From: an uncultured Clostridia bacterium
GTDB taxonomy: Bacteria > Bacillota > Clostridia > TANB77 > CAG-508
DNA length: 64,000 nt
Assembly (NCBI GenBank): GCA_947630185.1
Contig: CANRGT010000009.1
Location: 4,996 to 68,995, forward strand
Direction of reading: 5' to 3'
Shown here: piece by piece, positions 1-64,000 of the stretch
Layout of the letters: each line of letters opens with the position of its first letter
Position numbering within the stretch: position 1 is the first letter of the stretch
Program-made: the position numbers and the translations under genes
Notes under the pieces: model-generated
Database searches by the model: none
What the model was told of the DNA's origin: nothing
The model's input: only the letters and a program-made list of their open reading frames with translations

Positions 1-573
1 TTCTTTTTCAATTTCGGCTGTAATTTTTTCTACTGGAACAGACTCACCTGTTAAAGATGCTTCTTGTGCTTTTAAATTTACTGCTTCAATTATTCTTAAA
101 TCTGCTGGTACATAATCACCTGTATCTAGCACCACTATATCTCCTGGTACTAAATCACGAGATGCTACAACTTCTATATTTCCATTTCTTATTACTTTTG
201 CTACATGTGAGCTTAACTTTTGCAAAGCCTCTAATGACTTTTCTGCTTTATTTTCTTGTGCTACTCCTATAATTGCATTTACTATTACAACAATTAAAAT
301 GATTATTGAATCTGTAATTCCTTCATTTTGAATATATCCTATAACACCTGAAATGATTGCTGCAAGAATTAAGATTATAATCATGAAATCTTTAAATTGC
401 TCTAAAAACTTTACAATTAAACTTTTTTTCTTTTTAGTTTCTAGCTCATTTATTCCATAAGCTTCTCTATTTTTTTCTACCTGTTCAGTTGTTAAGCCTT
501 GATTTTCGTCAAGTTCAAAATGTTCTTCTACTTCTTTAATTGTTTTATTAAACCAATTTTTTTCTTCGCTCAT
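1..573 (-). CDS. P-type cation-transporting ATPase (Ca2+/SERCA-PMCA-like), first 191 codons only; gene runs off the left edge
   Basis: Not in the ORF track because it is truncated. Reverse translation from ATG 573-571 gives MSEEKNWFNKTIKEVEEHFELDENQGLTTEQVEKNREAYGINELE...DLVPGDIVVLDTGDYVPADLRII...LTGESVPVEK. This is a Cation_ATPase_N region plus the TGES actuator motif. Confidence 0.85.
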   Translation of the reverse strand, partial: MSEEKNWFNKTIKEVEEHFELDENQGLTTEQVEKNREAYGINELETKKKKSLIVKFLEQFKDFMIIILILAAIISGVIGYIQNEGITDSIIILIVVIVNAIIGVAQENKAEKSLEALQKLSSHVAKVIRNGNIEVVASRDLVPGDIVVLDTGDYVPADLRIIEAVNLKAQEASLTGESVPVEKITAEIEKE

Positions 574-701
574 TTTTGTTTTCCCTTCTTTTTGAGTTTT
601 TTACTTTTTTATGTTTTTTTCTTTTTTACGTTTTCATATTTATTTTTGTGCTTTCTTTTTTGCGTTTTAACTTTTTAACATTTTCATAAATGTATAACAT
701 T

Positions 702-1268
702 TCATTTAGAATATTGCTTCAAATAATCTTCTATTGAAATATCTGACATTTTTTCAATAAATTCATCTAATTTATCAATAGGTATTATGTTATTTCCTTT
801 TTGACCTTCTATATGTTTTTTCTTTGCATTTTCTTTAATGTTTAAAGATATCTTTTCTAAAAGTTCTTTTGAAAACTTAATTTGATACTTTTTTTCCACA
901 TATGCATTGGTCAAACCATAACTTGTATATAAGTCTTTTAAAAACTGTTCATATGTTACACTTTCTAAATAATCTATTGGAAAAAATTCTGTAAAAAATA
1001 TTTTGTCTGTAAGTAAGTGTAAAAATACACCCTTTTCATAATCGGTTTTCACTTCATTTTCTTTCAAAAAATCTTCTATGCAAACTTTATTTTTAGATGA
1101 TTCTATTATAGATGCATTTGGTTTTGACGGTTTAGTATAGTGACTTTTAGTTTTATTTTCTGCAAAATCTGGTGCAATTATTCCCCATAAAAAGCTTTCT
1201 TTATCTTTTATTCCATGTTTTTCTATGTATCTATTTCCAATTGCTAAATGTATGTGAAATCCTGGCAT
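702..1268 (-). CDS. hypothetical protein, possibly a Zn-dependent phospholipase C-like or metal-dependent hydrolase
   Basis: 188-aa ORF beginning MPGFHIHLAIG... with His-rich N-terminal motifs. No firm family assignment from sequence alone. Confidence 0.4.
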   Translation of the reverse strand: MPGFHIHLAIGNRYIEKHGIKDKESFLWGIIAPDFAENKTKSHYTKPSKPNASIIESSKNKVCIEDFLKENEVKTDYEKGVFLHLLTDKIFFTEFFPIDYLESVTYEQFLKDLYTSYGLTNAYVEKKYQIKFSKELLEKISLNIKENAKKKHIEGQKGNNIIPIDKLDEFIEKMSDISIEDYLKQYSK

Positions 1269-1494
1269 GTTATTTTTCTCCTTCGTTTGTTTGAAATTTA
1301 TTTGGTTTATTACTTTTTTTGCTTAAAAAATTTACTATTTTTTAATATCTTATTTATTAAATTGTTCGTTCATATTATATTTTATTTTAATAAAAATATC
1401 AATAGTTTTAAGAGCATAAAAATAACCCTTTTAAAATTTGTATATCTTGCAATTTTACTTATTTTAAAAAGGTTTAATTCTTAAAATTATACTT

Positions 1495-2032
1495 TCAAAT
1501 TTTCTTTTTTACTACTTTTCCGGGCACACCTACAACTGTTACATTACTTGGTACATCTTTTAATATTACTGCATTAGCACCTATTTTTACATTATCACCA
1601 ACTGTAATGTTTCCAAGTATTTTTGCTCCACTACCTATAAATACATTGCTTCCAATTGTTGGATGTCTCTTTCCTTTTTGTTTTCCAGTCCCACCTAAAG
1701 TTACTCCATGAAACATTGTTACATTATCTCCTACTATTGCAGTTTCTCCTATTACTACTCCTGTTCCATGGTCTATAAATAAGCCTTTTCCTATTTTTGC
1801 ACCGTGGGTGTATTTCTATTCCTGTTTTTCTTTTTCCCTTTTCACTTATATATTTTGCTATTAAAAAATGATTTTTTCTATAAAAGTAATGTGATATTTT
1901 ATAGTATATTAGTGCTTTAAAACTTGGATACAGGAATACTTCAAATGTACTTTTAATTGCTGGATCGTTTTCTTTTATTGTTTTTATCTGTTCTTTTATA
2001 AATTGTATAAAAGCCATTATTAAAATTTTCAT
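1495..2032 (-). CDS. cysE: serine O-acetyltransferase, reading frame interrupted at zero-frame CGG (1804-1802); needs a +1 shift, otherwise a pseudogene
   Basis: ORF 1724..2032 carries the SATase N-terminal region up to ...TGIEIHP. ORF 1495..1716 carries the hexapeptide C-terminus. Reading CAC CCA [C] GGT GCA gives [46 protein letters not shown], the canonical SAT core. Confidence 0.85.
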
Positions 2033-2307
2033 CCTCTCTCTTATTTTCTTATCTATTTTATTGTTTATCTTATTTCTATCTTTGCTTTTATTTTCTTATA
2101 TATCAATTATTTCTATTTTACTCTATCTTTTTTATATCTTCTCTTTTATTTTATTCGTAGCACTGTTCTTTAGTTCCATAACTTTTGTTGACCCAATATG
2201 CCCTATCACAACTATCTCAAAAATGGGTGAAAATTTAGTCAAAAAAAAACACCATTAAGGCGCAATAGTATAAATATATTATTTTTTCAAAAATTTGTTC
2301 TGTTCGC

Positions 2308-2336
2308 TTGTATTTTATTTAATAATGTTGTATATT
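2308..2336 (+). promoter_or_regulatory. sigma-70-like promoter for the small-peptide transcript
   Basis: TTGTAT, 17-nt spacer, TATATT. The predicted start is next to CATAGGAAATG (about 2343). Confidence 0.45.
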
Positions 2337-2411
2337 GGTAAACATAGGAAATGATGATAAGCAGATGTGGTTTTGCCACCAATTATACGAATTATCGTAG
2401 GAGAGGTGGTG

Positions 2412-2531
2412 ATGTTTATGGTTAAAGTGATACTATTTTTTATAATATCCTTTATGTTATCTTTAACATTAAACGTTGCCTTGGCTACAGTTCTGTATAA
2501 GAACTGGGTTGATAAGCAACTACATAAATAA
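2412..2531 (+). CDS. 39-aa hydrophobic peptide, candidate type I toxin
   Basis: SD AGGAGAGG (2399-2406) lies 5 nt before the ATG. Peptide is MFMVKVILFFIISFMLSLTLNVALATVLYKNWVDKQLHK, one TM helix plus a polar/basic tail. Below the ORF-track length cutoff. Confidence 0.5.
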   Translation: MFMVKVILFFIISFMLSLTLNVALATVLYKNWVDKQLHK

Positions 2532-2620
2532 AAAAAGCTCACATCTGTAAATTTGACGATTTAGATGTGAGTTTTTATATCTATTTCGGCAAAACCACGT
2601 TTGTGGAATTGTCATTTCCT
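2530..2620 (-). ncRNA. about 90-nt sRNA convergent with the candidate toxin gene (candidate antitoxin; copy B of the AUAGGAAAUG module)
   Basis: Perfect promoter immediately upstream. Contains a CCACAAACGUGG hairpin and alternative pairing UAGAU/AUCUA, then a terminator with a U-run. Confidence 0.5.
2537..2576. terminator. bidirectional intrinsic terminator shared by the peptide mRNA (+) and the convergent sRNA (-)
   Basis: Stem CTCACATCT (2538-2546) pairs with AGATGTGAG (2563-2571). It is flanked by A7 upstream and T5 downstream. Confidence 0.65.
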
Positions 2621-2626
2621 ATATTT

Positions 2627-2655
2627 ATTATACTTGAGATTTAAAAAAATGTCAA
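2627..2655 (-). promoter_or_regulatory. consensus sigma-70 promoter for sRNA B
   Basis: On the minus strand: TTGACA (2655-2650), 17-nt spacer, TATAAT (2632-2627). Confidence 0.65.
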
Positions 2656-2732
2656 ATAAATTTTGGAGTGAAAGAATTATTTTTATCAAACTTCTAATAA
2701 TTTATAATCAATTTTAATTTTTATAATTATAT

Positions 2733-3365
2733 TTATCTTTCTTCTATGCTTTTTTCAGACAGTTTGACTCCTAATTCTCTAAGCTTTTTTCTTGTTTCAT
2801 CTGGATTAACGAAAGCTATTGTTGACATACCAAGTTTATCAGCTTCCTCTAATAAATTAGGTTTATCATCTATATAAACACAATTTTCTGCAGGATTAGA
2901 TGCTTCTTCTAAAGCTAATTGATAAATTTTAGGGTTTGGTTTACGAACTCCTACAATATGCGAAAAAACTCCAGATTCAAAGTATTGTAAAAAATGATAT
3001 TTTTCTTCTAGATAATCTATTCTTTCTTGAACATTATCAGATAAATATATTATTTCATATCCATTTTCTTTTAACTCTTTAATTATATCTACTGTTCCTT
3101 CAATTGGAACATACCCATTTAACCAAATTTGTGCCAATTCATCCATAGGAGCGCTAATTCCTAAAGTTTCTTTAGCTTGTCTCCAAAATTCCTCGTGAGA
3201 TATTTGATTTTCTCTATATGCAGTTCCTATCTTTCCTTTAAATACATCTGCTACAAGAACTGGATCTATATTCCATCTTTTACTTATTATATCTATTGCT
3301 CCTTTAGTTCCATCTGTAAAATAAACACCACCTAAATCAAAAATAACTGTTTTTATATCTTTCAT
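2733..3365 (-). CDS. HAD-superfamily hydrolase (subfamily IA-like)
   Basis: 210 aa with N-terminal VIFDLGGV (DxG/DxD motif I) and C-terminal YIDD motif. Confidence 0.75.
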   Translation of the reverse strand: MKDIKTVIFDLGGVYFTDGTKGAIDIISKRWNIDPVLVADVFKGKIGTAYRENQISHEEFWRQAKETLGISAPMDELAQIWLNGYVPIEGTVDIIKELKENGYEIIYLSDNVQERIDYLEEKYHFLQYFESGVFSHIVGVRKPNPKIYQLALEEASNPAENCVYIDDKPNLLEEADKLGMSTIAFVNPDETRKKLRELGVKLSEKSIEER

Positions 3366-3378
3366 AATATTTTTCTCC

Positions 3379-3978
3379 TTAACACCATTTTTTTATAAAC
3401 TCATTAATATTTTTAAAATCTTGTAATCTTTCTTTTATTTCTTCGTAAGACCAATCCCACCATTTTGATTTTTGTATTTTAGCTATTATTTCATCATCAA
3501 ATCTCTTTTTTATTGGTTTTGCTGGAACACCTACAACAACTGTATATGGTTCAACATCATGTGTGACTACTGCACCACTTCCCACAATTGCACCATCTCC
3601 TACTGTAACTCCAGGCATTATTATTGCATTGTGCCCAATCCAAACATCATTACCAATTATTACTTTATCTTTTCTTCGCCAGTCAAAAATACTTTCATCA
3701 TCTTCTTCAGCAAATCCAAATTGTTTTGAACGATATGTAAAATGATGCTGTGCAACTCTTGTATATGAAGGATGATTACTTGGATTAATTCTAGCACCCC
3801 ACGCAATTGATGTGAATTTACCAATTTCGGCATACATTATTTGATTATATCCATTGCAATATGAATAATCTCCGATTATAGATTCAGTTATTATACAATT
3901 ATCATTGATTTCTGTAAATTTTCCAATTTTTGAATCTTTTATAACGACATCTTTTCCTATTTTAGGTTCGACATTCAT
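3379..3978 (-). CDS. hexapeptide-repeat (LbH) acetyltransferase, xenobiotic/chloramphenicol acetyltransferase-like
   Basis: 199 aa. Contains [31 protein letters not shown] hexapeptide repeats. Confidence 0.7.
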
Positions 3979-4090
3979 AGTAATCTACTCTCCTTTATTA
4001 CTTATATCTGCTAGAATTATACTAAGTTTTATTTTTTTAGTCAAGTTAGATGCATAAACATCATTATAGATTTAGGATGATTTTTTTGCA

Positions 4091-4126
4091 AAAGAAAAAA
4101 TCAACCAGTTTAATTCTGATTGATTT
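4091..4126 (-). terminator. intrinsic terminator after tRNA-Gly
   Basis: Minus strand AAUCAAUCAG-aauuaaa-CUGGUUGAUU followed by UUUUUCUUUU. Confidence 0.6.
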
Positions 4127-4166
4127 TGTATCTACTATTCTATAAAAGTTCGAACAGATTTATCAA

Positions 4167-4240
<74 letters not shown>

Positions 4241-4273
4241 AAGTATTTAGTTTTTTTGTTTGGAACAGATATA

Positions 4274-4302
4274 ATTATAAAGGCTATTCTCGTTTTTGTC
4301 AA
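4274..4302 (-). promoter_or_regulatory. consensus promoter for tRNA-Gly
   Basis: Minus strand TTGACA (4302-4297), 17-nt spacer, TATAAT (4279-4274), about 27 nt upstream of the mature tRNA 5' end. Confidence 0.6.
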
Positions 4303-4377
4303 TGTTTTTTGCGAATTTTTTTTAACTTTTTGCATATACCTTTAAAATAAACAAATAAAGGTTGGTTTTAAAAATAT

Positions 4378-5203
4378 ATGAACTTTTTATTAAATTATTG
4401 TAAAGGTATTTTAATTGGTGCTGGTGCTATTTTACCTGGTATTAGTAGTGGTGTATTTTGTGTGATTTTCGGCATCTACGAAAAATTAGTAAATAGTGTT
4501 TTAAATATATTTAAAGATTTTAAGAAAAATTTTATCTTTCTTTTGCCTTTTTTTCTTGGTGCACTTACTGGTATTTTTTTAGTTGGAAAATTGCTTAATT
4601 TTCTATTTACTTTTTATCCGATGCCAACTAAATTTTGTTTTATTGGTCTAATTATTGGTAGCATACCTGTTTTGTGTAAAAGAGCTAATAATTCTAAAGG
4701 TTTTCGCCTTCATTACCTTATATTTTTAGCTTTTGCTTTTTTGATTGGACTTTTATCTATTGGGCTTGAAAAGTTTTTATCACAATCGCTTAACATGACT
4801 CTAGTCAGTAGTAATTTAAATAATAACTTTTTGTATTTCATTTTATCTGGGTTTATTATGTCTGTTGGAATTGTTATTCCGGGCATCAGTAGTAGTGTTA
4901 TTTTAATGTGCCTAGGTGTATATTCTATTTATTTAAATGCTATTTCTAGTGTAAATATTGCAGTTTTATTTCCTATGGCAATTGGATTAGTTATTGGCTC
5001 TATTATTTTTTTAAAGGCTATCCAATTTTTATTTGCTAACTATTATTCACATACTTTTTATATGATTATTGGTTTTGTGTTAGGTTCAGTTTTGGTTATC
5101 TATCCTCGGATTCAGTTTTAATTTAGAAGGATTAATTTCACTTCTATTACTTGCTTTAGGCTTTTTTGTTGGATTAAAATTTGAAAACTTAGAAACTAAT
5201 TAA
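4378..5203 (+). CDS. DUF368 membrane protein (PopT-type polyprenyl-phosphate transporter family); frame interrupted at zero-frame CGG 5107-5109
   Basis: Contains two PGISS(G/S) motifs typical of DUF368. The zero frame stops 3 codons after CGG. The +1 frame (GGA at 5108) continues GFSFNLEGLISLLLLALGFFVGLKFENLETN, a final TM helix, to TAA at 5201-5203. Confidence 0.75.
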
Positions 5204-5279
5204 CTGTTAATGAAATTTAAAAGCTGAAATACTATGTTTTTTACTTGCAAAACTTAGTGTTTTCAGCTTTATATTAATA

Positions 5280-6635
5280 TTATTTCTTTCTTCTAAGTAT
5301 CCAACCTGCTTCTACCTTAATTGGCAAAGTCATTAAAATAGTTTGCCCTGCTTTCCCTGGATTTACTGTTGTAACTTCTTCATTTGTTTCTGAATCCCAT
5401 AAATGTTCTATTTTGAAGCTTACTGTTTCTATTTTTCCCGGTATTAATATTTCCATTTCATCGCCTACTGTCAACTTATTTCTAATTTCAATTATGTATT
5501 TTTTGTCTTGGCTTCCCTCATTTTCTTTTACTTTGATTTTTTCTTCATTGTTTAATTTATTATTTTTTTCTTCTAATGCTTCATTATTAGATAAATTTGT
5601 TTTCTCGTTTTTATTTTCTAAATTTGAATTGTCTAATACTTTTCCTCCAAATTCATAATCTGGGTTGTATTGTTTTCCTTCATATTCTTGGAAATCCTTA
5701 TTGTTCCTATCATTAAAGTAAAATGTTGTTAATCCTCTTGTTTTTGTTTTTTCTAGTTCTTTTAAATACTTACTTGCATCATATTCTTTTGGATTTTTCA
5801 TGTAATCATCTATTGCATTTCTGTATGCATTTACAACTGATGCTAGATAATATTCCGTTTTTAGTCTTCCTTCTATTTTTAAGCTATCTATTCCCATTTC
5901 TATAATTTCTGGAATTTCTTTTATTAAGCATAAGTCCTTAGAAGAAAAAATGTATGTGCCTTTTTCATCATATTCTACAGGCATTAAATTTCCTGGATTG
6001 TTATTTTCTTCTACATAAACATTATACGCCCATCTACAACTTTGTGCACAATCACCTAAATTTGCACTTCTACTTGCTAAAAAGTCACTTAAAAAGCATC
6101 TTCCAGAGTATCCGAAGCAAATTGCACCATGTACAAACATTTCTACTTCTAGATTTTTTTCTTTGTTTTTCATTATTTCTAATATTTGAGCTTTGCTTAA
6201 TTCTCTACCTAATATAACTCTACTTGCACCATTTTTATACCAAAAATTAGCAGAGTGGTAGCTTACAGTATTTGCTTGTGTGCTAACATGTATTGCTACA
6301 TCTGGTGCATACTTCTTTAAAACTTCTATTACGCCACCATCTGAAGCTATTATGGCATCTACTTTTAAGTCATTTAGCATAATTGCTTGTTTTTTTATTT
6401 CTTCATAATAGCTATCCCAAGCATAGATGTTTATTGTTGCATAAACTTTTTTTCCTATGCTATGTGCATATTTAATTGTTTTTGCTAAATCATCATTATT
6501 TACTTCTGCTCTACTTCTTAATGAAAGTGCACCTGTTCCACAATATACAGCATCTGCTCCGTATAAAAATGCTGTTTTTGCTTTTTCAAAAGAACCTGCT
6601 GGTGCTAATAGCTCTGGCTTTTTTAAATTTTCCAT
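5280..6635 (-). CDS. peptidase U32 family protein (TrhP/YrrO-like)
   Basis: 451 aa beginning MENLKKPELLAPAGSFEKAKTAFLYGADAVYCG..., with the Cys cluster CFGYSGRC...C..C typical of U32. Confidence 0.85.
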   Translation of the reverse strand: MENLKKPELLAPAGSFEKAKTAFLYGADAVYCGTGALSLRSRAEVNNDDLAKTIKYAHSIGKKVYATINIYAWDSYYEEIKKQAIMLNDLKVDAIIASDGGVIEVLKKYAPDVAIHVSTQANTVSYHSANFWYKNGASRVILGRELSKAQILEIMKNKEKNLEVEMFVHGAICFGYSGRCFLSDFLASRSANLGDCAQSCRWAYNVYVEENNNPGNLMPVEYDEKGTYIFSSKDLCLIKEIPEIIEMGIDSLKIEGRLKTEYYLASVVNAYRNAIDDYMKNPKEYDASKYLKELEKTKTRGLTTFYFNDRNNKDFQEYEGKQYNPDYEFGGKVLDNSNLENKNEKTNLSNNEALEEKNNKLNNEEKIKVKENEGSQDKKYIIEIRNKLTVGDEMEILIPGKIETVSFKIEHLWDSETNEEVTTVNPGKAGQTILMTLPIKVEAGWILRRKK

Positions 6636-6875
6636 CTACTAATTCTCCGTTTCTTTTATTTTAAGTTCTGTATTTCTAAGCTTACCTATTTTTATATTTT
6701 TAATTCCTTTTATACTTTTCTTTTAGTATTATTTGAAGGATTTTTAACTATATGCCTTTATATTAATTTATAATTTTCTGTCGAACTTTGTCAATATTCT
6801 ATTTTCAATTCTTATTTACTTTTTTATAAAAATTTGATATTATTAAGTATGTAGTTAGAGGTGATTTTATAATTT

Positions 6876-7415
6876 ATGGAGAAAAAGAAAATAAGGTTAA
6901 ATAAAACACAATTTTTAATTCTATATTTCTTTTTATTTTCATTTTTAGGTTGGCTACTTGAAACTATATTTTGTGTTTTTAAATTAGGTTACTTTACTAA
7001 GAGAGGTTTTTTATTTGGACCTATTTGTCCTATTTATGGCTTTGGCGGATTAATCCTAATTATGGTTTTATCAAAATATAAAAAAGATAATTTAAAATTA
7101 TTTATATATTCTGCATTTATTTTTTCTGCTTTTGAATACATTGTTAGTTACATTTTAGAAGCTATATTTTCTATGCATTGGTGGGATTATACAGGTGAAT
7201 TTTTAAATTTAAATGGTCGTATTGGGGCTTTTTATTTTCTTGCTTGGGGTGTTATAGCGATTGTTTTTATAAATCACATCTTCCCTTTTTTAAAAAAGAA
7301 AATAAATATACTTTTATCTAAAATACCTTATAAAGTTCAAGTGGCTATTTTACGTCTGTTATGTAGTATTGGCTCTATAGATACCATTGCATCTTTCATA
7401 AGATATAAATTATAG
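6876..7415 (+). CDS. multi-pass membrane protein, PF06541-like (putative ABC-transporter type IV / CmpB-like)
   Basis: 179 aa with 5-6 TM segments and the HWWDYTGEFLNLNGRI motif. Confidence 0.55.
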   Translation: MEKKKIRLNKTQFLILYFFLFSFLGWLLETIFCVFKLGYFTKRGFLFGPICPIYGFGGLILIMVLSKYKKDNLKLFIYSAFIFSAFEYIVSYILEAIFSMHWWDYTGEFLNLNGRIGAFYFLAWGVIAIVFINHIFPFLKKKINILLSKIPYKVQVAILRLLCSIGSIDTIASFIRYKL

Positions 7416-7425
7416 ATTCTATAAT

Positions 7426-8019
7426 TTATCTTTTTATTTTTCGTGAAATGCTAAGTCCATCTCCTACTTCTAAAATTTTAGTTTCTAAATTAGGATTTTC
7501 AGTAATTTCACTTATATATTCTCTTAAATTTCTTACTGCTGTACGTTGTTTATGTTTGTTATAATCACTCATTACATAGCCTTTATATAAAACATTATCT
7601 GCTATAATTAGTCCATTTTCATTTAACATTCTCATAGCTTCTTTTAAGAAAAATGGATATTTGCCTTTTGCAGCATCAATAAATACAACATCATATTTTT
7701 CATTAAAGTTTGGTAAAAGTTCTACTGCATCTCCCTCATATATGTTAATTTTATTTTCTGCTTCTGCCCTTTTTATATTTTCTTTTGCTTCTTTTACCCT
7801 CTCAACATCTCTTTCTATTGTATCTATTTTTCCATTTTCACTTAAATATTTAGAAAAGCAGATGGCAGAATAGCCAACTGCTGTTCCTATTTCTAGTATT
7901 TTATTTGGTTTTTGTTCTTGTAATAATTTTTGTACTACTTCTAATGTATCATCCATGATAATTGGAATTTTGTCTTCTAATGCTTTTTGTTTTATTTTTT
8001 GAAGTTCTTTTTCGTTCAT
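7426..8019 (-). CDS. class I SAM-dependent O-methyltransferase (family 3, YrrM/TrmR-like)
   Basis: 197 aa. Contains ILEIGTAVGYS (SAM motif I) and VFIDAAKGKY. Confidence 0.8.
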   Translation of the reverse strand: MNEKELQKIKQKALEDKIPIIMDDTLEVVQKLLQEQKPNKILEIGTAVGYSAICFSKYLSENGKIDTIERDVERVKEAKENIKRAEAENKINIYEGDAVELLPNFNEKYDVVFIDAAKGKYPFFLKEAMRMLNENGLIIADNVLYKGYVMSDYNKHKQRTAVRNLREYISEITENPNLETKILEVGDGLSISRKIKR

Positions 8020-8131
8020 TATTTTTATTCCTTTTAGGCTTTTTATTTTATTTTTATCAAACTTTTAATTTATTTATGTTCTTAATTTTTACTTTTTTTA
8101 TTTTAATAATCAATTCACATTTTTATGAATT

Positions 8132-8461
8132 TTATATATTGTTAAAATTACTTTCATTTTTAACTTTATTTTCTTTTATGCCCAAAACGTTATTAACCCA
8201 AGCTTCAAAATATTGCCTATATTTTAAATATTTAAAATCTCCATATTTTTCATTTAATTGCTCTAAAACTTCATCTTTAGATAATTTTTGTTCAAAACAC
8301 ATATTTCTAATAGTTTTTTGAATTTCTATTCTTATTTTTGTGTCTTCACTTGGATTTTTCTTTCTTTTTTCTTCTCTAGCATTAGATTGTGCTACTGCAG
8401 CCAAATTACTTGCATATCTTATGTTTCTAATCTCTCTAGATCTAATTTTTCTTGAATCCAT
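8132..8461 (-). CDS. hypothetical small basic protein
   Basis: The ORF is open to 8509, but AGGAGAA lies 8 nt before ATG 8461 (MDSRKIRSREI...). No recognisable family. Confidence 0.45.
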   Translation of the reverse strand: MDSRKIRSREIRNIRYASNLAAVAQSNAREEKRKKNPSEDTKIRIEIQKTIRNMCFEQKLSKDEVLEQLNEKYGDFKYLKYRQYFEAWVNNVLGIKENKVKNESNFNNI

Positions 8462-8554
8462 ATTATCACTTCTCCTATTCCTTTTATTAAATAATAAAAT
8501 ATTTTTCATATTATTAAATAATAAAGATACATATTTAATTAAAATAAGTAGTTT

Positions 8555-10378
8555 TTATTCAGATACTGTTCTTCTTGCCATTCTTTCTCTTGTTTTATTA
8601 TCTAATATTTTCTTTCTTAAACGAATATTTTTTGGTGTTACTTCTACTAACTCATCTTCTGCTATAAATTCTATGGCTTTTTCTAATGACATTTGAACTG
8701 GTGGTACTAAACGAAGGGCATCATCTGAGCCAGATGCTCTTGTATTTGTTAAGTGTTTTTCTTTACATACATTTATTGAAATATCTTCGTTTCTAGAGTT
8801 AATTCCTACTATCATTCCTTCATATACTTCAACACCTGCACCAATTAAAAGCTCTCCTCTTTCTTGTGCATTGTATAAACCATAAGTGATAGATGTTCCT
8901 TGCTCAAATGCAACAAGTACCCCCCTAGTTCTTGCTTGAATTTCACCTTTGTATGGTTCATACCCTTCAAATACGCTGTTCATTGTTCCTTCACCTTTTG
9001 TATCTGTTAAGAACTCTGTACGGTAACCAATTAAACCTCTTGCTGGGATTTTAAATTCTACTTTTGTATGTCCTGCCTCTGCTGGCTCCATATTAATCAT
9101 TTCAGCTTTTCTTCTTCCTAATTTTTCAATTACATTTCCTATGCAGTCATCTGGAACATTTACAACTAATCTTTCTATTGGCTCTGATTTTACGCCATCT
9201 ATTTCTTTTATAATAACTTTTGGACGAGATACTAAAAGTTCAAATCCTTCTCTTCTCATTGTCTCAATTAAAACTGATAAATGAAGTTCTCCACGTCCAC
9301 ATACTTCAAAGCTATCAGGAGAATCTGTTTCTTTTACACGTAAACTTACATTTCTCTCTAATTCTTTGAATAATCTATCTCTAATATGTCTTGAAGTAAC
9401 AAATTGTCCTTCTTTTCCTGCAAATGGACCATTATTAACACTAAATGTCATTGATACTGTTGGCTCGTCAATGTCTACAAAGTCTATTTTTTCTGGATTA
9501 TTACTATCGCAAATTGTTTCACCTATGTTAATATCTGGTATACCAGAAACGCAAACAATATCTCCTGCACCTACTTCTTCTACTTCTGTTCTTTTTAAGC
9601 CTTGGTAAGTAAATAGTTTTGCAATTTTTCCTTGTGTTACCTTATCATCCTTTTTGCAAATAGCTACATTCATTCCAGCTTTTATTGTTCCACGCTCAAC
9701 TCTACCTACTGCTATTCTACCTAAGTAATCATCATAATCTATGTTCGATACTAGCATTTGCATAGTTCCTTCTGTATCACATTTTGGTGCTTGAATGGTG
9801 TCAATTATTGTATCAAAAATACAAGTTACATTGTCACTTTCGTCTTCTAAATGCATTTTAGCAATTCCGTTTTTTGCAGATGCATATATAACTGGAAAAT
9901 CTAATTGCTCGTCATTTGCATTTAATTCTATAAATAATTCTAATACTTGGTCTACTACTTTTAATGGATTTGCACCTGGTCTATCTATTTTGTTTATAAC
10001 AACTATTGGTTTTAAGTTAAGTGCTAAAGATTTTTTAAGCACTTCTCTTGTTTGTGGCATTGGTCCTTCAAAAGCATCAACTAATAAAAGTACACCATCT
10101 ACCATTTTAAGTACACGCTCTACTTCTCCACCAAAATCAGCGTGACCTGGTGTATCTACTATATTTATTTTAATTCCGTTATACATAACAGATGTATTTT
10201 TAGCTAAGATGGTAATTCCTCTTTCTTTTTCAATATCACCTGAATCCATAACTCTTTCAGCTACTTGTTCATTATCTCTAAATACATGACTTTGTTTTAA
10301 AAGACCATCAACTAATGTTGTTTTTCCATGGTCTACGTGTGCAATTATTGCAATATTTCTTATATTTTGATTATTCAT
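8555..10378 (-). CDS. typA: translational GTPase TypA/BipA
   Basis: Begins MNNQNIRNIAIIAHVDHGKTTLVD... and is 607 aa. SD AGAGGAAG lies upstream of ATG 10378. The 45-codon extension in the ORF track reads through the GC-rich repeat and is not coding. Confidence 0.95.
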   Translation of the reverse strand: MNNQNIRNIAIIAHVDHGKTTLVDGLLKQSHVFRDNEQVAERVMDSGDIEKERGITILAKNTSVMYNGIKINIVDTPGHADFGGEVERVLKMVDGVLLLVDAFEGPMPQTREVLKKSLALNLKPIVVINKIDRPGANPLKVVDQVLELFIELNANDEQLDFPVIYASAKNGIAKMHLEDESDNVTCIFDTIIDTIQAPKCDTEGTMQMLVSNIDYDDYLGRIAVGRVERGTIKAGMNVAICKKDDKVTQGKIAKLFTYQGLKRTEVEEVGAGDIVCVSGIPDINIGETICDSNNPEKIDFVDIDEPTVSMTFSVNNGPFAGKEGQFVTSRHIRDRLFKELERNVSLRVKETDSPDSFEVCGRGELHLSVLIETMRREGFELLVSRPKVIIKEIDGVKSEPIERLVVNVPDDCIGNVIEKLGRRKAEMINMEPAEAGHTKVEFKIPARGLIGYRTEFLTDTKGEGTMNSVFEGYEPYKGEIQARTRGVLVAFEQGTSITYGLYNAQERGELLIGAGVEVYEGMIVGINSRNEDISINVCKEKHLTNTRASGSDDALRLVPPVQMSLEKAIEFIAEDELVEVTPKNIRLRKKILDNKTRERMARRTVSE

Positions 10379-10410
10379 TTTTGCTTCCTCTTTTCTATTT
10401 TTTCTAAAAG

Positions 10411-10547
10411 TATAATATATCACAATAATGAACAATATAATTTTTGCGCCATGTCGCGCAGCGTTCAAGCGAAGCGCGTTTGGAGCAACATTTATGCCCA
10501 GACAGCAAGACATAAGAAAAAATTATATTGTTCATTTATATTATATT
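10411..10547 (+). repeat. GC-rich-core hairpin element, copy R1 (short variant)
   Basis: An 18-bp perfect arm ATGAACAATATAATTTTT (10428-10445) pairs with AAAAATTATATTGTTCAT (10518-10535). The arms flank the core GCGCAGCGTTCAAGCGAAGCGCGTTTGGAGCAAC...GACAGCAAG. Confidence 0.7.
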
Positions 10548-10571
10548 TAATAACAACATTACTATTATACT

Positions 10572-11159
10572 TTATATTTCTTCGTTTGTCAACATAATTA
10601 TATTGTCCATAATCTCTTTACTTACCTTGTCTAATAGCTCTTTTTCTGGCTTGTTTGTTTTATATTCACTAAAATCTAATGGCTTTCCATAATTTAATTT
10701 TATTTTATGAAATGGCTTTAATGTTCCTTGTACACCTACTGGTATTACAGGCACTCCTGTTCTTAGTGCCATGAAAGCTGCACCATTTTGTGCTCTTCCA
10801 TTTTTGCTCAAACCATTTCTAGTTCCTTCTGGAAATATTACTAGAATTTGTCCATCTTTTAGGATTTTTAAAGCAAATTTCATGGATTCTAAGTCCATTT
10901 TTCCTCTTTTTACTGGGAAAACGCAACATTTTTTTGCAAACCATTTTATAAGATTATTTTTAAATAGTTCTTCTTTTGCCATTACATATGTAAGCCTTTT
11001 AGTTGATGAAACTAAGATTGGTGGATCCCAGTTTGATCTATGGTTTGCACAAATAATATATGCTCCTTCTTTTTTTATATTTTCTTCTCCCACTTTTTTT
11101 ACTCTAAATACAATTAGGCAAAATAAATGTACAAAGAAAATTGCTACTTTTCTAATCAT
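10572..11159 (-). CDS. plsC: 1-acyl-sn-glycerol-3-phosphate acyltransferase
   Basis: 195 aa with the NHRSNWD (HX4D) and FPEGTR motifs. Confidence 0.85.
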   Translation of the reverse strand: MIRKVAIFFVHLFCLIVFRVKKVGEENIKKEGAYIICANHRSNWDPPILVSSTKRLTYVMAKEELFKNNLIKWFAKKCCVFPVKRGKMDLESMKFALKILKDGQILVIFPEGTRNGLSKNGRAQNGAAFMALRTGVPVIPVGVQGTLKPFHKIKLNYGKPLDFSEYKTNKPEKELLDKVSKEIMDNIIMLTNEEI

Positions 11160-11281
11160 TTGCTTTATTACCTTTCATTATTTTTTTGTTATATCATTTT
11201 TATAAATATTTTAGTCAAACTTTTTAATTATAATTTTAATCAAAAAATTTGACTAATTTATTTTCATATGTTCATTACAAA

Positions 11282-12799
11282 TTATTTATTCATAACTTTA
11301 GAGATTTGGTCTTTAGCATTTTCAACTGAAGTTTCATCTGGTAGCATAACATATAAGTATTGACTTCCTGCTGAATAAGTAGTTCTACTTGCATCTTTTC
11401 CTACTAAGCTATTAGTTTCTATTGTCCATGAAGGCATACTTTCAAGTTGATGTTTTACTAAATCACTAATTACATTTTGATCAATATTAGTTTGGAAACT
11501 ATTTTCTAATGTTTTTAAAATATTTGTATATTTAGTTAATATTGAACCACTTAAAGCTTTTTTTATAATTGCTTCTATTACATGTTGTTGGTTCTTAACT
11601 CTTTGGTTATCACCACTTGCAAAAGAATCTCTTTCTCTACTAAATGATAATGCTTTTGCACCATTTACATGGTTAATACCTTTGCTAAAATAATATCCAT
11701 CTTGTGATGTAAAGCTATAATCAGAATTAATATCTATTCCACCTAAAGTATCTACTAATTTTATTACAGTTGTAAAGTTTACTCTAACATAATAATCTAT
11801 ATCAATATCTAATAAATCTTCTACTGTTGTAACTGTTTCATTTATTCCATAAATTCCAGAGTGTGTTAGCTTATCCTTTGCTTTTTTAGAATGTAATGTA
11901 ACATAATAGTCTCTAGGAATAGAAGTAAGAAGTACTTCGTGTGTGTTAGTATTTACTGTTGCAACAATATTTGCATCGCTTCTAGAAACATTACTAATTC
12001 TACCAGTAGTATCTATTCCACTAATGTACACATTGAAAATACCATCGTTGCTTTCTTCTGTAGGTTTTTCTTCTTCCTCTGTTTTCTTGATTTTATGTGT
12101 TGCTGTATAAATAATTTTTGTATTTTCTTTAAATTTAGATATTTCGTCTTCAAGCATACCATATTGAGCAGAGCTTACTAAAACTGCATCTACTTTATCT
12201 TTTAATAAACTTTCTCCTATTTCTACTAAATTATCTTGTGCTTTTAGTCTAATTGCAACTTTACTACTTATTTCTAATCTTACATCATCTTCTATTTGAT
12301 AGAAATGTATTTCTTTACCTTTTATATCTTCTAATTCGTTATATGAACTATCTTTTTTAGTTACTATGTAGTAATCTTCTGTTTCCTCTATTTTTATGTC
12401 ACTTCCAAAATTGTTATCAAAAAAATCTGATGTTGCATTAGCATATTTATTTGCAAAAATATATAAAGCTGAAATTATAACTACAATTACAAGGCATATT
12501 ATGTTTATTCTATGTTTTTTTCTCTTTTTTCCTAATCCTATAACCATTGCAAAAGTAAATATAATTTCTGCAATTGTAAATGCTATAATATATGCATTTG
12601 GTAATAAATTCATTTTTAATATTGAAATATAAAATGAAATAGTAATTATTAAATAAACTCCTGTTAATATTTTAAATATTAAATCCATTCCCTTGCTATT
12701 TTTTCTTTTATTTCCAGTAGACTTTCTTTTGTTCTTCGAATAAGAATATTGGTTTATTTCATATTGCTCACCATAATCATTTGAATTTTTCCTAGACAT
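11282..12799 (-). CDS. LCP (LytR-CpsA-Psr) family glycopolymer transferase
   Basis: 505 aa with an N-terminal TM region. LCP core: RSDANIVATVNTNTHEVLLTSIPRDYYV. Confidence 0.85.
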   Translation of the reverse strand: MSRKNSNDYGEQYEINQYSYSKNKRKSTGNKRKNSKGMDLIFKILTGVYLIITISFYISILKMNLLPNAYIIAFTIAEIIFTFAMVIGLGKKRKKHRINIICLVIVVIISALYIFANKYANATSDFFDNNFGSDIKIEETEDYYIVTKKDSSYNELEDIKGKEIHFYQIEDDVRLEISSKVAIRLKAQDNLVEIGESLLKDKVDAVLVSSAQYGMLEDEISKFKENTKIIYTATHKIKKTEEEEKPTEESNDGIFNVYISGIDTTGRISNVSRSDANIVATVNTNTHEVLLTSIPRDYYVTLHSKKAKDKLTHSGIYGINETVTTVEDLLDIDIDYYVRVNFTTVIKLVDTLGGIDINSDYSFTSQDGYYFSKGINHVNGAKALSFSRERDSFASGDNQRVKNQQHVIEAIIKKALSGSILTKYTNILKTLENSFQTNIDQNVISDLVKHQLESMPSWTIETNSLVGKDASRTTYSAGSQYLYVMLPDETSVENAKDQISKVMNK

Positions 12800-12862
12800 T
12801 TTTTCTTCCTCCTAGATAAAATTGTAACTTATCTCACATAATTATAATTACAACTTATACTT

Positions 12863-14230
12863 CTATTTTGAATTTTTTCTTCTTTCATAAAAATAATTTT
12901 TTGAATTTTTGAATAATAATATTAATTTATTAGGTATTACGCTTTTAGATATTTGATTTATATTTATATCATTATTAGAATTTAGTTGCAATAATATTAT
13001 ATATATTACCACTAATGGCAAAAATCTATAAAAAATTTCTCCTTTTATTTCTATTATTATTGTAATTAAAAAGTTGATAGATAAAAAAGTTAATGCCTTA
13101 TTTTTTTGTTTGATTGATTGTGATATTAATTTAATAATTGGTATTATTATCGATAAATAGCCAATAATAGTAAATATTATTCCATAAAATAGCATCGGTC
13201 TCATAAATCCGACATCTGTTGACATATAATAATAATTTGAATAAGGAGCTGTATAATATCCATCTCCGAAAAAAAAAGTTCTAATATTAGGCATAAATAT
13301 CATTCTATCAAATACTATATCACTTGAACCAGTGTATAATTTTCCTGTTTTTATAAAATTTATAATTGGTGCAAATGCCCAATCCATCCAAATTTTCATT
13401 GTTCCATTACATATATATAATATTGTTAATATTGTAGCAATAACTATTATAAAAGAGCCTATATATAGTAAATTCTTCTTGTCCTTTTTTATGAAAATAA
13501 ATGCTAATATTATGGCAGATATTGCTGAAACAGTTGCTCCTATTCTTCCATATAAAGTTGAACCTACCAATAACATTATATAAGATATGTATAACATTAC
13601 ATTTTCTTTTTTTATTTTTAGGTTTTCCTCAATTATTAAAAATCCATTTATTATAACAGCAAATATAACTTTAAATGCAATTTGAAATCCTGAATAACCA
13701 TCTATACCATATCTTGTCATATAATTAGCATTTTCTAGTATTATATGATAACTTGGATCATATATTATTTTGTTCCATGCTTCTTTCAAACCTGGAAAAA
13801 TCACAAAGAATATTGTTGTTAATATATACATATTTGTAGCTATTATTACGTATTTCGAAAATAAATATATATTTGCCTCATCTTTGTGTTTTTTTTCAAA
13901 TAAAATTAAAAGGGCTAATAACTTTATTGTTGTCCTTGCTATACTTACTAAAACATCTAAATATGAAAAATCTAACGTTTTATATATAATTGGGACTAAA
14001 ATAGCTGCTATTACACATATCATAATTGCTATAACTGAATATTTTAAACATCCATTTTTTACTATCAAAATATATTTTATTAAATATTTTATATTTATTA
14101 ATATATATATAACGCATATTCCATAAATTATCAATGTTTGTACTGTACTTATTTTATTAAATGTAAAAGTAAATAGAATATAAAAAAATGCTAACAGTAA
14201 CATTGGCTTTATTTTACTAAAGTATTTCAT
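12863..14230 (-). CDS. polytopic membrane protein, O-antigen polymerase/ligase (Wzy)-like
   Basis: 455 aa with at least 10 TM segments, sitting inside the glycan gene cluster. Its start overlaps the upstream gene's stop by 4 nt. Function is inferred from context. Confidence 0.45.
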   Translation of the reverse strand: MKYFSKIKPMLLLAFFYILFTFTFNKISTVQTLIIYGICVIYILINIKYLIKYILIVKNGCLKYSVIAIMICVIAAILVPIIYKTLDFSYLDVLVSIARTTIKLLALLILFEKKHKDEANIYLFSKYVIIATNMYILTTIFFVIFPGLKEAWNKIIYDPSYHIILENANYMTRYGIDGYSGFQIAFKVIFAVIINGFLIIEENLKIKKENVMLYISYIMLLVGSTLYGRIGATVSAISAIILAFIFIKKDKKNLLYIGSFIIVIATILTILYICNGTMKIWMDWAFAPIINFIKTGKLYTGSSDIVFDRMIFMPNIRTFFFGDGYYTAPYSNYYYMSTDVGFMRPMLFYGIIFTIIGYLSIIIPIIKLISQSIKQKNKALTFLSINFLITIIIEIKGEIFYRFLPLVVIYIILLQLNSNNDININQISKSVIPNKLILLFKNSKNYFYERRKNSK

Positions 14231-15459
14231 TTTATGTTTCTCCTCACTGATATATTTTTTATTTCTTTGTAAATTCTTTCACAATTTTTATTATCATGTA
14301 TGCTAAAAAATTTATCAATTTGTTCTTTATTTTTCTTATCTATTTCAAAATTATTTTTATAACTATCTTCTAAAAAATTTATAACCTTTTTATAATCAGT
14401 TGCAAAATCACCAAAACCACTATTTTTATAGTCAAAATATCCCGAAGCATATTGACCTTTTCTAAACTGTTCTATATCGAATTGATAGTAAATAATAGGT
14501 TTATACATATATGCAAAATCAAGCGATACACTAGAATAATCTGTTATCATTATTGCTGACTCTTTTAATAATTCTTGAATATCATATTCTTTCCATGAAG
14601 CAATTTTAATATTTTTTGAATTAACTTTAAAACTAGCTAAAAAATTTTGCATATTTCTATGTGGATAAAAAATTACTTTTAAATTATTTTTTTCTATAAA
14701 ATCTAATAATTCCTTACTATTTATAAAATTATTCCAATATTTATAGTAATCAGAATGTTCAAAAATCCCGTCATAATTAAACTGATAATAAGCATCTGTT
14801 TTTCTTGTTAACCATTCTCTCCAACTAGGCATAATAAGTATTTGTTTTTTATTTATATTTAAATTGTATAAATTGTCAAATCTACAAAAACCTAAGTATT
14901 TAACATTTTCATTTGGATACCCAAAATATTTCTTTACATAATCATATTCTGGTTTTGCCCCACAAATAAATAATCTCATTTTAGTATTTTTATAAAATAA
15001 CCATTCTGCTTTATTAATTGTAATTCCATGCTGCAAAAATATGAATTTGCTTTTTATAATATTATAAACCTCTAAAACATAACATATTGCCGCATTTGGT
15101 TTTCCTGCTTTTTGTGTACTAATATTATATTTACAGTTAAAATACAATATCCAATGTTTTAAACTACCATACTTTACAGTTTTACCTATTTTTTTTACTT
15201 TTTCATAATCTTTGGATTTATAATTTATTGCATAGTATGATACTATTGGTTTTTGATTTTCATTTAAATACTTAAAAAAACAATATCCATTATCTCTAGC
15301 CTCATTTTCATCTTCGCAAATTAACCATATTTCTTTTCCACTTATACTAACTATTATTTTATATATTAAGCTCAATGGTATTGATATTATAAATAATACA
15401 ATTTGATAAATATCCTTCCATTTAATATATCTTAATTCATGCAATATTTTCTTTATCAT
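14227..15459 (-). CDS. CDP-glycerol glycerophosphotransferase (TagB/TagF family)
   Basis: 410 aa. Motifs: LIMPSWREW and ITDYSSVSLDFAYMYKPIIYYQFD. Confidence 0.8.
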   Translation of the reverse strand: MIKKILHELRYIKWKDIYQIVLFIISIPLSLIYKIIVSISGKEIWLICEDENEARDNGYCFFKYLNENQKPIVSYYAINYKSKDYEKVKKIGKTVKYGSLKHWILYFNCKYNISTQKAGKPNAAICYVLEVYNIIKSKFIFLQHGITINKAEWLFYKNTKMRLFICGAKPEYDYVKKYFGYPNENVKYLGFCRFDNLYNLNINKKQILIMPSWREWLTRKTDAYYQFNYDGIFEHSDYYKYWNNFINSKELLDFIEKNNLKVIFYPHRNMQNFLASFKVNSKNIKIASWKEYDIQELLKESAIMITDYSSVSLDFAYMYKPIIYYQFDIEQFRKGQYASGYFDYKNSGFGDFATDYKKVINFLEDSYKNNFEIDKKNKEQIDKFFSIHDNKNCERIYKEIKNISVRRNIK

Positions 15460-15462
15460 GTC

Positions 15463-16387
15463 TTATACCTTTCCAATTAATATATTTAATCTTATGTGAT
15501 CTACTACTATTTTTCTAAACTGAGAATTAAATATTAATTTTACTATTATTATTGGAATCTGTATCAATTTATTCAATGTACTCATTTTATAAAACTCTTT
15601 TATATAATTGTTTATTTTCAAATGATTTTCTTCTTTATTTTTATCTATATCTTTATTTATTTCGTTTGTTATAGCTTCACTTTGTTCTATCATTCCCTTT
15701 TTGTAAAATTTTCTTATTATCTGTGTGTTTCTATATTGTATATATTCTTTGGTATTACATATACTATTTCGCCTTACTCTATATTTTAATATGTATTCTG
15801 GTAAAATTCCTATTTTATAATCTTTTTCTAGTGTCCTTAATAAAAAATCATAATCTTCACAAGCTTCTAATTCTCTATATCCGTTATTTTTTATAAAAAT
15901 ATCTTTTTTAGCAAACCAAGTAGGGTGTGCAAATATATTTCTTATTTTCATAGCTTTTCTTATTTTTTTCTCTGATAATTTGTTTAAAGAATTTCTAGCT
16001 ATTTCTTGTCCATTTTCATCTATTTTTATAACTTTCCCGAGCAACTAAATCTAAGTTATTTTCTTTTAAAAATTTATACTCTTTTTCTATTCTATCTTTT
16101 TCTGAAATATCGTCTGCATCCATTCTCATTATATATTCGCCTTTTGATATCTCTAATGCTTTATTTAAGCTTTTTACAAGTCCTAAATTTTTTTCGTTTT
16201 TCAAAATGACAATTCTTTTATCTCTACTAGCATATTCTTGTATTAAATTTGCAATTTCAATATTTTTAGGATTATCAAGTACAATAATAAATTCGAATTC
16301 CGAATATGTTTGATTTAATATACTCTCTACTGCTTGCCTTATTAGCATATTTTCTTCATTGTATGTACTCATTATAACAGATATCAT
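15463..16387 (-). CDS. family 2 glycosyltransferase; frame interrupted at zero-frame CGG (16039-16037)
   Basis: ORF 16016..16387 is the GT2 N-terminal half (VIMSTYNEE...MRMDADDIS). ORF 15463..16044 is the C-terminal half. Reading GCT [C] GGG AAA gives ...NNLDLVA-GKVIKIDENGQEI, one continuous GT2. Confidence 0.8.
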
Positions 16388-16393
16388 TTTTAA

Positions 16394-17389
16394 TCATTTC
16401 CTCTCTCTTATAAATATTGCTTTTAGTAGTCCAACAATAGTTCCAATTCCATAACTTAAATGTAGTATTAAAAATATAAATGGTAATAAAAAAAATTGTA
16501 TAGAAAATCCATTTTGAATAAATATCAAAATTAAATTAACTATATTAAATAATCCATATAATGCAAGTATCATATATAAAAAAATCGGAAATCCTAAAAG
16601 CGCTGATACGCTACTTATAAAAAGTGCTAAAACAAAAAACAATGGTATAAAATGATATAAAGAAAAACATTTAGGACAATATCTCATAGTAATTCCTATC
16701 CATTTTCCATTATTGTATTTTTGTTTTATCATTCCTTTTAATGTGTTTCTTACATGATGATAAGAAGTAATATTAGGTGATAATAAAAATTTATATCCCT
16801 TTTGTTTCATTCTATAATGCATTTCATTATCTTCTGTCCTTGCTAAGTTTTCATTATATAACCCGACTTCATCAAATACTTTTTTTCTATACATAGCATG
16901 TGCTAATGTGCTTACATATTCTCTTTCATTTGTCCTTCTATATTTTGCTATTCCGCTTCCAAATAAAGATTGTTCTGCTATTAATAAAGTCTTTTGCCAT
17001 TTAGTATCTTCCTCAGTAACGCTAATTCTATGTCCTCCTACAATGTTTTCTCCATTTTCTAGTTCTTTAACATTTTCTTCTATAAAATTATCTGGAAAAG
17101 TAGAATGAGCATCTACTCTTACTATTGCTTCTCCTTTTACTTCTTTAAGTGCCACATTCCATCCACAAGGTAATATTTTATTTTCATTTTCTAGAACAAG
17201 TACTCTTTGAAAATCATTATTATCTTTTTGAAAATCTTTCATTATTCCTTTAGTATTATCACTAGAAGCACTATTTACTAGTATTACTTCTATTTCATTG
17301 TGTGGATAAGTTTGCTTTTTCAAACAATCTAAACAAGATTTAAGAACTTTTTCTGCATTATATGCTACAATTATAAAACTAACAATCAT
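16394..17389 (-). CDS. family 2 glycosyltransferase with C-terminal TM helices (possible polyprenyl-phosphate sugar synthase, GtrB/CsbB-like)
   Basis: 331 aa. Has an N-terminal IIVAYNAEK...VRVDAHS GT-A fold and four hydrophobic segments at the C-terminus. Confidence 0.7.
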   Translation of the reverse strand: MIVSFIIVAYNAEKVLKSCLDCLKKQTYPHNEIEVILVNSASSDNTKGIMKDFQKDNNDFQRVLVLENENKILPCGWNVALKEVKGEAIVRVDAHSTFPDNFIEENVKELENGENIVGGHRISVTEEDTKWQKTLLIAEQSLFGSGIAKYRRTNEREYVSTLAHAMYRKKVFDEVGLYNENLARTEDNEMHYRMKQKGYKFLLSPNITSYHHVRNTLKGMIKQKYNNGKWIGITMRYCPKCFSLYHFIPLFFVLALFISSVSALLGFPIFLYMILALYGLFNIVNLILIFIQNGFSIQFFLLPFIFLILHLSYGIGTIVGLLKAIFIRERK

Positions 17390-17448
17390 AAAGAACTCCT
17401 TTTTATTTACTAGGTTTATTTTTTATTATATCTTTCATATCCTATTAC

Positions 17449-18147
17449 TTATTTTATTACATTAATAACTGTATCTATCATAATTTTTATATCTTTAAAT
17501 ACATTAAATTCTTTAATATATTCTAAGTTCCATTTCATTTTTTCAGGTAATACTCTATTTATATAAATGTCATCTGTTTTTTCCCCTTTGTTAAGAAATG
17601 TAGTAATTATTTCGTCTTCGTTTCTGTATTCAATGCTTGCTTTTGAAGTTACACCTGCTGGCATTAAAAGAGTTGCTTTCATTTCATCATTATATTTTTC
17701 AACATATTTTTCAACCTCTGGTCTTGTTCCTACAAAAGACATTTGACCTATTAAAATATTTATAAGTTGTGGAACTTCATCAATTCTATATTTTCTTATT
17801 TTGCTTCCAACTCTAGTTATTCTTGGGTCTTTGCCTATGGTTACTAAACTTCCCATCTTATCTGCATCTTGTACCATTGTTCTAAACTTAAATATTTTAA
17901 ATTTTTGTCCATATGTTGTTATTCTTTCCTGTCTATAAAATACTGGCCCTCTGGAATCTATTTTTATTAATAAAGCAATTATAAGCATAATCGGAGATAA
18001 TATAACTAATAGAATAAAAGATATAATAATGTCTACTATTCTTTTTAATATTAGTTGTAATTTTTTGTGTGAGAGAATATCATAATATTCTTTTACAGCT
18101 GAATTTTTTAAATTGTCCGGTATGTCTTCCCATTTTTTCAAAAGCAT
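17449..18147 (-). CDS. polyprenyl-phosphate sugar-phosphate transferase (bacterial sugar transferase, PglC/WbaP C-terminal type)
   Basis: 232 aa. Motifs: GPVFYRQERITTYGQKFKIFKFRTM...DEVPQLINILIGQMSFVGTRP. Confidence 0.85.
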   Translation of the reverse strand: MLLKKWEDIPDNLKNSAVKEYYDILSHKKLQLILKRIVDIIISFILLVILSPIMLIIALLIKIDSRGPVFYRQERITTYGQKFKIFKFRTMVQDADKMGSLVTIGKDPRITRVGSKIRKYRIDEVPQLINILIGQMSFVGTRPEVEKYVEKYNDEMKATLLMPAGVTSKASIEYRNEDEIITTFLNKGEKTDDIYINRVLPEKMKWNLEYIKEFNVFKDIKIMIDTVINVIK

Positions 18148-18223
18148 ATCTCTGTACTCTCCTTACTATTTTTTTATGTTTAAAATTCGTTTATATTATA
18201 TTTTATTTTATCTTATTTTGACT

Positions 18224-19423
18224 TTATATTCTTTCTATTATTTTAGTAAATTTTTCTATAATATAGTCTACTTCTTCATCTGTAAGTTTGCTGTATAAAG
18301 GTAATGTTATTTCATTTTCGTAAAAGCTATATGCTACTTTATAATCCTTTATATCAAACCCCATGTTTTTGTATGCTGTAAGCAGTGGTAATGGCTTATA
18401 ATGTACATTACAAGCAATTCCTTCTTCTGCCATTTTTATAATAATTTCATTTCTTCTTTGTTCATTTATTCCATTTATTCTTACTAAGTATAAATGTCCT
18501 GATGAAGTATGATTACCATCTTTATGATTTAATGTTAATACTGGTAAGTTTTTAAATGCTTCATTATATTTTGCAATAATTTCTTGTCTTCTCTGTAAAA
18601 GTTTAGGATATCTTCTCATTTGAGCTAATCCAATTCCTGCTTGTATATCTGTCATATTACATTTATAATATGGTGCTACAATATCATATTCCCATGCACC
18701 TAATTTATTCTTATTTAGTGCATCTTTTGTTTGCCCATGTAATGATAATAATTGATATTGCTTGTAAACTGCTTCATTATCTAGACCTTCTACATTTTTC
18801 CATGTAACTGCTCCACCTTCTGCTGTTGTTAAATTTTTAACCGCATGAAAAGAAAAGGTGGTAAAATCTGCAAGTTCGCCTGACATTTTTTCATTTTGTT
18901 TAGCTCCTAATCCATGAGCTGAATCTGCAATGATTATTGGTCTATTATATAATTTTTGAATTTCGCTTTTGGCAGTAAATAAATTTTTCTTTCTTTCTAC
19001 TATTTCAAATATTTTATTATAATCACACAATATTCCTGCTATATCTACTGGTATAATTGCTTTTGTATTTTCCGTAATTGCTTCTTCTAGCATATCATAA
19101 TTCATTTCTATAGAGTCTTTTTTTGTATCTATCAAAACAATTTTTGCTCCTACATGTGCAATTGGGCTAGCTGATGCAGTATAAGTATAACTAGAAGTAA
19201 TTACTTCATCACCTTCGCCTATTCCTAATAATCTAAGAGTAAGCTCTAAGGCAGCTGTAGCAGAATTTAAACAAACTGCTTTTTCAGTATGGCATAAATT
19301 TGCAATCTCTCTTTCAAATTCCTTTGTTTTTGGTCCTGTAGTAATCCATCCTGATTTTAAAGCATCTATAACTTCTTCTATTTCTTCTTGACCTACATCT
19401 GGTGGTGAAAATGGTATATTCAT
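18224..19423 (-). CDS. DegT/DnrJ/EryC1/StrS family sugar aminotransferase (PglE/EpsN-like)
   Basis: 399 aa. The motif FSFHAVKNLTTAEGG contains the PLP-binding lysine. Confidence 0.85.
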   Translation of the reverse strand: MNIPFSPPDVGQEEIEEVIDALKSGWITTGPKTKEFEREIANLCHTEKAVCLNSATAALELTLRLLGIGEGDEVITSSYTYTASASPIAHVGAKIVLIDTKKDSIEMNYDMLEEAITENTKAIIPVDIAGILCDYNKIFEIVERKKNLFTAKSEIQKLYNRPIIIADSAHGLGAKQNEKMSGELADFTTFSFHAVKNLTTAEGGAVTWKNVEGLDNEAVYKQYQLLSLHGQTKDALNKNKLGAWEYDIVAPYYKCNMTDIQAGIGLAQMRRYPKLLQRRQEIIAKYNEAFKNLPVLTLNHKDGNHTSSGHLYLVRINGINEQRRNEIIIKMAEEGIACNVHYKPLPLLTAYKNMGFDIKDYKVAYSFYENEITLPLYSKLTDEEVDYIIEKFTKIIERI

Positions 19424-19453
19424 AATTATTTTTATTCCTTTCTTTTTTGAATA

Positions 19454-21319
19454 TTAGTGCTGTTTTTCTTCATGATAAGTTGGCACTACTTTTTTCATAT
19501 TATTCTTAATTTGAGTTAATGGAGTATTCTCATCTTCTATTAATGTTTTTAACACATCTAGTTTTGATTCTATTTTTTCCATATTTATATTAGAAGGTTT
19601 TGCTATAAATATTTTATGATGCTCAGTAGTGGTTAGCCCTTCTTCTGACATTAATATTTCTTCATATAATTTTTCGCCTGGTCTTAATCCTGTAATTTCA
19701 ATTTTAATATCTACATCTGGTTGTAATCCTGATAATTTAATTAAGCTTACTGCTAAATCATAAATTTTAACAGGTTCACCCATATCTAGTACGAAAATTT
19801 CTCCACCTTTTGCATAAGTAGTTGCTTGAAGAATTAAACCTACTGCTTCTGGTATTGTCATAAAAAATCTTGTTATATCTTTATGTGTTACTGTAACTGG
19901 TCCTCCATTTGCTATTTGTTTTTTAAATAGTGGAACTACTGAGCCATTACTTCCTAATACATTTCCGAAACGTACGGCCACATATTCTGTTTTACTTACT
20001 TTATCTTTTGCTTGTATAATCATTTCACAAAGTCTTTTTGTTGCTCCCATAATGTTAGTTGGATTAACTGCTTTATCTGTTGATATTAATATAAATCTTT
20101 TAACATTGTATTTATCAGCACAGTTTACCACATTATATGTTCCAAATACATTATTTTTAATGGCTTCTAATGGGCTATATTCCATCAATGGTACATGCTT
20201 ATGTGCTGCTGCATGGAACACTAAATATGGTTTATATACCTCAAATGTATTTTCCATCTTCTTCTTATCTCTAACACTTGCAATAACTGCATCAATTTTA
20301 ATATTTTTATATTGTGCTTTTAATTCTAATTCAATATCATATAAATTATTTTCATAAATATCTATTAAAACCATTTCTTTTGGTTCATATTTTGCAATTT
20401 GCCTGCATAATTCAGAGCCTATAGATCCACCTGCACCAGTTATCATAATTACATTGTTTTTTATAAGCTCCCCTATATTATTATTATCTAGTACAATTGG
20501 GTCACGTCCTAAAATATCTTCTATTTGTACATCTCTTAAGCTTTGCATGATATTTTTTTCATCAATAAAATCTTGAATTCCTGGAAGAATCCTAAGTTTC
20601 ACACCTGTTTCTTGGCATATTGATAAGATTTCTTTTTTGTCTTTTGCTGATATATTAGAAATAACGAAAAATATAATATCTACTTTTCTCTCTTTACATA
20701 TTTTTTGTATTTGAGTTCTATCACCTATTATTTTAACTCCATTCATCTTGCAGTTTAATTTTTTAATATTATCATCAATTATTCCTACAATATCATATCT
20801 GTCTGTACGGCTTGTTTTTATGCTTTTTACTACAGCTGCTCCTGCTTCTCCTGCACCTATTATAAGTAGTTTCTTTTTTTCTTCGTTTTGGCTATTTAAC
20901 GTGATCTTCGTTGTCATAAAATAACGTATTATTACCCTATAGAATATTATTCCTATTGCTATAAATACACCTGCTAATATATGCTCTTTTGTAGATAAAA
21001 TGTCTAAATTTAGTATTATTCCTAGCATTGCAACAACATTGCATGAAACCATACAAGCTAAAGCATAACAAAAATACTCTTTCACACTTTCAAAACTTGT
21101 AATTGTTCTGTATAAATCAAATAAATGTAAAAATATTTTATAAATTACCACTGAAAGTATTATAGAGTTAATTATACTCTTAAAAGGTAAGTCAGCAATA
21201 ATTGTGTACTTATCGTGAACAAATACTTGTGTTAAAAAATATGCAATTATGATAACACAAATATCTATAATTCCTAATATTAACTTTGTATATTTTGCCC
21301 ATGATTTAAAAATTTTCAT
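19454..21319 (-). CDS. membrane-bound NDP-sugar 4,6-dehydratase (CapD/PglF-like polysaccharide biosynthesis protein)
   Basis: About 620 aa with an N-terminal TM region, two Rossmann motifs (IIGAGEAGA, ITGAGGSIGSEL) and TDKAVNPTNIMGATKR. The ORF is open to 21346, but a GGAG site favours ATG 21319. Confidence 0.85.
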   Translation of the reverse strand: MKIFKSWAKYTKLILGIIDICVIIIAYFLTQVFVHDKYTIIADLPFKSIINSIILSVVIYKIFLHLFDLYRTITSFESVKEYFCYALACMVSCNVVAMLGIILNLDILSTKEHILAGVFIAIGIIFYRVIIRYFMTTKITLNSQNEEKKKLLIIGAGEAGAAVVKSIKTSRTDRYDIVGIIDDNIKKLNCKMNGVKIIGDRTQIQKICKERKVDIIFFVISNISAKDKKEILSICQETGVKLRILPGIQDFIDEKNIMQSLRDVQIEDILGRDPIVLDNNNIGELIKNNVIMITGAGGSIGSELCRQIAKYEPKEMVLIDIYENNLYDIELELKAQYKNIKIDAVIASVRDKKKMENTFEVYKPYLVFHAAAHKHVPLMEYSPLEAIKNNVFGTYNVVNCADKYNVKRFILISTDKAVNPTNIMGATKRLCEMIIQAKDKVSKTEYVAVRFGNVLGSNGSVVPLFKKQIANGGPVTVTHKDITRFFMTIPEAVGLILQATTYAKGGEIFVLDMGEPVKIYDLAVSLIKLSGLQPDVDIKIEITGLRPGEKLYEEILMSEEGLTTTEHHKIFIAKPSNINMEKIESKLDVLKTLIEDENTPLTQIKNNMKKVVPTYHEEKQH

Positions 21320-21431
21320 TATAGTTACTCCAAATTTAAAATTCATTTTTATTACAAGATATTCTTTAATATTATATATAACATATTTTCAAAAATCAAT
21401 AGAAATTCAACATTTTTTGCTTATTTATCGA

Positions 21432-21466
21432 CAAAAAAAACAATTTTATGATATCACAAAATTGTC
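21432..21466 (-). terminator. intrinsic terminator after cmk
   Basis: Minus strand ACAAUUUU-gugauaucau-AAAAUUGU followed by U8. Confidence 0.6.
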
Positions 21467-21580
21467 TTTTATTTTTACTAAATTTATATATTCTATTTTT
21501 ACTTTTTTTATTTTAATTTCTAGCTTTAATTTTATTTTTTGTTTTTATTTTTGCTTTTATTTTTATATTTTATATTTTGG

Positions 21581-22255
21581 TTATTGTATTCTCTTTTTTC
21601 TAATAATTGCTTTTACATTTTCCTTTACTTCTTCAATACTCATATTAGTAGTATCTATTACTATAGCATCATCTGCTATTTTCAAAGCACCCACTTTCTT
21701 ATTTCTGTCATTTTCATCTCTATTTTTTATAGCTTCTAACACTTCTTCATAAGTTGAAGCTATTCCTTTTTCTACATTTTCTTTATATCTCCTTTTAGCC
21801 CTTTCTTCTACATCTGCATCTAAATAAATTTTTACATCTGCATTCGGAAATACTACAGTTGTAATATCTCTGCCCTCCATTATTACATTTTTTGATTCTG
21901 CCATTTTTCTTTGAAGATTAACCATAATTTCTCTTACTTCAGGTATTGAAGATATTGGAGAAACGAGTTCAGTTACTTCTTTGCTTCTAATCTCCCTACT
22001 TACATCTTTTCCATTTAAAATTATTTTTTGTTCTTCTTCTATGTGTTCGATTTCAATTTTACATTCTTTAGCTATATCTATAATTTTTTCTTTATCATCT
22101 ATATTACTAATTCCATTTTGCAAGCATTCTAAAGTAATTGCTCTATACATTGCTCCAGTATCAATATTTAAAAGTCCCATCTCTTTTGCTATTAGTTTTG
22201 TAATTGTTCCTTTTCCTGTTCCTGCTGGTCCATCTATTGCTACTACAAATGACAT
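21581..22255 (-). CDS. cmk: cytidylate kinase
   Basis: 224 aa beginning VAIDGPAGTGKGTITKLIA... Typical Cmk. Confidence 0.9.
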   Translation of the reverse strand: MSFVVAIDGPAGTGKGTITKLIAKEMGLLNIDTGAMYRAITLECLQNGISNIDDKEKIIDIAKECKIEIEHIEEEQKIILNGKDVSREIRSKEVTELVSPISSIPEVREIMVNLQRKMAESKNVIMEGRDITTVVFPNADVKIYLDADVEERAKRRYKENVEKGIASTYEEVLEAIKNRDENDRNKKVGALKIADDAIVIDTTNMSIEEVKENVKAIIRKKRIQ

Positions 22256-22370
22256 TTTATTTTCCTCCGATTTTTTAAAATAATTTTTGCCATTACTTGA
22301 TTTTGCATTACTAATATTTATTACTTTATCAATATTTCATTAATCATTCTTTTTCTCAATCATTATTTCA

Positions 22371-23258
22371 TCAATCATTCTTTTTCTCGTCTTCTTGCAT
22401 ATGAATTTCTTTTGCTATTATTGTTACTTCTTGTACATTCATAGTGGTTAGCTTTTCTATTTCTTTTTTTATTTTTTCTTTAAATTCTCTTAAAACTTCT
22501 AGTATGTTATATCCGTAATTTATTGAAACTTCCATATATATATTTGGTCCTTCTGGCTTGCTTTCAACTCTCGTTCTCATAACTCTATAAATAGGTTCAG
22601 AACGTTTTGCTAAATATTCTGCTATTTGGCGAAATACTGTATCAGATATAGTAAAATTACCTAAATAGCTAAAAGTAGGACGAATGATTGATTTTTCACT
22701 CATGTATGGTTTTCCTTTTATTTTAAATATTTGAAGTGGGTCTAATATATATCCAGAAAAATCTTTTTTTATTTCAAAAGTTGGAACTGGTATAACATGT
22801 TTTCCTTGAATAGTACGAATTCTTTTGGCTGTTTCCATTTCTGTTTCTGTTGCTACTTCTTGTATATATATTCTTTTTTCAGGTTTTGGAAGGCCTAAAT
22901 TTTCTGTTATTTTATCAACCATTCCATCTGAAGTTCCTAAAATCAAAATAGCTTCTGGCTTATATTTTTTTATTGCCTTTTTCATTTCTATTCTATCTTC
23001 TTCATTAGTAAATATAGCTTTTCTAACAGTTTCTACTTTTGTAGGTGCTTTTTTAGCCGAAACCCCACATATTACATCATTTTCTTTAATAAGTAAACCA
23101 TCATCTATAATATAGTTTATTTTATTTTCACTTGCTACCATTTGTGCACGATAGCTTTTTCCAGTACCTGATGGACCTATAAAAGCATAAATTCTTATCG
23201 GTTCATCTATATTTATATTATTATTAAAAATTTGCAATTTTGTTTTCTCCTTATACAT
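22371..23258 (-). CDS. P-loop NTPase domain fused to an Asp23/Gls24-like domain; function unknown
   Basis: 295 aa. N-terminal Walker A is GPSGTGKS. The C-terminal 110 aa (ISDTVFRQIAEY...IYMEVSINYGYNILEVLREFKEKIKKEIEKLT) resembles alkaline-shock Asp23-family proteins. Confidence 0.5.
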   Translation of the reverse strand: MYKEKTKLQIFNNNINIDEPIRIYAFIGPSGTGKSYRAQMVASENKINYIIDDGLLIKENDVICGVSAKKAPTKVETVRKAIFTNEEDRIEMKKAIKKYKPEAILILGTSDGMVDKITENLGLPKPEKRIYIQEVATETEMETAKRIRTIQGKHVIPVPTFEIKKDFSGYILDPLQIFKIKGKPYMSEKSIIRPTFSYLGNFTISDTVFRQIAEYLAKRSEPIYRVMRTRVESKPEGPNIYMEVSINYGYNILEVLREFKEKIKKEIEKLTTMNVQEVTIIAKEIHMQEDEKKND

Positions 23259-23334
23259 TTTATATAATTATATTTTTTTATAATATAAAATATTATTTTA
23301 TTTAAACTTATTATAAATATATCACACAATTATA

Positions 23335-24864
23335 TTATTTTTCAACCACTATAATATTGTAAGTTCTATCTTTATAAGTTGTTGGAAATCTGCTCTTTTT
23401 AAGTTCTTTTAATTCGTATTTTTCTAAAAGCTCGTTATATAATTCTAATCCATCATTATCTACTATAATTATTTTTCCTTTATAATCATCAAAGAAATCC
23501 TCATCAAAAGTTACTTTTAATGGTGGGCAAAAAGTTTCAAATCCTGATGCATCATGATTTGGATCTATATAGTAATAATACCAATTATATTCTGGTAAAT
23601 GTATTCCTATATCTATACCTTTAAAATAATCTTTATATACGATGATGTCTCCCTCTTCATAATTATCTTCTATATATTTAACCTCTTGTCCATTGATGCT
23701 ATTATAGTTATTTATAACTACTTCAGCATTATTATATATGCTAACTCCTAAAATTATTAACACTATAATTGCTGTAATGATTTTTTGACATTTAGTTTGA
23801 TTAAATTTGGCTATGCATATAGCAAATGGTAATATGAAAAATCCAGTAGTTACTAACATATAACGGAAATACATTATTGGCTTTATCAATATGCTTACAA
23901 TTAGCATAGAAATAAATACAATAAAGTGAACTAATAGGCATGCCCAAATAACTCCTAAATTTTGTTTTTGTTTTTTAGCATGTACTATTTGATAAATCAA
24001 ATAAGCATACATTATAACAGCAAAAACAAATGTAAATACATAGCTTAATCTTCCATAAAATTGTGCACCTAATGGAGCTAATATACTTTCTCCAAAACTA
24101 AATTCAATCCAATAATATGAATTTACTAATTTTACTTGTCTTAAGAGAATATATAGCCATGGTACATATCCCATAATTTGTACAATAGCAGTTATTCCAA
24201 ATCTAATTAAATAACTCTTTTTACTTTTTTCTTGCTCAGTATATAATTTCTTTGAGAATATTATGTAGAAAAATAGCATTGCATTTATTATTCCCACTGT
24301 AACTAAGCCATAATAATGTGTATGAGCTGCACACAAGCTAAAAATTGCAAATAAAACCCAATTTATAACTTTTGAATTTTTGCATATTCTATATGCATAT
24401 ATTCCTGCTAATGTTGCAAATAACATTACCCAAGTGTACATTCTAATCTCTATTGCATATAATGGCATAAATGGTAAAAATAGTGTTAAGAACGAAAACG
24501 CTACACCTACTTTTGCTCCAAAATCTTTTCTAATATGTGTATAACCTATAACTCCCATTAAAGCTCCTGCTAGTACAGAAAATAGCCTACATACTAAAAT
24601 TGATTCTCCAAAAATAAGAGTTACAGTTTTTAATATTAAGTAATATAAAACTGGATGAACATCCCCACTATCTATTCTAATAATATCTGAATAATTATGA
24701 CGAATCAATCCTATTGTATATGCTTCATCAAACCATACTGTTGTATGAAATGCCCCTAACATTATAAAAACAATTCCAACTATAATAAGCATAATATGAA
24801 ACCATTTTGTTTCTAATATTTCACTTAATCTATTTAATTTTTTTTGCCATATTTCTTTGTTCAT
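23335..24864 (-). CDS. GT-C fold membrane glycosyltransferase (ArnT/PMT, GT39/GT83-like), paralogue 1
   Basis: About 510 aa with at least 11 TM segments, a first-loop FDEAYT motif and a soluble C-terminal domain. The ORF is open to 24906, but a GGAGAA site favours ATG 24864. Confidence 0.65.
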   Translation of the reverse strand: MNKEIWQKKLNRLSEILETKWFHIMLIIVGIVFIMLGAFHTTVWFDEAYTIGLIRHNYSDIIRIDSGDVHPVLYYLILKTVTLIFGESILVCRLFSVLAGALMGVIGYTHIRKDFGAKVGVAFSFLTLFLPFMPLYAIEIRMYTWVMLFATLAGIYAYRICKNSKVINWVLFAIFSLCAAHTHYYGLVTVGIINAMLFFYIIFSKKLYTEQEKSKKSYLIRFGITAIVQIMGYVPWLYILLRQVKLVNSYYWIEFSFGESILAPLGAQFYGRLSYVFTFVFAVIMYAYLIYQIVHAKKQKQNLGVIWACLLVHFIVFISMLIVSILIKPIMYFRYMLVTTGFFILPFAICIAKFNQTKCQKIITAIIVLIILGVSIYNNAEVVINNYNSINGQEVKYIEDNYEEGDIIVYKDYFKGIDIGIHLPEYNWYYYYIDPNHDASGFETFCPPLKVTFDEDFFDDYKGKIIIVDNDGLELYNELLEKYELKELKKSRFPTTYKDRTYNIIVVEK

Positions 24865-25081
24865 TATATTTCTCCATTCTGTTTTATTTTGAATATATTC
24901 TATCATACAAACTTATTTTTCTTCAATACCCTTTTATAATTTGTTTAACAAGATGTAAAAGATATAAGATTTTCAAATTTTATACTCACTCGATTTCTGT
25001 ATTTATTTAAATAATTTATTGCTTTTTTTGTAAAACTTTATTAAAATATAATTAAATTAAATAAAGAAAGGAAGATTAAAA

Positions 25082-26014
25082 ATGAATGAAAGAAAAAGAA
25101 GTTTAAATATAAATGCCTTTGCACTATTTATAATTATTGTTGTAATTTCAATAATTATAGGATTAGTGATTGGATTATCTATTAATAAAGGCAATAATCC
25201 TCAAGAAAATACTCTTGGAGATTCTACCAATACAAATAGTAATGAAAGTAGTAAATCATATAAATATAATTATGATTTAAATGGAGATGGAAAAGAAGAA
25301 AATATAAATATCGAATTTTCTGGAATTCAAGATTCTTCAGCACAATATTCTATAAATTATAATAAACTTAATATTATAATAACAGATGGACAAACATCTC
25401 AAAAACATAGCTTAATTAAAGAAAATGATAATTTTTTCTCAAATGTTTATAATCCTGATGCATCAATAGTAGATATATCTAATACAGATTCTTTTAGAGA
25501 AATATATATTAGTGGAACTTTAGGTGATTCTTCTCCAGATTATAGAATGAATTTATTAATAGAATACGACGGAAATGAAGTAAAAGAATTAAAAGTTAAT
25601 AAATACACTGAAGGAATGGTTAAAACGTTTGATTATGTAACAGAGCCTGATTCAAATTATATGATGGAAGGAGTTTATACAAATACTAAATTTGCTATAT
25701 TAGATGGAATAATTAATTTTCACTCTAATTCAAATAAAAAAATAGTATATAAACTAAATGAAAATCATGAATTAGAATTAGATCAATGTATATTTGATGA
25801 TAATGAAGATTATTATACAGATATTTTAAAAAGCCAGTTAAGTATAAAAAGCTTAAAAATATACAATGTACAAAATACTAATGGTACTGCAAAAGAAGTA
25901 ACTGAATTTAATGAAGTTACTAAAGTTGATGATCATTGGCTAACAATTTCATTAGAAAACGGTGAAACTGGATATGTTTATATAGAAGATGTCGTAGATG
26001 TATTTAAAGTATAG
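25082..26014 (+). CDS. membrane-anchored hypothetical protein (DxNGDG Ca-binding-like motif, SH3b-like C-terminus)
   Basis: 310 aa with a single N-terminal TM. Motifs: YDLNGDGKEE and a C-terminal DDHWLTISLENGETGYVYIEDV. Confidence 0.5.
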   Translation: MNERKRSLNINAFALFIIIVVISIIIGLVIGLSINKGNNPQENTLGDSTNTNSNESSKSYKYNYDLNGDGKEENINIEFSGIQDSSAQYSINYNKLNIIITDGQTSQKHSLIKENDNFFSNVYNPDASIVDISNTDSFREIYISGTLGDSSPDYRMNLLIEYDGNEVKELKVNKYTEGMVKTFDYVTEPDSNYMMEGVYTNTKFAILDGIINFHSNSNKKIVYKLNENHELELDQCIFDDNEDYYTDILKSQLSIKSLKIYNVQNTNGTAKEVTEFNEVTKVDDHWLTISLENGETGYVYIEDVVDVFKV

Positions 26015-26020
26015 ACTTTA

Positions 26021-26058
26021 AGAGAAGGGTATTTCAATATTGAAATACCTTTCTTTAT
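26021..26058. terminator. bidirectional terminator between convergent genes
   Basis: Perfect palindrome GGTATTTCAATATTGAAATACC (26028-26049), with an A-rich stretch on the left and a T-rich stretch on the right. Confidence 0.65.
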
Positions 26059-26130
26059 TATTATCCCTATTTAAGTCTAATTATTATATTAGTTTAAATA
26101 TAATTATTTAGCTTAAATTTCATATAATAA

Positions 26131-27603
26131 TTAGTTATATTTTTCAATTAACTCAATTGTATATGTATAATCTCTATATGGAACTTTAAATACATGTTCA
26201 TCTATTTTATTTATACTATATTTTTGTTCTATCTTTTCTCTTAGGCTATTGTCATTATAATTTTCTATAAGCCAAATTCTACCTTTATAGTTTTCTATTA
26301 CTTCTTCTAAAGTGCTTTTAATTTCCATATACGGTTCATAAACTTTGTAAGATTTTTCTACATTCCAATTATCTTCATTCCATAAATAAGTTTTTATATT
26401 TAACTTATTAGAAAGGTCAGCTGTAACAACACCACCATTTATTGCATTAGTGTATAAAATAATATCATCATCTTTTAAGTTTTCTTCCATATATGCTATC
26501 CAATCTCTGTTTGTTGGTGCATAGCTTTCATTTATAGCTTTAATATTGCTAATAGTAGATACTACTAAAATAGCTCCACACACTGCAAGTATTCTCCAAA
26601 CTTTTTCATCTTTTGCCATAAAGAAAGAAATAGCAAATATAAGTAGTCCAGTTAATATCAATAAATATCTATATAGTAAAATTACCATCATAGTAATAGA
26701 AATTATATAGGCAATTAGAATTATACCTAAGTATATGTATAAGCACCAGGTAGCTGGCTTTCTTTCTTCTTTTTTGGTTTTAAATATAAGGAATATTAAA
26801 TATGCATAAAATGCTGTAGTTAATATAATTGGATATATTTTCAAATTACCTCTAAATTGTGTTGTTAATATATCATATACTGTATTTGGGAATGATAATG
26901 AAATCCAAAAACCACCAGATACTACCCCTATTTGTTTTACAAAATATACAAGCCATGGAATATACAAAGCAACTTGAATAACTGCTACTACTAAAAATTT
27001 TATCAAATCCTGCTTTCTCGTCTTTACATTCTTACATAAGTAAATGAAAAGAATTAAATTGATTATTCCTGCTAGCATTAATCCATAGTAATGTGTATAT
27101 GAAACCAGTAGACTACTTAATCCAAAGAAAATATATGTAGTTTTTGTTATTTTTCCTTGATAAATTCTATATGCATATATTGCCATGATTGTTCCAAGTA
27201 ACATTCCAAGTGAATACATTCTAATTTCACCTGCATATTGTGCTGATACTGGCAAAAATAATGATAGAAATGTAAATAAAATTCCGGCTTTTTCTCCAAA
27301 ATCTTTTCTAATATGAGTATAGCCAAGTAGTCCTATAAGAGCAATTGAAAGTGCTGAAAATACTCTATATGCTACTAAATTATTTCCAAATATCAAATAT
27401 ATTAAATGTAAGCAAAAATAATAAAATGGTGGGTGTACATCATTTCCACTCATCTCCCATATATCGGTAAAAGAATGTCTTGTTATTGCAACTGAATAGC
27501 TTTCGTCAAACCACATGTTAGTATGAAATATAGATAATGATATAAATATTATTCCTATTATTAAAATTAGAATATGTATATATTTCAAGTTTATTTTTTT
27601 CAT
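26131..27603 (-). CDS. GT-C fold membrane glycosyltransferase, paralogue 2 (clear paralogue of 23335..24864)
   Basis: 490 aa. Shares MWFDESYSVAITRH...DVHPPFYY...THIRKDFGEKAG with paralogue 1. Confidence 0.65.
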   Translation of the reverse strand: MKKINLKYIHILILIIGIIFISLSIFHTNMWFDESYSVAITRHSFTDIWEMSGNDVHPPFYYFCLHLIYLIFGNNLVAYRVFSALSIALIGLLGYTHIRKDFGEKAGILFTFLSLFLPVSAQYAGEIRMYSLGMLLGTIMAIYAYRIYQGKITKTTYIFFGLSSLLVSYTHYYGLMLAGIINLILFIYLCKNVKTRKQDLIKFLVVAVIQVALYIPWLVYFVKQIGVVSGGFWISLSFPNTVYDILTTQFRGNLKIYPIILTTAFYAYLIFLIFKTKKEERKPATWCLYIYLGIILIAYIISITMMVILLYRYLLILTGLLIFAISFFMAKDEKVWRILAVCGAILVVSTISNIKAINESYAPTNRDWIAYMEENLKDDDIILYTNAINGGVVTADLSNKLNIKTYLWNEDNWNVEKSYKVYEPYMEIKSTLEEVIENYKGRIWLIENYNDNSLREKIEQKYSINKIDEHVFKVPYRDYTYTIELIEKYN

Positions 27604-27858
27604 TTTATCTGTTCCTTACGTAGCATATTTAGGTTTTCATAAGATTTTACCTATAAACTTTTTTCAGTTACATTTTATCATATTAACATATGTTTCTCAA
27701 TAACTAAATTTATTTTTTCTATGTATAAAAATTTTTATATTTAAAATTTTGCCTAACGATTTATTATTTCAATTTTATATTTATTTCTATTTTGTATATA
27801 TCTTTTTTAAAATAATTATGATATTATTTAGAAAATAAAATTTTAGGGGGACTTATTA

Positions 27859-29388
27859 ATGAAAATAAATTTAGAAGAAAAAAAAATACATAAAATTTTC
27901 TTTGTACTCATACTTCTTGTTGCTATTGCTGTTAGAATATATTCGTGGCCATATGGTATTTCTCAAGTAAATGTTGATGAAGCAATGACTGCTATTAATG
28001 CTAAAACTATGGCAGATAGTGGCATAGATATGTATGGTACAAGTTTTCCTGTTTACTTAGAAGCATGGGGATCTGCAGGTCAAAGTATAATGCTATTTTA
28101 TTTTATGGCATTTTTCTTTAAAATCTTTGGAGTTTCTATGTTTAGTGTAAGACTTCCAATGCTTATAGTCAGCATTCTTTCAATTATTGTATTTTATGAT
28201 TTGATTAAAAGAATATTTAATAACAAAAAACTTGCTCTTTTTGCAATGGCTTTTGTTAGTATATGTCCTTGGCATTTCTTACAGTCTATTTGGTCTATTG
28301 ATTGTAATATGTTTCCACATTTTATGCTATTTTCTGTATATTTCTTATACCGTGGAATATCTGATAAAAAATGGATGCTTTATCTTTCAATGGTCTTCTT
28401 TGCACTTACTATGTACACATATGGTGTTTCGGTTTATGTAGTTCCATTTTTCTTACTAATTTCTGCTATTTATTTATTAATAAAAAAACAAGTAAAAATA
28501 AAGGAAATCATTATTTGCATTATTATTTACCTTATAATTAGTAGTCCTATTCTTACTATGTATGTAATTAATGCTTTAAAAATTGATACTGATATTCATT
28601 TAGGGCCTATTACTATTCAATACTTTGAAAATTCTGTTAGAACCAACGATATGATTTTCTTTGCAGACAATATAGGTAAAACTTTAGTTGAAAATTTAAA
28701 AAGTATTGGTAGAGTATTTTTTTCACAACATGATGGTTTAGAGTGGAATGCTACAAAACCATTTGGCACTACTTACCATATATCTTTAGTTTTCTTCTTC
28801 GTTGGAATATTTTATCTTATAAAATACAAAGATAAAAGAAATCTAGGTACATTTTTTATGAGTATTTGGCTAATTTTAAGCTTTTTACTTGGACTTATTA
28901 TTAAAAACACTAATATAAATAGACTAAATGTTATTTGGTTCCCTACTTTGTTTTTTAGCTTTTACGGAATTTATGCACTTTGTTCTACTTTAAAAAGAGG
29001 AAAGATTCTTAAATATGCTGTTATTACTATTTATTCTATTTTATTTGTTGGTTTTACAATTTATCTTTATGGTTTTTATACTGAAAAAATTGATATGTCA
29101 GGATGTTTTGCAAGAAAAATTACAAATGCAATTCACTATGCAAATGTAACACTTGAAAAAAAGGCTGTATATTACAACCCTTCTTCTGATATATATATTA
29201 AATTTCAAGATATGCTAGATGACACAAACTCTGAACATGTCTCAGATAAGAATCTCTTTTTAACTAGGATTAAAAATAAGACTGAAGATGAAGCTTTTGT
29301 AATTTCAGAATCTGAACTTAATGACTTTTCTATTAACATTACTAATTACAATTATGAAAAATTTGGAAACAATTTTGTGATTTATTAA
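27859..29388 (+). CDS. GT-C fold membrane glycosyltransferase (PMT_2/ArnT-like), paralogue 3
   Basis: 509 aa, polytopic, with a first-loop VNVDEAMTA motif. Confidence 0.6.
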   Translation: MKINLEEKKIHKIFFVLILLVAIAVRIYSWPYGISQVNVDEAMTAINAKTMADSGIDMYGTSFPVYLEAWGSAGQSIMLFYFMAFFFKIFGVSMFSVRLPMLIVSILSIIVFYDLIKRIFNNKKLALFAMAFVSICPWHFLQSIWSIDCNMFPHFMLFSVYFLYRGISDKKWMLYLSMVFFALTMYTYGVSVYVVPFFLLISAIYLLIKKQVKIKEIIICIIIYLIISSPILTMYVINALKIDTDIHLGPITIQYFENSVRTNDMIFFADNIGKTLVENLKSIGRVFFSQHDGLEWNATKPFGTTYHISLVFFFVGIFYLIKYKDKRNLGTFFMSIWLILSFLLGLIIKNTNINRLNVIWFPTLFFSFYGIYALCSTLKRGKILKYAVITIYSILFVGFTIYLYGFYTEKIDMSGCFARKITNAIHYANVTLEKKAVYYNPSSDIYIKFQDMLDDTNSEHVSDKNLFLTRIKNKTEDEAFVISESELNDFSINITNYNYEKFGNNFVIY

Positions 29389-29402
29389 ATTATTAATAAA
29401 AT

Positions 29403-29557
29403 AAAAAGTAGTGACTTTAAAGCAGTACCGCGCAGCGTCCAAACGGAACGAAGTGAAGTGCGCTTGGAGCAACCAACATACTATGTAATAAATTGTATTT
29501 ATACAATTTATTACATAAGAGGTTGTGACAGCAAGGTACGCGTAAAGTCACTATTTT
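29403..29557 (+). repeat. GC-rich-core hairpin element, copy R3
   Basis: Outer stem TAGTGACTTTA/TAAAGTCACTA, inner stem GTACC/GGTAC. Core is GCGCAGCGTCCAAACGGAACGAAGTGAAGTGCGCTTGGAGCAACC. Apical hairpin is ATGTAATAAATTGTAT/ATACAATTTATTACAT. Confidence 0.75.
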
Positions 29558-29584
29558 TATTATATAATTATAATTAATTAGTAA

Positions 29585-30253
29585 TTACTTATCATTAGTA
29601 ACATCTCCACTACCACTTACTGAAATGGTTTCACCTAAATATGTTGGTAATGGTTTTATTATGCAATTAAGCCATTCTTTATCTCTTGCTAAAATTTCTC
29701 TTATTTCACGAAATACTTGTCCTGAATATGTTCGAGGATCAGATGGTACTCCATATGCTTCTACTCCTAAACTTTTAGCTATATATAATGCTCTATATAA
29801 ATGATATTCTTGTGTTACTATTATCATTTTTTTTATGCCGAAAATATCTCTTGCTCTATATATGCTTTCATAAGTGGAAAATCCTGCATGATCCATAAAA
29901 ATATCTTCTGAGTTTATTCCTTTTTGTATAGCAAAATTTTTCATAACATTTACTTCATCATATTCTTCTCTTCCATGGTCTCCACTCATAATTATTTTAG
30001 GAGATACTCCCTCATTATATAAAGAAATTCCCTCTAATAATCTATCTTCTAACATTGGACTTGGGCTATCACCCCAAATTCCTGCACCTAAAATGAGAAT
30101 GCAATCTACATTTTCTATTTTATTTGCATCTTCATGTGAAATTATATTTTCTTTGCTACTAAATATTACAAAAAAATTTATACCTAATATAAAAATTGAA
30201 ACTATAATTAACAAAACAACTAATATTATCATAATTTTTTTCCATCTTTCCAT
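29585..30253 (-). CDS. DUF218 / SanA-YdcF family protein
   Basis: Begins MERWKKIMIILVVLL (TM), then ILGAGIWGD...IMSGDHGREEYDEVNVM. An AAGGGGA site lies before ATG 30253. The ORF is open to 30346. Confidence 0.7.
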   Translation of the reverse strand: MERWKKIMIILVVLLIIVSIFILGINFFVIFSSKENIISHEDANKIENVDCILILGAGIWGDSPSPMLEDRLLEGISLYNEGVSPKIIMSGDHGREEYDEVNVMKNFAIQKGINSEDIFMDHAGFSTYESIYRARDIFGIKKMIIVTQEYHLYRALYIAKSLGVEAYGVPSDPRTYSGQVFREIREILARDKEWLNCIIKPLPTYLGETISVSGSGDVTNDK

Positions 30254-30402
30254 GTTTCTATTTTCCCCTTTTTTCAACATTTTAATCATCATTATAATAT
30301 CATTTTTGTTGTATTGTTTTAAGTTGTTTTTTATTGTTTTTATCATATAATTTCACTATAATTTTATTGTGAATTATGTTGTTCGTTTTTGTTTTCTACC
30401 TT

Positions 30403-31905
30403 TTAGCTTATTTTAATTTTAAATTTTTGAAGATTAATAGATGCAAGTGGTATAAGTGCTACTATGTAAGGAATAATATACCTTGATTTTGCCTCCCACA
30501 ATATATGAAATGTAAAGCCACCTATAAAAATGGTAACTAAAAGTATAATTTCTAAAGAAATGTTTTTTCTATTTTGTACCAAAGCAATTATACTACATGC
30601 ACACATAAGTATAAGTAATGCTTTTTGATAAAAAGTTAGTGGTTCAATTGCATCTTCTAATGGGTCGTCTGCTACTGATGTATTATTTCTTATTGCAGAA
30701 TATGTATTTTCAGCCCACATTGAAGTTATCTTGTCAGTATAAAACTTAAAAGTGTAACCTATGTTTTTCGAAAAATAAATCAATCTCTCCTTTATTTTTT
30801 CATTGTATTCTTCTTTTTTACCTTCTAAGTTTGATAAAGCCGAAGCTCCTATCTCCCATTTGTACCATCCATTTGCTCTTTCTCCTTCTTCCATTCCCAT
30901 TAATACATATCCGTTCATTGGATAAGACTTATTTTTGTCCAAATTATATTTATCTAAATAATAGTTTTTTACAAAATATGATGGTACTATACAAATTATT
31001 ATATATAACACAATTACAGCAATTTTTATTAATTTTTCATTTAACTTAATGGTATTTATTTCTTTAAATAGATTTAATAATAAATATATTACTATCGCAA
31101 TAATAAATATTAAACTGTTCATTTTAAACATATATGCTATCATAGATAAAATGCTAGCTAATATTGCATATATTGTTTTTTGGGTTTCTGTATAACGCAT
31201 TACAAAATATACTGAAAATAAGCATAGTGGTATACTTGCAATATCTCCATATACAAAGTTTGCCATCATAATTAATGAGATAAAAGTAAATATTAGTACT
31301 AGCATTAGTGAATTGTTCATTTCATATTTTTTAGATAGCTGTTTATTTATTTTATATAATGCTATTACAGTTAATACATTCGCTATGATATTTATTATTC
31401 TTAATTTTTCTAATACATCTAATTTAATTATTTTAAAAAATATGTTAAATAAAAAAGCTAGTGGAATTTGATGTTGATGAGCTTGTACATATTTATCTAC
31501 TGTGACTTCCGCATAAGTCATTATCTTAAATGACCTTTCTGGATCATTATTATAAAATGTTTGTGCTAATTTTGAAGTATATTCTTGATCACCTACAATT
31601 GGTGGATTTATTTTCATTATCCAAAATATGTTAAAAGCTAAATAAATGGCAATACAAGTTATAAATAAAATTTTTCTTATTTTCTCTTTTATTTTTGAAT
31701 CTGTACTATTATATAAATATCTATTTATTATTCTTGTTACTAAAAATAGTACTATTCCTACTATTATAAGCCCTAATACATACACAAAGCTATTTAAAGA
31801 AATGGTTATGTGTTCTGCAACATCTAGGTCTGCAGTATATATTATATTTAAAATAAGTACCACACTTAAAAATATTATTCCAAGACTAAATATTATTTTT
31901 TTCAT
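30403..31905 (-). CDS. GT-C-like polytopic membrane glycosyltransferase, paralogue 4 (most divergent)
   Basis: 500 aa with about 12 TM segments and the same overall architecture as the other three. Assignment is by topology and context. Confidence 0.45.
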   Translation of the reverse strand: MKKIIFSLGIIFLSVVLILNIIYTADLDVAEHITISLNSFVYVLGLIIVGIVLFLVTRIINRYLYNSTDSKIKEKIRKILFITCIAIYLAFNIFWIMKINPPIVGDQEYTSKLAQTFYNNDPERSFKIMTYAEVTVDKYVQAHQHQIPLAFLFNIFFKIIKLDVLEKLRIINIIANVLTVIALYKINKQLSKKYEMNNSLMLVLIFTFISLIMMANFVYGDIASIPLCLFSVYFVMRYTETQKTIYAILASILSMIAYMFKMNSLIFIIAIVIYLLLNLFKEINTIKLNEKLIKIAVIVLYIIICIVPSYFVKNYYLDKYNLDKNKSYPMNGYVLMGMEEGERANGWYKWEIGASALSNLEGKKEEYNEKIKERLIYFSKNIGYTFKFYTDKITSMWAENTYSAIRNNTSVADDPLEDAIEPLTFYQKALLILMCACSIIALVQNRKNISLEIILLVTIFIGGFTFHILWEAKSRYIIPYIVALIPLASINLQKFKIKIS

Positions 31906-31952
31906 TTAAATTCCCCTTTAGTTGCATCATTTGTAATTATTTTATGTTTAGT

Positions 31953-33206
31953 TTAATTTTTTACTTTTTCAGTTTCTGCTACTATTGAGTTAATATTTGC
32001 CCTGCCAACATGCTCAATTTTCTCCCAAGTAGTATCACGTTTAAATAAACATTTAAAGTTTATTAAAAGCCATGAGCCTAAAAATAATGGATAGCATAAT
32101 AAGCCTTTCATCATTGGTTTTATCGGCTTTTTATCTAATATCATAATTACTAGTGCTGTAAAAATTGGTAATAAGAAGGTTGGTATTATATATCTAAGTA
32201 CATTTATAGATAAATCCATACTTGTCATTCCTTCTCCAAGATACATAACAAAATTTAGTAGTAATAATACAAGTGTAGCTATAAACATTGGAATACTTCC
32301 AATAATATATAAAAATCCGTCAAAATTCATTATTGTTTTATTTTCTTTTACTGCTAGTAATAATGGCTTTGTATATTCTTTCATACATTGAATATGACCA
32401 ACTGTCCATCTAGTTCTTTGTTTCCAACTTTGTTTAAATCCTAAAGGTTGCTCATCATACACTATAGCATCAGTAGCCCAACCTAATTTTTTACCTTGAA
32501 TAATTCTTTTTAATGAAAATTCAATATCTTCTGTTAATGTTTTAGTCTTCCATCCATCTGGTTTTACAACATCAAATTTAACCATAAAACCCGTACCATT
32601 TATTAATGGTGATAAACCTATGTTATATCTTGCTAAATGATAAAAACGATTCATTGTCCAATAAAATATTGTATAGCCTGCTGTAATCCAGTTATCAGTA
32701 GGGTTTTTAATGTCTCTATATCCTTGAACAACTTCTTCACCTTGGCAAAGTTTTTTATTCATTTCTTTTATAAAGTTTTTATCTACTATATTATCTGCAT
32801 CAAATATACAAAATGCATCATATGGTGCATCTTCTGCTATTTTTTGCTCTAAAAACCAGTCTAGTGCATAACCTTTAGTTTTCTTTTCTGGATCAAATCT
32901 TTCATAAACTATCGCACCAGCTTTTCTTGCTATAAAAGCTGTATCATCTGTGCAGTTATCAGCAATTACATAAATGTCTAATAAATCTTTAGGATAATCT
33001 TGATTTTTTAAACTTTCAATCAATTCTGCTACTACATTTTCTTCATTATGTGCTGGTATTATTGCCATAAAACGATGATTTTTATTTACTAATAATGGTT
33101 TATCTTTTAATTTTACTAATGAGCAAATACTAATTGCTATTTGATAAAACCAGAATATTGTTATAATCCATACTAACGCTTGTTGTATGATGTATAAATA
33201 TTCCAT
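31953..33206 (-). CDS. processive family 2 glycosyltransferase (PgaC/IcaA / cellulose-synthase-like exopolysaccharide synthase)
   Basis: 417 aa. Motifs: IIPAHNEE, FDADN, TEDIEFS and QRTRWTVG (QxxRW). TM helices flank the catalytic domain. Confidence 0.8.
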   Translation of the reverse strand: MEYLYIIQQALVWIITIFWFYQIAISICSLVKLKDKPLLVNKNHRFMAIIPAHNEENVVAELIESLKNQDYPKDLLDIYVIADNCTDDTAFIARKAGAIVYERFDPEKKTKGYALDWFLEQKIAEDAPYDAFCIFDADNIVDKNFIKEMNKKLCQGEEVVQGYRDIKNPTDNWITAGYTIFYWTMNRFYHLARYNIGLSPLINGTGFMVKFDVVKPDGWKTKTLTEDIEFSLKRIIQGKKLGWATDAIVYDEQPLGFKQSWKQRTRWTVGHIQCMKEYTKPLLLAVKENKTIMNFDGFLYIIGSIPMFIATLVLLLLNFVMYLGEGMTSMDLSINVLRYIIPTFLLPIFTALVIMILDKKPIKPMMKGLLCYPLFLGSWLLINFKCLFKRDTTWEKIEHVGRANINSIVAETEKVKN

Positions 33207-33328
33207 TTTTGTTATTCCTTTCTAATTTTCTAACAACATCTATTATACTATGTTAAAAATTTTTTTGCAACTTTTATAATACAATTAATAAAAGTTTAAT
33301 AATTTATATTATTGCTTAAATTTATTAT

Positions 33329-33464
33329 TGCTGAAAAGTATTATAGTTTTTGCACCTTGCCCACGCAACCTTCAAATATAATAGATTGTAGGTTGCTCCA
33401 AGCGCACTTCGCTTACGCTTCGTTTGAACGCTACGCGGTGCTACAAACTATAATACTTTTCAGC
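33329..33464 (-). repeat. GC-rich-core hairpin element, copy R2 (inverted orientation)
   Basis: Perfect 20-bp arms GCTGAAAAGTATTATAGTTT/AAACTATAATACTTTTCAGC. The reverse complement carries GCACCGCGTAGCGTTCAAACGAAGCGTAAGCGAAGTGCGCTTGGAGCAACC...GGTTGCGTGGGCAAGGTGC. Confidence 0.75.
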
Positions 33465-33493
33465 TAAATAAAATATAATTTTCTTAAAATTAA

Positions 33494-35605
33494 TTAGTCT
33501 TCTCTAGCTTCTAAATCTTTCATGTTTAAGTTAATTCTTCCTTGGCTATCTATTTCAGAAACTTTTACTGTAACTTCGTCACCAATGCTTAATACATCTT
33601 CTACTTTTTCTACTCTTTTGCTTGAAATTTTAGAAATGTGTAATAATCCTTCGTTTCCTCCACCTAGGTCAATGAATGCTCCAAATGGCATAATTCTAAC
33701 AACTTTTCCTGTATAGATATTTCCAGCTTCTATAACTTTAGCTATATCTAAAATCATATCAAGTGCTTTTTTGCCACTTTCTGTGTCGTTTGAATATACA
33801 CATACTTTTCCGTCATCTGATATATCAATCTTAACACCAGTTTCATCAATAATTTTATTAATCATTTTTCCACCAGGTCCGATTACATCTTTAATCTTTT
33901 CTGTGCTAATTGTTGTCATCATAATTCTTGGTGCATATTTTGAAATGTCTTCTCTAGGTTTATTTATAACTGGTAGCATTACATTGTCTAAAATATAGTC
34001 TCTTGCTACTTTTGTTCTTTCAAAAGCTTCTTTTATAATATCATATGTTAGTCCATCTATTTTAATGTCTACTTGTATTGCAGTAATACCATCTTTTGTT
34101 CCACCAACTTTGAAATCCATATCTCCAAAGAAGTCTTCAATTCCTTGAATATCTGTAAGCATAATGTATCTATTAGGGTCATTTTTATCTGTAACTAATC
34201 CTGTTGAAATACCTGCTACTGGCTTTTTAATTGGAACTCCTGCATCCATTAAAGCAAGTGTACTTCCACAAATACTTGCTTGTGATGTTGAACCATTTGA
34301 AGAAAGTACTTCTGATACTACACGAATTGAGTATGGGAATTCATCTTCTGATGGAATTACTGGAACTAATGCTTTTTCTGCTAAAGCTCCATGTCCTATT
34401 TCTCTTCTACCTGGTCCACGAGATGTTCTTGCTTCTCCTACACTATATGGTGGGAAATTGTATTGATGCATATATCTTTTTGATTCTTCTTCATCTAAGC
34501 CATCTAATTCTTGTTCTTCACTTTTCATTCCAAGTGTTACAACTGACATTACTTGTGTTTGACCTCTTGTGAAAATTGCGCTTCCATGTACTCTTGGTAA
34601 AACACCTACTTCACAAGAAAGTGGTCTGATTTCGTCTATTTTTCTTCCGTCTGGGCGTTTATGTTCTTCTAATATCATTTGTCTTACACAAGCTTTTTCT
34701 AGGTCATGTATACTATTTGCAATATCTAATGCCTTTTCTGTAGCTACTTCTTCTCCATATTTTTCTGTATAATAATTGTTAATGTCTTCAGTTATTTTTT
34801 CAATATTTTCATCTCTTACAGTTTTATCTGTAGCTTGTACATCTTGATACATTCTATCTTTAAAGTTTGCTTCAATTTCTGCATATACTTCTGGGTCTGT
34901 TGCAAAAGATGGATATTCAAATTTAGGTTTTCCTATTTCTGCTTTAATATCAGAAATAAAGTTACAAATTTTCTTAATTTCTTCATGTGCAACTTTTATT
35001 GCTTCTAGCATTGTATCATTTGGTATTTCGTCTGCACCTGCTTCAATCATTGTAATTTTGTCTAATGTTCCTGCTACTGTTAAGTTTAATCTGCTTTTTT
35101 CTCTTTGTTCTAATGTTGGGTTTATAACAATTTGATTATCTACATAGCCTACATTTACTGCTGCTGTTGGTCCACCAAATGGAATATCTGAAATTGAAAG
35201 TGCTGCTGATGCACCAATCATAGCACATACTTCTGGGCTATTATCTGGTTCTACTGATAATACTGTTGCTATAACAACTGTGTCATTTCTAAAATCTTTT
35301 GGGAATAAAGGTCTTAAAGGTCTGTCTATTGCTCTTGAAGTTAGAATTGCTTTATCTGAAGGTTTACCTTCTCTTTTTGTAAAGCTTCCTGGAATTTTTC
35401 CAACTGCATATAGTTTTTCTTCATAATCTACTGATAATGGGAAAAAGTCTATTCCTTCCTTTGGTTCTTTTGCTGCTGTTACGTTTACCATAACAACTGT
35501 TTCTCCATAGCGTACTACAACGCTTCCATTTGCAAGTTCTGCAATTTTTCCTGTTTCTATTGATAGTTTTCTTCCTGCTAATTCTGTTTCATAAATTTTA
35601 AACAT
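33494..35605 (-). CDS. pnp: polyribonucleotide nucleotidyltransferase (PNPase)
   Basis: Begins MFKIYETELAGRKLSIETGKIAELANGS... Has two RNase PH domains plus KH and S1 domains. An AAGGAAG site lies before ATG 35605. The ORF is open to 35644. Confidence 0.95.
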   Translation of the reverse strand: MFKIYETELAGRKLSIETGKIAELANGSVVVRYGETVVMVNVTAAKEPKEGIDFFPLSVDYEEKLYAVGKIPGSFTKREGKPSDKAILTSRAIDRPLRPLFPKDFRNDTVVIATVLSVEPDNSPEVCAMIGASAALSISDIPFGGPTAAVNVGYVDNQIVINPTLEQREKSRLNLTVAGTLDKITMIEAGADEIPNDTMLEAIKVAHEEIKKICNFISDIKAEIGKPKFEYPSFATDPEVYAEIEANFKDRMYQDVQATDKTVRDENIEKITEDINNYYTEKYGEEVATEKALDIANSIHDLEKACVRQMILEEHKRPDGRKIDEIRPLSCEVGVLPRVHGSAIFTRGQTQVMSVVTLGMKSEEQELDGLDEEESKRYMHQYNFPPYSVGEARTSRGPGRREIGHGALAEKALVPVIPSEDEFPYSIRVVSEVLSSNGSTSQASICGSTLALMDAGVPIKKPVAGISTGLVTDKNDPNRYIMLTDIQGIEDFFGDMDFKVGGTKDGITAIQVDIKIDGLTYDIIKEAFERTKVARDYILDNVMLPVINKPREDISKYAPRIMMTTISTEKIKDVIGPGGKMINKIIDETGVKIDISDDGKVCVYSNDTESGKKALDMILDIAKVIEAGNIYTGKVVRIMPFGAFIDLGGGNEGLLHISKISSKRVEKVEDVLSIGDEVTVKVSEIDSQGRINLNMKDLEARED

Positions 35606-35720
35606 ATTTTTTTCTTCCTTTCTTGTTGGCAATTGTTCAATCATTTAAAATGTTTTTGCATGATTCAAACGCCAATTTTTTAAATTTATATTAATACAAC
35701 ACAAAATTAGCGTAACCTCT

Positions 35721-35835
35721 ATTATAAACTAACTTCTTTATTTTTATAAATTTATTTTTTACTATGATAATTTATTTTAAAATAAATTATCATTTTTCTT
35801 ATGTTATTTATAAAAAATTAACATTAGTTTATAAT
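35721..35835 (-). promoter_or_regulatory. long imperfect hairpin in the rpsO-pnp intergenic region (candidate pnp leader / RNase III site)
   Basis: Nested inverted repeats: ATTATAAACTAA/TTAGTTTATAAT, ATTTTTATAAAT/ATTTATAAAAAAT, and a central perfect 30-nt palindrome at 35764-35793. Confidence 0.35.
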
Positions 35836-35971
35836 ACAAGCTACATTCTAATTTTAAGTGTTGTTTAATATTCTAATTAATTATTATAACTTTAAAATGT
35901 TATTAATAATATTTTTTTAATGTTCTAAAGATTAGTATTGCTTATTTCAGTTATTTAATTCAAAATATAGT

Positions 35972-36012
35972 CTACAAAAGTGGACGTTTGCAATAATAAG
36001 CGAAACGTCCAA
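35972..36012 (-). terminator. intrinsic terminator after rpsO
   Basis: Minus strand UGGACGUUU-13 nt-AAACGUCCA followed by CUUUUGU. Confidence 0.55.
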
Positions 36013-36019
36013 ATTTGAA

Positions 36020-36283
36020 TTATTTTCTTAAATCTAATTTTTCAACAATATCTCTATATCTTTGAACATCTTTTTTTGCTAGGTAGTTAAGTAAATTTCT
36101 TCTTGAACCTACCATTTTTAAAAGTCCTCTTCTTGAGTGATTGTCTTTTACATGAACTTTTAAGTGTTCTGTTAATTCATTAATTCTTTCTGTTAAAAGA
36201 GCGATTTGAACTTCTGGTGAACCAGTATCTTTTTCATCTCTTTTATAAGTATTAATTATTTCTTGTTTTCTTTCTTTTGTCAT
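36020..36283 (-). CDS. rpsO: 30S ribosomal protein S15
   Basis: 87 aa beginning [55 protein letters not shown]... Confidence 0.95.
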
Positions 36284-36444
36284 TTTTATTTCCCTCCTTT
36301 AAATTTTATTTGCCTTAAACTGAGTTTAAGTGGAGTATTATTCTTAAACTAAGTAAAAGGTAGTTTTTAATCGTTTAATATGATAACATAATTTTTCCAA
36401 AAAATCAAGGTTTTAAAAAATAAAATATTTTTTTTAAATATGTC

Positions 36445-36473
36445 TTGACAATAATTATAAAATTTAGTATACT
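36445..36473 (+). promoter_or_regulatory. promoter of the tRNA Val-Asp-Phe cluster
   Basis: TTGACA (36445-36450), 17-nt spacer, TATACT (36468-36473). Confidence 0.6.
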
Positions 36474-36493
36474 TAAAAGCGTCATTGGAAATG

Positions 36494-36569
36494 GGCGCAT
36501 AGCTCAGCTGGGAGAGCATCTGCCTTACAAGCAGGAGGTCATAGGTTCGAGCCCTATTGCGCCCACCAT
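36494..36569 (+). tRNA. tRNA-Val (anticodon UAC), CCA encoded
   Basis: GGGCGCATAGCTCAGCTGGGAGAGCATCTGCCTTACAAGCAGGAGGTCATAGGTTCGAGCCCTATTGCGCCCACCA folds as a cloverleaf. Anticodon loop is CUUACAA. Confidence 0.95.
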
Positions 36570-36627
36570 TTTCAAAAATATTTAGATTTGCTAAATATTT
36601 TTTTATTTAAAAATAATTTTTATTTTT

Positions 36628-36704
36628 GGCCTGGTAGTTCAGTTGGTTAGAACGCTAGCCTGTCACGCTAGAGGTCGACGGTTCGAGCCCGTTCCAGGTC
36701 GCCA
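36628..36704 (+). tRNA. tRNA-Asp (anticodon GUC), CCA encoded
   Basis: GGCCTGGTAGTTCAGTTGGTTAGAACGCTAGCCTGTCACGCTAGAGGTCGACGGTTCGAGCCCGTTCCAGGTCGCCA. Anticodon loop is CUGUCAC. Confidence 0.95.
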
Positions 36705-36728
36705 TTTTTTTATTTACATATATAATAT

Positions 36729-36804
<76 letters not shown>

Positions 36805-36809
36805 AGTTA

Positions 36810-36840
36810 AAAATTCCTATTAAAGGAATTTTTTTATTTT
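36810..36840 (+). terminator. intrinsic terminator after the tRNA cluster
   Basis: AAATTCCT-attaa-AGGAATTT followed by a T-run. Confidence 0.65.
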
Positions 36841-36842
36841 CA

Positions 36843-36890
36843 TAAAAAATAAGCCCAAATTGTTAAACTTTTTGTCTAACAATTTTGGGT
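36843..36890 (-). terminator. intrinsic terminator after the S41 peptidase gene
   Basis: Minus strand ACCCAAAAUUGUUA...UAACAAUUUGGGC followed by UUAUUUUUU. Confidence 0.55.
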
Positions 36891-36951
36891 TATTTCAAAA
36901 ATACATCTTTCTATAAATTTATTTTAAAATATCTTAATATATTTTTAAAGT

Positions 36952-38130
36952 TTATTTTTTCTTCAAAACTTCTATAGCTTTTTGTAATTGTGTATCTTCA
37001 TCTTCTTTTAATTCTACTTTTATATCTGGTGTAATACCTATTTTATGAATTTCATTACGGTTAGGCGTATAATATTTTTCAGTTGTAATTTTTAATCCAC
37101 TTCCATCAGATAACCTTTGCAAAGTTTGAATAATTCCCTTTCCATAAGTAGTTTCTCCTACAAGTGTTGCAATCTTATTATCTTTTAATGCTCCAGCAAA
37201 AATTTCTGATGCACTTGCTGAATATTCATTTACTAATAATACAACAGGAAGTTCAATAATCGGATCACTTGTTGCCTTAGTTACTTCTTCTTTTCCATTT
37301 TTATCAGCTGTTATAAGTAAAGTTTCATCTTTTTTAGTAAAAAAGTCTGCAATTTTTATTGATTCATTTACAAGTCCTCCACCATTATTTCTTAAATCTA
37401 CAATTAATTTCGTAATTCCTTGTTTTTTTAATCCTTCATACTTTTTTTGGAATTCTTTTGCACACTCTCCCTCAAAGTCTAAAATTTGAATATAACCTAT
37501 ATTATTTTCTAGTTTTTTTGCAATAATATGCTCAAGTACAATTTTTTTTCTTGTTATTTCAAATACTTTTGTTTCAGTTCCACGTAAAATTTCCAAAGTA
37601 ACCTTTGTTCCTTCTTCTCCTTTTATTTTATTTGAAGCTTCTTCCATTTGACTTCCAGAGTATGAAATTCCATCTACTTTTTTTATTATATCTCCTGGCA
37701 GTAATCCTACTTCTTCTGCAGGTGAATCAGCTATTGGGCTTACTATAGAAATAGCATCATTTTTTACGTCTTGCATTATGTAGACACCTATTCCAACATA
37801 ACTACCATCTGTCTCTTGCATAATTTCATCCATTTCTTCTTTTGTATAATAAACTGTATATGGATCTCCTAATGCTTCTATATATCCTTTCATTGCACCT
37901 TCAATTAGTTCTTCGTCATTTATTTCCCCCATATATGTTTCTTCTAATTCTTTTCTAAACATTGAAAGAGTATATTCTAATCCATTTAAATCTGTGTCTT
38001 TTTTTGAAAATTTTACATTATTTGTCATATAATGATATGTTGCAAATGCTGTTACTAATGAAGTAACAATAATTGTAATTATCATTAACATTATAATTTT
38101 ATATGTTCTTTCAGCACTATTTCTTTCCAT
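36952..38130 (-). CDS. S41 family C-terminal processing peptidase (CtpA/CtpB-like)
   Basis: 392 aa with an N-terminal TM, a PDZ domain (GLLPGDIIKKVDG), and LVNEYSASASEIFAGALKD with the catalytic Ser. Confidence 0.9.
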   Translation of the reverse strand: MERNSAERTYKIIMLMIITIIVTSLVTAFATYHYMTNNVKFSKKDTDLNGLEYTLSMFRKELEETYMGEINDEELIEGAMKGYIEALGDPYTVYYTKEEMDEIMQETDGSYVGIGVYIMQDVKNDAISIVSPIADSPAEEVGLLPGDIIKKVDGISYSGSQMEEASNKIKGEEGTKVTLEILRGTETKVFEITRKKIVLEHIIAKKLENNIGYIQILDFEGECAKEFQKKYEGLKKQGITKLIVDLRNNGGGLVNESIKIADFFTKKDETLLITADKNGKEEVTKATSDPIIELPVVLLVNEYSASASEIFAGALKDNKIATLVGETTYGKGIIQTLQRLSDGSGLKITTEKYYTPNRNEIHKIGITPDIKVELKEDEDTQLQKAIEVLKKK

Positions 38131-38247
38131 TTCTAATTTCCTTCCCTGCTAGAAGTAATACATATTTTTGTAAAGCTTCTATTTTTCAATTTATAAAAGT
38201 ATATATTATTATATTTTTATTATTCATAATATATACTTAAAATATTT

Positions 38248-39504
38248 CTATGTATCAACTTTAAAATAATTTAATGGGTCTTGTGTAACTCCATTTATTC
38301 TTACCTCAAAATGTAAATGAGGTCCTGTGGTGTTTCCTGTGTCTCCTGTTTGCATTATTAATTCTCCTTGCTTAACTTCTTTTCCACCTTCAGTTAAAAT
38401 AGTTTGTGCATGTCCATATAATGTTGTAATTCCATTTCCGTGATATATCATTACGCAATTTCCATATGAGCCTAACTCTCCAGCAAATGTAACAATTCCA
38501 TCCATTACGGCTACTACTGGAGCTCCATATCCGGTATTTCCAATATCTATGCCTTGATGTAACATAACAACACCATAATTAGGTCTTATTCTTGTTCCAT
38601 AATATGATGTAATTCCAGTTCCTGCTATTGCAACTGGCCAAATCATTTCTCCGCCTAAATATTGTATATCTAAATCTGCATTTAAAAGGTCTACTTGCCT
38701 TATTTTTGCTTCAATAATAATAAGCTCATTTTTGAATTTTACAACTTGTTCATTTAGTTTTCTTTCTTCATCTGATAGTTGTGCTATATATTTTTGTTGC
38801 ATTGCTTTTGTATTTCTTAATATTGTTTCTGATTGCTCTGCTTTTATTTTAAGCTCAGTAACTTCCTTTGTTTCTTTTTCTAATTTTTCCTTTGCATATT
38901 CTATTTCTTGAATTCTTCTATCTACTTCATCCATTAATTGATTATCATATTCTGCCATCTCAACCATTACATAATATAATGATAAAAATTCTGATAAACT
39001 TTTAGCTGATAATAATACATCTAAATATGAAATTTCTCCTGATTCATAAAGTGTTACTAATCTTTTTCTTAATTCTTCATCTTTTTCATTGTATTCCTTT
39101 GTAGCAATTTCTAAATTGTTCTTTTCTTCTTCAATTGAAGCTTGTATTGTTTGAAGCCTTGTTTTTAAATCATCATTTTCTTGCTCATATGCCATAATTT
39201 GGTCATTTAATTCTTGTATTTGAATAAGTGTTCCAGACATTTCGCCTTGTACATATTCTAATTGTTCATTTACTTTATCTAAACTTGCTTGTATATCACT
39301 TTTCTGCTGACCCAAATTATTTAATTTATCCAAAGTTTCTGGGTCAAGTGGCTCTTCAGAATTTTCAGTGTTTCCTTTAGTACTATTTTGGTTATTAGCT
39401 GTTTGATTAGCATTTAATCCATTATTGCTAGCAAATGAAGAAACTGAAAATATGAATAATAACATAATAGCAAGGAGAATACATAGAACTTTTTGTTTTT
39501 TCAT
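38248..39504 (-). CDS. coiled-coil M23 metallopeptidase (EnvC/PcsB-like murein hydrolase or activator)
   Basis: 418 aa with a signal peptide and about 230 aa of coiled coil. The M23 domain has intact HQGID and HLHFE motifs. Confidence 0.85.
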   Translation of the reverse strand: MKKQKVLCILLAIMLLFIFSVSSFASNNGLNANQTANNQNSTKGNTENSEEPLDPETLDKLNNLGQQKSDIQASLDKVNEQLEYVQGEMSGTLIQIQELNDQIMAYEQENDDLKTRLQTIQASIEEEKNNLEIATKEYNEKDEELRKRLVTLYESGEISYLDVLLSAKSLSEFLSLYYVMVEMAEYDNQLMDEVDRRIQEIEYAKEKLEKETKEVTELKIKAEQSETILRNTKAMQQKYIAQLSDEERKLNEQVVKFKNELIIIEAKIRQVDLLNADLDIQYLGGEMIWPVAIAGTGITSYYGTRIRPNYGVVMLHQGIDIGNTGYGAPVVAVMDGIVTFAGELGSYGNCVMIYHGNGITTLYGHAQTILTEGGKEVKQGELIMQTGDTGNTTGPHLHFEVRINGVTQDPLNYFKVDT

Positions 39505-39543
39505 TGCACTCTCCTCCTTTTTAACAATAAACTATATATAATT

Positions 39544-40725
39544 CTACCAAACAATTAAACCACGTGGTACTTGTAATAAAGAACATGTAAGTGGGTTAAT
39601 TTCTGTCATATAATATGGCGTTGTAAGTATTTCAAAGTGTAAGTGTGCACCTGAGCCTATTCCTGTGCTTCCACTAAGTGCTATTTTCTGTGCTCTTGTT
39701 ACATATTGACCTTCAGATACAAGAGGCTTGCTTAAATGTTGATACCTAGTGTATAAATCATTTGCATGTTTAATTAACACAAATATTCCTCTTGCACTTG
39801 TTCTTTGAACACTTAGTACATATCCATCTGCTGATGCATATACAGGTGTTCCTTCTCTAACTGGTATATCTATTCCTCTATGGTTGCTACTAGCTCCTGC
39901 AACTGGTGAATTTCTTGAACCAAATCCAGAACTAACCTCATTATAATATTTTGATTTTTCTGAAATTGGCCATCCTAATGTTCCTGAAAAGCTTCCACTA
40001 TATACATCTGAAGCACTTGCTGCTTGTCTTCTAATTTGTTCTTCAATTCTCTCTAAATCTTTTTTGTATTCTTCTAACTCTTTTTGAACTTTCTTTTCTT
40101 GATCTGTTAATTTTGCAACTTTTTCTTCTTTTTCTTGTTTTGTTACTTCCATTTGTTTTTCTTTTACTTCTGCTGACTTTTTAGCTGTATCTAATTTATC
40201 TTTTTGTTCTTTTAGCTCATTTCTTGCTTTTTCTAGGTTTTGCATTTCTTTTTCTACTTCATCCATTTGGTCATTATCTGCTTCTGTTAATTCCTGTACC
40301 CTTGTTCCCATTGATATGTAATCCCATATACTTTCTGCTGATAACAAAACATCTAAGAAAGTAATTTGACCTTCTTCATAAATTGCAACTAATCTATCCT
40401 CTAGTAACTGCTTCTTTTTCTCTAAATCTTCTTCTGCAGCAGTTATCTCGTTATTTTTAGTTTCAATATCTTTTTCTAGGTCTTCAATTTGTATTTTCAA
40501 TCTTCTAATATCAGATTGATATTGTGAAATTGAATCTTCCAAATCTGATATTTCATCTAATGCTGTTTTCTTTTGGCTTTCAATATCTTTTTTTGCTTCG
40601 TTTGCACTCTCTATGTTTTGTTGAATTTCATTTTTTTGCTGATTATAATTAACTGCAAATACTCTTGTAACCATACTTATTAGAATAAATAATGCTAATA
40701 AAGCAGAGACTATTTTTCTTTTCAT
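39544..40725 (-). CDS. coiled-coil M23 metallopeptidase (EnvC-like), second paralogue
   Basis: 393 aa with the same architecture. HRGID and HLHFE motifs are intact. Confidence 0.85.
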   Translation of the reverse strand: MKRKIVSALLALFILISMVTRVFAVNYNQQKNEIQQNIESANEAKKDIESQKKTALDEISDLEDSISQYQSDIRRLKIQIEDLEKDIETKNNEITAAEEDLEKKKQLLEDRLVAIYEEGQITFLDVLLSAESIWDYISMGTRVQELTEADNDQMDEVEKEMQNLEKARNELKEQKDKLDTAKKSAEVKEKQMEVTKQEKEEKVAKLTDQEKKVQKELEEYKKDLERIEEQIRRQAASASDVYSGSFSGTLGWPISEKSKYYNEVSSGFGSRNSPVAGASSNHRGIDIPVREGTPVYASADGYVLSVQRTSARGIFVLIKHANDLYTRYQHLSKPLVSEGQYVTRAQKIALSGSTGIGSGAHLHFEILTTPYYMTEINPLTCSLLQVPRGLIVW

Positions 40726-40777
40726 ATGCGTTTTCTCCTCTTTTTATCTGATTTTGTGCTTCGTATTTTTTGTCCAT

Positions 40778-41689
40778 TTATACATCTAAATATTTTCTCA
40801 TTGAAATTGCACTACCTATTGCACCAATTCCAATTCCAAGTATTAAATATACAGTTATTAAAACTCCAAACATTTCTTGCATTGATAATAGCTGTACACT
40901 CATATTAGCAAGAAGTAATGATTGTTCTACTTTTTCAACTACTACATTATAGCAAATTCCTAAAACTAAAATTGAAATTAAAACTGAAATTACTCCAATT
41001 AACATACCTTCTACCATAAATGGCCATCTTATAAATCCATTTGTTGCACCTACATATTTCATGATTGAAATTTCTTTTCTTCTTGAATGAACTGTTAATT
41101 TTATTGTATTTGTAATTATAAAAATAGAAATTAGTACTAAAATTATTAAAATAATAATTGTAATTATCTTTAATCCATCTGCAATTTTAATTAAAGCTTC
41201 AATAGTTTCTGATTTACTAGTAATACTAGCTACAATATCAGATGTTAAGATTTGGTTTTGCACTTCATCTACTTTTGTTAAGTCTGTCAAAGTTACTATA
41301 TAAGCTGCTTTAAAAGGATTTTTTTCTTCATATGTTGCAAGTAAAGATTTTCTATTTTTAAACATTCTCTTTACTTCTTCTAAAGCTTGATCTTTTGATT
41401 GATATGTGCATGTGTTTACATATTCCATTTGTGATATTTTGTTTCCCAATTCTGTGGTCTGCTCTTGTGTTGCCTCATCATAAATAAACACCTTTATACC
41501 TTGTTGCTCTTCTACTGTTTTTGTAATATGGTTTACATTTTCTCCTACAACAAAGAAAATTCCAAATATAAACATAGTTGCACACATTATAACTAAAGAT
41601 GCTATTGTAGATTTTTTATTTTTAAATACATTTCTAAAACCTTCACCTATTAAATACCCAAAAATACTATATCTCACGGTTATAACCAC
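40778..41689 (-). CDS. ftsX: cell division ABC transporter permease-like protein FtsX
   Basis: 303 aa with four TM segments and a large first extracellular loop. It overlaps the ftsE stop. Confidence 0.9.
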   Translation of the reverse strand: MVITVRYSIFGYLIGEGFRNVFKNKKSTIASLVIMCATMFIFGIFFVVGENVNHITKTVEEQQGIKVFIYDEATQEQTTELGNKISQMEYVNTCTYQSKDQALEEVKRMFKNRKSLLATYEEKNPFKAAYIVTLTDLTKVDEVQNQILTSDIVASITSKSETIEALIKIADGLKIITIIILIILVLISIFIITNTIKLTVHSRRKEISIMKYVGATNGFIRWPFMVEGMLIGVISVLISILVLGICYNVVVEKVEQSLLLANMSVQLLSMQEMFGVLITVYLILGIGIGAIGSAISMRKYLDV

Positions 41690-42353
41690 CTTTTTTATCG
41701 TCTCTTACGATATTACCTTCTTCAATTTGAATTACTCTCTTTTTCATTCTGTCTACTATATCTTTTGCATGTGTTGCAACAACTACAGTTGTACCTCTGT
41801 TATTTATATCATTTAAAAGTGTCATAATATCCCATGCTGTTTCTGGGTCTAAGTTTCCTGTAGGCTCATCTGCTATAAGCATTGATGGATTATTTACTAA
41901 TGCTCTTGCTAAAGCTACTCTTTGTTGTTCCCCTCCAGATAATTCATTTGGATACATTTTTGCTTTATTACTTAATCCAACTAATGATAATACCATTGGA
42001 ACTTGTCTTCTTATATGTCTAGGAGTTGACCTTACTATATACATTGCATAAGCTACATTGTCATATACTGTTCTATCTGGTAAAAGTCTAAAATCTTGAA
42101 AAACTACTCCCATACTTCTTCTTAAGAATGGAACACGTTTTGGTTTTAAAAAAGTAGTATCTTTTCCATTTATAATGATGTTTCCAGAAGTTGGCTCTTC
42201 CTCTTTTAATATTAACTTTATAAGTGTTGATTTACCTGAACCTGAGCTTCCTACTAAAAACGCAAATTCACCTTTATCAATAATAAAATTAGCATTATGT
42301 ACGGCCTCTGTACCAGTATCATATGTTTTGCTAACATTTCTAAATTCTATCAT
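41667..42353 (-). CDS. ftsE: cell division ATP-binding protein FtsE
   Basis: Begins MIEFRNVSKTY, with GSSGSGKST (Walker A), LSGGEQQRV and LIADEPTGNLD. An AAGAGGAG site lies 7 nt before ATG 42353. The ORF is open to 42386. Confidence 0.9.
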   Translation of the reverse strand: MIEFRNVSKTYDTGTEAVHNANFIIDKGEFAFLVGSSGSGKSTLIKLILKEEEPTSGNIIINGKDTTFLKPKRVPFLRRSMGVVFQDFRLLPDRTVYDNVAYAMYIVRSTPRHIRRQVPMVLSLVGLSNKAKMYPNELSGGEQQRVALARALVNNPSMLIADEPTGNLDPETAWDIMTLLNDINNRGTTVVVATHAKDIVDRMKKRVIQIEEGNIVRDDKKGGYNREI

Positions 42354-42550
42354 AAGTGTACTCCTCTTTTCTATTATCCTTATCATAACAATAAACTAAT
42401 TTATTTGCAAGTCCTTTTTTTGGTATTTTGAAGAAAAAAGACAGAATAAATCAATAATTTAATTAGCGATTTTCTGCCTTTTGCTTTATAATACTATATT
42501 TTGGGTTTGCTACAAAATTCACAAAAAATTTACAATTATTTTTTATATAT

Positions 42551-42717
42551 GCTAAAAATATTATGTTTTGTAAGTACCGCGTAGCGTTCAAACGAAGCGT
42601 AAGCGAAGTGCGCTTGGAGCAACCAACATACAAGTAGTAATAAATTGTTAAGTATTAACAATTTATTACATAATATGGTTGCGACAACAAGGTACTAAAA
42701 AACATAATATTTTTAGC
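42551..42717 (+). repeat. GC-rich-core hairpin element, copy R4 (longest, archetype)
   Basis: Perfect 19-bp arms GCTAAAAATATTATGTTTT/AAAACATAATATTTTTAGC, stem GTACC/GGTAC. Core is GCGTAGCGTTCAAACGAAGCGTAAGCGAAGTGCGCTTGGAGCAACC. Apical hairpin is GTAATAAATTGTTAA/TTAACAATTTATTAC. Right side is GGTTGCGACAACAAG. Confidence 0.75.
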
Positions 42718-42721
42718 TTTA

Positions 42722-43648
42722 TCATACAAATTTTTCAATAATAGCGTTACTGTCAATTTTGAAGTATTTTAATAATTCTTCTGCTTTGCCAGATTTACCA
42801 AATGTATCTTTTACACCCATTCTTTCTACTTTGGCTGGATATTCTTCTGCTAGAACTTCACAGACTGCACTTCCTAGTCCTCCTATGATACTATGATCTT
42901 CAACTGTAATTAGTCTTTTTGTTTCTTTTGCACATTTTATTATTAGTTCTTTATCTATTGGCTTTATTGTATACATATCTACAACACGTACATTTATATT
43001 TTTCTTTTTAAGTTCTTCTTGTGCAATTAAAGCTTCTGAAACAGTTACACCTGTAGCAAAAATTGTAGCATCTGTTTCATCTCCATGTTGAATAGCCTTT
43101 CCTATTTCAAATTTTTGCTTCTCATCATAAATTACTGGTGTTGATAATCTACTTAATCTAACATAAGCAGGTCCATGAAATTTACTTATTTCCTCTATTA
43201 CCCATTTTGTTTGTGTATCATCTGATGGTGAAATTACTGTCATATTAGGAAGTGTTCTCATTAAGCTTAAATCTTCTAGCATTTGATGTGTTGCACCATC
43301 TTCGCCAACTGTTACACCTGCATGTGTTGCACAGATTTTAACATTTAAATTTGGATAGCAAATACTATTACGAATTTGGTCATAAGCTCTACCTGCTGCA
43401 AATACTGCAAACGTACTTGCATACGGAATTTTATTGCAAGTTGAAAGTCCTGCAGATATTCCCATTAAATTTTGTTCTGCAATTCCAACGTCGATAAATC
43501 TTTCAGGAAATTTCTTTGCAAATATATTAGTTTTTGTAGCTGATGATAAATCTGCATCTAGTACAACAACATTTTCATTTTTTTCTCCAAGCTCAGCTAA
43601 AGCCTCACCATAGCTTTGTCTTGTAGCAATTTTCTTTTCCATATTCAT
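42722..43648 (-). CDS. tkt: transketolase, C-terminal (pyrimidine-binding) subunit
   Basis: Begins MNMEKKIATRQSYGEALAELG, with GIAEQNLMGISAGL. The split-tkt arrangement is typical of Clostridia. Confidence 0.9.
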   Translation of the reverse strand: MNMEKKIATRQSYGEALAELGEKNENVVVLDADLSSATKTNIFAKKFPERFIDVGIAEQNLMGISAGLSTCNKIPYASTFAVFAAGRAYDQIRNSICYPNLNVKICATHAGVTVGEDGATHQMLEDLSLMRTLPNMTVISPSDDTQTKWVIEEISKFHGPAYVRLSRLSTPVIYDEKQKFEIGKAIQHGDETDATIFATGVTVSEALIAQEELKKKNINVRVVDMYTIKPIDKELIIKCAKETKRLITVEDHSIIGGLGSAVCEVLAEEYPAKVERMGVKDTFGKSGKAEELLKYFKIDSNAIIEKFV

Positions 43649-43733
43649 ATTTTTTCTTCCTTTCTTTGTTTGCATTATTTCTATTGATTTATTCTAAATT
43701 ATTAAAGTTATTTAACTGCAACTTGCATTTTTT

Positions 43734-44573
43734 CTAGTCAATATATTTTAATTTTAGCTCACTTATAGCTTGTTTGTATTGTTCTTCATTTGGAGCTTTT
43801 CCATGCCATGAAGCATCATTTTCCATAAATGATACTCCTTTTCCTTTTACAGTTTCTGCAATAATAACACTTGGCATTCCTTTTTTCTGTTTTACTGTAT
43901 CAAAAGCATGAATTAAGTTTTCAATATTATGGCCGTCAACTGTTACTACATAAAATCCAAAACTTTCAAATTTTTCTTTAATATCCATTAATCCTGCTAC
44001 ATTTTCTACATTTCCGTCAATTTGCAAATGATTGTGGTCAACTATTAAACAAATATTATCAAGTTTATTTTTGCTAGCAGACATTGCTGCTTCCCATACT
44101 TGCCCTTCTTCTATTTCTCCATCTCCCACTAAACAATAAACTCTATAACCTGCACTATTCATTTTAGAAGCTAAAGCCATTCCAACTGATGCAGATAGCC
44201 CTTGTCCTAGTGAGCCTGTTGTCATATCAACACCAGGTACTTTGTTCATATCTGGGTGACCTTGCATATTACTTCCTATTTTACGAAAGTCTTTTAATAA
44301 TTCTCTACTAAAATAACCTTTTCTTGCAAGTACTGCATATAACGCAGTAGAGCAATGACCTTTTGAAAGTACAAATCTATCTCTTTCTTGTGAATCTGGC
44401 TTTTTAGGGTCTATGTTCATTTGGTTAAAATATAATACTGCCAAAATATCAGCGCAAGAAAGCGCACCGCCAGGATGACCTGACTGCGCGCTGTATACCT
44501 GTTCAATTACATCTATTCTAATATCATTTGCAATATTTTCTAATGCTTCTATTTTTGTAATTTTCATATTCAA
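43734..44573 (-). CDS. tkt: transketolase, N-terminal (TPP-binding) subunit
   Basis: 279 aa. Motifs: SGHPGGALSCADIL, GSLGQGLS, GDGEIEEGQVWEA. Confidence 0.9.
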   Translation of the reverse strand: MNMKITKIEALENIANDIRIDVIEQVYSAQSGHPGGALSCADILAVLYFNQMNIDPKKPDSQERDRFVLSKGHCSTALYAVLARKGYFSRELLKDFRKIGSNMQGHPDMNKVPGVDMTTGSLGQGLSASVGMALASKMNSAGYRVYCLVGDGEIEEGQVWEAAMSASKNKLDNICLIVDHNHLQIDGNVENVAGLMDIKEKFESFGFYVVTVDGHNIENLIHAFDTVKQKKGMPSVIIAETVKGKGVSFMENDASWHGKAPNEEQYKQAISELKLKYID

Positions 44574-44712
44574 TTCTCTCCTTTTTTATTTTTATTTACT
44601 TCGTATATTCTATATCATTTTATATAAAAAAGGAATACTTTTTATCTAATAGTTTTGTAAAATTATTGTGACCTGTCCTTATGCTTACAAAATAAAGAAA
44701 GCAGATCTAATA

Positions 44713-45339
44713 TTATTTTGTTCCAAAAATCCTGTCTCCTGCATCTCCTAAACCTGGAACAATATATTTATTTTCATTTAAGTGGTCATCTATGTGTGCA
44801 CAATAAATTTGAACATCTGGATGCTTTTCTTCTACTTTTTCAATTTCTTCTGGTGCTGCAATAATAGATAAAAATTTAATATTTTTTACACCTTTACTTT
44901 TTAAAAGTTCTATTGCATCTAATGCTGAACCTCCTGTTGCAAGCATTGGGTCTAATATGATTACTTCTCTATGTTCAATGTCTTTTGGTACCTTGAAATA
45001 ATAATTAACTGGTTCAAATGTTTTTTCGTTTCTATACATTCCAATATGCCCTATTTTTGCATTTGGAATTACTCTAATTACGCCATCTAACATACCAGTA
45101 CCTGCTCTTAAAATTGGTACAAATGCGTATTTATCTTCATCTAGTTTTCCTATTTTCATTTTTTCAAGTGGTGTTTCAATTTCTGTGGTTTCTAGCTTAG
45201 CATCTCTCATTGCCTCATAGCATAAGAACATTGCTATTTCAGATATTAGCTCTCTAAATTCCTTAGTCCCTGTTTTTTTATCCCTTAATATTGCAAGTTT
45301 GTGTTCTATTAAAGGATGATTTAATTCAATAGTTTTCAT
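44713..45339 (-). CDS. upp: uracil phosphoribosyltransferase
   Basis: Begins [23 protein letters not shown], with [11 protein letters not shown]. An AAGGGGGTG site lies before ATG 45339. Confidence 0.95.
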
Positions 45340-45448
45340 ATTTTTGCACCCCCTTAAAAATTTTACTATAACCATTTTTGAAATGCAATAGAATATATTC
45401 TTTTTATTTCATATAAATCATAAAATTTATTTAATAGGAGGTCTTGTT

Positions 45449-46457
45449 TATGAAAAATATTAAGCTTGCAGTTGTAGGTGCTACTGGCGTTGTTGGTAGA
45501 ACTGTTTTAAAGGTTTTAGAAGAAAAAAAATTACCTATTTCTAAATATGAATTTTTTGCATCCAAAAGGTCTGCTGGTACGAAAGTTACTTTCTTAAACA
45601 AAGAATACATTATTCAAGAATTAACTACTTCTTCATTTGATAGTGGTTTTGATTTTGCTATTTTTTGTGCTGGCTCTGACGTTTCTAAAATTTTTGCTCC
45701 TATTGCTGTTTCTAAAGGATGCATAGTTATTGACAATAGTAGCTATTTTCGTATAGATACAAGTGTGCCACTTATTGTTCCCGAGGTAAATGCTGAAGAG
45801 ATAAATAATCATCATGGAATAATTGCAAATCCTAATTGTTCTACTATTCAAGCGGTAGTAGCTTTAAAGCCACTAGATACAGCCTACAATATTAAAAGAA
45901 TTGTTTATAGCACTTATCAAGCTGTTTCTGGGGCTGGTTATAAAGGCATAACAGATTTAAAAAATGGAATATTAGATTTTGAAAAAGGTGAAGCAAACTA
46001 TGAACTTCAAAAATTCCCACAACCTATTTTTAGTAATTGTTTGCCACATATTGACGTATTTTTAGAAAATGGTTATACAAAAGAAGAAGAAAAAATGATA
46101 AATGAAACTAGAAAAATTTTAAAAAGACCTGATTTAAGAATTACTGCAACTACTGTACGAGTTCCTGTTTTTAATAGTCATAGTGAAAGTATAAATGTAG
46201 AATTTGAAAAAGATTTTTCTATTGATGATTTAGTAAATTGCTTAAAAAATGCTCCCGGAATTGTTTTAAAAGATGATACCAAAAATGAGGTTTACCCTAC
46301 TACTTTAGATACAAATAATCAAGATAAAGTTTTCGTTGGAAGGGTTAGAAGAGATTATAGTATTAATTCTGGCATTAATTTGTGGGTTGTTGCTGATAAT
46401 GTTCGAAAAGGTGCTGCTAGTAATGCAGTACAAATTTTGGAGAAGTTGCTTATTTAA
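45449..46457 (+). CDS. asd: aspartate-semialdehyde dehydrogenase
   Basis: Begins MKNIKLAVVGATGVVG, with IIANPNCSTIQ containing the catalytic Cys. AGGAGG lies 7 nt before ATG 45449. Confidence 0.95.
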
Positions 46458-46582
46458 GAAATAAAAATTTTAAGAAGTTTCGTTTAACACAGTGTTTTCA
46501 TTTAGCTTAACATATTGTATTTTTTAAGAAAATGTGATAAAATTCTAGTGCTTAAAAAAACTAGGAGGTTTCATATTAAAAT

Positions 46583-47311
46583 ATGTTAGAATTAAAAGAC
46601 ATCTCTTTTGCAAGAGATAATAAACAAATTTTAAATCATATTAACTTAAAAATAGATAATAGCAAGTTAATTGCAATTACCGGACCTAATGGCTCTGGTA
46701 AATCTACACTTGCTAAAATTATAATGGGTATTTTAGTTCCAGACTCTGGAAGCATTTTATTTGAAGGAACTGATATTACTAAAATGAGTATTACAGATAG
46801 AGCTAAGCTTGGCATTGGTTTTGCTTTTCAACAACCTGTTAAGTTTAAAGGCTTAACTGTAAAGGATTTAATTGAGCTTGCTTCTGGCAATCAAATTAAG
46901 CTTAGTGAAGCTTGCGACCTTTTATCTGATGTTGGCTTATGTGCTAAAGATTATTTAGATAGAGAAATCAGTTCTTCTCTTTCTGGTGGAGAGCTTAAGC
47001 GTATTGAAATTGCTATGCTTGCTGCAAAAAAATCTAAGCTTACTGTTTTCGACGAGCCTGAAGCTGGTATTGATTTATGGAGTTTTAATAATTTAATTGG
47101 TATTTTTGAAAAAATGCACAAAGAAATTAAAGATTCTTCTATTGTGATTATTTCTCACCAAGAAAAAATTTTAAATATTGCTGATGAAATTGTTTTACTT
47201 TCTGATGGTGAAATTGAAGCTGTTGGTCAAAAAGATGAAGTTTTGCCTTTACTTTTAAATAGAGCTAAAAAGCCTTGCAAGGTAATGCTTGATAAAGGAG
47301 GAAATGCTTAA
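46583..47311 (+). CDS. sufC: Fe-S cluster assembly ATPase SufC
   Basis: 242 aa. Motifs: GPNGSGKST, LSGGELKR, VFDEPEAGID. Confidence 0.85.
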   Translation: MLELKDISFARDNKQILNHINLKIDNSKLIAITGPNGSGKSTLAKIIMGILVPDSGSILFEGTDITKMSITDRAKLGIGFAFQQPVKFKGLTVKDLIELASGNQIKLSEACDLLSDVGLCAKDYLDREISSSLSGGELKRIEIAMLAAKKSKLTVFDEPEAGIDLWSFNNLIGIFEKMHKEIKDSSIVIISHQEKILNIADEIVLLSDGEIEAVGQKDEVLPLLLNRAKKPCKVMLDKGGNA

Positions 47312-47312
47312 T

Positions 47313-48254
47313 ATGGCTGAGAATATGGAAAACAAGTTAGATAAAATTGAGAAAAATTTATTAAAAGCTATTGCAGATATTGAAAAAACACCTATGGGCG
47401 CTTTTAATATTCGTGAAAATGGTAAAGGTATTGCTAGAAATACAACAGCAAATATTGATATAGTTACCAAACAAGATAAGCCAGGTATTGATATTATAGT
47501 TAAACCAAATACTCAAAATGAAAGTGTCCATATTCCTGTTTTATTAACTGAGGCTGGATTTAATGATGTTGTATATAATGATTTTTATATTGGTGAAAAT
47601 GCAAGTGTTGTAATTGTTGCAGGATGTGGAATTCATAATAATTCTTGTGAAACTTCTGAGCATGACGGAATTCACACTTTCCATTTAGCTAAAGGTGCTA
47701 AAGTAAAATATGTTGAAAAACATTATGGAGAAGGTAATGGCACAGGAGATAGAATTTTAAACCCACAAACTATTGTATTTTTAGAAGATGGTGCAACCTT
47801 AGAAATGGAAACAGTACAAATTAAAGGTGTTACATCTACTATTCGTGAAACCAAGGGCGAACTTGGCGATAATTCTAATTTGGTAATTACAGAAAGAATT
47901 ATGACACATGAAAATCAAACTGCAAAAACAATTTTTGACGTCAACTTAAATGGTGAAAATTCTAGTGTGCATGTTGCTTCTCGTTCTATTGCAAGAGATA
48001 ATTCTGTTCAAGAATTTATTTCTAATGTAAATGGAAATAATAAATGCTTTGGCCATGTAGAATGTGATGCTATTATAATGGACAAAGCAAAAGTTACCTC
48101 TACACCTAAAATTGTGGCAAACCATGTTGATGCAAGTTTAGTCCATGAGGCTGCTATTGGAAAAATTGCAGGCGAGCAAATTATCAAGCTTATGTCTCTT
48201 GGTCTTACTGAAAAAGAAGCCGAAGAACAAATTATTAGTGGCTTTTTGAAGTAG
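47313..48254 (+). CDS. SufB/SufD family Fe-S cluster assembly protein
   Basis: About 313 aa, beta-helix-like. Contains AGCGIHNNSCETSEHDGIHTFHL...EAAIGKIAGEQIIKLMSLGLTEKEAEEQI. It starts directly after the sufC stop. Confidence 0.8.
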   Translation: MAENMENKLDKIEKNLLKAIADIEKTPMGAFNIRENGKGIARNTTANIDIVTKQDKPGIDIIVKPNTQNESVHIPVLLTEAGFNDVVYNDFYIGENASVVIVAGCGIHNNSCETSEHDGIHTFHLAKGAKVKYVEKHYGEGNGTGDRILNPQTIVFLEDGATLEMETVQIKGVTSTIRETKGELGDNSNLVITERIMTHENQTAKTIFDVNLNGENSSVHVASRSIARDNSVQEFISNVNGNNKCFGHVECDAIIMDKAKVTSTPKIVANHVDASLVHEAAIGKIAGEQIIKLMSLGLTEKEAEEQIISGFLK

Positions 48255-48435
48255 CTTGAATTTCTAAGTTGTTTTATTATTTTATTTTTCAAAAATATAT
48301 TATGTAAAAATTTTAAAGCTAAAAAAGTTTTAGTTTATTATAAAAATATTTTTAAGTTTAAGAAGGACAGCTTCCTTTTTCCTATTTTATTCATATAATT
48401 TTAATGAATAAAAGAGAAAAAAGGAAGTGTTTTTA

Positions 48436-49323
48436 TTGAAAAAAAATTTATTTATTGGTTGTGGAACTGCGCTAGTTACCCCATTTTTAGAAGATGGTAG
48501 TATAAACTGGGAGGAGCTAAAAAAACTACTAGAATTTCAAATTGAGCAAGGTGCCGATAGCATTATTATATGTGGAACTACTGGCGAATCTGCTACATTA
48601 TCATTAGAGGAGAAAAAACAGCTTATTAAATACACTTTATCAATAGTACATAAAAGAATACCTGTAATTGCAGGTACTGGCGGAAATGATACAAAATCTG
48701 TAATTGAGCTTTCAAAATATGCCAAAGATGTTGGAGCCGATGGTCTTTTAATAGTTACCCCATATTATAATAAAACTACTCAAAAAGGGCTTATTGCTCA
48801 TTACTCTAAAATTTCAAGTGAAGTTTCACTTCCTATTATTTTGTATAATGTTCCAAGTAGAACTGGGCTTAATATTGAGCCTGAAACCTGTTTAGAGCTT
48901 TCAAAAATTTCTAATATTGTTGGTATTAAAGAAGCAAGTGGTAACCTTTCACAAGTAGCAAAAATTTCAAATTTATGCCAAGATAATTTATGGATTTATT
49001 CTGGTAATGATGACCAAACACTTCCTATTCTATCTTTAGGTGGAATTGGCGTTATTTCTGTACTTTCTAATTTAGTGCCAAAATTAGTCCATAACATGGT
49101 TTTTGACTATATAAGTGGAAATTATACTTTAGCTAAAGATACTCAAATAAAAATAATTCCTCTTGTTAATAGCTTATTTAGTGAAGTAAATCCTATTCCA
49201 GTAAAATATGCATTAAATCTTATGGAATATTCTGTTGGGGAGCCTCGTCTCCCTCTTGTTGGAATGACTTTAGAAGGTCAAGCGAAGTTAAAAGCAGAAA
49301 TGGAAAAATTACAAATTATTTAA
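48436..49323 (+). CDS. dapA: 4-hydroxy-tetrahydrodipicolinate synthase
   Basis: Contains GTALVTPF, GTTGESATLS and YNVPSRTG. AAAAGGAAG lies 9 nt before TTG 48436. The ORF is open from GTG 48427. Confidence 0.9.
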   Translation: MKKNLFIGCGTALVTPFLEDGSINWEELKKLLEFQIEQGADSIIICGTTGESATLSLEEKKQLIKYTLSIVHKRIPVIAGTGGNDTKSVIELSKYAKDVGADGLLIVTPYYNKTTQKGLIAHYSKISSEVSLPIILYNVPSRTGLNIEPETCLELSKISNIVGIKEASGNLSQVAKISNLCQDNLWIYSGNDDQTLPILSLGGIGVISVLSNLVPKLVHNMVFDYISGNYTLAKDTQIKIIPLVNSLFSEVNPIPVKYALNLMEYSVGEPRLPLVGMTLEGQAKLKAEMEKLQII

Positions 49324-49401
49324 AATTTTCTTAAATTTGTTCACTTTTTAAGAATATATGATATAATAGTATTATAGATAAAAAAAAGGGAGTTACTAAT
49401 C

Positions 49402-49959
49402 GTGGTAAAAAATATAACAAAAGATACTATAGAAAATCACTCATACGCTGAATTTTTTTCTATAATAAATGATTTAATTAAAGATGAAAATGTACAAAAA
49501 ATGAGAAACTTCAATCAGCATGCTCGTACTTCTTGTTATCAGCATTGTATGCAAGTGGCTTACTATACATATCTTATTTGTAAAAAATTAAATTTAGATT
49601 ATATATCAGCTACTCGTGGTGCTATGCTTCATGACTTATTTTTATATGACTGGCATAATCATGTAAGCGAGGAAAAAGGCTTTAAAAATTTACATGCATT
49701 TAGTCATCCAAAAATTGCTTTAAAAAATGCCAATAAATTTTTTGAATTAAATGAAATTGAACAAGATGTAATTTTAAAACATATGTGGCCTGTAACAATA
49801 AGTATTCCTAAGTACCGTGAATCATTAGTTGTCACATTTGCTGATAAATATAGTGCTACTAGAGAAACCTTCTTCTATATGCTAAATTTATTACATACTA
49901 AAAAAGTTTACAAATATGCTTATGTATTTTTAAGTTTATTTATTTTCCGTATAGTTTAA
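49402..49959 (+). CDS. HD-domain phosphohydrolase
   Basis: 185 aa with H...HD (MLHDLFLYDWH). Uses a GTG start 9 nt after AAGGGAG. Confidence 0.7.
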   Translation: MVKNITKDTIENHSYAEFFSIINDLIKDENVQKMRNFNQHARTSCYQHCMQVAYYTYLICKKLNLDYISATRGAMLHDLFLYDWHNHVSEEKGFKNLHAFSHPKIALKNANKFFELNEIEQDVILKHMWPVTISIPKYRESLVVTFADKYSATRETFFYMLNLLHTKKVYKYAYVFLSLFIFRIV

Positions 49960-50049
49960 GGCTTGAATAATATAAAACATTTTAATAATTATATCGATTA
50001 ATTTATATATTTTAACTTGAATAATTTAAAAACTTATTTAATAAAATTA

Positions 50050-50083
50050 AGAATAGAGATTTATATTTCTCTATTCTTTTTTA
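50050..50083 (+). terminator. intrinsic terminator after the HD-domain gene
   Basis: AGAATAGAG-10 nt-CTCTATTCT followed by T5. Confidence 0.65.
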
Positions 50084-50109
50084 TTGTGAAACAACAAGGT
50101 TCTCTGGTA

Positions 50110-50140
50110 CCCACCCACAATCTTTGATTGTGATGGTGGG
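50110..50140 (+). promoter_or_regulatory. GC-rich hairpin in the dapB 5' region (candidate attenuator or regulatory structure)
   Basis: CCCACC-C-ACAATC tttg GATTGT-GAT-GGTGGG, a 13-bp interrupted stem. It lies 30 nt upstream of the dapB SD, and AGGTTCT occurs three times around it. Confidence 0.3.
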
Positions 50141-50170
50141 TGAGGTTCTTATATTTATTTGGGAGGTTCT

Positions 50171-50920
50171 ATGATAAAACTATTGATAAATGGTATAAAT
50201 GGGAAAATGGGTCAAGAGGTTATAAAAAGTTTAAAAAATTACCCTGATATTTGCTTAGTTGGCGGATTAGATAAAGTTACTAGTAGCAATAGCACCTACC
50301 CTACTTTTCAAGATTTTAATTTCGTTTCAGAAATGCCAGATATTGTTATTGACTTTTCTGTTCCAGAAGCTACAATATCACTTTTACCAAATTTAGTTTG
50401 TAAAAGTATTCCTATTGTAATTGCTACTACTGGTTTTAATAAAGATGAGCAAAATCAAATTCTAGATGCTTCCTTAAAAATTCCTGTTTTTCAGTCTGCT
50501 AATATGTCATACCAAATTGCTTTAATGGGAAACATTTTAAGTCAAGTATCTAAAGAATTACCTAATTCAGAAATTGAAATTGTAGATGTTCATCATAATA
50601 GGAAATTAGATTCCCCAAGTGGTACTGCTCTAATGCTTGCAGAGAAAATAAATAGTGCAAATAATAATAAATTTTATTACGAATTTAATAGACTTAATAA
50701 AAAGGAAAAAAGAAAACCTAATGAAATTGGTTTTTCTAGCATTAGAGGTGGTAATATTGTAGGTGAGCATCAAGTTTTATTTTTTGATGATAATGAAGTT
50801 TTAGAAATTAAACATACTTCTTATTCTAGGAGCATTTTTGCAGATGGTGCAATTAAGGCTGCTAAATTTTTGGTAGGTAAAAAAGCTGGAATTTATGATA
50901 TGGGTGATTTATTCAGTTGA
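50171..50920 (+). CDS. dapB: 4-hydroxy-tetrahydrodipicolinate reductase
   Basis: Begins MIKLLINGINGKMGQ, with HHNRKLDSPSGTAL. GGGAGG lies before ATG 50171. Confidence 0.9.
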   Translation: MIKLLINGINGKMGQEVIKSLKNYPDICLVGGLDKVTSSNSTYPTFQDFNFVSEMPDIVIDFSVPEATISLLPNLVCKSIPIVIATTGFNKDEQNQILDASLKIPVFQSANMSYQIALMGNILSQVSKELPNSEIEIVDVHHNRKLDSPSGTALMLAEKINSANNNKFYYEFNRLNKKEKRKPNEIGFSSIRGGNIVGEHQVLFFDDNEVLEIKHTSYSRSIFADGAIKAAKFLVGKKAGIYDMGDLFS

Positions 50921-50966
50921 AAACATAAAAATCATTTCATAAATGTTCTGTTATTTTAGAATTTTA

Positions 50967-50995
50967 TTGAAATATGTTTAAAAATAAAGTATAAT
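50967..50995 (+). promoter_or_regulatory. promoter of the candidate toxin mRNA
   Basis: TTGAAA, 17-nt spacer, TATAAT. Confidence 0.55.
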
Positions 50996-51045
50996 AAACA
51001 CATCCTTTTCATTAAGGAAATCTTTTTGAAAGGGAGGTGAGTAAT

Positions 51046-51135
51046 TTGTCATCTTACGAATTAATTTGGCGTCTAATTGTTTTATTATTACTTAGTAATG
51101 ATAATCAAGAAGATAGTCAAAAAACTCATGATTAG
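51046..51135 (+). CDS. 29-aa hydrophobic peptide, candidate type I toxin (Fst/holin-like-toxin style)
   Basis: GGGAGG lies 8 nt before TTG 51046. Peptide is MSSYELIWRLIVLLLLSNDNQEDSQKTHD. The 5' UTR segment CCUUUUC can pair with GAAAGGG and would sequester the SD. Confidence 0.5.
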   Translation: MSSYELIWRLIVLLLLSNDNQEDSQKTHD

Positions 51136-51148
51136 TGCAAATCTAATC

Positions 51149-51178
51149 AAAGCGGTCTGGTCAACCGCTTTATTTTTT
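51149..51178 (+). terminator. intrinsic terminator of the candidate toxin mRNA
   Basis: AAGCGGT-ctggtca-ACCGCTT followed by TATTTTTT. Confidence 0.7.
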
Positions 51179-51180
51179 GC

Positions 51181-51252
51181 AAAAAAAATGAGATATGTGG
51201 TCAACATATCTCGAGTAATTGTCATCTTACAAACAACTCTCTTGCTTAAGCT
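51181..51252 (-). ncRNA. about 70-nt convergent sRNA, candidate antitoxin
   Basis: It has its own promoter and terminator (GAGAUAUG-uugacca-CAUAUCUC plus AU8). It contains UUUGUAAGAUGAC-AAUUACUC, which is complementary (21 bp including one G-U, with one bulge) to GAGUAAUUUGUCAUCUUACGAA spanning the toxin start codon. Confidence 0.55.
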
Positions 51253-51258
51253 AAATAT

Positions 51259-51287
51259 AGTATACTACTTTTTTTATTATATGTCAA
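51259..51287 (-). promoter_or_regulatory. promoter of the candidate antitoxin sRNA
   Basis: Minus strand TTGACA (51287-51282), 17-nt spacer, TATACT (51264-51259). Confidence 0.55.
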
Positions 51288-51294
51288 ATTTTTT

Positions 51295-51326
51295 AAAAAT
51301 ATTCTCCTTTAAAAATATTCTCCTTT
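51295..51326. repeat. perfect tandem duplication, 2 x 16 bp (AAAAATATTCTCCTTT)
   Basis: Read directly. It lies between the divergent sRNA promoters. The minus strand reads AAAGGAGAATATTTTT twice. Confidence 0.9.
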
Positions 51327-51338
51327 AAAAAAAATTGT

Positions 51339-51367
51339 TTGACAATTAAAATAATTCATAGTAAAAT
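51339..51367 (+). promoter_or_regulatory. promoter of sRNA A
   Basis: TTGACA, 17-nt spacer, TAAAAT. Confidence 0.6.
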
Positions 51368-51371
51368 AAGA

Positions 51372-51457
51372 ATAGGAAATGGAAGCCACAAAAGTGGTTC
51401 GCCAGATTTAGATAAAAAAACACATCTAAAATGGGCAAATTACAGATGTGTTTTTTT
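51372..51457 (+). ncRNA. about 85-nt sRNA or orphan leader (copy A of the AUAGGAAAUG module)
   Basis: AUAGGAAAUGGAAGCCACAAAAGUGGUUCGCCAGAUUUAGAUAAAAAAACACAUCUAAAAUGGGCAAAUUACAGAUGUG plus U7. Collinear with copy B (2620->2530). No ORF lies downstream because the next gene is convergent. Confidence 0.5.
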
Positions 51458-51463
51458 ATTATA

Positions 51464-51976
51464 TTAGAATATATTTACAATTTTAAGTGCACTTTTTTCT
51501 TTAATATGTTTTAAAATAAATGCACAATTATCTAAGCTTTCTACTGCAGTTTGATAATCCTTTGTTTCAATATTTGCCTTTAATTTAGTAAGCTCTGTTT
51601 TAACTTTTTCTAGTTCATTGTGTTCAATATAATATGACATTGTTTCATCTTTTTCTTCCCACAAATTTTCTATATCTTCCATCTTTTTTGTGCTTTCTTC
51701 TTGCTCTTTATTTACATCTAAACTTTCTTTTTTGCTTTCATCTGTTTTAGAATCTTCATTTTGATTTTCATTCTGTTTTTCATCTGATTTACTATTTTGT
51801 TCCTCATTTATTTTAGAACTTTCTTCACTTTCATTTAATTTGTAAATTTTTTCTCTTAATTCACTTAAATTTTTCGACATTGCTTCTACTGCACTATTTG
51901 TGTTATTTTGTGTAATAATGTTTGCTATAATAATAACTACTATTACAACAAATATGATAATTATTTGTTTATACAT
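51464..51976 (-). CDS. DUF4363-like membrane-anchored protein
   Basis: 170 aa with an N-terminal TM and an acidic low-complexity linker. It overlaps the stop of the upstream DUF421 gene by one base (the first base of its start codon, 51976, is the last base of that stop), the usual DUF421/DUF4363 pairing. Confidence 0.55.
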   Translation of the reverse strand: MYKQIIIIFVVIVVIIIANIITQNNTNSAVEAMSKNLSELREKIYKLNESEESSKINEEQNSKSDEKQNENQNEDSKTDESKKESLDVNKEQEESTKKMEDIENLWEEKDETMSYYIEHNELEKVKTELTKLKANIETKDYQTAVESLDNCAFILKHIKEKSALKIVNIF

Positions 51977-52662
51977 TATGCACCTTTCCCCTTTTTATTT
52001 TTTTCTTGGCAAAAAATTTGCCCTTTTCCATTATAGGTAACTATTAAAGCCTCTTGTGGTTTTATATTAAATTTTTCTACTTGCTTTTTAAGCCAATTTT
52101 CATCTTTTCCAATTTGTTTTAAATTTTCTGTCATAATTCTTCCGTCTACTACTAAATCATAAGGTATGCCCTCATAATCTGGCATTATATTAAAATCTTC
52201 TGGCGTTGTATTCCTTTTGTTTGGCTTTTGAATAACAGTAATCTGTCCACTTGTTTCTAAAATAGCATATTCTACATCTCCTATGTTTACTATGTTATTT
52301 CCTCTTAGCCTTTCTTGAAGTTCATTTAATGTAAATCTTTCTTTTATTAGTGCTTTTTCGTCTATTTTTCCACGATATATTAAGATAGTTGGCTTCCCAC
52401 ATAGAATTTCTCTTATTCTCATACTTTTCATATTCATTATTGAAATTAGTAGATGCATTACTAATAAACCAAGTATTGGTGTGATTCCGTTCCAAATTGG
52501 TATTCCCGTGTCTGACATTGGAATTGATGCTAAATCTGCTATCATAATAGATATTGCAAGTTCAAATGGTTGAAGTTGTCCTATTTCTCGCTTTCCCATA
52601 AATCTCATAACGATTAGTACTATTATGTATAAAAAAATTGTTCTAATAAGTGTAACTAACAT
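51976..52662 (-). CDS. DUF421 (YetF-like) membrane protein
   Basis: 228 aa. Contains MRFMGKREIGQLQPFELAISIMIADLAS, typical of the YetF/YdfS family. Confidence 0.75.
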   Translation of the reverse strand: MLVTLIRTIFLYIIVLIVMRFMGKREIGQLQPFELAISIMIADLASIPMSDTGIPIWNGITPILGLLVMHLLISIMNMKSMRIREILCGKPTILIYRGKIDEKALIKERFTLNELQERLRGNNIVNIGDVEYAILETSGQITVIQKPNKRNTTPEDFNIMPDYEGIPYDLVVDGRIMTENLKQIGKDENWLKKQVEKFNIKPQEALIVTYNGKGQIFCQEKNKKGKGA

Positions 52663-52880
52663 ATTTTATCATCCTTCATAAAATCTATTTTAAGTTCCAA
52701 TAGAAATTTTTAAAAATTTCTATGCTTAATTTTGCAATAAATTTTTGGCATTTAATATCATTTTTAACCAAAAAAATAAATTTATTCATTGTTTGAATAA
52801 ATTTTTATTTTCCGTTCATAATAATTTTATAAACCATGAAAAACATCATAGGCAATTCTTGAAATAAGGAGGTTTTTATT

Positions 52881-53258
52881 ATGTCAGATAATCAAACAAA
52901 CACACAAACTGGTTCAAATACTAAAAGCACAGTATGGCAGATTATTGGTAGATTAGTAACTGCTGGTGTTGTTCTTGCTATTACTGCATTTTTTACACCA
53001 GGATTTCAAATTAACGGTTTTTGGGCATTAGCAGCAGCTGCTGTTGTTCTTACCATTATAGATTACTTAGTTACTAGATTTACAGGATTACACGCAAGTT
53101 CTTTTGGTAAAGGATTTGTAGGATTTGTTCTTTCTGCAGTTGTATTATATGTAACTCAATATTTTGTTGCAGGTTATACAGTTTCTTGGATGGCTGCAAT
53201 TATTGGTGCTTTAGTATACGGTGTTGTAGATTATTTTCTACCTGGCGAACAGCAATAA
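52881..53258 (+). CDS. small four-TM membrane protein (holin-4_2/DUF360- or DUF2512-like; family uncertain)
   Basis: 125 aa with a polar N-terminus and then four hydrophobic segments. No phage genes are nearby. Confidence 0.4.
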   Translation: MSDNQTNTQTGSNTKSTVWQIIGRLVTAGVVLAITAFFTPGFQINGFWALAAAAVVLTIIDYLVTRFTGLHASSFGKGFVGFVLSAVVLYVTQYFVAGYTVSWMAAIIGALVYGVVDYFLPGEQQ

Positions 53259-53269
53259 TTTAAAATGTA

Positions 53270-53295
53270 AAAGAGGCCAACTGGCCTCTTTTATT
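53270..53295. terminator. GC-rich intrinsic terminator between convergent genes
   Basis: AAGAGGCC-aact-GGCCTCTT followed by TTATT. Confidence 0.7.
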
Positions 53296-53362
53296 ATGTT
53301 TATATTATTGATTATTACTATTGTGTCTACATTTATGAGTATGTTATAGTTTTATTTGTATA

Positions 53363-54619
53363 TTACTTTCCTTTGTTCCATCCTTCTTTATTTACTTGTC
53401 TTTCTCTTGCTATTGCTAAGCTTTCAGATGGTATATCTTCTGTAATCGTAGAGCCTGCTGCAACTAATACATGGTCTCCCATTGTTACTGGTGCTACTAA
53501 GTTTACATTAGAACCTACAAAGCAATTATCTCCAATAATAGTTTTGTGTTTATTCTTTCCATCATAGTTGCAAGTAATTGTACCACAACCGATATTACAT
53601 TTTGAACCAATTTCAGAATCTCCCATGTAAGATAAATGTGGAACTTTAGTGCCTTCGCCAATAATTGCCTTTTTGATTTCTACAAAGCTTCCTACTTTTA
53701 CTTTGTTAGCTAGTTTGCAACCCTCACGAATATATGCATTTGGTCCGATGTTACATTCTTCTCCAATCACAACCCCTGATTTAATTGTTGTATTTGGATG
53801 TATTACTGTATCTATTCCTATTTCTACATCTTCATAAATATATGTAGTGTTAATATCTTCAATTGTAACGCCATTGTTCATATGCATTGTATTTATACGA
53901 ATTCTTAATATTCTAGAAAGCATTTCTAATTGTGCCTTTGTGTTTAAACTTAATATTTCTGTGTTATCTTCTACTAGAACTCCACCTATTTTTTCTCCTT
54001 TTGTATCTAGCATTTTAATAACATCAGTTAAATAATATAAGCCCATGCTACTTTTTTGCAATTTTCCTATTATATCTAACAATTTTGAAATTTCAAAGCA
54101 ATAAAGTCCAGCATTTACTTCTAATATGTTTCTTTGTGATTCTGTTAATTCTTTTTCCTCTATAATTTCTACTATTTTACTGTCTCTTCTTATTATTCTT
54201 CCATAGCCTGTTGGCTCGCTTATAATTCCTGTTAAAATTGTTGCTGCCTCGTTTTCTGTTTCAGATTTTTCTACTACTGTTTTTATTGTTTCTGAAGTGA
54301 TTAGTGGAATATTTCCATTTGCTATAAGTATTCTGCCAGTTTTTCCTTCTAAGTATGAAGTTGCTTGCATAATTGCATGGCCTGTTCCTAGGCATTGCTC
54401 TTGATGAAGATATGTTACTTCATCTTTTAATATTTCTTCTATTTCTGCTCTGTTTTCACCTACAATAACTGCTACATCATCAATTCCTGCTTTTTTGATA
54501 CTGTCTACTACTCTTTTAATTACTGCCTTTCCGTATAATTCTTGTGCTAATTTTGATTTTTTTGATTTCATTCTGTCATCTGTTCCTGCTGCCATTACTA
54601 AAGCTATAGTTTTTTCCAT
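53363..54619 (-). CDS. GlmU-like bifunctional nucleotidyltransferase / LbH acetyltransferase, with a divergent N-terminal signature
   Basis: 418 aa with a nucleotidyltransferase fold and C-terminal hexapeptide repeats. The N-terminal loop reads MAAGTDDRMKSKKSK where canonical GlmU has LAAGKGTRM. Confidence 0.7.
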   Translation of the reverse strand: MEKTIALVMAAGTDDRMKSKKSKLAQELYGKAVIKRVVDSIKKAGIDDVAVIVGENRAEIEEILKDEVTYLHQEQCLGTGHAIMQATSYLEGKTGRILIANGNIPLITSETIKTVVEKSETENEAATILTGIISEPTGYGRIIRRDSKIVEIIEEKELTESQRNILEVNAGLYCFEISKLLDIIGKLQKSSMGLYYLTDVIKMLDTKGEKIGGVLVEDNTEILSLNTKAQLEMLSRILRIRINTMHMNNGVTIEDINTTYIYEDVEIGIDTVIHPNTTIKSGVVIGEECNIGPNAYIREGCKLANKVKVGSFVEIKKAIIGEGTKVPHLSYMGDSEIGSKCNIGCGTITCNYDGKNKHKTIIGDNCFVGSNVNLVAPVTMGDHVLVAAGSTITEDIPSESLAIARERQVNKEGWNKGK

Positions 54620-54747
54620 TTTCTTTTATTCCTTTCTTTGCCTTCGCTAATATAAAAATTCTTGAAGGGCTTTTTTTATTTTTACATTTTTCATGTTATT
54701 TTTATTTTTGGGCAAATTTTCTTATTTTATAAGGTTCTTATCTGTTA

Positions 54748-55977
54748 CTACATTTTATCATTATATAGTTTAACTGCTGTCTCAGGGCTGTCATTACCTT
54801 CTTTATTCTTTACTGGTGCAAATTCATCTTCCCTTTTTACTCTTAAAATAGTAATATCATCATATCTTTCAAACACATCAAATATGAAAGACTCATATTT
54901 ATATACATTTGGTTCTTCTACTTCTACAAATTCACCATTTTCTTTTAAGTATCCAGATTTTTTGAAAGCTGCATGATATGGAAGTTTAACATCTGCTAAA
55001 TTTTCAAATACGCTTCTATGGAACAAATAATTTGCAAGGTTTACTTCTCCAAATTGTAATTCTCCATTTTCATCTCTTTGCTCTGCCATTTCATCTGGCA
55101 AATCTATGTATTCTATGATTTTAGGTTTTCCATTCATTTTGCAAAATACACCAACTTTTTCTTTTGGATTAGTTTTTGCAACTGATTTTGCACCGATTTT
55201 TTGATTTTCTTCAATAGTAAGTGCTAATAATATAGGGTCAACAAAGTTTGATAATATATTATCAACATTGCTTACAAAAATCCAGTCTATTTGATTTTTC
55301 TTCATATCTTCTAGTATTCCAGATTTTGAAACTGCCTCATATATTCCACCATTTCCATCTGCCGCTTCTTTAATTTTTTTATCTTTATCTAATATTAGCT
55401 TCCCATTTGTATCAATAAGTGGCAATTCTCCTTGCATGAAGAATTTTACTTTTGTTTTGTCATAGCCAAAATATTCATGCTTTTCTAAAAATTCTACTGT
55501 ATCTTCATGGTTTTCTCTACTTGTCATTACATACCATGGAATTGTTATTTTGTACTTATCTTTTGCTCTTTTCAAGGTATCTACAATTATTTCAAAAATA
55601 TATTTTTTTCCATACTTAGTATTTAATTCATAAGTACCTTTTGGACCTTTATGCCCTAGTCTTGTGCCTTGACCACCTGCCATTGTTATAACTGCATAAT
55701 GTCCTTCTTCAATTATTTTGCCTCCTACTTCTTCTAGCTCTTTTATTCTATCTTCTGATAGTTTTTCTTTATTTGTATAGTTAATATGTTCTATTTTCTT
55801 TTCTTCAAATTCTACTTTTCTTTTTGTCATTTCATATAAGTTTTTTAGCTGATTAAAGTCTATTTTAGAAATTTGTTCTTCTAGATTCTCTTTTTCTTCT
55901 TCATTTAATAAGTTCATATAATTTAAAATGTGCTCTTGTCCGTATTCTTTTAAAATTTGTAATACTTCTGGTTTCAT
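54748..55977 (-). CDS. UDP-sugar / UDP-N-acetylhexosamine pyrophosphorylase (eukaryotic-type UDPGP/UAP family)
   Basis: 409 aa. Motifs: ITMAGGQGTRLGHKGPKGTY and ADGNGGIYEA. Confidence 0.8.
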   Translation of the reverse strand: MKPEVLQILKEYGQEHILNYMNLLNEEEKENLEEQISKIDFNQLKNLYEMTKRKVEFEEKKIEHINYTNKEKLSEDRIKELEEVGGKIIEEGHYAVITMAGGQGTRLGHKGPKGTYELNTKYGKKYIFEIIVDTLKRAKDKYKITIPWYVMTSRENHEDTVEFLEKHEYFGYDKTKVKFFMQGELPLIDTNGKLILDKDKKIKEAADGNGGIYEAVSKSGILEDMKKNQIDWIFVSNVDNILSNFVDPILLALTIEENQKIGAKSVAKTNPKEKVGVFCKMNGKPKIIEYIDLPDEMAEQRDENGELQFGEVNLANYLFHRSVFENLADVKLPYHAAFKKSGYLKENGEFVEVEEPNVYKYESFIFDVFERYDDITILRVKREDEFAPVKNKEGNDSPETAVKLYNDKM

Positions 55978-56166
55978 TAAAATACATTCCTTTCGGTTTA
56001 ATTTTTTATACTTTATAGTATTCTAATTAAATTTATTTTGTGTTTATGCTAGTCTTTTATTGCACTATTAATTTATATCACAAACTCTAAAAAAAAACAA
56101 GTAAGACAGTAATTCTTAAAGTTGTCTTAATTTTCTTGACAAACCCAAGACTTACTGTCATAATTC

Positions 56167-57585
56167 TTAATACATAATATACAAGACCATACGGAATCCG
56201 TTGGCAGAAATAATAAGCTTCTGTCGGTTCTGCACTTCTTATAACCATACCATGAGATCCCAAATCTCCAAAACAGCACCCACGAGTTGTAGCACCTTTT
56301 ATTGTTTCATTATCTTTTTCTATATTACCTGTTTCTGTCGTTACTTCCCACATATTTCCTGCCATATCATATATATTTTTTGCTTTGTTTCTCTCTGATA
56401 TTCCTGTTGCTAACTCATATACATCCTTTGTACCTATAAGTTCCCTTGCTTCAAAACTTACTCTTCCTTTTGAATAATTTTCTGTATTTATTTCCCATTT
56501 CCATGGTTCAAAAGTTACGCCATGTTTTGAATATAATCCATATACATTCTCTCCTGAGTCAGCATCTACATAGTTTCCCCATGAAGCGCTATCTTTTACA
56601 TCTATATTATTATTTTCAAACCAATGGCATATTGTATCCCATGCCTGAGAATCTATTAATCTACTTGTTACTGATGTACTTGATTCATACATCTTTTCTG
56701 ATAGTTTCTTTGCATTTTCTTGACTTATATAATTCCATGCTTGTCTCCCTTTTTTAGTTACTGGTAATTCTACATTTTCCGATTTATTTCTCTCTTTTTC
56801 ATTTGATTTATCTGTATAGTTAGTTTTTTCATTATAGTTTTTACTTTCTTCTACACCTGCCTCGTATCTTCCAACATAAAATCCCCCATATTCTTTTACA
56901 CTTGTTTGTCTTTCGTATAATTTTTCTGTATCTGACATATCTGTGCTTTCTTTGTATATGACATAATTTTTATCTTTCCATGTTTCTTTATCTTGTTCAT
57001 ATTTCAACTCTTCTCCATCTACTGGCACCCATACAAATTGGTTCCTTTCTTCTCTTGCAGTTGCTACATTTGTATTTGTTACAGGCTCAGTTCCTTCATA
57101 TATTACAAATCCTCCTGATACTGTGTTTTCTCCTGTTGCTCCTGAACCTACAAATCCTTTTGGTACTGGTACAGTTTTTCCATCTGCACTTGTTACTGCT
57201 GTTACTTTACTTATGCTCCATCCGTTATTTACTATATCTCCTATTGTGTCTTCTATATTTTGTATATCTTGCAAATCGCTTTTTACTGCCTCATTCGTTT
57301 TTTCTCCAGCTTCCTTTGCTAACTGTAATATTCCATTATCTCCAAACACAACCGTTATACTTACTGATGCCAAAATCAAAAGCACTACAATCGTTACTAC
57401 TAAGGCTATTAGTGTTATTCCTGAAATTGAACTTACACTTTTACCTTGTCTAACTTTTGCAGTGCATATAAATAATGGTCTATTTTTGCTATATAAACCT
57501 TCCCTTTCTTCTATTTTTACTAAATTACGGCTCTCTCTCTCTCTCTCTCTCTCTCTCTAGAGCCACAAGCGTTTTTACTTTTCAT
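56167..57585 (-). CDS. pilin-like N-terminal anchor plus FGE-sulfatase (SUMF1/EgtB/PvdO) domain surface protein. The 5' (AG)14 tract currently puts the ATG out of frame, and a zero-frame CGG lies near the 3' end.
   Basis: AGGAGG lies before ATG 57585. The body frame (56087..57556) contains SG-ITLIALVVTIVVLLILA...GDNGILQLAKEAG and NIYDMAGNMWEVTTE...TRGCCFGD. Skipping the C of CGG (56200) gives the canonical ...CQ-GFRMVLYIMY* ending at 56167. Confidence 0.65.
57531..57558 (-). repeat. (AG)14 dinucleotide microsatellite inside the coding region ((CT)14 on the + strand)
   Basis: Read directly. It starts 27 nt (9 codons) after the ATG and would encode (Arg-Glu)n. Confidence 0.98.
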
Positions 57586-57636
57586 ACGTTTTCCTCCTAT
57601 TTTTTGACTTTAGATATTAATATTTTGTATAAATAA

Positions 57637-57665
57637 TTTATAATATACTTTATTATTTTTGTCAA
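57637..57665 (-). promoter_or_regulatory. promoter of the pilin-like/FGE gene
   Basis: Minus strand TTGACA (57665-57660), 17-nt spacer, TATAAA (57642-57637). Confidence 0.55.
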
Positions 57666-57682
57666 TACTTTTAATTTTATAT

Positions 57683-57718
57683 AAAAAAGAAAACCCCAAA
57701 AAATTTTCTGGGGTTTTT
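57683..57718 (-). terminator. intrinsic terminator after the Cys-rich small protein gene
   Basis: Minus strand AAACCCCA-10 nt-UGGGGUUU followed by UCUUUUUU. Confidence 0.65.
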
Positions 57719-57733
57719 AATAATCTTATTTGG

Positions 57734-58000
57734 TTAGCAACATTTATTTTTATTGCATATCATTTCTACAACTCTTATAATAATTAATATAACAAGTATA
57801 ACTGCTAAAATAATAAATGCTGGTAATGCAGCTGTAATAACGGCAGCAACTGCTGCAATAGAACCTATAATTAAACCTAATGTTATTCCTAATAATACAG
57901 ATAATATAAAGATAACAATATCTATACAGCATCTGTTTTTTCTTTCAGGCTTACATCCATTGCTATATATAGTAATACAGTTTTTATCTCCTTCGCACAT
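57734..58000 (-). CDS. small Cys-rich membrane protein, function unknown
   Basis: 88 aa. The N-terminus MCEGDKNCITIYSNGCKPERKNRCC has 5 Cys, followed by two TM helices and a C-terminal CNKNKCC. Confidence 0.5.
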   Translation of the reverse strand: MCEGDKNCITIYSNGCKPERKNRCCIDIVIFILSVLLGITLGLIIGSIAAVAAVITAALPAFIILAVILVILIIIRVVEMICNKNKCC

Positions 58001-58106
58001 GTTTCTACACCTCCTAGCAGAAGCTATGTGAAGCTTACTACTAATATATTATATGTACGAGCAATCTATTATTTTACAAATTTCGACTTTTTTCTTTCTA
58101 ATTTTT

Positions 58107-59315
58107 TTACTCTTTAAAATCCATCATTTCATCAATTTGCATTTTACCTGCTCTTGTAACTGAATTGTAGCCATACTTCTCCTTTAAGCCATCTATTGCT
58201 TTATCTAGCTTTTGCTGTTTTTCATTTTTGGGTGTATCAAATAGTGAAATTTGTTCTGTTTCTGGAGATGTTAGTTTATCAACTCTTACTCCTATTAGCC
58301 TTACAGGTTCTCCTTTATATAGCTCTTTTAATACTTCTTTTGCTGTTTCATAAATAATTTTTGTGCTATTTGTTGGTGTAGCTAAAGTTCTTTGGTGTGA
58401 GTAGTTTTTAAATTCTTTTGTTCTTATTTGTACACTTATTGTTGATGTAAGCAGATTATGCTTTCTTAAACGATAAGTAGTTTGCTCTGTGAGAGCTAGT
58501 AAAACTTCTTCTATTTTTTCTATGTTGGTTAAGTCTTCTGGTAAAGTAGCTGAGTTTCCAATACATTTTGGATCTTCTGGCTCTGAATTTACTTCTGATA
58601 AGTCAATTCCATTCGCATATTCCCATATTACTTTTCCAAATTTTCCAAATAGCTTTATCATTTCCTCTTGCTTTCTTTTTGCTAAGTCTCCTATCGTATT
58701 GATGCCTATTTTTTGTAATTTTGGCAAGCTTTTTCTTCCCACCATGAATAAGTCAGAAACTGGTAAAGTCCACATTTTAGTAGGTATTTCTTCTTTATAT
58801 AAGGTATGCACTTTATCTGGCTTTTCAAAGTCTGATGCCATTTTTGCAAGAAGTTTATTTGGTGCAACACCTACATTTACTGTAAAGCCTAATTCTTTCT
58901 TTATCCTTTTATTTATTTCATTTGCAATAATTAAATCAGTTTTTCCTGCTGGAATAAAATTGGTGATATCTAAGAAACATTCATCTATCGAAAAACGCTC
59001 TATTTTATTTGTATATTCACAAAGTATTTTATACATAGCATTTGAATAATATCTATATGCTTTAAAATTACTTTTATATATTTGCAAACTATGGCATTTT
59101 TGTTTTGCAAAGTAAATTGGCTCTCCTGTTGTTATTCCATATTTTTTGGCTGGCATACTTTTTGCAAGTACAACACCTTTTCTTTTTTCTTCGTCTCCAC
59201 CAATAATTGCAGGGATGGTTCTAATATCCACCTCTGCTCCATTTTTTAGCATTTCTATTGCTGTCCATGATAGGAATGCACTATTTACATCTACATGCAA
59301 AATTTTTCTTTCCAA
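58107..59315 (-). CDS. Y-family DNA polymerase (UmuC/PolY2-like translesion polymerase)
   Basis: 402 aa. The motif HVDVNSAFLSW is the UmuC-type DVN variant. FSIDECFLDIT carries the catalytic D-E. Confidence 0.85.
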   Translation of the reverse strand: MERKILHVDVNSAFLSWTAIEMLKNGAEVDIRTIPAIIGGDEEKRKGVVLAKSMPAKKYGITTGEPIYFAKQKCHSLQIYKSNFKAYRYYSNAMYKILCEYTNKIERFSIDECFLDITNFIPAGKTDLIIANEINKRIKKELGFTVNVGVAPNKLLAKMASDFEKPDKVHTLYKEEIPTKMWTLPVSDLFMVGRKSLPKLQKIGINTIGDLAKRKQEEMIKLFGKFGKVIWEYANGIDLSEVNSEPEDPKCIGNSATLPEDLTNIEKIEEVLLALTEQTTYRLRKHNLLTSTISVQIRTKEFKNYSHQRTLATPTNSTKIIYETAKEVLKELYKGEPVRLIGVRVDKLTSPETEQISLFDTPKNEKQQKLDKAIDGLKEKYGYNSVTRAGKMQIDEMMDFKE

Positions 59316-59383
59316 AAATAATCACCTGTCTTTATTATAAAACAGGTGTTTCTGATTTGTCAATGGAATAATTTTTTTATTTT

Positions 59384-59563
59384 TTAAATTACTGTGCCTT
59401 CTTTTCTATATTTTTTAATATCTTTTTCACATTCATTTGCTTTATTTTTTATATCTTCTAATCTTTCTTTTAGTGTTAAATTTTTTCTCTTTTCTGCGTT
59501 GTATTTTCTTATTTTGTGAATATCTTCTATTGTAAACTTATCACTTATTACGGGGTTTTCCAT
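59384..59563 (-). CDS. 59-aa basic hypothetical protein
   Basis: AAAGGAGG lies 9 nt before ATG 59563. Begins MENPVISDKFTIEDIHKIRKYNAEKRKNLTLKERLEDIKNKANECEKDIKKYRKEGTVI. Below the ORF-track cutoff. Confidence 0.45.
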   Translation of the reverse strand: MENPVISDKFTIEDIHKIRKYNAEKRKNLTLKERLEDIKNKANECEKDIKKYRKEGTVI

Positions 59564-59662
59564 AAAATCATACCTCCTTTTCTTATTCTTTTTTGGCTTA
59601 ATAATACATCTGGAGAATATATATTCATTTATTTTTGCTAATACTAAACAATTTTATTTTCT

Positions 59663-60532
59663 CTATGACACATATTTATTAACTTGCAAGCGAAGCTTTC
59701 CTTTTGATGTTTGAGACAAAACTTCGCCTATTTCAAATTTTCCTTTTCCTCTTACTGTTAAAATATCACCTTGTTTTAACATAGTTGCATTTTTAGTTTT
59801 TAGTTCATAATTTACAAATACTCTTTCTTCACTTATAATCTCATCTGCTTTACTTCTAGAAATATGAAGTATTTCTGAAATAATTACATCTAGTCTCATT
59901 TGTGGAATTAAAATAACTATTTCTTCTTTTTTTACTGGAAGAATTGTAAGCTCTGAAATTTCCTTTATTAAAATTTCTGACTTTTGAAATCTTGTTAAGT
60001 CTTGAAGGTGCAATTTTAAATAATCTGCCATTTCATCTAATACTAAAATATCTGCACCTGCTTCATTTACAATTATATCTCCTATTTTTTCTCTCTTAAT
60101 GCCAAGTTTCATAATTCCACCTAGATATTCAGAATGATGATAAGTGCCTTGTAAGTCTTGTGGTAATATAATTGAAATTACTTTAATGTTTTGATTTATT
60201 ACTGTGTTATTTTCTTTTAAATTAGAGTTTTGGTTTATATTTTCATTATATTCTTCATTTAAATCTTCACTTAAGAAAATATCTTTTAATTTATCTGGAT
60301 ACATAAATAAAACTTTTCTTTCCGCTTCATCATATCCGCCATCTAATACATACTTATTTTCTCCAATAAGACTTAACGCTTTAATAACTATACTTTGCTC
60401 ATATGTATCTAGAAAATCAGTATATTGTACTTGATTTTTATTATTTACAAACTTTAATTTATCTATTATTTTTGAGATCAAAAGCTTATCTTCTTGTTTA
60501 GGAAATTGTTTTAAAATTTCTTGTTTCTCCAT
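59663..60532 (-). CDS. ylmH: YlmH-like RNA-binding protein (S4 domain at the C-terminus)
   Basis: 289 aa. C-terminal S4 motif: MRLDVIISEILHISRSKADEIISEERVFVNYELKTKNATMLKQGDILTVRGKGKFEI. Confidence 0.75.
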   Translation of the reverse strand: MEKQEILKQFPKQEDKLLISKIIDKLKFVNNKNQVQYTDFLDTYEQSIVIKALSLIGENKYVLDGGYDEAERKVLFMYPDKLKDIFLSEDLNEEYNENINQNSNLKENNTVINQNIKVISIILPQDLQGTYHHSEYLGGIMKLGIKREKIGDIIVNEAGADILVLDEMADYLKLHLQDLTRFQKSEILIKEISELTILPVKKEEIVILIPQMRLDVIISEILHISRSKADEIISEERVFVNYELKTKNATMLKQGDILTVRGKGKFEIGEVLSQTSKGKLRLQVNKYVS

Positions 60533-60612
60533 TTTATTTTAAATCCTTTTTATTATAGTAACTTTATTCATTATATTATAAGTTTAAATTCTGATTTTCC
60601 TTAAAAACAAAG

Positions 60613-62604
60613 TTAATTCCGTTGTTTTATACTTTCTTCGTCTAATCCATATAGTTTTTCTAGTTCTTTTACTTCACCATGCTTAATAAATTCGTCTGGA
60701 TAGCCATATGATTTAATTAGCTTATCTGCTAAATTTTCTTCTGCTAATGCTTCTAATGTTACTGTGGCTAACCCACCTTCTATAATTCCGTCCTCTATTG
60801 TGATTATTTTGTTTGTTTTTAAAACTGAGTTTTTAACAGTCTCGTGGTCAAATGGTTTTAGAAATCTAGCATTTATTACTTCTGCTTGCACGCCTTCTTT
60901 TTCTAGGTCATCTGCTATTTTCTTAGCCCTTGCTACCATTTTTCCTATTGCTAAAATTGTAATGTCTTTTCCTTCTTTTACAATTTCAGCTTTTCCTTTA
61001 ATAATTTCCTCGTGTTTTTCAAAAGTTATAGTTTTTTCTTCTCCACCTCTTGGGTAACGAATTACAGTTGGTTCATTAGAGTTTACAGCATATTCTAGAA
61101 TTTTTCTTAATTCTTCAAAGTCTTTTGGTGCCATAATAGTTAAGTTTGGTACTAAATTGAAAAATGCTAAATCAAATATTCCTTGATGCGTTTCTCCGTC
61201 TTTTCCTACTATTCCTGCTCTATCTACACATAAAACTACTGGAAGTTTTTGTATTGCAATATCATGAATTACTTGGTCATACCCTCTTTGATAAAATGAT
61301 GAATATATTGATACTACTGGTTTTAGTCCTGCTCTTGCCATACCTGCTGCCATTGTTAAACTATGTTGCTCTGCAATTCCTACGTCAAAAAATCTGTCTG
61401 GAAATTCTTTTGAAAACTCTGTTAATCCTGTTCCGTCTTTCATAGCAGCTGTAATTGCTACTATCTTTTCATTTTTCTTTGCTAGTTCTACTAATTTATC
61501 TCCAAATATTTTTGAGTAGTCGTCTGCTTTTGGTTTACTACTTTCTCCTGTTACTATGTTAAAGCCTGATGTACTATGAAACTCGTCTGGATTTGTTTCT
61601 GCTGGTATATAACCTTTTCCTTTTTTGGTTATAACATGTACTAAAACTGGACCTTCCTGCCTTTTTGCTCTATCAAAAATATCTTCTAATTTTTCAATAT
61701 TATGCCCGTCTACTGGACCTAAATACTGATATCCAAGTTCTTCAAATAACATATTAGGTATTACTAATTGTTTAATTACTCTTTTAATTTTTCTTACAAA
61801 TTCAATAATATTGTCTCCCATGTTACCTGGAAGTTTTTTTACAATTTTCTTTACATATTCATTAGATTTTTTGTAAGTTTTCCTTGTTCGTAACTTTGTT
61901 AGGAACATAGAAATTCCACCTACATTTTTTGAAATACTCATTTCATTGTCATTTAATACAACAATTAAATTTGTTTTACTACAGCCTGCATCATTTAATG
62001 CTTCTAATGCCATACCACCAGTTAAGGCTCCATCTCCAATTACTGCAACTACATAATATTTTTCTTTTTTTATGTCTCTTGCTCTTGCAATTCCTAATGC
62101 TGCTGAAATTGAAGTGCTACTATGCCCTGTTTCAAAATAATCATATTCTGATTCTGCATATTTTGGAAATCCTGAAATGCCATTTAATTTTCTTAAAGTG
62201 TCCATCTTATCTCTTCTGCCAGTTAGCATTTTGTGCACATAAGTTTGATGCCCTACATCCCAAATGATTTTGTCATTTGGTGTATCAAATGAACTATGAA
62301 GCGCTATTGTAAGCTCTACTACCCCTAAGTTCGAAGCTAAATGCCCACCATTTTTCGAAACTTCTTCTATTACTTCTTGTCTTAATTCTTCTGCAAGAAG
62401 TTCTTTTTGATTTTTGTCTAATTTTCTAAGTTCTTCGGTTGTTTGCAATTTACTTAGATTTTCTTGTATTTGTAGCTTTTCTATATTGTCCACATTTTTT
62501 TTGTTATCTACTTCTTTTAACTCATTTGAATTATCTGTTGTTTGTGCTTCTTTTGTATCATTTAAGTTCATATTTTTTTCTTCTATGTTACTTGATTTTT
62601 TCAA
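60613..62604 (-). CDS. dxs: 1-deoxy-D-xylulose-5-phosphate synthase
   Basis: Contains GGHLASNLGVVELTIALH, GDGALTGGMALEALN and GIAEQHSLTMAAG. It has an unusually long polar N-terminal extension. The penultimate codon is CGG (60621-60619). Confidence 0.9.
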   Translation of the reverse strand: MKKSSNIEEKNMNLNDTKEAQTTDNSNELKEVDNKKNVDNIEKLQIQENLSKLQTTEELRKLDKNQKELLAEELRQEVIEEVSKNGGHLASNLGVVELTIALHSSFDTPNDKIIWDVGHQTYVHKMLTGRRDKMDTLRKLNGISGFPKYAESEYDYFETGHSSTSISAALGIARARDIKKEKYYVVAVIGDGALTGGMALEALNDAGCSKTNLIVVLNDNEMSISKNVGGISMFLTKLRTRKTYKKSNEYVKKIVKKLPGNMGDNIIEFVRKIKRVIKQLVIPNMLFEELGYQYLGPVDGHNIEKLEDIFDRAKRQEGPVLVHVITKKGKGYIPAETNPDEFHSTSGFNIVTGESSKPKADDYSKIFGDKLVELAKKNEKIVAITAAMKDGTGLTEFSKEFPDRFFDVGIAEQHSLTMAAGMARAGLKPVVSIYSSFYQRGYDQVIHDIAIQKLPVVLCVDRAGIVGKDGETHQGIFDLAFFNLVPNLTIMAPKDFEELRKILEYAVNSNEPTVIRYPRGGEEKTITFEKHEEIIKGKAEIVKEGKDITILAIGKMVARAKKIADDLEKEGVQAEVINARFLKPFDHETVKNSVLKTNKIITIEDGIIEGGLATVTLEALAEENLADKLIKSYGYPDEFIKHGEVKELEKLYGLDEESIKQRN

Positions 62605-62763
62605 ATTACTACTTTCCTTTGATTAGTTTTGTAATATCATATCATATTCTTTCATAAAAATATAGTGTTTTAAGCCAAAATATGTTATCTATAAAGCTTT
62701 ATAGATTTATCTAAACTAAAAAGATTTATTAAAATTATTTATTAAAAATTATTATTAAATAAA

Positions 62764-63375
62764 CTACATCTTTTTCATAACATATTGTTTTATAATATCT
62801 ATAGTATTTTCTATTCCTAATTTTGAAGTATCTATTAAAAGATCGTATCCGCTTCTTGCACCCCATTTTTCATTAGTATAATAATGATAATATGCTGCTC
62901 TTTCTTTATCTTTCTTTTGCATCAATTTAATAGCTTTATTTTCATCTAAATTTGCAAATTCTACTTTACGTTTTATTTTAAATTCTACATCTGAAGAATA
63001 AACAAATACATTTATTACGTTTGGATTATCTTTTAAAATTATATTAGAGCATCTTCCTATAATTACACAGTTATCTTCTTTAGCTATTTTTTCAATTAAT
63101 CTTGAAACTTGTATAAAATATTTATCATTCATTGGCAAATCAGTTAAAGAATTTACACTATCTGAATATGACATAGATGACATCGCTAAAGTGTACCAAA
63201 AGCTATTTTTGTTGCTTTCATCTGTGTTTTCTAATAGTTTAAGGTCAATATTTTCTTCCTTTGATAATCTTTCAAGAATCTCCTTATCATAAAATTTTAA
63301 GTTCAATTCTTTTGCTAACCTTTCTCCTATATACTTTCCTCCACTTCCATATTCTCTACCAATTGTAATTACCAT
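62764..63375 (-). CDS. cytidylate kinase-like family protein (PF13189-type)
   Basis: 203 aa beginning MVITIGREYGSGGKYIGERLAKELNLKFYDKEIL. Confidence 0.75.
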   Translation of the reverse strand: MVITIGREYGSGGKYIGERLAKELNLKFYDKEILERLSKEENIDLKLLENTDESNKNSFWYTLAMSSMSYSDSVNSLTDLPMNDKYFIQVSRLIEKIAKEDNCVIIGRCSNIILKDNPNVINVFVYSSDVEFKIKRKVEFANLDENKAIKLMQKKDKERAAYYHYYTNEKWGARSGYDLLIDTSKLGIENTIDIIKQYVMKKM

Positions 63376-63503
63376 ACCTTTTTACCTCCATTTTTTTATT
63401 ATAAGTTTGCATTTATTTTTTAATACTTTTTTCACATTTTAATATTTCATATTGTTTTATGTAACATTTATTTCGTATTCAAATTGTTCTTTTGTTTTTA
63501 CCT

Positions 63504-64000
63504 TTAAGCCTCTACTTGTTCTTCTACAACATTTTCTTTTTTCTCTAACTTTTTAATTTTTCTAATCTCTATGAACATTAAAGTTCCTGCCATTAAAAAT
63601 GCTAGAAAATCTGCTGTTGGACCTGCATATAAAATTCCTTCTATTCCATTTAGCCAGCCCCAAATTAATAATGCTGGTATTAAGAATAGAATTTGTCTTG
63701 AAAGTGAAATTAATGCTGATTTTACTGATTTTCCTATTGCTTGCATAAATATACCAGAGGTTATTTGTATACTGTTGAATACAATTAGCATTAAGAAAAT
63801 CTTAAAGCATTTTCTTGCAAATTCATTATATAAATCATTTTCTTGTCCGAATAAGTTTATAATTACTTGTGGGCATAGTTGTAAAATTACTGTTCCAATT
63901 GCAGTAATTAAAACTGCTATCATTATTGTTATTCTCAAAGTTTTAAGTACTCTATCATATTTTTTTGCTCCATAGTTAAAGCCCCAAATTGGTTGCGCTC
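63504..64000 (-). CDS. MATE family efflux transporter, C-terminal part; gene runs off the right edge
   Basis: The frame stays open upstream of the listed TTG to the window end: ...AQPIWGFNYGAKKYDRVLKTLRITIMIAV... TM-rich. Confidence 0.8.
   Translation of the reverse strand, partial: AQPIWGFNYGAKKYDRVLKTLRITIMIAVLITAIGTVILQLCPQVIINLFGQENDLYNEFARKCFKIFLMLIVFNSIQITSGIFMQAIGKSVKSALISLSRQILFLIPALLIWGWLNGIEGILYAGPTADFLAFLMAGTLMFIEIRKIKKLEKKENVVEEQVEA

Follow-up and report, generated by a model that had tools for sequence, protein, structure and literature searches.

The described systems closest to the locus studied here are par (Fst/RNA I-RNA II) of the Enterococcus faecalis plasmid pAD1 and the homologous SprA1/SprA1AS from Staphylococcus aureus, in which the promoters are convergent, the antisense gene lies 3' of the toxin gene and the two RNAs overlap at a shared terminator hairpin that leaves out the ORF (PMC7472228, PMC8594479). 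The two RNAs of txpA/RatA and of bsrG/SR4 (Bacillus subtilis) end at separate terminators, and the region they share extends over the 3' part of the toxin ORF (PMC8594479). The full-length toxin mRNAs of hok/Sok (plasmid R1) and aapA1/IsoA1 (Helicobacter pylori) are locked by 5'-3' pairing and are not translatable (PMC8594479, PMC6733600). Within the Clostridia, the CD2517.1/RCd8 modules of Clostridioides difficile consist of small hydrophobic toxins and antisense RNAs in variable genome regions (PMC8594479).

The locus compared with these systems lies in a window of 64,000 nucleotides, the whole stretch of DNA that was analysed. The comparison set comprised more than 100 related copies from MAGs of uncultured gut Clostridia, and 81 aligned copies showed that the conserved unit reaches from -35 to -35 (window positions 2305-2657). 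On this comparison, the intergenic segment of ~350 bases is one copy of a repeated, self-contained and previously unnamed pair of a predicted peptide gene and an antisense-RNA gene (Table 1), with an unusual predicted fold. The earlier note had proposed a small membrane peptide with a convergent antisense sRNA resembling a type I toxin-antitoxin (TA) pair. The relatives strongly support this core idea through the coding signature, the conserved promoters, the compensation in the hairpin, the sequestration of the Shine-Dalgarno (SD) sequence and the multiple copies in variable contexts, and the features listed there (hydrophobic ORF, SD, weak + promoter, perfect - promoter, strong hairpin) are real. 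The module may work like a type I TA pair, its toxic action and its transcripts being predicted; we rate the chances of the whole explanation set out below as even.

Table 1. Features of the module, with positions in the window.
Feature	Position	Strand	Basis or role
Toxin-mRNA promoter TTGTAT(2308-2313)-17-TATATT(2331-2336), inferred TSS ~2344	2308..2336	+	sequence and relatives
mRNA 5' arm, left arm of the inverted repeat	2344..2377	+	inverted repeats I2, I3
Arm block 1, AUAGGAAAUGA	2344-2354	+	inverted repeat
Antiterminator-like arm segment, GCAGAUGUGGUUUU	2361-2374	+	pairs with hairpin 5' strand
Arm block 2, GUGGUUUUGCC	2367-2377	+	inverted repeat
Anti-SD, UUGCCACC, partner 2405-2412	2373..2380	+	MFE fold
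Small leader hairpin UACGA-AUUA-UCGUA	2386..2399	+	MFE fold
SD region, GGAGAGGUGG	2400..2409	+	read from sequence
Peptide ORF, 37 aa, MVKVILFFIISFMLSLTLNVALATVLYKNWVDKQLHK	2418..2531	+	homologues, codon signature, AlphaFold
ORF-internal segment, UAAACGUUGCC, pairs with start-codon region 2408-2418	2470..2480	+	MFE folds
Hairpin, 14 bp, 16-nt loop, 2533-2546/2563-2576	2533..2576	both	sRNA terminator; on the + strand, rival of the arm:S1 pairing
Right arm of the inverted repeat; if the toxin transcript reads through, would pair with 2344-2377 and supply the 3' side of the 32-bp panhandle	2588..2622	+	fold predictions
Predicted sRNA, ~95 nt	2526..2622	-	inferred from promoter and terminator
Order within the sRNA: 5' domain AUAGGAAAUGA, hairpin CCAC-AAAC-GUGG (2606-2595), UUUUGCC, terminator, U7			
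sRNA promoter TTGACA-17-TATAAT	2627..2655	-	12/12 consensus match

The + promoter lay below the level of the consensus scan, yet its position was conserved in the relatives. Its hexamers were kept in the 81 aligned copies as TTGnTT/TAGACA and TATACT/TATATT, often with TG, the spacer being variable, and conservation on the toxin side began at CATAGG. The - promoter (2655-2627), described earlier as perfect, matched the consensus at all 12 positions and was the sole perfect site in the region; TTGAC(A/T) and TATAAT were conserved in the relatives, again with a variable spacer. The mean consensus match was 7.8/12 for the toxin promoter and 10.7/12 for the sRNA promoter, an asymmetry that is conserved and would make the antisense promoter much the stronger.

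The strong hairpin between the peptide ORF and the - promoter is present as had been claimed, with compensatory changes at 8/12 pairs and 94% of cells paired; owing to its 16-nt loop, the terminator scan gave no call. The claim that both transcripts end at this hairpin is doubtful for the toxin mRNA, as a good U-tract is found mainly on the - strand. The nine nucleotides after the hairpin held 6.5 U on the - strand versus 4.2 on the + strand, and the - tract exceeded the + tract in 80 of 94 modules. The hairpin would be a good terminator for the sRNA only. In this window, the + tract is fairly good (five U, UUUUUAUAU), and the hairpin could end many + transcripts of this copy. Downstream of 2622, no canonical terminator was found.

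A collinear inverted repeat, 2314-2377 versus 2588-2660 (I1-I3), had been overlooked, and the mRNA 5' arm that belongs to it was conserved in all relatives. The duplex of this arm with the 5' strand of the hairpin measured 12-18 bp in 14/14 subfamily representatives, and the cognate sum was -219 against -178 ± 9 kcal/mol for permuted combinations (p < 5e-5), where the relatedness of the sequences makes permutation tests overstate independence. One copy (L078) carried a compensatory C:G to U:A change in the helix. The helix was the MFE structure of nascent transcripts, and in the full-length RNA it lay 0-6.6 kcal/mol above the MFE in 13/14 representatives. The column-wise covariation was weak (score 0.139 vs 0.133 for shuffles), a measure that is uninformative here because the registers differ between subfamilies.

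The two arms also evolve in concert (cognate similarity 202 vs 135 ± 13). The transitions from arm to arm favoured + strand G.U pairs by 265:44, the bias being present in 70/70 arm pairs, and the arm duplex had a mean of -43.4 kcal/mol on the + strand vs -31.2 kcal/mol on the - strand, the + strand being better in 70/70. The MFE of the long + RNA was -105 kcal/mol (z = -11.0), and that of its - strand mirror image -82.9. In principle, the strand asymmetry could also arise if each arm is constrained independently, the mRNA arm by the need to pair with the hairpin and the sRNA arm by the need to form a hairpin of its own.

A longer toxin mRNA, overlapping the sRNA along its full length, is suggested by the homologous inverted-repeat 5' ends, which are apparently selected to pair on the + strand, by the antiterminator-like arm and by a + strand U-tract that is poor in most copies. 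Since the hairpin would terminate only the sRNA and the arm can pair with the hairpin 5' strand, read-through of the toxin mRNA to ~2622-2632 is probable. In the best explanation, the parts, their conservation and their pairing potentials come from sequence and comparison, while the transcripts, the read-through, the toxicity and the outcome of sRNA binding are inferred. The weak promoter (2308-2336) would make the mRNA of a 37-aa single-helix membrane peptide (2418-2531), and the near-consensus convergent promoter would make an antisense RNA of ~95 nt, ending at the hairpin (2576-2533) with U7. Family-wide sequence patterns point to inefficient termination of the toxin transcript at the hairpin. 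The arm segment 2361-2374 would capture the hairpin 5' strand emerging from the polymerase, transcription would go on to ~2622-2632, and the arm 2344-2377 would then zip with 2588-2622 into a 32-bp 5'-3' panhandle, leaving the mRNA closed, stable and untranslated in the hok/aapA1 manner. The sRNA would be complementary to the entire 3' UTR of the toxin mRNA, and because its 5' domain is identical to the mRNA 5' arm, it would compete with the arm for the 3' strand. Its binding would open the panhandle and give an extended duplex, which RNase III would be likely to cleave, so that the mRNA would be inactivated. We propose, tentatively, that the antitoxin RNA is both a paralogue and a sequence mimic of the mRNA 5' end, that the arm serves as an antiterminator and then as a panhandle strand, and that the sRNA neutralises through sequence-identity competition for the 3' strand of the panhandle and not through RBS pairing. 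If true, such mimic-competition would represent a novel form of regulation among type I TA systems, in a family that is abundant in uncultured gut Clostridia.

A rather doubtful alternative builds on the model of the earlier note: a short toxin mRNA (~237 nt) and the sRNA would end at one bidirectional hairpin with a ~50-nt overlap, as in par/SprA1, the sRNA would act by loop-loop kissing at the terminators, and the arms would be no more than remnants of a duplicated promoter and leader whose likeness is maintained by gene conversion. The hairpin is indeed strong and conserved, and in this window five U come after it on the + strand, but most subfamilies have a poor U-tract there. Folded alone, the short mRNA is stable (MFE -67.1, z -4.8), and the terminator loops are fully complementary; however, the arm is complementary to the hairpin 5' strand in every subfamily, and this pairing dominates the nascent folds. 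Gene conversion, moreover, yields no strand bias, yet both the 265:44 transitions and the greater + strand stability in 70/70 pairs are biased. The layout fits the Fst/RNAII and SprA1 class with the ORF outside the overlap (PMC8594479, PMC7472228), whereas sRNA/TIR complementarity of the par/SprA1 type was looked for and not found.

The search for such complementarity covered the pairing of the sRNA segment CCACAAACGU with AUGUUUAUGG at the start codon, which had been put forward earlier and did not hold, as 56-62% of shuffled sRNA 5' domains paired equally well. Across 14 subfamilies, the sRNA 5' domain showed no cognate preference for the start-codon region (p = 0.62; also p = 0.86). The sRNA as a trans-acting anti-SD or anti-start-codon RNA was rejected because there was no cognate preference and shuffles were as good. 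The pairing of the sRNA 5' domain with the hairpin 5' strand was weak (-5 to -12.6 kcal/mol, p ~0.01-0.02) and was not relied upon. The mRNA arm as a second site for the terminator strand of the sRNA was likewise set aside, since its specificity falls short of that seen for the intramolecular pairing (p = 0.055 vs < 5e-5). Within the sRNA, the 5' domain was conserved more than the terminator, and its hairpin was retained through compensatory changes, as CCGU/ACGG in L078 and as UACA/UGUA in L091. The predicted 3' end reaches just the stop codon of the peptide (~2526-2531).

The mRNA leader appears to control translation in cis. The sequence AGGUGG lies 9 nt upstream of ATG 2418. The pairing of CCACC (2376-2380) with GGUGG claimed previously was recovered inside an 8-bp MFE helix (2373-2380:2405-2412), but GGUGG is located at 2405-2409 and not at 2406-2410. 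In 60 sequences, 98.1% of the cells of this helix were paired with wobble-compatible changes, and the register was the same in divergent subfamilies, e.g., GCCUCU:GGAGGU, so that the SD is predicted to be sequestered by a conserved upstream anti-SD. The small leader hairpin showed compensatory changes from CG to UA (11 sequences) and from GC to AU (4 sequences), and it was swapped for CUCAA/UUGAG or CUUGAU/AUCAAG at divergent loci. The start-codon helix had 96.5% of cells paired in the 60 sequences vs 30-55% in slid controls, with little covariation. The SD was paired in every predicted conformer, which counts against the explanation, as no conformer would let translation begin. Translation of the toxin mRNA would be blocked by the anti-SD (2373-2380) over the SD and by 2470-2480 over the start codon. 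Two further reading frames, one upstream in the leader and one of 31 aa in the sRNA, were rejected, as their frames and start codons were not conserved.

Set against the described systems, the module shares with par and SprA1 the convergent promoters, the 3' position of the antisense gene, an overlap at the hairpin that leaves out the ORF, a predicted intramolecular helix that sequesters the SD as in the Fst family, and a multi-copy peptide of ~30-37 aa with a hydrophobic helix followed by an aromatic/Trp residue and a charged tail. With regard to the shared terminator of par, convergent promoters are present and the hairpin is common, while a good U-tract is found mainly on the sRNA strand, and the toxin mRNA, unlike that of par, probably reads through. 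The module has no DRa/DRb direct repeats giving 5' complementarity at the translation start, as par has; its 5' ends are inverted repeats, and both RNAs therefore carry the same sequence. Also unlike par, there is no significant sRNA/TIR pairing, and the peptide has neither the PXXXG motif nor an Fst Pfam match.

A fold-back like that of hok is predicted if the mRNA reaches 2622, giving the 32-bp panhandle, with which the wobble asymmetry agrees; metastable alternative pairings during transcription, known from hok and aapA1, are here predicted. The hok/aapA1 antitoxins pair with the 5' region and fully overlap it there, whereas the antitoxin of the module is encoded across from the 3' UTR and imitates the 5' arm in sequence. 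The module also lacks a mok-like leader ORF, a HOK_GEF Pfam match and any sequence homology to these systems, and its hosts are Gram-positive Clostridia. The convergent 3'-overlapping RNAs, the small membrane peptide and the likely duplex-triggered decay resemble txpA/RatA and bsrG/SR4, and the overlap of ~97 nt would be similar in size if the toxin mRNA reads through. However, a simple pair of this type, as assumed earlier, is contradicted by an ORF overlapped at the stop codon only, a single hairpin inside the overlap and the absence of homology or family matches. If confirmed, the module would join three features: the Gram-positive 3'-antisense layout, the hok/aapA1 fold-back, and a long-range antiterminator with a 5'-mimicking antitoxin.

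The peptide ORF had been read as 39 codons from 2412 to 2531. The ORF is present, but divergent members lack the first ATG (2412), and the conserved start is therefore ATG 2418. We found 41 homologues, and 26 profile matches down to ~45% identity. The differences at codon positions 1/2/3 numbered 21699/6311/24944; invariant S, N, L and Y residues had variable third codon positions, the substitutions exchanged L, I, V and F with codon position 2 conserved, and the length was conserved among relatives. This pattern indicates that the peptide is under protein-level selection. AlphaFold predicted one helix (residues 2-37, pLDDT 95), describing a small hydrophobic membrane-helix protein, as is general for type I TA. 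A conserved Pro/Gly (PXXXG) motif was absent from the 19- and 76-sequence peptide alignments. The 75-aa minus-strand ORF looks like an artefact, as the note supposed, since an antisense frame of at least 70 codons was kept in just 52/94 modules. In an exact-sequence look-up, the 39-, 54- and 75-aa ORFs were absent from the record as called genes.

The peptide had no family match in Pfam, NCBIfam, PADLOC and PHROGs (in Pfam, nothing at E <= 10), and nothing was found for its motif in the literature. Rfam covariance models gave no gathering-score match within 1900-2900, only chance-level ones (E of at least 0.4). The type I toxins of Clostridioides difficile are 50-53 aa long and lie beside CRISPR arrays or prophages. 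The module resembles them in its clostridial host, small hydrophobic product, antisense RNA and variable genome regions. No similarity to them was found in homologue or profile searches, and unlike the prophage-linked modules, ours had just one match in IMG/VR.

The lack of homology to known toxin families would also suit a small membrane protein that does no harm, e.g., one that regulates a membrane complex, with its expression adjusted by a cis-antisense RNA. Benign proteins of this kind are numerous, and the C-terminal motif YKNWVDKQLHK is more conserved than one would normally expect in pore-forming type I toxins. We nevertheless consider this reading unlikely. Several copies occur per MAG in unrelated genomic neighbourhoods, some of them in tandem, no linked partner gene was found at the copies, and assemblies break near the module, a contig end lying within ~400 nt in 22/80 loci. 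Moreover, translation is predicted to be blocked three ways and the antisense promoter to be the stronger. Loci that are multi-copy, dispersed and translation-blocked, with strong antisense transcription, are typical of selfish type I TA.

A DNA element, with the repeats as ends of a mobile or invertible cassette or as a strand-specific ssDNA hairpin for mobilisation (cf. integron attC, IS200/IS605 ends), is very improbable: 65-nt imperfect inverted repeats do flank the cassette, which is multi-copy at many sites, and G.T pairs are tolerated in folded ssDNA too, so the strand bias alone is no proof of an RNA helix, but the repeats begin exactly at both inferred transcription starts, their outer edges consist of promoter hexamers at variable spacing and not of conserved termini, neither target-site duplication nor recombinase was seen, and the phage and plasmid DNA collections gave no match, IMG/VR a single locus. 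An invertible segment or MITE was rejected, as 0/93 copies were chimeric or inverted and the repeat ends are promoters.

The type I TA-like reading would, if confirmed, add a new and very widespread family. No second copy was found inside the 64,000-nt window, and 332 stretches were confirmed among the GTDB species representatives, all of those fetched being from uncultured, low-GC gut Clostridia of humans, rabbits, ruminants and mice. To our knowledge, RNA regulation in these bacteria is almost entirely unexplored. As a repeat, the module visibly breaks up metagenome assemblies. Its family is a source of natural covariation for work on RNA folding, and its small size would suit it to synthetic RNA devices. 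At the sRNA promoter, unlike at the toxin promoter, conservation includes the 6 nt that separate the -10 element from the TSS. In line with the read-through explanation, this discriminator lies on the side at which a + strand RNA would require a U-rich tail.

The peptide gene and its predicted convergent sRNA gene, hereafter the module, lie between the genes for a serine acetyltransferase-like protein and a HAD hydrolase, in a window with a G + C content of 27%. With the peptide as query, 41 homologous proteins were found, which have a near-invariant C-terminus (SLTLNVAL..VLYKNWVDKQLHK) and an N-terminal helix that varies yet stays hydrophobic. A profile search over 1.8 billion representatives brought in further members of 35-37 aa with about 45% identity (e.g., MLEIFMFLAIGLMISITINLALLYIIYIQWINKQIK). 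The peptide had no family match in Pfam, NCBIfam, PADLOC or PHROGs, and Rfam gave zero family matches for the region.

Features of the module and its flanking genes in the window
Feature	Position	Strand	Remark
Serine-acetyltransferase-like (cysE-like) gene, frameshifted	1495-2032	-	flanks 2300-2665
HAD hydrolase gene	2733-3365	-	other flank of 2300-2665
Weak toxin promoter	2308-2336	+	TTGTAT-17-TATATT
SD-like GGAGAGGUGG	2400-2409	+	
Peptide ORF	2412-2531	+	
14-bp hairpin	2533-2546/2563-2576		
Perfect sRNA promoter	2655-2627	-	TTGACA-17-TATAAT, 12/12 consensus matches

Among 76 distinct ORFs, pairwise differences at codon positions 1/2/3 amounted to 21699/6311/24944; S, N, L, Y and K are invariant with variable third codon positions, and the ORF length is kept. 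On this pattern of substitution, the peptide gene is a real coding gene. The earlier note had placed the ORF correctly, but not its start (ATG 2412, 39 codons): divergent members (...GAGGUGGUGUUUAUGG) lack the first ATG but retain the second, which points to a 37-aa product from ATG 2418, with AGGUGG located 9 nt 5' of it. AlphaFold predicted a single unbroken helix for this product (residues 2-37, pLDDT 95). The 75-aa minus-strand ORF, already suspected of being an artefact, is not conserved as a frame, its long version being kept in just 52 of 94 modules. The AUG within the 5' block common to both RNAs (AGGAAAUGA) is the start of an upstream ORF of 24 codons in the leader (2351-2425, +) and of one of 31 codons in the sRNA (2520-2615, -); neither AUG nor frames were conserved when divergent subfamilies were compared. 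The same purine-rich block is similar to the extended SD complement UAGAAAGGAGG.

The promoter hexamers are retained, with variable spacers, across 81 aligned copies, and conservation sets in exactly at CATAGGAAATGA on either side. The mean consensus match is 10.7/12 for the sRNA promoter and 7.8/12 for the toxin promoter. A 6-nt stretch separates the sRNA -10 from the start and reads AUAUUUAUUAUA on the + strand, immediately 3' of the predicted panhandle described below; it is conserved, unlike its counterpart at the toxin promoter. In a 60-sequence alignment, 94% of cells in hairpin 2533-2576 are paired, with two-sided changes at 8/12 pairs. Both promoters and the hairpin, all proposed in the earlier note, are present, and the alignments indicate that they are under selection.

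The leader pairing beside the SD, also noticed previously, falls within an anti-SD helix (2373-2380:2405-2412) paired in 98% of cells of the same alignment with wobble-compatible changes, and a small leader hairpin shows CG to UA and GC to AU changes. The start-codon region 2408-2418 pairs with ORF-internal 2470-2480 in 96.5% of cells, compared with 30-55% in slid controls, and this accounts for the LNVA codons being conserved at the nucleotide level. All predicted conformers have the SD paired. The predicted folds reach -67.1 kcal/mol (z = -4.8) for the short mRNA 2344-2581 and -22.5 kcal/mol (z = -3.9) for the sRNA 2622-2526, whose 5' hairpin is conserved with compensatory variants (CCAC/GUGG, CCGU/ACGG, UACA/UGUA). 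The suggested pairing of sRNA CCACAAACGU with AUGUUUAUGG at the start codon did not rise above chance, as 56-62% of shuffled sRNA 5' domains pair equally well; over 14 subfamily representatives, cognate sRNA/TIR pairs had no advantage over non-cognate pairs (whole 5' domain, p = 0.62; GCC block, p = 0.86). The 5' complementarity by which par and SprA1 are defined (PMC7472228, PMC8594479) is therefore missing from the module.

The initial ~35 nt of both RNAs share one sequence and are not complementary (AUAGGAAAUGA...GUGGUUUUGCC), so that they form the arms of an inverted repeat. The two arms change jointly, from GGAAAU to GAGAAU (relatives' loci L040, L042, L043 and L065), from GUGG to ACGG (L078) and, in divergent subfamilies, from AUAGGAAAUGA to GUAGAAAGUAAG and from GGUUUUGCC to GUUGCC or GUUACC; their similarity is 202 in cognate against 135 ± 13 in permuted pairs. 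Of the inter-arm transitions, 265 yield G.U in a pairing of the left arm with the + strand copy of the right arm, compared with 44 of the opposite type, a bias found in 70/70 distinct arm pairs and all subfamilies. Likewise, the mean arm duplex energy is -43.4 kcal/mol on the + strand against -31.2 on the - strand, + being better in 70/70. The + RNA 2344-2632 folds at -105 kcal/mol (z = -11.0) with a 32-bp panhandle (2344-2377 with 2588-2622), and its - strand mirror image at only -82.9. Selection on an RNA helix within a toxin-sense transcript that crosses the sRNA gene is the simplest reading.

An antiterminator-like mRNA arm, GCAGAUGUGGUUUU (2361-2374, just 5' of the anti-SD), forms 12-18 bp with the hairpin 5' strand and loop (2534-2548) in 14/14 representatives. 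The summed duplex energy is -219 for cognate and -178 ± 9 for permuted pairs. Because the sequences are related to one another, p-values from the permutations, here and above, overstate independence. One arm complements two distinct hairpin types (CUCACAUCUGU and UAAACCAUUCUGCU), and in L078 the arm change AGCAGA to AGUGGA is mirrored by UCUGCU to UCUACU in the hairpin strand; column-wise covariation of the arm:hairpin helix is weak. The helix belongs to the MFE structure of nascent transcripts without the hairpin 3' strand, with 10-16 of its 12-17 pairs formed and all of them in 9/14, and in terminated RNA it costs 0-6.6 kcal/mol in 13/14 representatives.

A toxin-like peptide with a cis-antisense RNA is the probable content of the locus. 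For the likeliest specific form, a type I toxin-antitoxin-like module, we see about an even chance: the 5' arm would help the toxin mRNA read through the hairpin, the mRNA would then be closed as a 5'-3' panhandle, and excess sRNA, its 5' domain a mimic of the mRNA 5' arm, would overlap it over the entire 3' UTR. The short overlap of the earlier note, with both RNAs ending at one bidirectional hairpin, is rather unlikely; the window copy has a fairly good + strand U-tract, while on average the 9 nt after the hairpin hold 6.5 U on the sRNA strand against 4.2 on the toxin strand, the former being better in 80/94 modules. Less likely still is a small membrane protein without toxicity, and an element acting at the DNA level is very improbable. 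For each of the Fst, TxpA/BsrG and Hok families, defining features were checked and found absent, so the module belongs to none of them. Its layout resembles par/SprA1 and its predicted fold-back hok/aapA1; by analogy, the type I-like module would work most like a hybrid of the two.

A peptide relative is encoded in 332 stretches (one genome per GTDB species), 80 of which were fetched. Nearly all of these 80 come from gut MAGs of uncultured Clostridia (hosts: human, rabbit, goat, deer and mouse); within this set, several MAGs carry 2-4 copies, and some loci two copies ≤5 kb apart. In 22/80 the contig breaks off no more than ~400 nt from the module, as a repeat would be expected to cause. Same-orientation pairs 1-2 kb apart (L018 at 1424 and 2501, L069 at 2501 and 4272, L071, L073) indicate local duplication. 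Neighbours vary by copy (genes for pseudouridine synthase and glycosyltransferase, mfd, valS; cysE/HAD in the window), and homology ends on the left at about the toxin -35 (~2262 in one subfamily) and on the right at 2660-2665, just beyond the sRNA -35. Phage and plasmid collections held no module match, and IMG/VR a single one.

Exactly where homology within the module's subfamily ends on the left lies a terminator-like site (GCGCCUUAAUGGUGU and then U9, 2249-2263, - strand), which could shield cysE from antisense transcripts reading through from either the module or the HAD gene. The cysE-like gene is probably a frameshifted pseudogene, with a 102-aa N-terminal part (1724-2032) with an out-of-frame tail and a 73-aa hexapeptide part (1495-1716); the identical split occurs on an independent metagenome contig, where the 73-aa piece alone is called as a gene.

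Many copies are preceded, at a distance of about 200 nt, by a second conserved element, present in at least 19 loci (e.g., L012-L015, L018, L022, L030) and containing the palindrome ACGATTGATAYAAWWATCAATCAA adjoining ...GUUGUAGAUAGCUACGACGUCCGCUCCA (e.g., L015 2170-2340, L004 3290-3350), followed in L015 by a terminator-like hairpin on the - strand. It gave zero Rfam matches and was not found in the window at ≤3 mismatches.

The module often lies 0.2-2 kb from tRNA genes, including Leu, Gly and Thr. Window 4061-4196, comprising the 3' part of a tRNA gene (4170-4240, -) and ~110 nt downstream of it, is 74-85% similar to near-tRNA stretches in several module loci (L016, L018, L060, L066, L067 and others). 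Immediately downstream from the module, the otherwise identical contexts of L004 (3240-3300) and L005 (3240-3360) diverge. The tRNA-Leu(CAG) gene is intact in L005, whereas L004 departs past the first ~11 nt at the tRNA 3' end and continues with another segment, on which the palindromic element occurs together with a gene for a 985-aa metallophosphatase; the pattern resembles an insertion into, or a replacement at, a tRNA gene.

Follow-up and report, generated by a model that had tools for sequence, protein, structure and literature searches.

In the window, by which the whole analysed stretch of 64,000 nucleotides is meant, two full copies of a repeat, termed R2 and R4, form hairpins with perfectly paired outer arms. 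R2 (33330..33464, minus strand in the family orientation; match to the covariance model, CM R1, at G000:C9:38321-38462 with 139.8 bits) is situated between the stop of a pnp-like open reading frame (33494..35644, minus strand) and the start of the next open reading frame (31953..33206, minus strand). The left half of its outer arm P1, GCTGAAAAGTATTATAGTTT (33330..33349), and the right half, AAACTATAATACTTTTCAGC (33445..33464), are perfect 20-bp complements of each other and enclose an interior (33352..33441, minus strand) composed of the stem P2 (GCACC at 33352-33356 with GGTGC at 33437-33441), the stem P4 with a short AT loop (GCAACC at 33365-33370 with GGTTGC at 33391-33396) and a conserved asymmetric GC-rich core (33391-33438). 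R4 (42551..42717, plus strand; 146.5 bits with the covariance model) begins with the arm GCTAAAAATATTATGTTTT (42551-42569), ends with its exact reverse complement (42699-42717) to give 19 perfect pairs, and has its core at 42577-42624 and a long AT hairpin on P4. The coordinates bear out the original prediction of arms perfect at 20 and 19 bp; the R2 feature is real as well, with its start at 33330, the previously given position 33329 being 1 nt early.

Homology of the two copies, equally part of that prediction, is evident from an identical 48-nt core, CCGCGTAGCGTTCAAACGAAGCGTAAGCGAAGTGCGCTTGGAGCAACC, which the copies carry on opposite strands (0 matches in 100 shuffles). Given the composition of the window, 64 kb should contain about 0.002 inverted repeats that are perfect over 19 bp and lie within 250 nt, and R2 folds with -59.2 kcal/mol versus -32.3 kcal/mol in shuffles (z = -7.7), which together argue that the arms of R2 and R4 have not arisen by chance. 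The arm differences originally listed between the two copies (A to G, an inserted G, G to AG) do exist, but the list represents one among several equivalent alignments. As both homologous hairpins are perfect, all differences between R2 and R4 are mirrored by construction; the actual content of the observation is that homologous copies possess different arm sequences and that both are perfect.

R2 and R4 belong to a family of which the source genome (G000; 1.64 Mb, 27.6% GC, 60 contigs, 100% complete) holds about 35 copies, as found by a search of the whole genome with a covariance model built from 30 of its copies. Four copies are located in the window: besides R2 and R4, a short core variant at 10405..10540 (plus strand; arms 10427-10445 and 10518-10536) and a fourth copy at 29400..29561 (plus strand) with the arms AATAAAAAGTAGTGACTTT and AAAGTCACTATTTTTATT, which contain one bulged G. 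The family unit is a non-coding nested palindrome of 105-200 nt. Its AT-rich outer stem P1 of 16-25 bp occurs in about three arm subtypes (A, B and C), each common to several loci, with the loose consensus AAAATAT(T)A..TTT across copies. Inside P1 follow, in family orientation, a short linker, the 5-bp stem P2 (GCACC/GGTGC plus covarying versions), a GC-rich core of 45-55 nt that is conserved and restricted to the 5' side, P4 (TTG-GA-GCAACC ... GGTTGC-GA-CAA) closing an AT hairpin of 0-55 nt, and subsequently P2', an A-rich linker and P1'. The base of P4 carries an internal loop, symmetric and almost invariant, with tandem G.A, for example at window positions 42613-42624 with 42676-42690, and about half of the copies have a GTAG at the P1/P2 junction on the core side.

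Within the genus, 23 of the 51 genomes contain the family as detected by the covariance model, with 1-37 copies each, versus 0 of 16 genomes from four other families of the order, all genomes compared being metagenome-assembled genomes (MAGs), one per species. The richest relatives are G024, with 37 copies, and G016. G000, G024 and G016 alone carry a copy in the spacer in which R2 resides, between pnp and the glycosyltransferase gene (window 33207-33493); where both flanks were placed in further species of the genus, this spacer measures about 54-300 nt and no copy was detected in it. A 17-nt core pattern searched over genome contigs matched two 'Lapin' rabbit-gut Clostridia MAGs and one further MAG, although the pattern is too short and gave mostly chance matches in GC-rich genomes. 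Metagenome contigs scanned with the R2 flank and with the family core gave 0 matches each, and an exact-protein look-up of the gene adjoining R4 returned no record. Rfam 15 at the gathering threshold recognized solely tRNAs in the window, while a permissive Rfam scan of R4 produced only noise with E > 2. The R2/R4 family, found in Clostridia of the rabbit gut, is a small DNA repeat not described before; it is neither an Rfam RNA nor a canonical terminator nor a demonstrated inverton.

Among paralogues, the pairing of the stems is conserved far beyond the two copies in the window. In an alignment of 30 copies, 95.0% of 807 stem cells are standard pairs, compared with 73.9% upon shuffling of the partners and 33-45% upon sliding them. 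Five measures of covariation were calculated and 0 of 500 shuffles reach any of these. Two-sided changes occur in 22 of 27 pairs and amount to 164 cells in the 30 paralogues, versus 6 wobble and about 40 unpaired cells; arm differences are thus mostly mirrored also in this larger set of copies, whereby the covarying cells do not represent independent events as paralogues are kin by descent. Covariation of P2 and P4 among paralogues is strictly Watson-Crick. Conversion within the palindrome had been expected to leave the arms always perfect, even in old copies. Old and diverged copies are indeed still perfect, but about 7 of 30 copies possess one genuine internal P1 mismatch, with the others perfect over at least 16 bp.

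Arms and interiors of the paralogues have different histories, as their identities are uncorrelated (r = 0.13). Three copies with 100% identical interiors differ by a mirrored indel, A4 versus A5 in both arms, and pairing reaches 3-8 bp past the family consensus into locus-specific sequence. In G020, a more distant genome where the arms are mutually unalignable around a near-identical interior (loci L177-L186), 9 of 11 outer stems are nevertheless flawless over 17-24 bp; of the remaining two, one comprises 25 matches interrupted by two 1-nt gaps and the other is only 13 bp long. The arms in G020 resemble A-tract/stem/T-tract terminators. Ordinary-looking AT-rich terminator hairpins at C4:65321 and C3:58223 of G000 have stems like those of subtypes B and C (AAAGAACAATATA..., AAAATATAGTAAG...); local terminator stems and the arm consensus may have constraints, or an origin, in common.

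To follow individual loci, the copies of G024, G016, G020 and some other genomes were extracted with 500-nt flanks and placed on G000 by BLAST of the flanks, which in G024 and G016 are about 92-98% identical to those of G000. Mirrored changes were counted in eye-checked four-row MAFFT alignments (both arms, both genomes) of 33 orthologous occupied pairs of G000 versus G024 or G016, genomes whose flanks match those of G000 at about 96%. These contain 619 unchanged columns, 14 mirrored ones, 52 unmirrored ones, many of which lie at the fringe, and 3 mismatched in both genomes. Merging changes found repeatedly in G024 and G016 leaves nine unique mirrored events: two in R2 (G/T and G/A), two in R4, one each at C3:74833 and C13:34206 and three at C29:7127, which may be a replaced copy. 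The R2 arm reads GCTTAAAAATATTAT[C/A]GTTT in the orthologues of G024 and G016, two differences from R2 that are mirrored in the opposite arm, and the R4 orthologue in G024 (L117) similarly shows two mirrored arm changes. With 5.8% change per site, as observed, arms evolving independently would be expected to give 0.78 mirrored cells (P = 1.6e-13 for the 14 cells, 1.4e-7 for the nine events and 1.6e-4 for the six events left upon exclusion of C29:7127), with the understanding that the orthologue counts of G024 and G016 share branches and that events are few (9 mirrored, 12 flips). The R2 arm variant has no other occurrence in the genome, which indicates that it was made in place and was not imported from another copy. 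The arms of these repeats accordingly change in concert at a fixed locus, and the original alternative of selection on, or copying of, the hairpin is supported by these in situ events.

The manner of these changes speaks to the level at which they arise. Between orthologues, imperfect arms are found opposite perfect ones with a multi-base mirrored change at C13:34206, C7:36258, R2, R4 and C29:7127. Five of the nine mirrored changes in situ are transversions, and, since transversions cannot pass through G.U, this argues against an RNA signature in the mirrored changes. Likewise, transition-type mismatches read in the mRNA sense are as often G.U (9) as A.C (10, in the 93 copies with known gene context); pairing is strictly Watson-Crick and an RNA signature is absent. 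At L156 in G016 the outer part of the right arm repeats, in inverted form, left-flank sequence which the empty site of G000 also contains, as would be expected of an arm grown out of its surroundings. On the other hand, unmirrored unique events (41, about 18-20 of which are located inside well-paired stem) outnumber the nine mirrored ones, so that correction must be slow or partial. The inner nine pairs comprise 0 of 9 mirrored versus 13 of 43 unmirrored changes, a trend that is not significant (Fisher p = 0.09) and is compatible with fold-back copying of the distal part of the arm. Divergence between orthologues is 2-4% in the arms, 2-3% in the core and 5-8% in the adjacent 55-nt flanks, and the notion that arms evolve at the neutral rate was dropped on these figures; as arms and core diverge about half as much as the flanks, purifying selection on the whole element including the stem is possible.

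Of 36 orthologous comparisons, 12 show the asymmetric interior inverted in place (7 of the 21 with G024 and 5 of the 15 with G016), at 11 distinct loci of about 27. Flipped loci keep their flanks as well as the arms and the P4 hairpin that are peculiar to each of them. R4 is flipped in G024 (L117), while R2 is flipped in G016 (L159) and unflipped in G024; all five 'co' copies of G000, R2 included, are flipped in one relative. Mismatches of the inner arm travel with the core, as seen for position -5 of R2 in G016 and position -7 of C5:5693 in G024, whereas the outer-arm variant of C5:5693 remains with the flank. The exchange points consequently lie inside the arms, which is not what excision and re-insertion would produce. 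Assembly k-mers are typically longer than arms of 20-25 bp, and as a general matter an assembler is not expected to mistake one orientation of the segment between such arms for the other. The discordance between genomes of 0.33 equals that of two independent draws from an 80:20 equilibrium.

Whole elements are also gained and lost. The 136-nt segment at 10405-10540 is absent, arms included, from G024 and G016 (flanks 98% identical) and no target-site duplication was found at this site; the copy at about 29396-29585 is missing together with its arms from the same two genomes (flanks about 98% identical), and its junction displays only an ambiguous 4-nt ATTA repeat. Conversely, about 20 sites occupied in relatives are empty in G000. 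Some of these are clean absences, and many retain remnants in the form of a solo arm, a 5' or 3' half element or an arms-only hairpin. Half elements and solo arms at sites that are full in relatives thus point to imprecise deletion and not to clean excision. Truncated remnants can be seen in G000 at C22:1827-1918, C18:21374-21452, C15:20116-20183 and C19:16351-16406, with full copies in G024 or G016. Arms-only hairpins are located at C12:48264-48340 and C17:20541-20618 of G000, where relatives have the full element (L132/L161 and L140/L162); the former is a perfect hairpin identical to the arms of the element in G024 and G016, and one arms-only hairpin has a perfect 17-bp stem with the linker alone as loop. 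Such hairpins represent either loss of the interior leaving the palindrome or the state before insertion. Outside the copies, arm sequences occur only as chance matches, solo arms and arms-only hairpins, none of which adjoins a transposase gene in this draft MAG. The unique, terminator-like arms of G020 prompted the idea that pre-existing terminator stems receive the core, which was rejected for G000, as whole copies are absent at clean empty sites and arm subtypes are shared; the rejection holds for G000 only, the sole empty orthologous site found for G020 copies being in G045 and too diverged.

Copies are positioned 0-70 nt past stop codons, with 25 tandem, 8 convergent and 2 divergent contexts in G000. 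Where the context is tandem, the family strand runs antisense to the genes on either side at a ratio of 20:5 in G000 (p = 0.004), and the same bias is found in G024 (19:6), G016 (15:1) and G020 (5:1), counts that are not independent across genomes. The family strand equally coincides with the strand of negative GC skew in 30 of 35 G000 copies, the direction of transcription and that of replication being inseparable in these draft contigs, and its fold is more stable than that of its complement in 27-29 of 30 copies. From this orientation bias we infer that something strand-specific is either selected or mechanistically biased, and the bias could link hairpin-forming repeats to replication or to the biology of mRNA 3' ends. 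A canonical terminator, that is a GC-rich stem followed by a T run, is not present around R2 or R4, and promoter-like and terminator matches do not exceed shuffle expectation. In agreement with what had been stated at the outset, R2 and R4 are not two unrelated terminators but homologous family members, of which neither has a canonical terminator tail. Of the companion statement that they are not decaying transposon ends, 'decaying' can indeed be excluded, whereas transposon ends are possible for a repeat that is gained and lost.

With moderate confidence we attribute the matched arms to copying from arm to arm at the level of DNA, through template switching or conversion within the palindrome. 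One arm would repeatedly template the other so that both evolve in concert, be it by template switching during replication of the quasipalindrome, with fold-back of the nascent strand or a switch across the fork, or by short-tract conversion between the arms. Any mutation newly arisen in one of them would be either erased or copied to the other, which would create apparent compensation without selection for each pair. When both switch points are located inside the arms, the interior would become inverted in place, and arm copying could extend pairing outward into the flank and thereby lengthen the arms. The in-place inversion of the interior indicates that the arms interact as DNA. Flipping and arm correction would presumably have a common mechanism, and the enzymology would probably consist of polymerase template switching and not of recombination. 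Of the two options in the original prediction, copying is better supported than selection.

Alternatively, the hairpin itself might be selected, as RNA at the 3' end of the upstream mRNA, where it could act in 3'-end protection, as an RNase III site or as an atypical terminator, or as a single-stranded DNA substrate for a mobiliser; single mismatches would then be weakly deleterious and compensating second mutations would become fixed. The placement of the copies shortly past stop codons in mainly tandem contexts, the strong bias of orientation relative to genes, the slower evolution of the element than of its flanks and the strong covariation of P1, P2 and P4 agree with this proposal, and the literature on REPINs and bcr1 takes the same pattern as conservation of structure (PMC3116915, PMC3184786). 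However, wobble pairs are nearly absent, with G.U no commoner than A.C in the transcribed sense, over half of the changes compensated in situ are transversions, and flips in a third of orthologous comparisons would turn an RNA into its complement. Moreover, neither a canonical terminator nor an Rfam family was recognized, and pairing that continues into locus-specific flank is rarely produced by point mutation and selection, so that this explanation appears possible but unlikely. We judge it highly improbable that descent from master copies accounts for the pattern, each arm variant having arisen once and spread by transposition, with R2 and R4 derived from different perfect masters. Arm subtypes A, B and C that each occupy several loci, and whole copies, arms too, that one genome has and another lacks at sites with 98% identical flanks, are in line with such spread; orthologues at the same locus that differ by mirrored changes nevertheless contradict it for R2, R4, C3:74833 and C13:34206, no copy in the genome could have donated the R2 variant and identities of interiors and arms do not correlate.

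Inversion by a site-specific recombinase encoded in the genome, with the arms as inverted-repeat sites, must also be weighed. Arms would then be identical because strand exchange needs matched crossover regions and because flipping is useful. In-place inversion at 11 of about 27 loci, discordance between genomes as high as expected from two draws at an 80:20 equilibrium and the loose arm consensus suit such a scheme, as do the five tyrosine and three large serine recombinases of unassigned role in G000 and a weak outward promoter-like match in R4 (TTGCGA-18-CATAAT, 9/12). Arms that differ widely, and in G020 cannot be aligned, are however hard to fit to one sequence-specific recombinase, a small serine invertase of the Hin type was not found in G000, the numbers of promoter-like matches stay within shuffle expectation with none inside R2, and conservative site-specific exchange alone does not homogenise arms; we therefore hold this scheme to be distinctly improbable. 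Association with a Y1/RAYT transposase was rejected on the strength of its domain PF01797, which has 0 matches in G000, 0 in G024 and 1 in G016, while many genomes free of the repeat have one.

Arm-to-arm copying has published precedents. Template switching between the arms of inverted repeats makes the arms alike, lengthens them and turns the spacer around (PMC8604942); in bacterial orthologues it keeps inverted repeats perfect (PMC5941160), and it can create and maintain the stems of RNA hairpins, thereby mimicking compensatory hairpin evolution (PMC8794818). As in the Ripley model of quasipalindromes (PMC8604942, PMC5941160, PMC8794818, PMC7202029), imperfect arms are made perfect with several bases changed at once, arms are lengthened and the spacer is reversibly inverted; the effect depends on the direction of replication, and apparent compensatory substitutions in hairpins have been suggested to arise in this way. 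Published cases, though, concern single inverted repeats with spacers of a few bases, whereas here the process would act on a 35-copy family with a structured spacer of 65-140 nt, and fast enough for a third of orthologous copies to have flipped while their flanks diverged by about 4-8%.

Several families of small repeats resemble the R2/R4 family in part. REPINs (PMC3116915, PMC3337134) are likewise intergenic hairpin repeats of about 100 nt with tens of copies and vertical inheritance within a lineage, and their hairpin is kept by mirrored changes, reported as compensatory (PMC3116915). In contrast to the conserved REP sequences at both ends and the variable spacer of REPINs, the ends are here variable and one asymmetric core is conserved, and REPINs are mobilised by RAYT; identity with REPINs was rejected on the absence of RAYT and the one-sidedness of the conserved part. 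The bcr1 or group A repeats of the Bacillus cereus group, as outlined in PMC3184786 (citing Okstad 2004, Klevan 2007 and Kristoffersen 2011), are Firmicute intergenic elements of about 155 nt that are non-autonomous, vary between close strains and keep a branched hairpin by compensatory changes. Unlike the present family they have 5-bp flanking direct repeats, and in-place inversion is not among the properties given in that outline, the comparison being one of descriptions and not of sequences. Terminal inverted repeats, here the P1 arms of 16-25 bp, are shared with classical MITEs, an identity that was rejected as neither a target-site duplication, with none at one and the ambiguous ATTA at the other of two clean loci, nor, in this draft MAG, a parental insertion sequence was found. 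Invertons such as Hin, Fim and the Bacteroides Mpi system consist of short inverted repeats around an invertible promoter segment. In gut bacteria, these repeats similarly bracket a segment of 100-200 bp present in both orientations, whereas the family described here has no convincing internal promoter or evident invertase, its arms are not conserved and it is located at the 3' end of genes and not upstream of them. New with respect to those families, as far as the literature found goes, are the frequent in-place inversion, the decoupled histories of arms and interior, and the equilibrium of orientations.

When substitutions in a stem mirror each other, this is routinely read as proof that the RNA structure is functional. 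The R2/R4 family passes every control for covariation, yet its pattern most likely stems from copying of arms at the DNA level, which constitutes a warning for covariation-based discovery of RNAs in AT-rich genomes. On the other hand, the 35 loci per genome offer a natural system in which the correction of quasipalindromes and the inversion of their spacers can be measured outside of laboratory reporter genes, with flips, corrections, growth of arms and loss of interiors visible between close relatives. A more far-reaching and rather unlikely proposition is that the copies, dozens in number, serve at the 3' ends of genes as modules of fast and reversible DNA inversion, kept in a biased equilibrium of about 80:20 relative to transcription or replication, in which matched arms keep the element invertible. 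If so, the modules would form a multi-locus switch, independent of an enzyme or driven by an unknown one, that gives the upstream mRNA a different 3' end, or the lagging strand a different template, a phase variation of a kind not described for small bacterial repeats.

At L065, around position 7911 of CAKNIZ010000007.1 from a MAG designated 'uncultured Clostridium sp.', a short variant of the family retains the conserved core without the P4 hairpin and is bordered by an unrelated perfect 20-bp pair of arms (ACTTGTATATTTGAACTTCT). At C14:10377-10613 of G000, two copies are arranged in tandem with arms that are shared or abut each other.

Follow-up and report, generated by a model that had tools for sequence, protein, structure and literature searches.

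Between a transketolase C-terminal subunit gene and an ABC ATPase gene (PF00005, itself adjoining an FtsX-domain gene), the window (the whole stretch of DNA that was analysed, 64 kb in length) carries a palindromic element, R4, whose GC-rich core strand is antisense to both neighbouring genes. It is one of four copies of a repeat, all of which were confirmed by direct inspection of the 64-kb window at the places given to them in the initial annotation. The copies, and the parts of R4, are as follows.

R1, 10405-10552, + strand: 148 nt, a short-type, partly decayed copy
R2, 29400-29561, + strand: copy between convergent genes
R3, 33330-33464, - strand: copy that follows pnp; core strand in the sense direction of the genes
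R4, 42551-42717, + strand: whole palindromic element, flanked by the stop of the transketolase C-subunit gene (42722) and by the next gene
R4 outer 5' arm, 42551-42569, + strand: AT-rich, partner of 42699-42717
R4 stem a, 5' side, 42574-42578, + strand: GTACC, partner of G42691 plus 42692-42695
R4 asymmetric GC-rich 5' core, 42579-42623, + strand: GCG[Y]AGCGT[Y]CAA[R]CG, pentamers AAGCG TAAGCG AAGTG, then CG[Y]TTGGAGCAAC, including the small hairpin CGTYC/GRA(N)CG
R4 apical AT-rich palindrome, 42624-42677, + strand: a module variable in length and sequence among copies
R4 3' core, 42678-42691, + strand: GTTGCGACA[R]CAAG, in which R is the partner of the Y of the 5' core
R4 outer 3' arm, 42699-42717, + strand

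Precomputed Pfam matches bore out the gene contexts first assigned to the copies (plsC, the GT-C/SanA pair, pnp and tkt): R1 is preceded by an acyltransferase (plsC-like) gene and followed by bipA, R2 lies between convergent PMT_2 (GT-C) and DUF218 (SanA-like) genes, and R3 is preceded by pnp and followed by a GT2 gene. Two 5' core patterns each gave exactly 4 matches in the 64 kb (shuffled sequence would be expected to give 0.13 and 0.00), an nhmmer profile built from all copies found no fifth copy in the window, and an independent repeat search recovered the outer arms of R1, R3 and R4 and the apical palindrome of R2. The description of a GC-rich core in AT-rich DNA also held, the GC content being 56-62% in the 5' core and 27.4% in the window. 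Some details of the initial annotation needed correction. The hairpin reported for R1 is there, but the unit that is present or absent between genomes is wider (10405-10552, 148 nt); the stem-a sequences were right but had been swapped between R2 and R3, GTACC/GGTAC belonging to the copies at 29403 and 42551 and GCACC/GGTGC to that at 33329; the labels GCGCA and GCGTA had likewise been swapped, GCGCA occurring at 10411 and 29403 and GCGTA at 33329 and 42551; and the CAACC/GGTTG stem holds in general but not in R1, where it is broken by GCCC in place of GTTG.

Each unit is a nested palindrome of 113-185 nt. In every copy an AT-rich outer stem of approximately 17-25 bp encloses a small conserved internal loop (G-TA opposite AA), inside which lie the 5-bp stem a and then the asymmetric core, with CAAC/GTTG closing an apical module that can be as small as a 5-nt loop or as long as a 55-nt perfect AT-rich palindrome. 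On its 5' side the core of all copies reads GCG[Y]AGCGT[Y]CAA[R]CG, then 1-4 pentamer-like repeats (resembling AAACG GAACG AAGTG AAGTG, with a small extra hairpin in some copies) and then CG[Y]TTGGAGCAAC, and on its 3' side the core of all copies reads GTTGCGACA[R]CAAG. This conserved GC-rich core of approximately 60-75 nt is asymmetric and interior and the ends of the element vary in sequence; there are at least four arm-sequence types, differing at the ends, and a divergent metagenomic copy (L026) retains the core between arms of unrelated sequence. The copies are mosaics, in which arm type, pentamer variant, apical variant and Y/R state are variously combined, and since the arm and apical motifs are absent outside the elements in approximately 250 kb of DNA, the whole is one composite element.

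A strict gapped core pattern, required to match exactly (so that diverged relatives are missed), was scanned over approximately 185,000 species genomes, one per species, and gave 20 matches in 2 species genomes only (13 and 7), both of them rabbit-gut “uncultured Clostridia bacterium” MAGs, bin83 (the CANRCF01 assembly) and bin51 (GCA_947632035.1). A looser pattern used on JGI metagenomes gave one true divergent copy, L026, on a contig of 30% GC, the other 6 of the 7 matches having arisen by chance in high-GC DNA. To the species complex of bin83 and bin51 the window adds a third member, and a fourth lineage, E50, was reached via protein look-ups. In total there are 26 copies (including one extra copy found by nhmmer, and with the 22-26 copies used below not being independent) in these four closely related rabbit-gut Clostridia lineages and one metagenome contig. 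Divergence among the lineages is 2-6% in conserved genes and reaches 14% in glycosylation genes, in a mosaic pattern, indicating a recombining, mosaic species complex in which arguments from parsimony are weak.

Comparison of the 64-kb window with Rfam at the gathering score matched only tRNAs, and at E ≤ 10 both strands of three copies gave chance-level matches only; plasmids, phages and viral contigs held no match to the element. Known ribozymes, riboswitches and other RNAs were rejected for want of an Rfam match, and the hammerhead ribozyme was rejected by eye as its core CUGANGA...GAAA is absent on either strand. A small ORF following GGAG was also rejected (short-type copies have GGAG-N7/8-ATG, reading MLRQQ..., and in long-type copies the ATG is absent or directly stopped). 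The family had been described as unrecognised and these searches agree: it is a previously undescribed, lineage-restricted, non-coding repeat family.

As covariation among the copies shows, the core folds in some single-stranded state into a three-way junction consisting of stem a extended by a G-C and a Y-R pair, the hairpin CGTYC/GRA(N)CG, and CAAC/GTTG capped by the variable palindrome. By mutual information, three sets of pairs stand out: those of stem a, one position of which shows four Watson-Crick types; the pair that closes the apical module; and the one that joins the core's first Y to the R of its 3' side (C-G 11, T-A 11, T-G 1). When 22 copies trimmed to 77 columns were compared with 500 shuffles and with slid controls, the helix of stem a plus the G-C and Y-R pairs was 98.7% paired with two-sided changes at 5 of its 7 pairs, and its covariation was matched by none of the 500 shuffles (slid controls were approximately 30% paired), confirming that the stems covary. 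The bulge hairpin CGTYC/GRA(N)CG was 97.3% paired (UA 12, UG 6, CG 3 at one pair), and an alternative helix, CAARCG/CGYTTG, was rejected as the worse of the two (90% paired, with 13 A.C cells). Both strands fold equally far beyond their shuffles, as DNA or as RNA (z -6.6 to -7.6), and the nested stems that had been proposed are real. A further helix proposed within the bulge, GCGYA/UGCGC, changes on one side only and is unsupported, and the argument drawn from its G-U pair for an RNA in this orientation falls with it, as the Y pairs instead with the 3' R (GACA[R]CAAG), a Watson-Crick pair on either strand.

Were AT-rich stems kept paired by compensation at the RNA level, many G.U pairs would be expected, and these on one strand only; rare, strand-symmetric wobble marks inverted DNA repeats that copy each other. 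The outer stems of all copies together contain 696 Watson-Crick pairs, 5 G.T and 4 A.C, and the apical stems 352 Watson-Crick pairs and 5 G.T; outer-stem sequences diverge greatly among copies with pairing kept, and between the orthologues R3 and L001 the arms differ via compensated double changes. The non-Watson-Crick pairs of the core helices are 7 G.T and no A.C on the core strand, a bias which is the one RNA-like signal and which could come from a transcript as well as from single-stranded DNA of the same strand. Of 18 copies in tandem gene contexts, 13 have the core strand antisense to the genes on either side (two counts combined), and the core lies on the purine-poor strand in 20 of 26, but neither orientation bias is significant once orthologues and flips are considered. 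The element appears to live and evolve as DNA, and a selfish non-autonomous palindrome is a better fit to it than an RNA gene or a terminator.

Comparison between lineages showed the presence/absence polymorphism at R1 and R2 that would be expected of the small mobile element suggested in the initial annotation. The acyltransferase gene and bipA are separated by 45 nt in four bin51-like genomes and by 193 nt in the window species, the extra block being exactly 148 nt with identical flanks, unambiguous boundaries and a target duplication of 0 bp; this is the only gain/loss site with unambiguous boundaries, and it may record a gain or a loss. At R2 the spacer between the convergent genes is 4 nt in bin83, 11 nt in bin51 and 196 nt in the window, where the extra DNA relative to bin51 extends to approximately 29584, and the AT-rich flanks permit an imperfect 8-11 nt repeat at the site. 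A target-site duplication was accordingly rejected for R1 and is ambiguous for R2. At R1 there is also an 11-nt inverted match between the native flank (AAAGTATAATA) and the far end of the insertion, which is unexplained.

The empty alleles of R1 and R2 have no hairpin and no arm remnant, which means that the AT-rich outer stem belongs to the inserted unit and that the element does not insert into pre-existing terminators. The idea that it targets terminator loops is not supported by these empty alleles, with their spacers of 45, 11 and 4 nt; R1 lies in a short spacer upstream of bipA. The element is also not itself an intrinsic terminator, in which a U tract comes straight after a GC-rich stem: no terminator-like site is predicted at any copy, and the T run is inside the outer stem. 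Derivation of the arms from the target (by inverted duplication of the flank, or from an existing hairpin) was rejected because arm types are common to unrelated loci, because the empty sites are hairpin-free, and because a solo arm carries element-specific bases. Such solo arms remain at two sites: at the MBOAT-DHHW site of bin51 only AACAATATAGTAATTTCCAT is left, and at the DisA-PPIase site of lineage E50 only ATGAAAAATAGTGGCTTTTC, in each case a 3' arm with element-specific bases. At both, the 5' arm and core hairpin are missing and microhomologies of 3-5 nt bound the gap, so replication slippage would also fit.

The element was found inverted in place, with flanks unchanged, at five orthologous sites in lineages 2-14% apart, flips and losses being inferred here from consensus assemblies. 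The inverted pairs are R4 and L013 (bin83, L013 5847-6027; 95.6% identical), R3 and L001 against L017 (the R3 orthologue having the same orientation in bin83 and being inverted in bin51), L059 and L019, L007 and L014, and L005 and L010; L001 and L017 are 100% identical save for their orientation. A mismatch in the arm, 15 nt from the end, turns round with the core, so the inversion takes in essentially the whole unit. Among strains of at least 99.7% identity the orientation at R1-R3 was the same, with no flips, and it is unlikely that the flips are assembly artefacts, as the arms (approximately 20-28 bp) are shorter than the usual assembly k-mers and reads and independent assemblies of one lineage agree on orientation. 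The copies also exchange sequence with one another, by what their variants suggest is copy-to-copy conversion: the variant GTTGCGTGGGCAAG is found in two copies at different loci of the window species, and the orthologues of these in other lineages have GTTGCGACAACAAG.

As to a partner enzyme, no transposase or recombinase was found in the window between 4 and 57 kb, where precomputed Pfam matches revealed housekeeping genes only, and neither transposase nor invertase was found among 20 genes flanking copies in two MAGs. Of these flanking genes, 19 have housekeeping-type Pfam domains (MecA, GidB, DisA, cyclophilin, PgsA, DnaE, release factor, RecA, PBP etc.) and one has no Pfam match. In this partial sampling (window 4-57 kb and the 20 flanking genes) there was also no IS sharing the ends of the element. 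E. coli RayT, a distant query of low sensitivity, matched none of 1,518 ORFs from approximately 0.5 Mb of partly redundant DNA by phmmer or jackhmmer.

These results bear on several explanations other than mobile DNA, the best of which is that the core is a structured RNA, either a 3' UTR cis element (a stabiliser, processing site or terminator) or a small RNA, with its spread being secondary. The core does have conserved unpaired bases and covarying helices, wobble in these is confined to the core strand (UG 6 at one pair, UG 1 at another, and no A.C), that strand is approximately 6 kcal/mol more stable as RNA than its complement, and all copies sit just past a gene end. Against this, Rfam holds no match, the core strand is antisense in 13 of the 18 tandem-context copies, orientation flips at 5 orthologous sites between close lineages, G.U is nearly absent in approximately 1,050 stem pairs with outer-stem A.C equally rare, no conserved promoter is visible, and no terminator-like site was predicted at any copy; R1, moreover, lies upstream of bipA, past a -10-like box, where a strong terminator would do harm. 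An orientation-dependent RNA role of the kind first suggested is especially hard to reconcile with the five in-place inversions and the near-lack of G.U. The structured-RNA role of the core is thereby weakened, and we regard it as unlikely.

The same inversions could suggest an invertible switch, in which the arms would be invertase sites and flipping of the core would toggle expression or termination of a neighbour, as in phase variation; L001 and L017 differ in nothing but orientation, and several independent assemblies break within elements. Repeats and palindromes are expected to break assemblies, however, and strains at least 99.7% identical share their orientation at R1-R3, while the arm sequences differ among copies so that the inversion boundaries offer no common recombinase site. 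There is also no invertase gene near any copy checked (window 4-57 kb and 20 flanking genes) and no conserved promoter within the element, and template switching accounts for flips with no need of an enzyme (PMC8604942). We regard such a switch as very unlikely.

Likewise very unlikely, in our estimation, is a host-domesticated site, in which the GC-rich core and its pentamers (AAACG GAACG AAGTG AAGTG) would be a putative recognition site for a host protein and be used by the chromosome, candidates being a Chi-type recombination hotspot or the site of a nucleoid or replication protein. Firmicute Chi sites are short GC-rich words, for example AGCGG and GAAGCGG, and this is a lead only. Conservation of the core even where the arms have been replaced (L026), the short direct repeats within it and the position of copies beside core housekeeping genes (recA, dnaE, prfA, disA, pnp and tkt) would suit such a site, but copies are freely gained, lost and flipped between close lineages, their number is low and their distribution very narrow, and their orientation bias (13:5) is not significant.

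The explanation that we consider probable, though well short of certain, is that the family is a mobile palindromic DNA repeat, non-autonomous and most like REPINs and MITEs in how it behaves. Near-perfect Watson-Crick arms, compensated double changes and flips would all result from template switching between the inverted arms during replication; where a polymerase switches template between short inverted repeats, the arms are homogenised and the spacer is inverted (PMC8604942), and the same process can create and maintain hairpins (PMC8794818). Dispersal to new loci and the conservation of an asymmetric core, even in L026, are left unexplained by template switching alone. Conservation of the core, which includes short direct pentamer repeats, probably reflects its use as a protein recognition site, and a putative trans-acting protein recognising it would bind the folded single-stranded DNA and move the element; the asymmetric losses suggest that this may be an enzyme of the HUH/Y1 type. 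Any effect on neighbouring genes, such as that of a hairpin in a 3' UTR, would be a by-product. Against a mobile element stand the failure to find a transposase or recombinase in the DNA sampled, the missing MITE hallmarks, in that conservation is lowest at the ends and target duplication was not seen, and the 7 G.T against 0 A.C in the core helices, as either transcribed RNA or ssDNA of the core strand would show.

A more specific and rather unlikely form of this mobile-repeat explanation is that the family represents a new hairpin-borne mobile DNA in Firmicutes, in which the enzyme would read the internal asymmetric three-way junction and the iteron-like pentamers, and not the ends. The moving intermediate would then be the core hairpin with the 5' arm, a solo 3' arm would stay at the donor site, and the second arm would be templated anew whenever the element moved or flipped. 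This one mechanism would account for ends that are variable yet perfectly paired, for the lack of target duplication, for frequent flip/flop and for solo arms, and if true it would mean that these uncultured gut bacteria have an HUH-type or structure-specific enzyme not yet described.

Small palindromic repeats are among the least understood of bacterial mobile DNAs, and the worked examples come almost all from Proteobacteria, pneumococci and Neisseria, whereas the family here is from uncultured low-GC gut Clostridia and reverses the usual layout, having its interior conserved and its ends free. In a complex diverged by 2-14% it provides an unusually clear natural record of gain, asymmetric loss, in-place inversion and conversion, and so a test case both for how far template switching alone can maintain and flip hairpins and for whether REPIN-like single-stranded DNA transposition occurs outside its known hosts. 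In practical terms, such elements break metagenome assemblies and can be mistaken for structured RNAs since their stems “covary”.

Among known systems, template switching at quasi-palindromes (PMC8604942, PMC8794818) predicts the homogenised arms and spacer inversion seen here, but it is a mutational process and not an element family. The family resembles invertons in that a segment between inverted repeats occurs in both orientations (at five sites, between lineages). In integron attC sites RYYYAAC...GTTRRRY lies at the base of the hairpin, whereas CAAC/GTTG is internal here (GAGCAAC/GTTGCGA fits the consensus in part), and attC sites form cassette arrays next to intI, whereas these copies are dispersed among housekeeping genes. 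The IS200/IS605-derived PATE likewise show no target duplication, as at R1, but have separate subterminal left and right hairpins in place of one nested palindrome, a fixed tetra- or pentanucleotide target where two sites here gave no common target word, and a TnpA Y1 enzyme, no TnpA having been found in the approximately 0.5 Mb sampled here. The terminal hairpins of parvoviruses such as AAV are branched palindromes with an asymmetric interior which exist in two inverted-complement forms, flip and flop; short direct repeats beside the hairpin are the protein-binding element, and the Rep nickase resolves it. These are the telomeres of linear ssDNA viruses, however, and with internal chromosomal sites and no known Rep gene in the present case the likeness is an analogy only.

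Closer are the MITEs and related elements (Correia, RUP, BOX, SPRITE, ERIC and RPE; PMC10969869), which are also small, non-coding, intergenic, foldable and multicopy, with presence polymorphic between related genomes, are often co-transcribed at gene ends and, as in BOX, are modular. What makes an element a MITE, nevertheless, is the target-site duplication together with terminal inverted repeats that it has in common with an IS (PMC10969869). In the family here every copy has complementary arms, but the termini vary from copy to copy, the single clean junction lacks a duplication and there is no known parent IS; with shared termini and target duplication both missing, the family is not a classical MITE.

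REPINs, the closest precedent, are REP doublets that form hairpins and are mobilised by RAYT transposases (PMC3116915, PMC3337134), Y1/HUH enzymes encoded by a single-copy gene with the repeats on its flanks. They have two conserved inverted REP ends and a freer spacer, whereas the family here has a single conserved asymmetric centre, and with one conserved part that lies internally it falls outside the definition of a REPIN. It also differs in having no conserved 5' GTAG-type REP, no RAYT in the DNA that was (partially) sampled, a low-GC Clostridia host in place of Proteobacteria, and tens of copies where REPINs have hundreds. The two are alike, however, in being multicopy extragenic hairpins of approximately 100-150 nt, in lacking the classical signature of terminal repeats with target duplication, and in keeping a long hairpin by compensatory changes on both of its sides. 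They are also alike in asymmetric loss: REPINs are extragenic hairpins with compensatory changes whose asymmetric excision gives a hairpin with a 5' tail (PMC3116915), and in the genome comparison made here it is likewise the hairpin and 5' arm which are gone and the 3' arm which stays.

The junction between R3, the minus-strand copy of the palindromic repeat in the window, and its flank carries a 16-nt tandem duplication (33314-33345), the unit of which consists of the element end TTTAAGC plus flanking AATAATAAA, present two times, so that the junction in gene-order sequence reads ...TTTTCAGC AATAATAAATTTAAGC AATAATATAAATT. This duplication was found both in the window and in the bin83 lineage of the same rabbit-gut species complex (the related copy L001 is identical there), with the core in sense orientation in both, and it is absent from the flipped element of the bin51 lineage (L017). 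The 16-nt duplication may be a footprint of the flip or of a re-insertion.

Matches between flank and element ends were also seen at R1, in the following places:

10553-10580 and 10596-10613: R1 flank and adjoining sequence, compared with the R1 ends at 10405-10420 and 10427-10445

Within the native flank, which occurs in empty alleles (sites with no element) too, AAAGTATAATA matches the distal end of the inserted block in inverted orientation over 11 nt. An inverted-repeat search showed that AATTATATTGTCCATAAT, in the plsC-like 3' coding sequence, matches the R1 arm at 16/18 positions. These matches may have arisen by chance in AT-rich DNA, may be microhomology that served in insertion, or may be what is left of a larger palindrome. 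At the DisA-PPIase site (L053/L054 2348-2500 compared with L055 and L004) the window species lacks the solo 3' arm, of which only ATGAAAAAA remains, and another 30 nt of the spacer, present in both other lineages, are missing; this state is either a second, larger deletion or else the original empty site.

Short-type copies (L006, L008, L011, L015 at 5029-5079, L009, and window R1 at 10482-10540) share a conserved GGAG followed 7-8 nt on by an ATG, which opens an ORF of 17-30 codons (MLRQQ...). This ORF was rejected as a gene because in long-type copies the ATG is lost or a stop follows immediately. Beside R1, bipA was called as two ORFs (159 and 433 amino acids) in one window-species assembly and as a single 607-amino-acid ORF in the others (L040 10782-12540 compared with L043 7278-9101, equivalent to about 8555-10377 of the window). 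A frameshift or a mistake in the assembly, immediately downstream of R1, probably accounts for the split call.

Other features of the window are:

30403-31905 (-): PMT_2 (GT-C glycosyltransferase) gene, 500 amino acids, between DUF218 and GT2 genes
51412-51459, 26023-26054 and 48371-48427: ordinary-looking bidirectional terminator hairpins at other gene ends
36493-36801 (+): cluster of three tRNA genes (Rfam)
4170-4240 (-): a single further tRNA gene (Rfam)

The PMT_2 gene is present in the window species and missing from the corresponding place in bin83, bin51 and the E50 lineage; the glycosylation genes around it have also diverged more than the rest of the region (86-95% compared with 98% in pnp). 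The hairpins, exemplified by ATAAAAAAACACATCT...AGATGTGTTTTTTTAT, show the native terminator form and have no relation to the repeat family. Rfam gave no matches on the window beyond the four tRNA genes.

Breaks within the repeat elements recur in independent metagenome assemblies, L031 among them, with SPAdes contigs terminating in the conserved core and those from Logan in the apical palindrome:

29471 and 33387: two contig ends of L030
R2 apical palindrome: contig ends of L033-L037

As assemblies break inside the elements, the repeat family is therefore one practical cause of the fragmentation of metagenome-assembled genomes in this Clostridia clade.

Follow-up and report, generated by a model that had tools for sequence, protein, structure and literature searches.

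Anatomy of the cassette downstream of dapB

The DNA analyzed was a stretch of 64,000 nucleotides from an uncultured Clostridia bacterium, here called the window, with a GC content of 27%. Within it, a dapB gene carrying the Pfam domains DapB_N and DapB_C (50159-50920) and a DUF4363 gene on the - strand (51464-51976) lie on either side of a small cassette. The limits of the cassette were placed at 50925 and 51291, with no strand assigned to the element as a whole, by alignment with two close relatives that lack it, L001 and L002. It is about 330-365 bp long and contains two predicted, convergent transcription units.

RNA I, the putative peptide mRNA, would be transcribed from a + strand promoter, TTGAAA-17-TATAAT (50967-50995), and RNA II from a - strand promoter, TTGACA-17-TATACT (51287-51259). 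Both had been proposed in the original prediction, which was made from the sequence alone, and a consensus scan recovered both at these positions, each with a score of 11/12. In 2.8 kb, both rank among the top three promoter matches. The consensus scan detected 23 promoter-like hexamers against 17.8 expected, and a scan of the 2.8 kb detected 6 terminator-like sites against 0.7 expected.

The predicted RNA I is ~177 nt long (about 51002-51178, + strand, with ends deduced from promoter and terminator) and its fold has an MFE of -51.4 kcal/mol (z = -5.87). At its 5' end, a stem-loop spans 51003-51035, in which UCCUUUUCA (51003-51011) pairs with UGAAAGGGA (51027-51035). As the original prediction had proposed for the 5' untranslated region, this stem covers the Shine-Dalgarno (SD) sequence, burying 4 of 6 SD bases. 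The SD, GGGAGGTG (51032-51039, with GGGAGG at 51032-51037), lies 8 nt upstream of a TTG codon at 51046 that opens the 29-codon ORF MSSYELIWRLIVLLLLSNDNQEDSQKTHD (51046-51135, + strand; TAG stop at 51133-51135). A hairpin surrounding the stop codon, GAUUAG/CUAAUC (51130-51148), is present in the RNA I fold just before the intrinsic terminator (51149-51178), which consists of a hairpin at 51149-51171 with the loop CUGGUCA (51157-51163) and a T-run to 51178. Other reading frames were considered and set aside. The in-frame GTG at 51037 is an implausible start, as it falls inside the SD GGGAGG. An 83-aa + strand ORF (51077-51328) crosses strong terminators and is without a good SD. A 45-aa ORF on the - strand (51088-51225), which begins with ATG, runs antisense to the peptide gene and has a hydrophobic C-terminus, crosses both terminators without a convincing SD and is probably spurious.

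RNA II was predicted to be an RNA of ~70 nt with two hairpins (about 51252-51181, - strand, with ends estimated in the same manner), in agreement with the size proposed originally, and its fold has an MFE of -19.3 kcal/mol (z = -4.06). It ends at its own intrinsic terminator (51212-51181), with a stem at 51212-51190, a U-run at 51189-51181 and the loop UGACC, corresponding to + strand 51199-51203. The scan thus bore out two separate terminators arranged tail-to-tail, one for each RNA.

The two units are linked by a direct repeat, whose copies at 51039-51057 and 51213-51230 are one T apart. The first copy lies in the putative RNA II target (51039-51060, + strand), which was divided into block A, just 3' of the SD, and block B, the start codon plus codons 2-5. 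The second lies in the RNA II segment that can pair with the start region of RNA I (51213-51233, - strand), with block B in the 5' hairpin loop. When written out by hand, the duplex comprised 8 bp, one bulged U and 13 bp including one G-U, confirming the originally described 21 bp with one bulge and one G-U. Its energy came to roughly -27 to -30 kcal/mol. When the RNA II 5' part was dinucleotide-shuffled 1000 times, none of the shuffles reached the observed -31.6 kcal/mol against RNA I. A further feature, missed in the original prediction, is the complementarity of the two terminator loops: the word TGGTCAAC is common to both, at + strand positions 51158-51165 and 51198-51205.

A dapB-anchored scan of species genomes was used to examine the site. 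The closest DapB matches were rabbit-gut MAGs with 93-94% identity, and all others had an identity of 61% or less. In L001, the sequence passes from ~30 nt after the dapB stop into a conserved promoter (equivalent to 51339 in the window), and the 365-bp cassette is absent. In L002, the interval of the cassette is occupied by a frameshifted NUDIX gene on the - strand (4766-5274), and the cassette seems to have replaced a NUDIX gene at this site. BLAST with the module and the peptide detected no second copy in the rest of the window or in 27 dapB-anchored loci, so synteny showed absence or replacement only. Neither terminal inverted repeats nor target-site duplications were seen at the cassette edges. 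The original association with dapB was therefore abandoned: the cassette is free-standing, is missing here in two close relatives and occurs in many other contexts.

Several other features were noted beside the cassette. A 16-mer, TTTAAAAATATTCTCC, is perfectly duplicated in tandem at 51292-51323, so that the - strand reads AAAGGAGAATA twice; this appears to be a duplicated remnant of the ribosome binding site of a NUDIX gene like that of L002. A third strong promoter, TTGACA-17-TAAAAT (11/12, + strand), precedes a short terminated RNA within 51339-51460, and this promoter with the first ~35 transcribed nt (65 nt in total) is 98% identical in L001 and L002. In L001, the RNA from the corresponding promoter (4803-4940) converges on a very hydrophobic ORF of 37 aa, MIEVALLKITYLLFYGIIGITVINIALVITILLLLHR (5049-4939, - strand), which has the SD GGAGG and has a bidirectional terminator in common with the convergent RNA. 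This pair looks like a second, different type-I-TA-like cassette, of which the window would have kept the sRNA part alone. Related ORFs of 38 aa were found in three other loci (L086, L135 and L141).

Co-variation across the module family

Homologous peptide/sRNA pairs were found by two routes. A phmmer search with the peptide against 1.84 billion representative proteins returned 9 clusters (E 3e-8 to 5e-4), all with SSYELIWRLI[VI]LLLLSN followed by a polar tail, and the contigs of these clusters carried the whole module beside unrelated genes (radical SAM, YebC, HD/MarR, DUF1294). A degenerate DNA pattern for the peptide core matched two IMG/VR contigs and at least 120 stretches of metagenome sequence, most of them of human or animal gut origin. 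From the pattern matches, 104 unique modules were extracted among the matches listed; their left flanks formed at least 33 clusters, corresponding to distinct contexts, in host DNA with a median GC of 27%. The module was conserved as a whole, promoter to promoter, across the family.

In the two IMG/VR contigs (L041, 147-2923, and L040, 1458-2414), the module is flanked by a phage integrase on one side and a CI-like HTH/Peptidase_S24 repressor on the other, and an ERF recombinase follows downstream; judged from its genes, this site is the lysogeny region of a temperate phage. In other loci (L028 at 250-430, L116 and L050/L055), about 40 to 180 nt of extra DNA separates the RNA I and RNA II terminators, and therefore the two transcription units need not abut.

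The control elements of both RNAs recur in these modules. Scored in 92 modules among the matches listed, the RNA I promoter keeps the -10 TATAAT and has a weak -35, for a score of mostly 9/12. In the same modules, RNA II promoters scored 12/12 in 48 and 11/12 in 33, that is, 11-12/12 in 81 of 92; a strong RNA II promoter opposite a weaker RNA I promoter is an asymmetry typical of type I TA loci. The 5' stem had 90.6% canonical pairs among the matches listed and was also predicted by RNAalifold, with G-C/A-U exchanges in its inner helix, and GGAGG of the SD was nearly invariant in the family alignment. In other classes, CAAAGA/UCUUUG or GACUAG/CUAGUC takes the place of GAUUAG/CUAAUC around the stop codon, suggesting that the stop-codon hairpin is a conserved structure. 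The RNA II terminator stem had 98.7% canonical pairs, with 4 of 9 compensatory, among the matches listed, and RNAalifold agreed. Compensatory changes thus accompany the conservation of the 5' stem and of the terminators of both RNAs. The two-hairpin shape of RNA II recurred in other classes, generally with the complement of block B in the 5' hairpin loop and that of block A in the 3' arm of the hairpin.

The start-region repeats differed between classes and agreed inside each module, as seen with TTGTCATCTTAC, GTGTCTTCA, GTGAGTTCATTTGATTT, ATGACATCC, TGACATCGTATG and TTCTTTCGATTTG. Block A read GAGTAAT, GTGCAA, GTGAACAT or GTGTACA in different classes; block B, spanning the start codon and four or five codons after it, varied as well, and the RNA II copy changed along with both. 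In an alignment-free comparison of RNA I start regions with RNA II 5' parts from 44 distinct modules among the matches listed, cognate pairs had a mean duplex energy of -31.6 kcal/mol (sd 3.8) versus -18.6 kcal/mol (sd 6.9) for non-cognate pairs. A MAFFT-based count for the same duplex gave only 59% canonical pairs; this figure is weak because variable spacers shift the MAFFT alignment out of register, and the energy comparison was used instead.

The terminator loops fell into ~8 classes among the matches listed (GGTCA, CGGGAA, CGTCCA, CGGACA, CGACGA, CTGCGA, CCGACA and GACT). The longest word common to the two loops averaged 6.6 nt in cognate pairs versus 3.0 nt across classes. In MAFFT alignments of RNA I plus RNA II chimeras, the loop-loop cells were 83% canonical, with double-sided changes in 5 of 8 pairs, and slid controls gave 18-47%. 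Within one module, the same word stands in both loops, yet the terminator stems are unrelated. Gene conversion between repeats accounts poorly for loops that match while the stems differ; the simplest explanation of the matched loops is selection for loop-loop contact. With respect to the YUNR motif, inspection found CUGG in the RNA I loop CUGGUCA of the window, and several other classes (CGGACA, CGGGAA and ACGACGA) are without a U in this loop.

The original prediction had invoked the RNA I/RNA II logic of the pAD1 par locus, and had named conservation of the repeat in homologous loci as a point on which that idea could fail. The repeat copies proved both conserved and co-varying in >100 homologous modules, which is strongly in its favor. 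Collectively, comparison of these modules shows the predicted anatomy, the conservation of promoters and terminators and the co-variation of both interaction sites, and the matching changes in >100 gut-metagenome copies show that the predicted RNA I-RNA II pairing is selected.

The peptide, a proposed mechanism and alternative explanations

The peptide consists of a short, predicted hydrophobic helix, ELIWRLIVLLLL, followed by an acidic polar tail. In codons 4-16, the amino acids are dictated by the DNA search pattern, and invariance there is not independent evidence of conservation. A search of the collected loci with an RNA II signature returned 108 modules, of which 107 had already been found through the ORF and the remaining one was L028, with its insertion; conservation of the core peptide could therefore not be judged without bias, and codons outside the pattern were used. 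At the position of the TTG, the proposed start of the 29-codon frame, 45 homologous modules have GTG, 34 have TTG and 15 have ATG, which makes a valid start in 94 of 94 among the matches listed. Also among the matches listed, codon 2 encodes Ser as TCA, TCT or AGT (a TCN/AGY switch), or Thr, and codon 3 encodes Ser without exception; Ser occupies codon 17 in 39 of 43 cases and Asn codon 18 in 36 of 43; 85 of 94 modules encode peptides of 27-31 aa; and the tails, although variable in sequence, invariably abound in N, D, Q, E, S and K and carry a net charge of -1 to -4. Leu, Ile, Arg and Val codons vary synonymously across the family. These patterns of substitution show that the predicted ORF is under protein-level selection.

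The strictly hydrophobic run is 11-14 residues long, including a conserved Arg, and the segment has a conserved Glu/Arg pair. No Pro or Gly occurs in ELIWRLIVLLLL among 37 distinct peptides in the matches listed. By hand calculation with a 19-residue window, Kyte-Doolittle hydropathy was ~0.7 versus the usual transmembrane threshold of 1.6. The doubt about toxicity that the original prediction had attached to its short hydrophobic stretch is upheld, and so short a hydrophobic peptide may differ in its action from Fst toxins, which span the membrane.

We propose the following mechanism. RNA I would be transcribed from a modest promoter and translated into the 29-aa peptide, at a level kept low by the weak start codon, the 5' stem that hides the SD and RNA II. 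RNA II would be made convergently from its near-consensus promoter. Overlap between the two RNAs is improbable, and their complementarity would stem from short words that both units carry in direct orientation. First contact is likely to be kissing between the two terminator loops, perhaps with further kissing between the RNA II 5' hairpin loop and the RNA I start-codon hairpin. Pairing would then extend, in an order of steps that we infer, to a duplex of ~21 bp that starts just 3' of the SD and includes codon 5; this duplex would block 30S binding and may form an RNase III substrate. The terminator-loop word and the start-codon block would act as programmable address words that set specificity.

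The comparative data refute the idea that the cassette is a constellation of chance motifs in AT-rich intergenic DNA, or a leader or 3' element of dapB. Promoter-like hexamers do exceed expectation in this 27% GC window, but the whole unit is kept in >100 loci with unrelated neighbors and is absent after dapB in close relatives, and the shuffled RNAs never attained the duplex energy; the probability left to such an origin is negligible. An RNA-only element, either an interacting pair of non-coding RNAs or a miniature mobile element with an incidental ORF, would account for the strong structure of RNA I and for the large share of conservation that falls on RNA features (the 5' stem, the stop-codon hairpin and the terminators). 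This explanation is nonetheless quite improbable given the evidence on translation: the nearly invariant SD is optimally placed, the start codon varies in identity and is always valid, codon 2 switches between Ser codon families, synonymous changes accumulate, and the length of the peptide and the composition of its tail are conserved. The plain edges of the cassette likewise speak against a mobile element. We are highly confident that the cassette is a real antisense-controlled small-peptide unit.

The same RNA logic could control a small regulatory or membrane-associated protein that is not a toxin, with no toxin-antitoxin or addiction function, and we regard this as unlikely. In its favor are the short hydrophobic segment with its Glu/Arg pair, the lack of resemblance to any known toxin in Pfam, NCBIfam, PHROGs or PDB, and the occurrence of intact ORFs without a cognate RNA II. 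In these alleles (L060, L065, L085, L128 and L137, representing a type seen in 9 or more contigs), the promoter, SD, ATG and a 28-aa ORF are intact, and unrelated sequence has been swapped for the right half of the RNA II terminator and for the RNA II 5' part and promoter; L113 carries a complete module at the same site. The 229-kb contig that carries L065 also contains another module, L042, which belongs to a different specificity class. Judged from its sequence, the L060-type allele is hard to reconcile with strict addiction or a strongly lethal peptide, unless another copy protects the cell or expression is negligible. Against a harmless product stands the layered repression characteristic of harmful ones, which combines weak starts (79 of 94 modules among the matches listed), the SD stem and an antisense promoter of consensus strength. 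A patchy accessory distribution, the phage lysogeny site and frequent pseudogenized alleles also fit a toxin-antitoxin system. Apparently decayed peptide genes recurred in independent samples and included a frameshift through a 1-nt change in an A-run (L032-L034), conversion of the stop TAG to TGG (L035/L036), loss of both the stop codon and RNA II (L031) and truncation after codon 17 (L147). A true toxin-antitoxin pair, in which the peptide would be harmful, remains likely, and we consider the cassette to be probably a free-standing par-like type I toxin-antitoxin system of a previously undescribed family. On balance, we also favor the view that this par-like type I family is abundant in uncultured AT-rich gut Clostridia and their temperate phages, with two address words that define ~8 or more orthogonal classes.

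Homology searches have found very few type I toxin-antitoxin systems in Clostridia (PMC6563280). The >100 natural variants described here, with both RNA contact sites co-varying, form a ready mutational dataset on antisense specificity and on the evolution of kissing-loop initiation, and are a possible source of orthogonal pairs of RNA regulators. In abundant uncultured gut bacteria, the family also serves as a marker of intergenic sites that vary between strains and of a phage lysogeny module, and, should the peptide prove toxic, it could be turned into a tool for counter-selection or stabilization in these organisms. The peptide family is new, with an unusually short hydrophobic helix; the regulatory principle was already known. 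For specialists in RNA and toxin-antitoxin biology, the family is of moderate to high interest, owing to the natural co-variation dataset and the abundance in uncultured gut Clostridia.

Comparison with known type I systems

The peptide matched no Pfam family, including the Fst toxin model, and no sequence in PDB, which includes the Fst and PepA1 structures, at E up to 10 in either case, and was likewise without a match in NCBIfam and PHROGs. An exact look-up of the 32-aa product gave no match, cmscan of 50000-52500 against Rfam at E up to 10 yielded sub-threshold, unrelated matches only, and the module had no match among GenBank phages or PLSDB plasmids. In the literature, we found no paper on the module, no occurrence of the motif ELIWRLI in papers and no source that names the family.

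Among systems described in related bacteria, the type I modules of Clostridioides difficile (CD2517.1/RCd8, CD0956.2/RCd10 and others) resemble the module in occurring in Clostridia, in accessory regions and prophages; they have been proposed to stabilize mobile elements, and their toxins are unannotated small proteins (PMC5961336, PMC6563280). These toxins, however, are 50-53 aa long and their antitoxins overlap the mRNA extensively, whereas the module encodes 29 aa and uses short repeated words and loops. In Bacillus subtilis, bsrG/SR4 and txpA/RatA are also convergent mRNA/antisense pairs in prophage-like regions, and SR4 binding is loop-initiated (PMC3834814), but these pair through a true 3' overlap and encode longer, unrelated toxins. 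The SprA1/SprA1AS (PepA1) system of Staphylococcus aureus is a par-related type I system whose functional pairing, according to the summaries in PMC8594479 and PMC7472228, falls outside the 3' overlap and, as predicted for the module, at the translation start. Unlike the module, SprA1/SprA1AS has RNAs with a 3' overlap, and its peptide PepA1 has a PxxxGC motif; no sequence relationship was detected.

The par loci offer the most extensive likeness. They have convergent promoters, the repeats DRa and DRb, a bidirectional terminator whose loops start the interaction and a 5' stem-loop over the ribosome binding site (Weaver 2020, PMC7472228). Both par of Enterococcus faecalis pAD1 (RNA I/Fst and RNA II) and chromosomal par have convergent promoters, as predicted from sequence for the module. 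In both par and the module, a toxin mRNA (here that of a putative toxin) of ~180-210 nt is paired with an sRNA of ~65-70 nt; DRa and DRb correspond to blocks A and B, as direct repeats from the SD to the start codon, and the loops are complementary; a 5' stem-loop hides the SD of a gene that starts with GTG or TTG; the peptide is ~30 aa long, with a hydrophobic N-terminal part and an acidic tail; and the interaction sequences vary between copies, conferring specificity. The label "Fst-style" of the original prediction holds for this layout of the peptide but not for membership in the Fst/Ldr family, whose published signature is a transmembrane helix, a conserved Trp before the charged tail and a P/D/S/TxxxG motif (PMC7472228). 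The module peptide is without the P/D/S/TxxxG motif and has no Trp between helix and charged tail; its Trp, residue 8, precedes the Leu run, and its helix-tail junction is S/G-N. As judged from sequence, the module has the RNA-level features of par except for a common terminator, and its peptide has none of the features that define Fst/Ldr.

The terminators mark the principal difference in RNA organization. Unlike par, with its one bidirectional terminator, the module has two separate tail-to-tail terminators with unrelated stems, a family-wide trait, and its transcripts probably do not overlap, with the units separated by 40-180 nt in some members (L050, L116 and L028). In a module with separate terminators, loop complementarity does not arise automatically as it does in par, and must therefore be kept by co-variation. 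Because the two terminators are separate, the match between their loops would be direct evidence that selection maintains a kissing-loop contact. The comparative evidence from the module family strongly supports a par-like reading of the predicted cassette.
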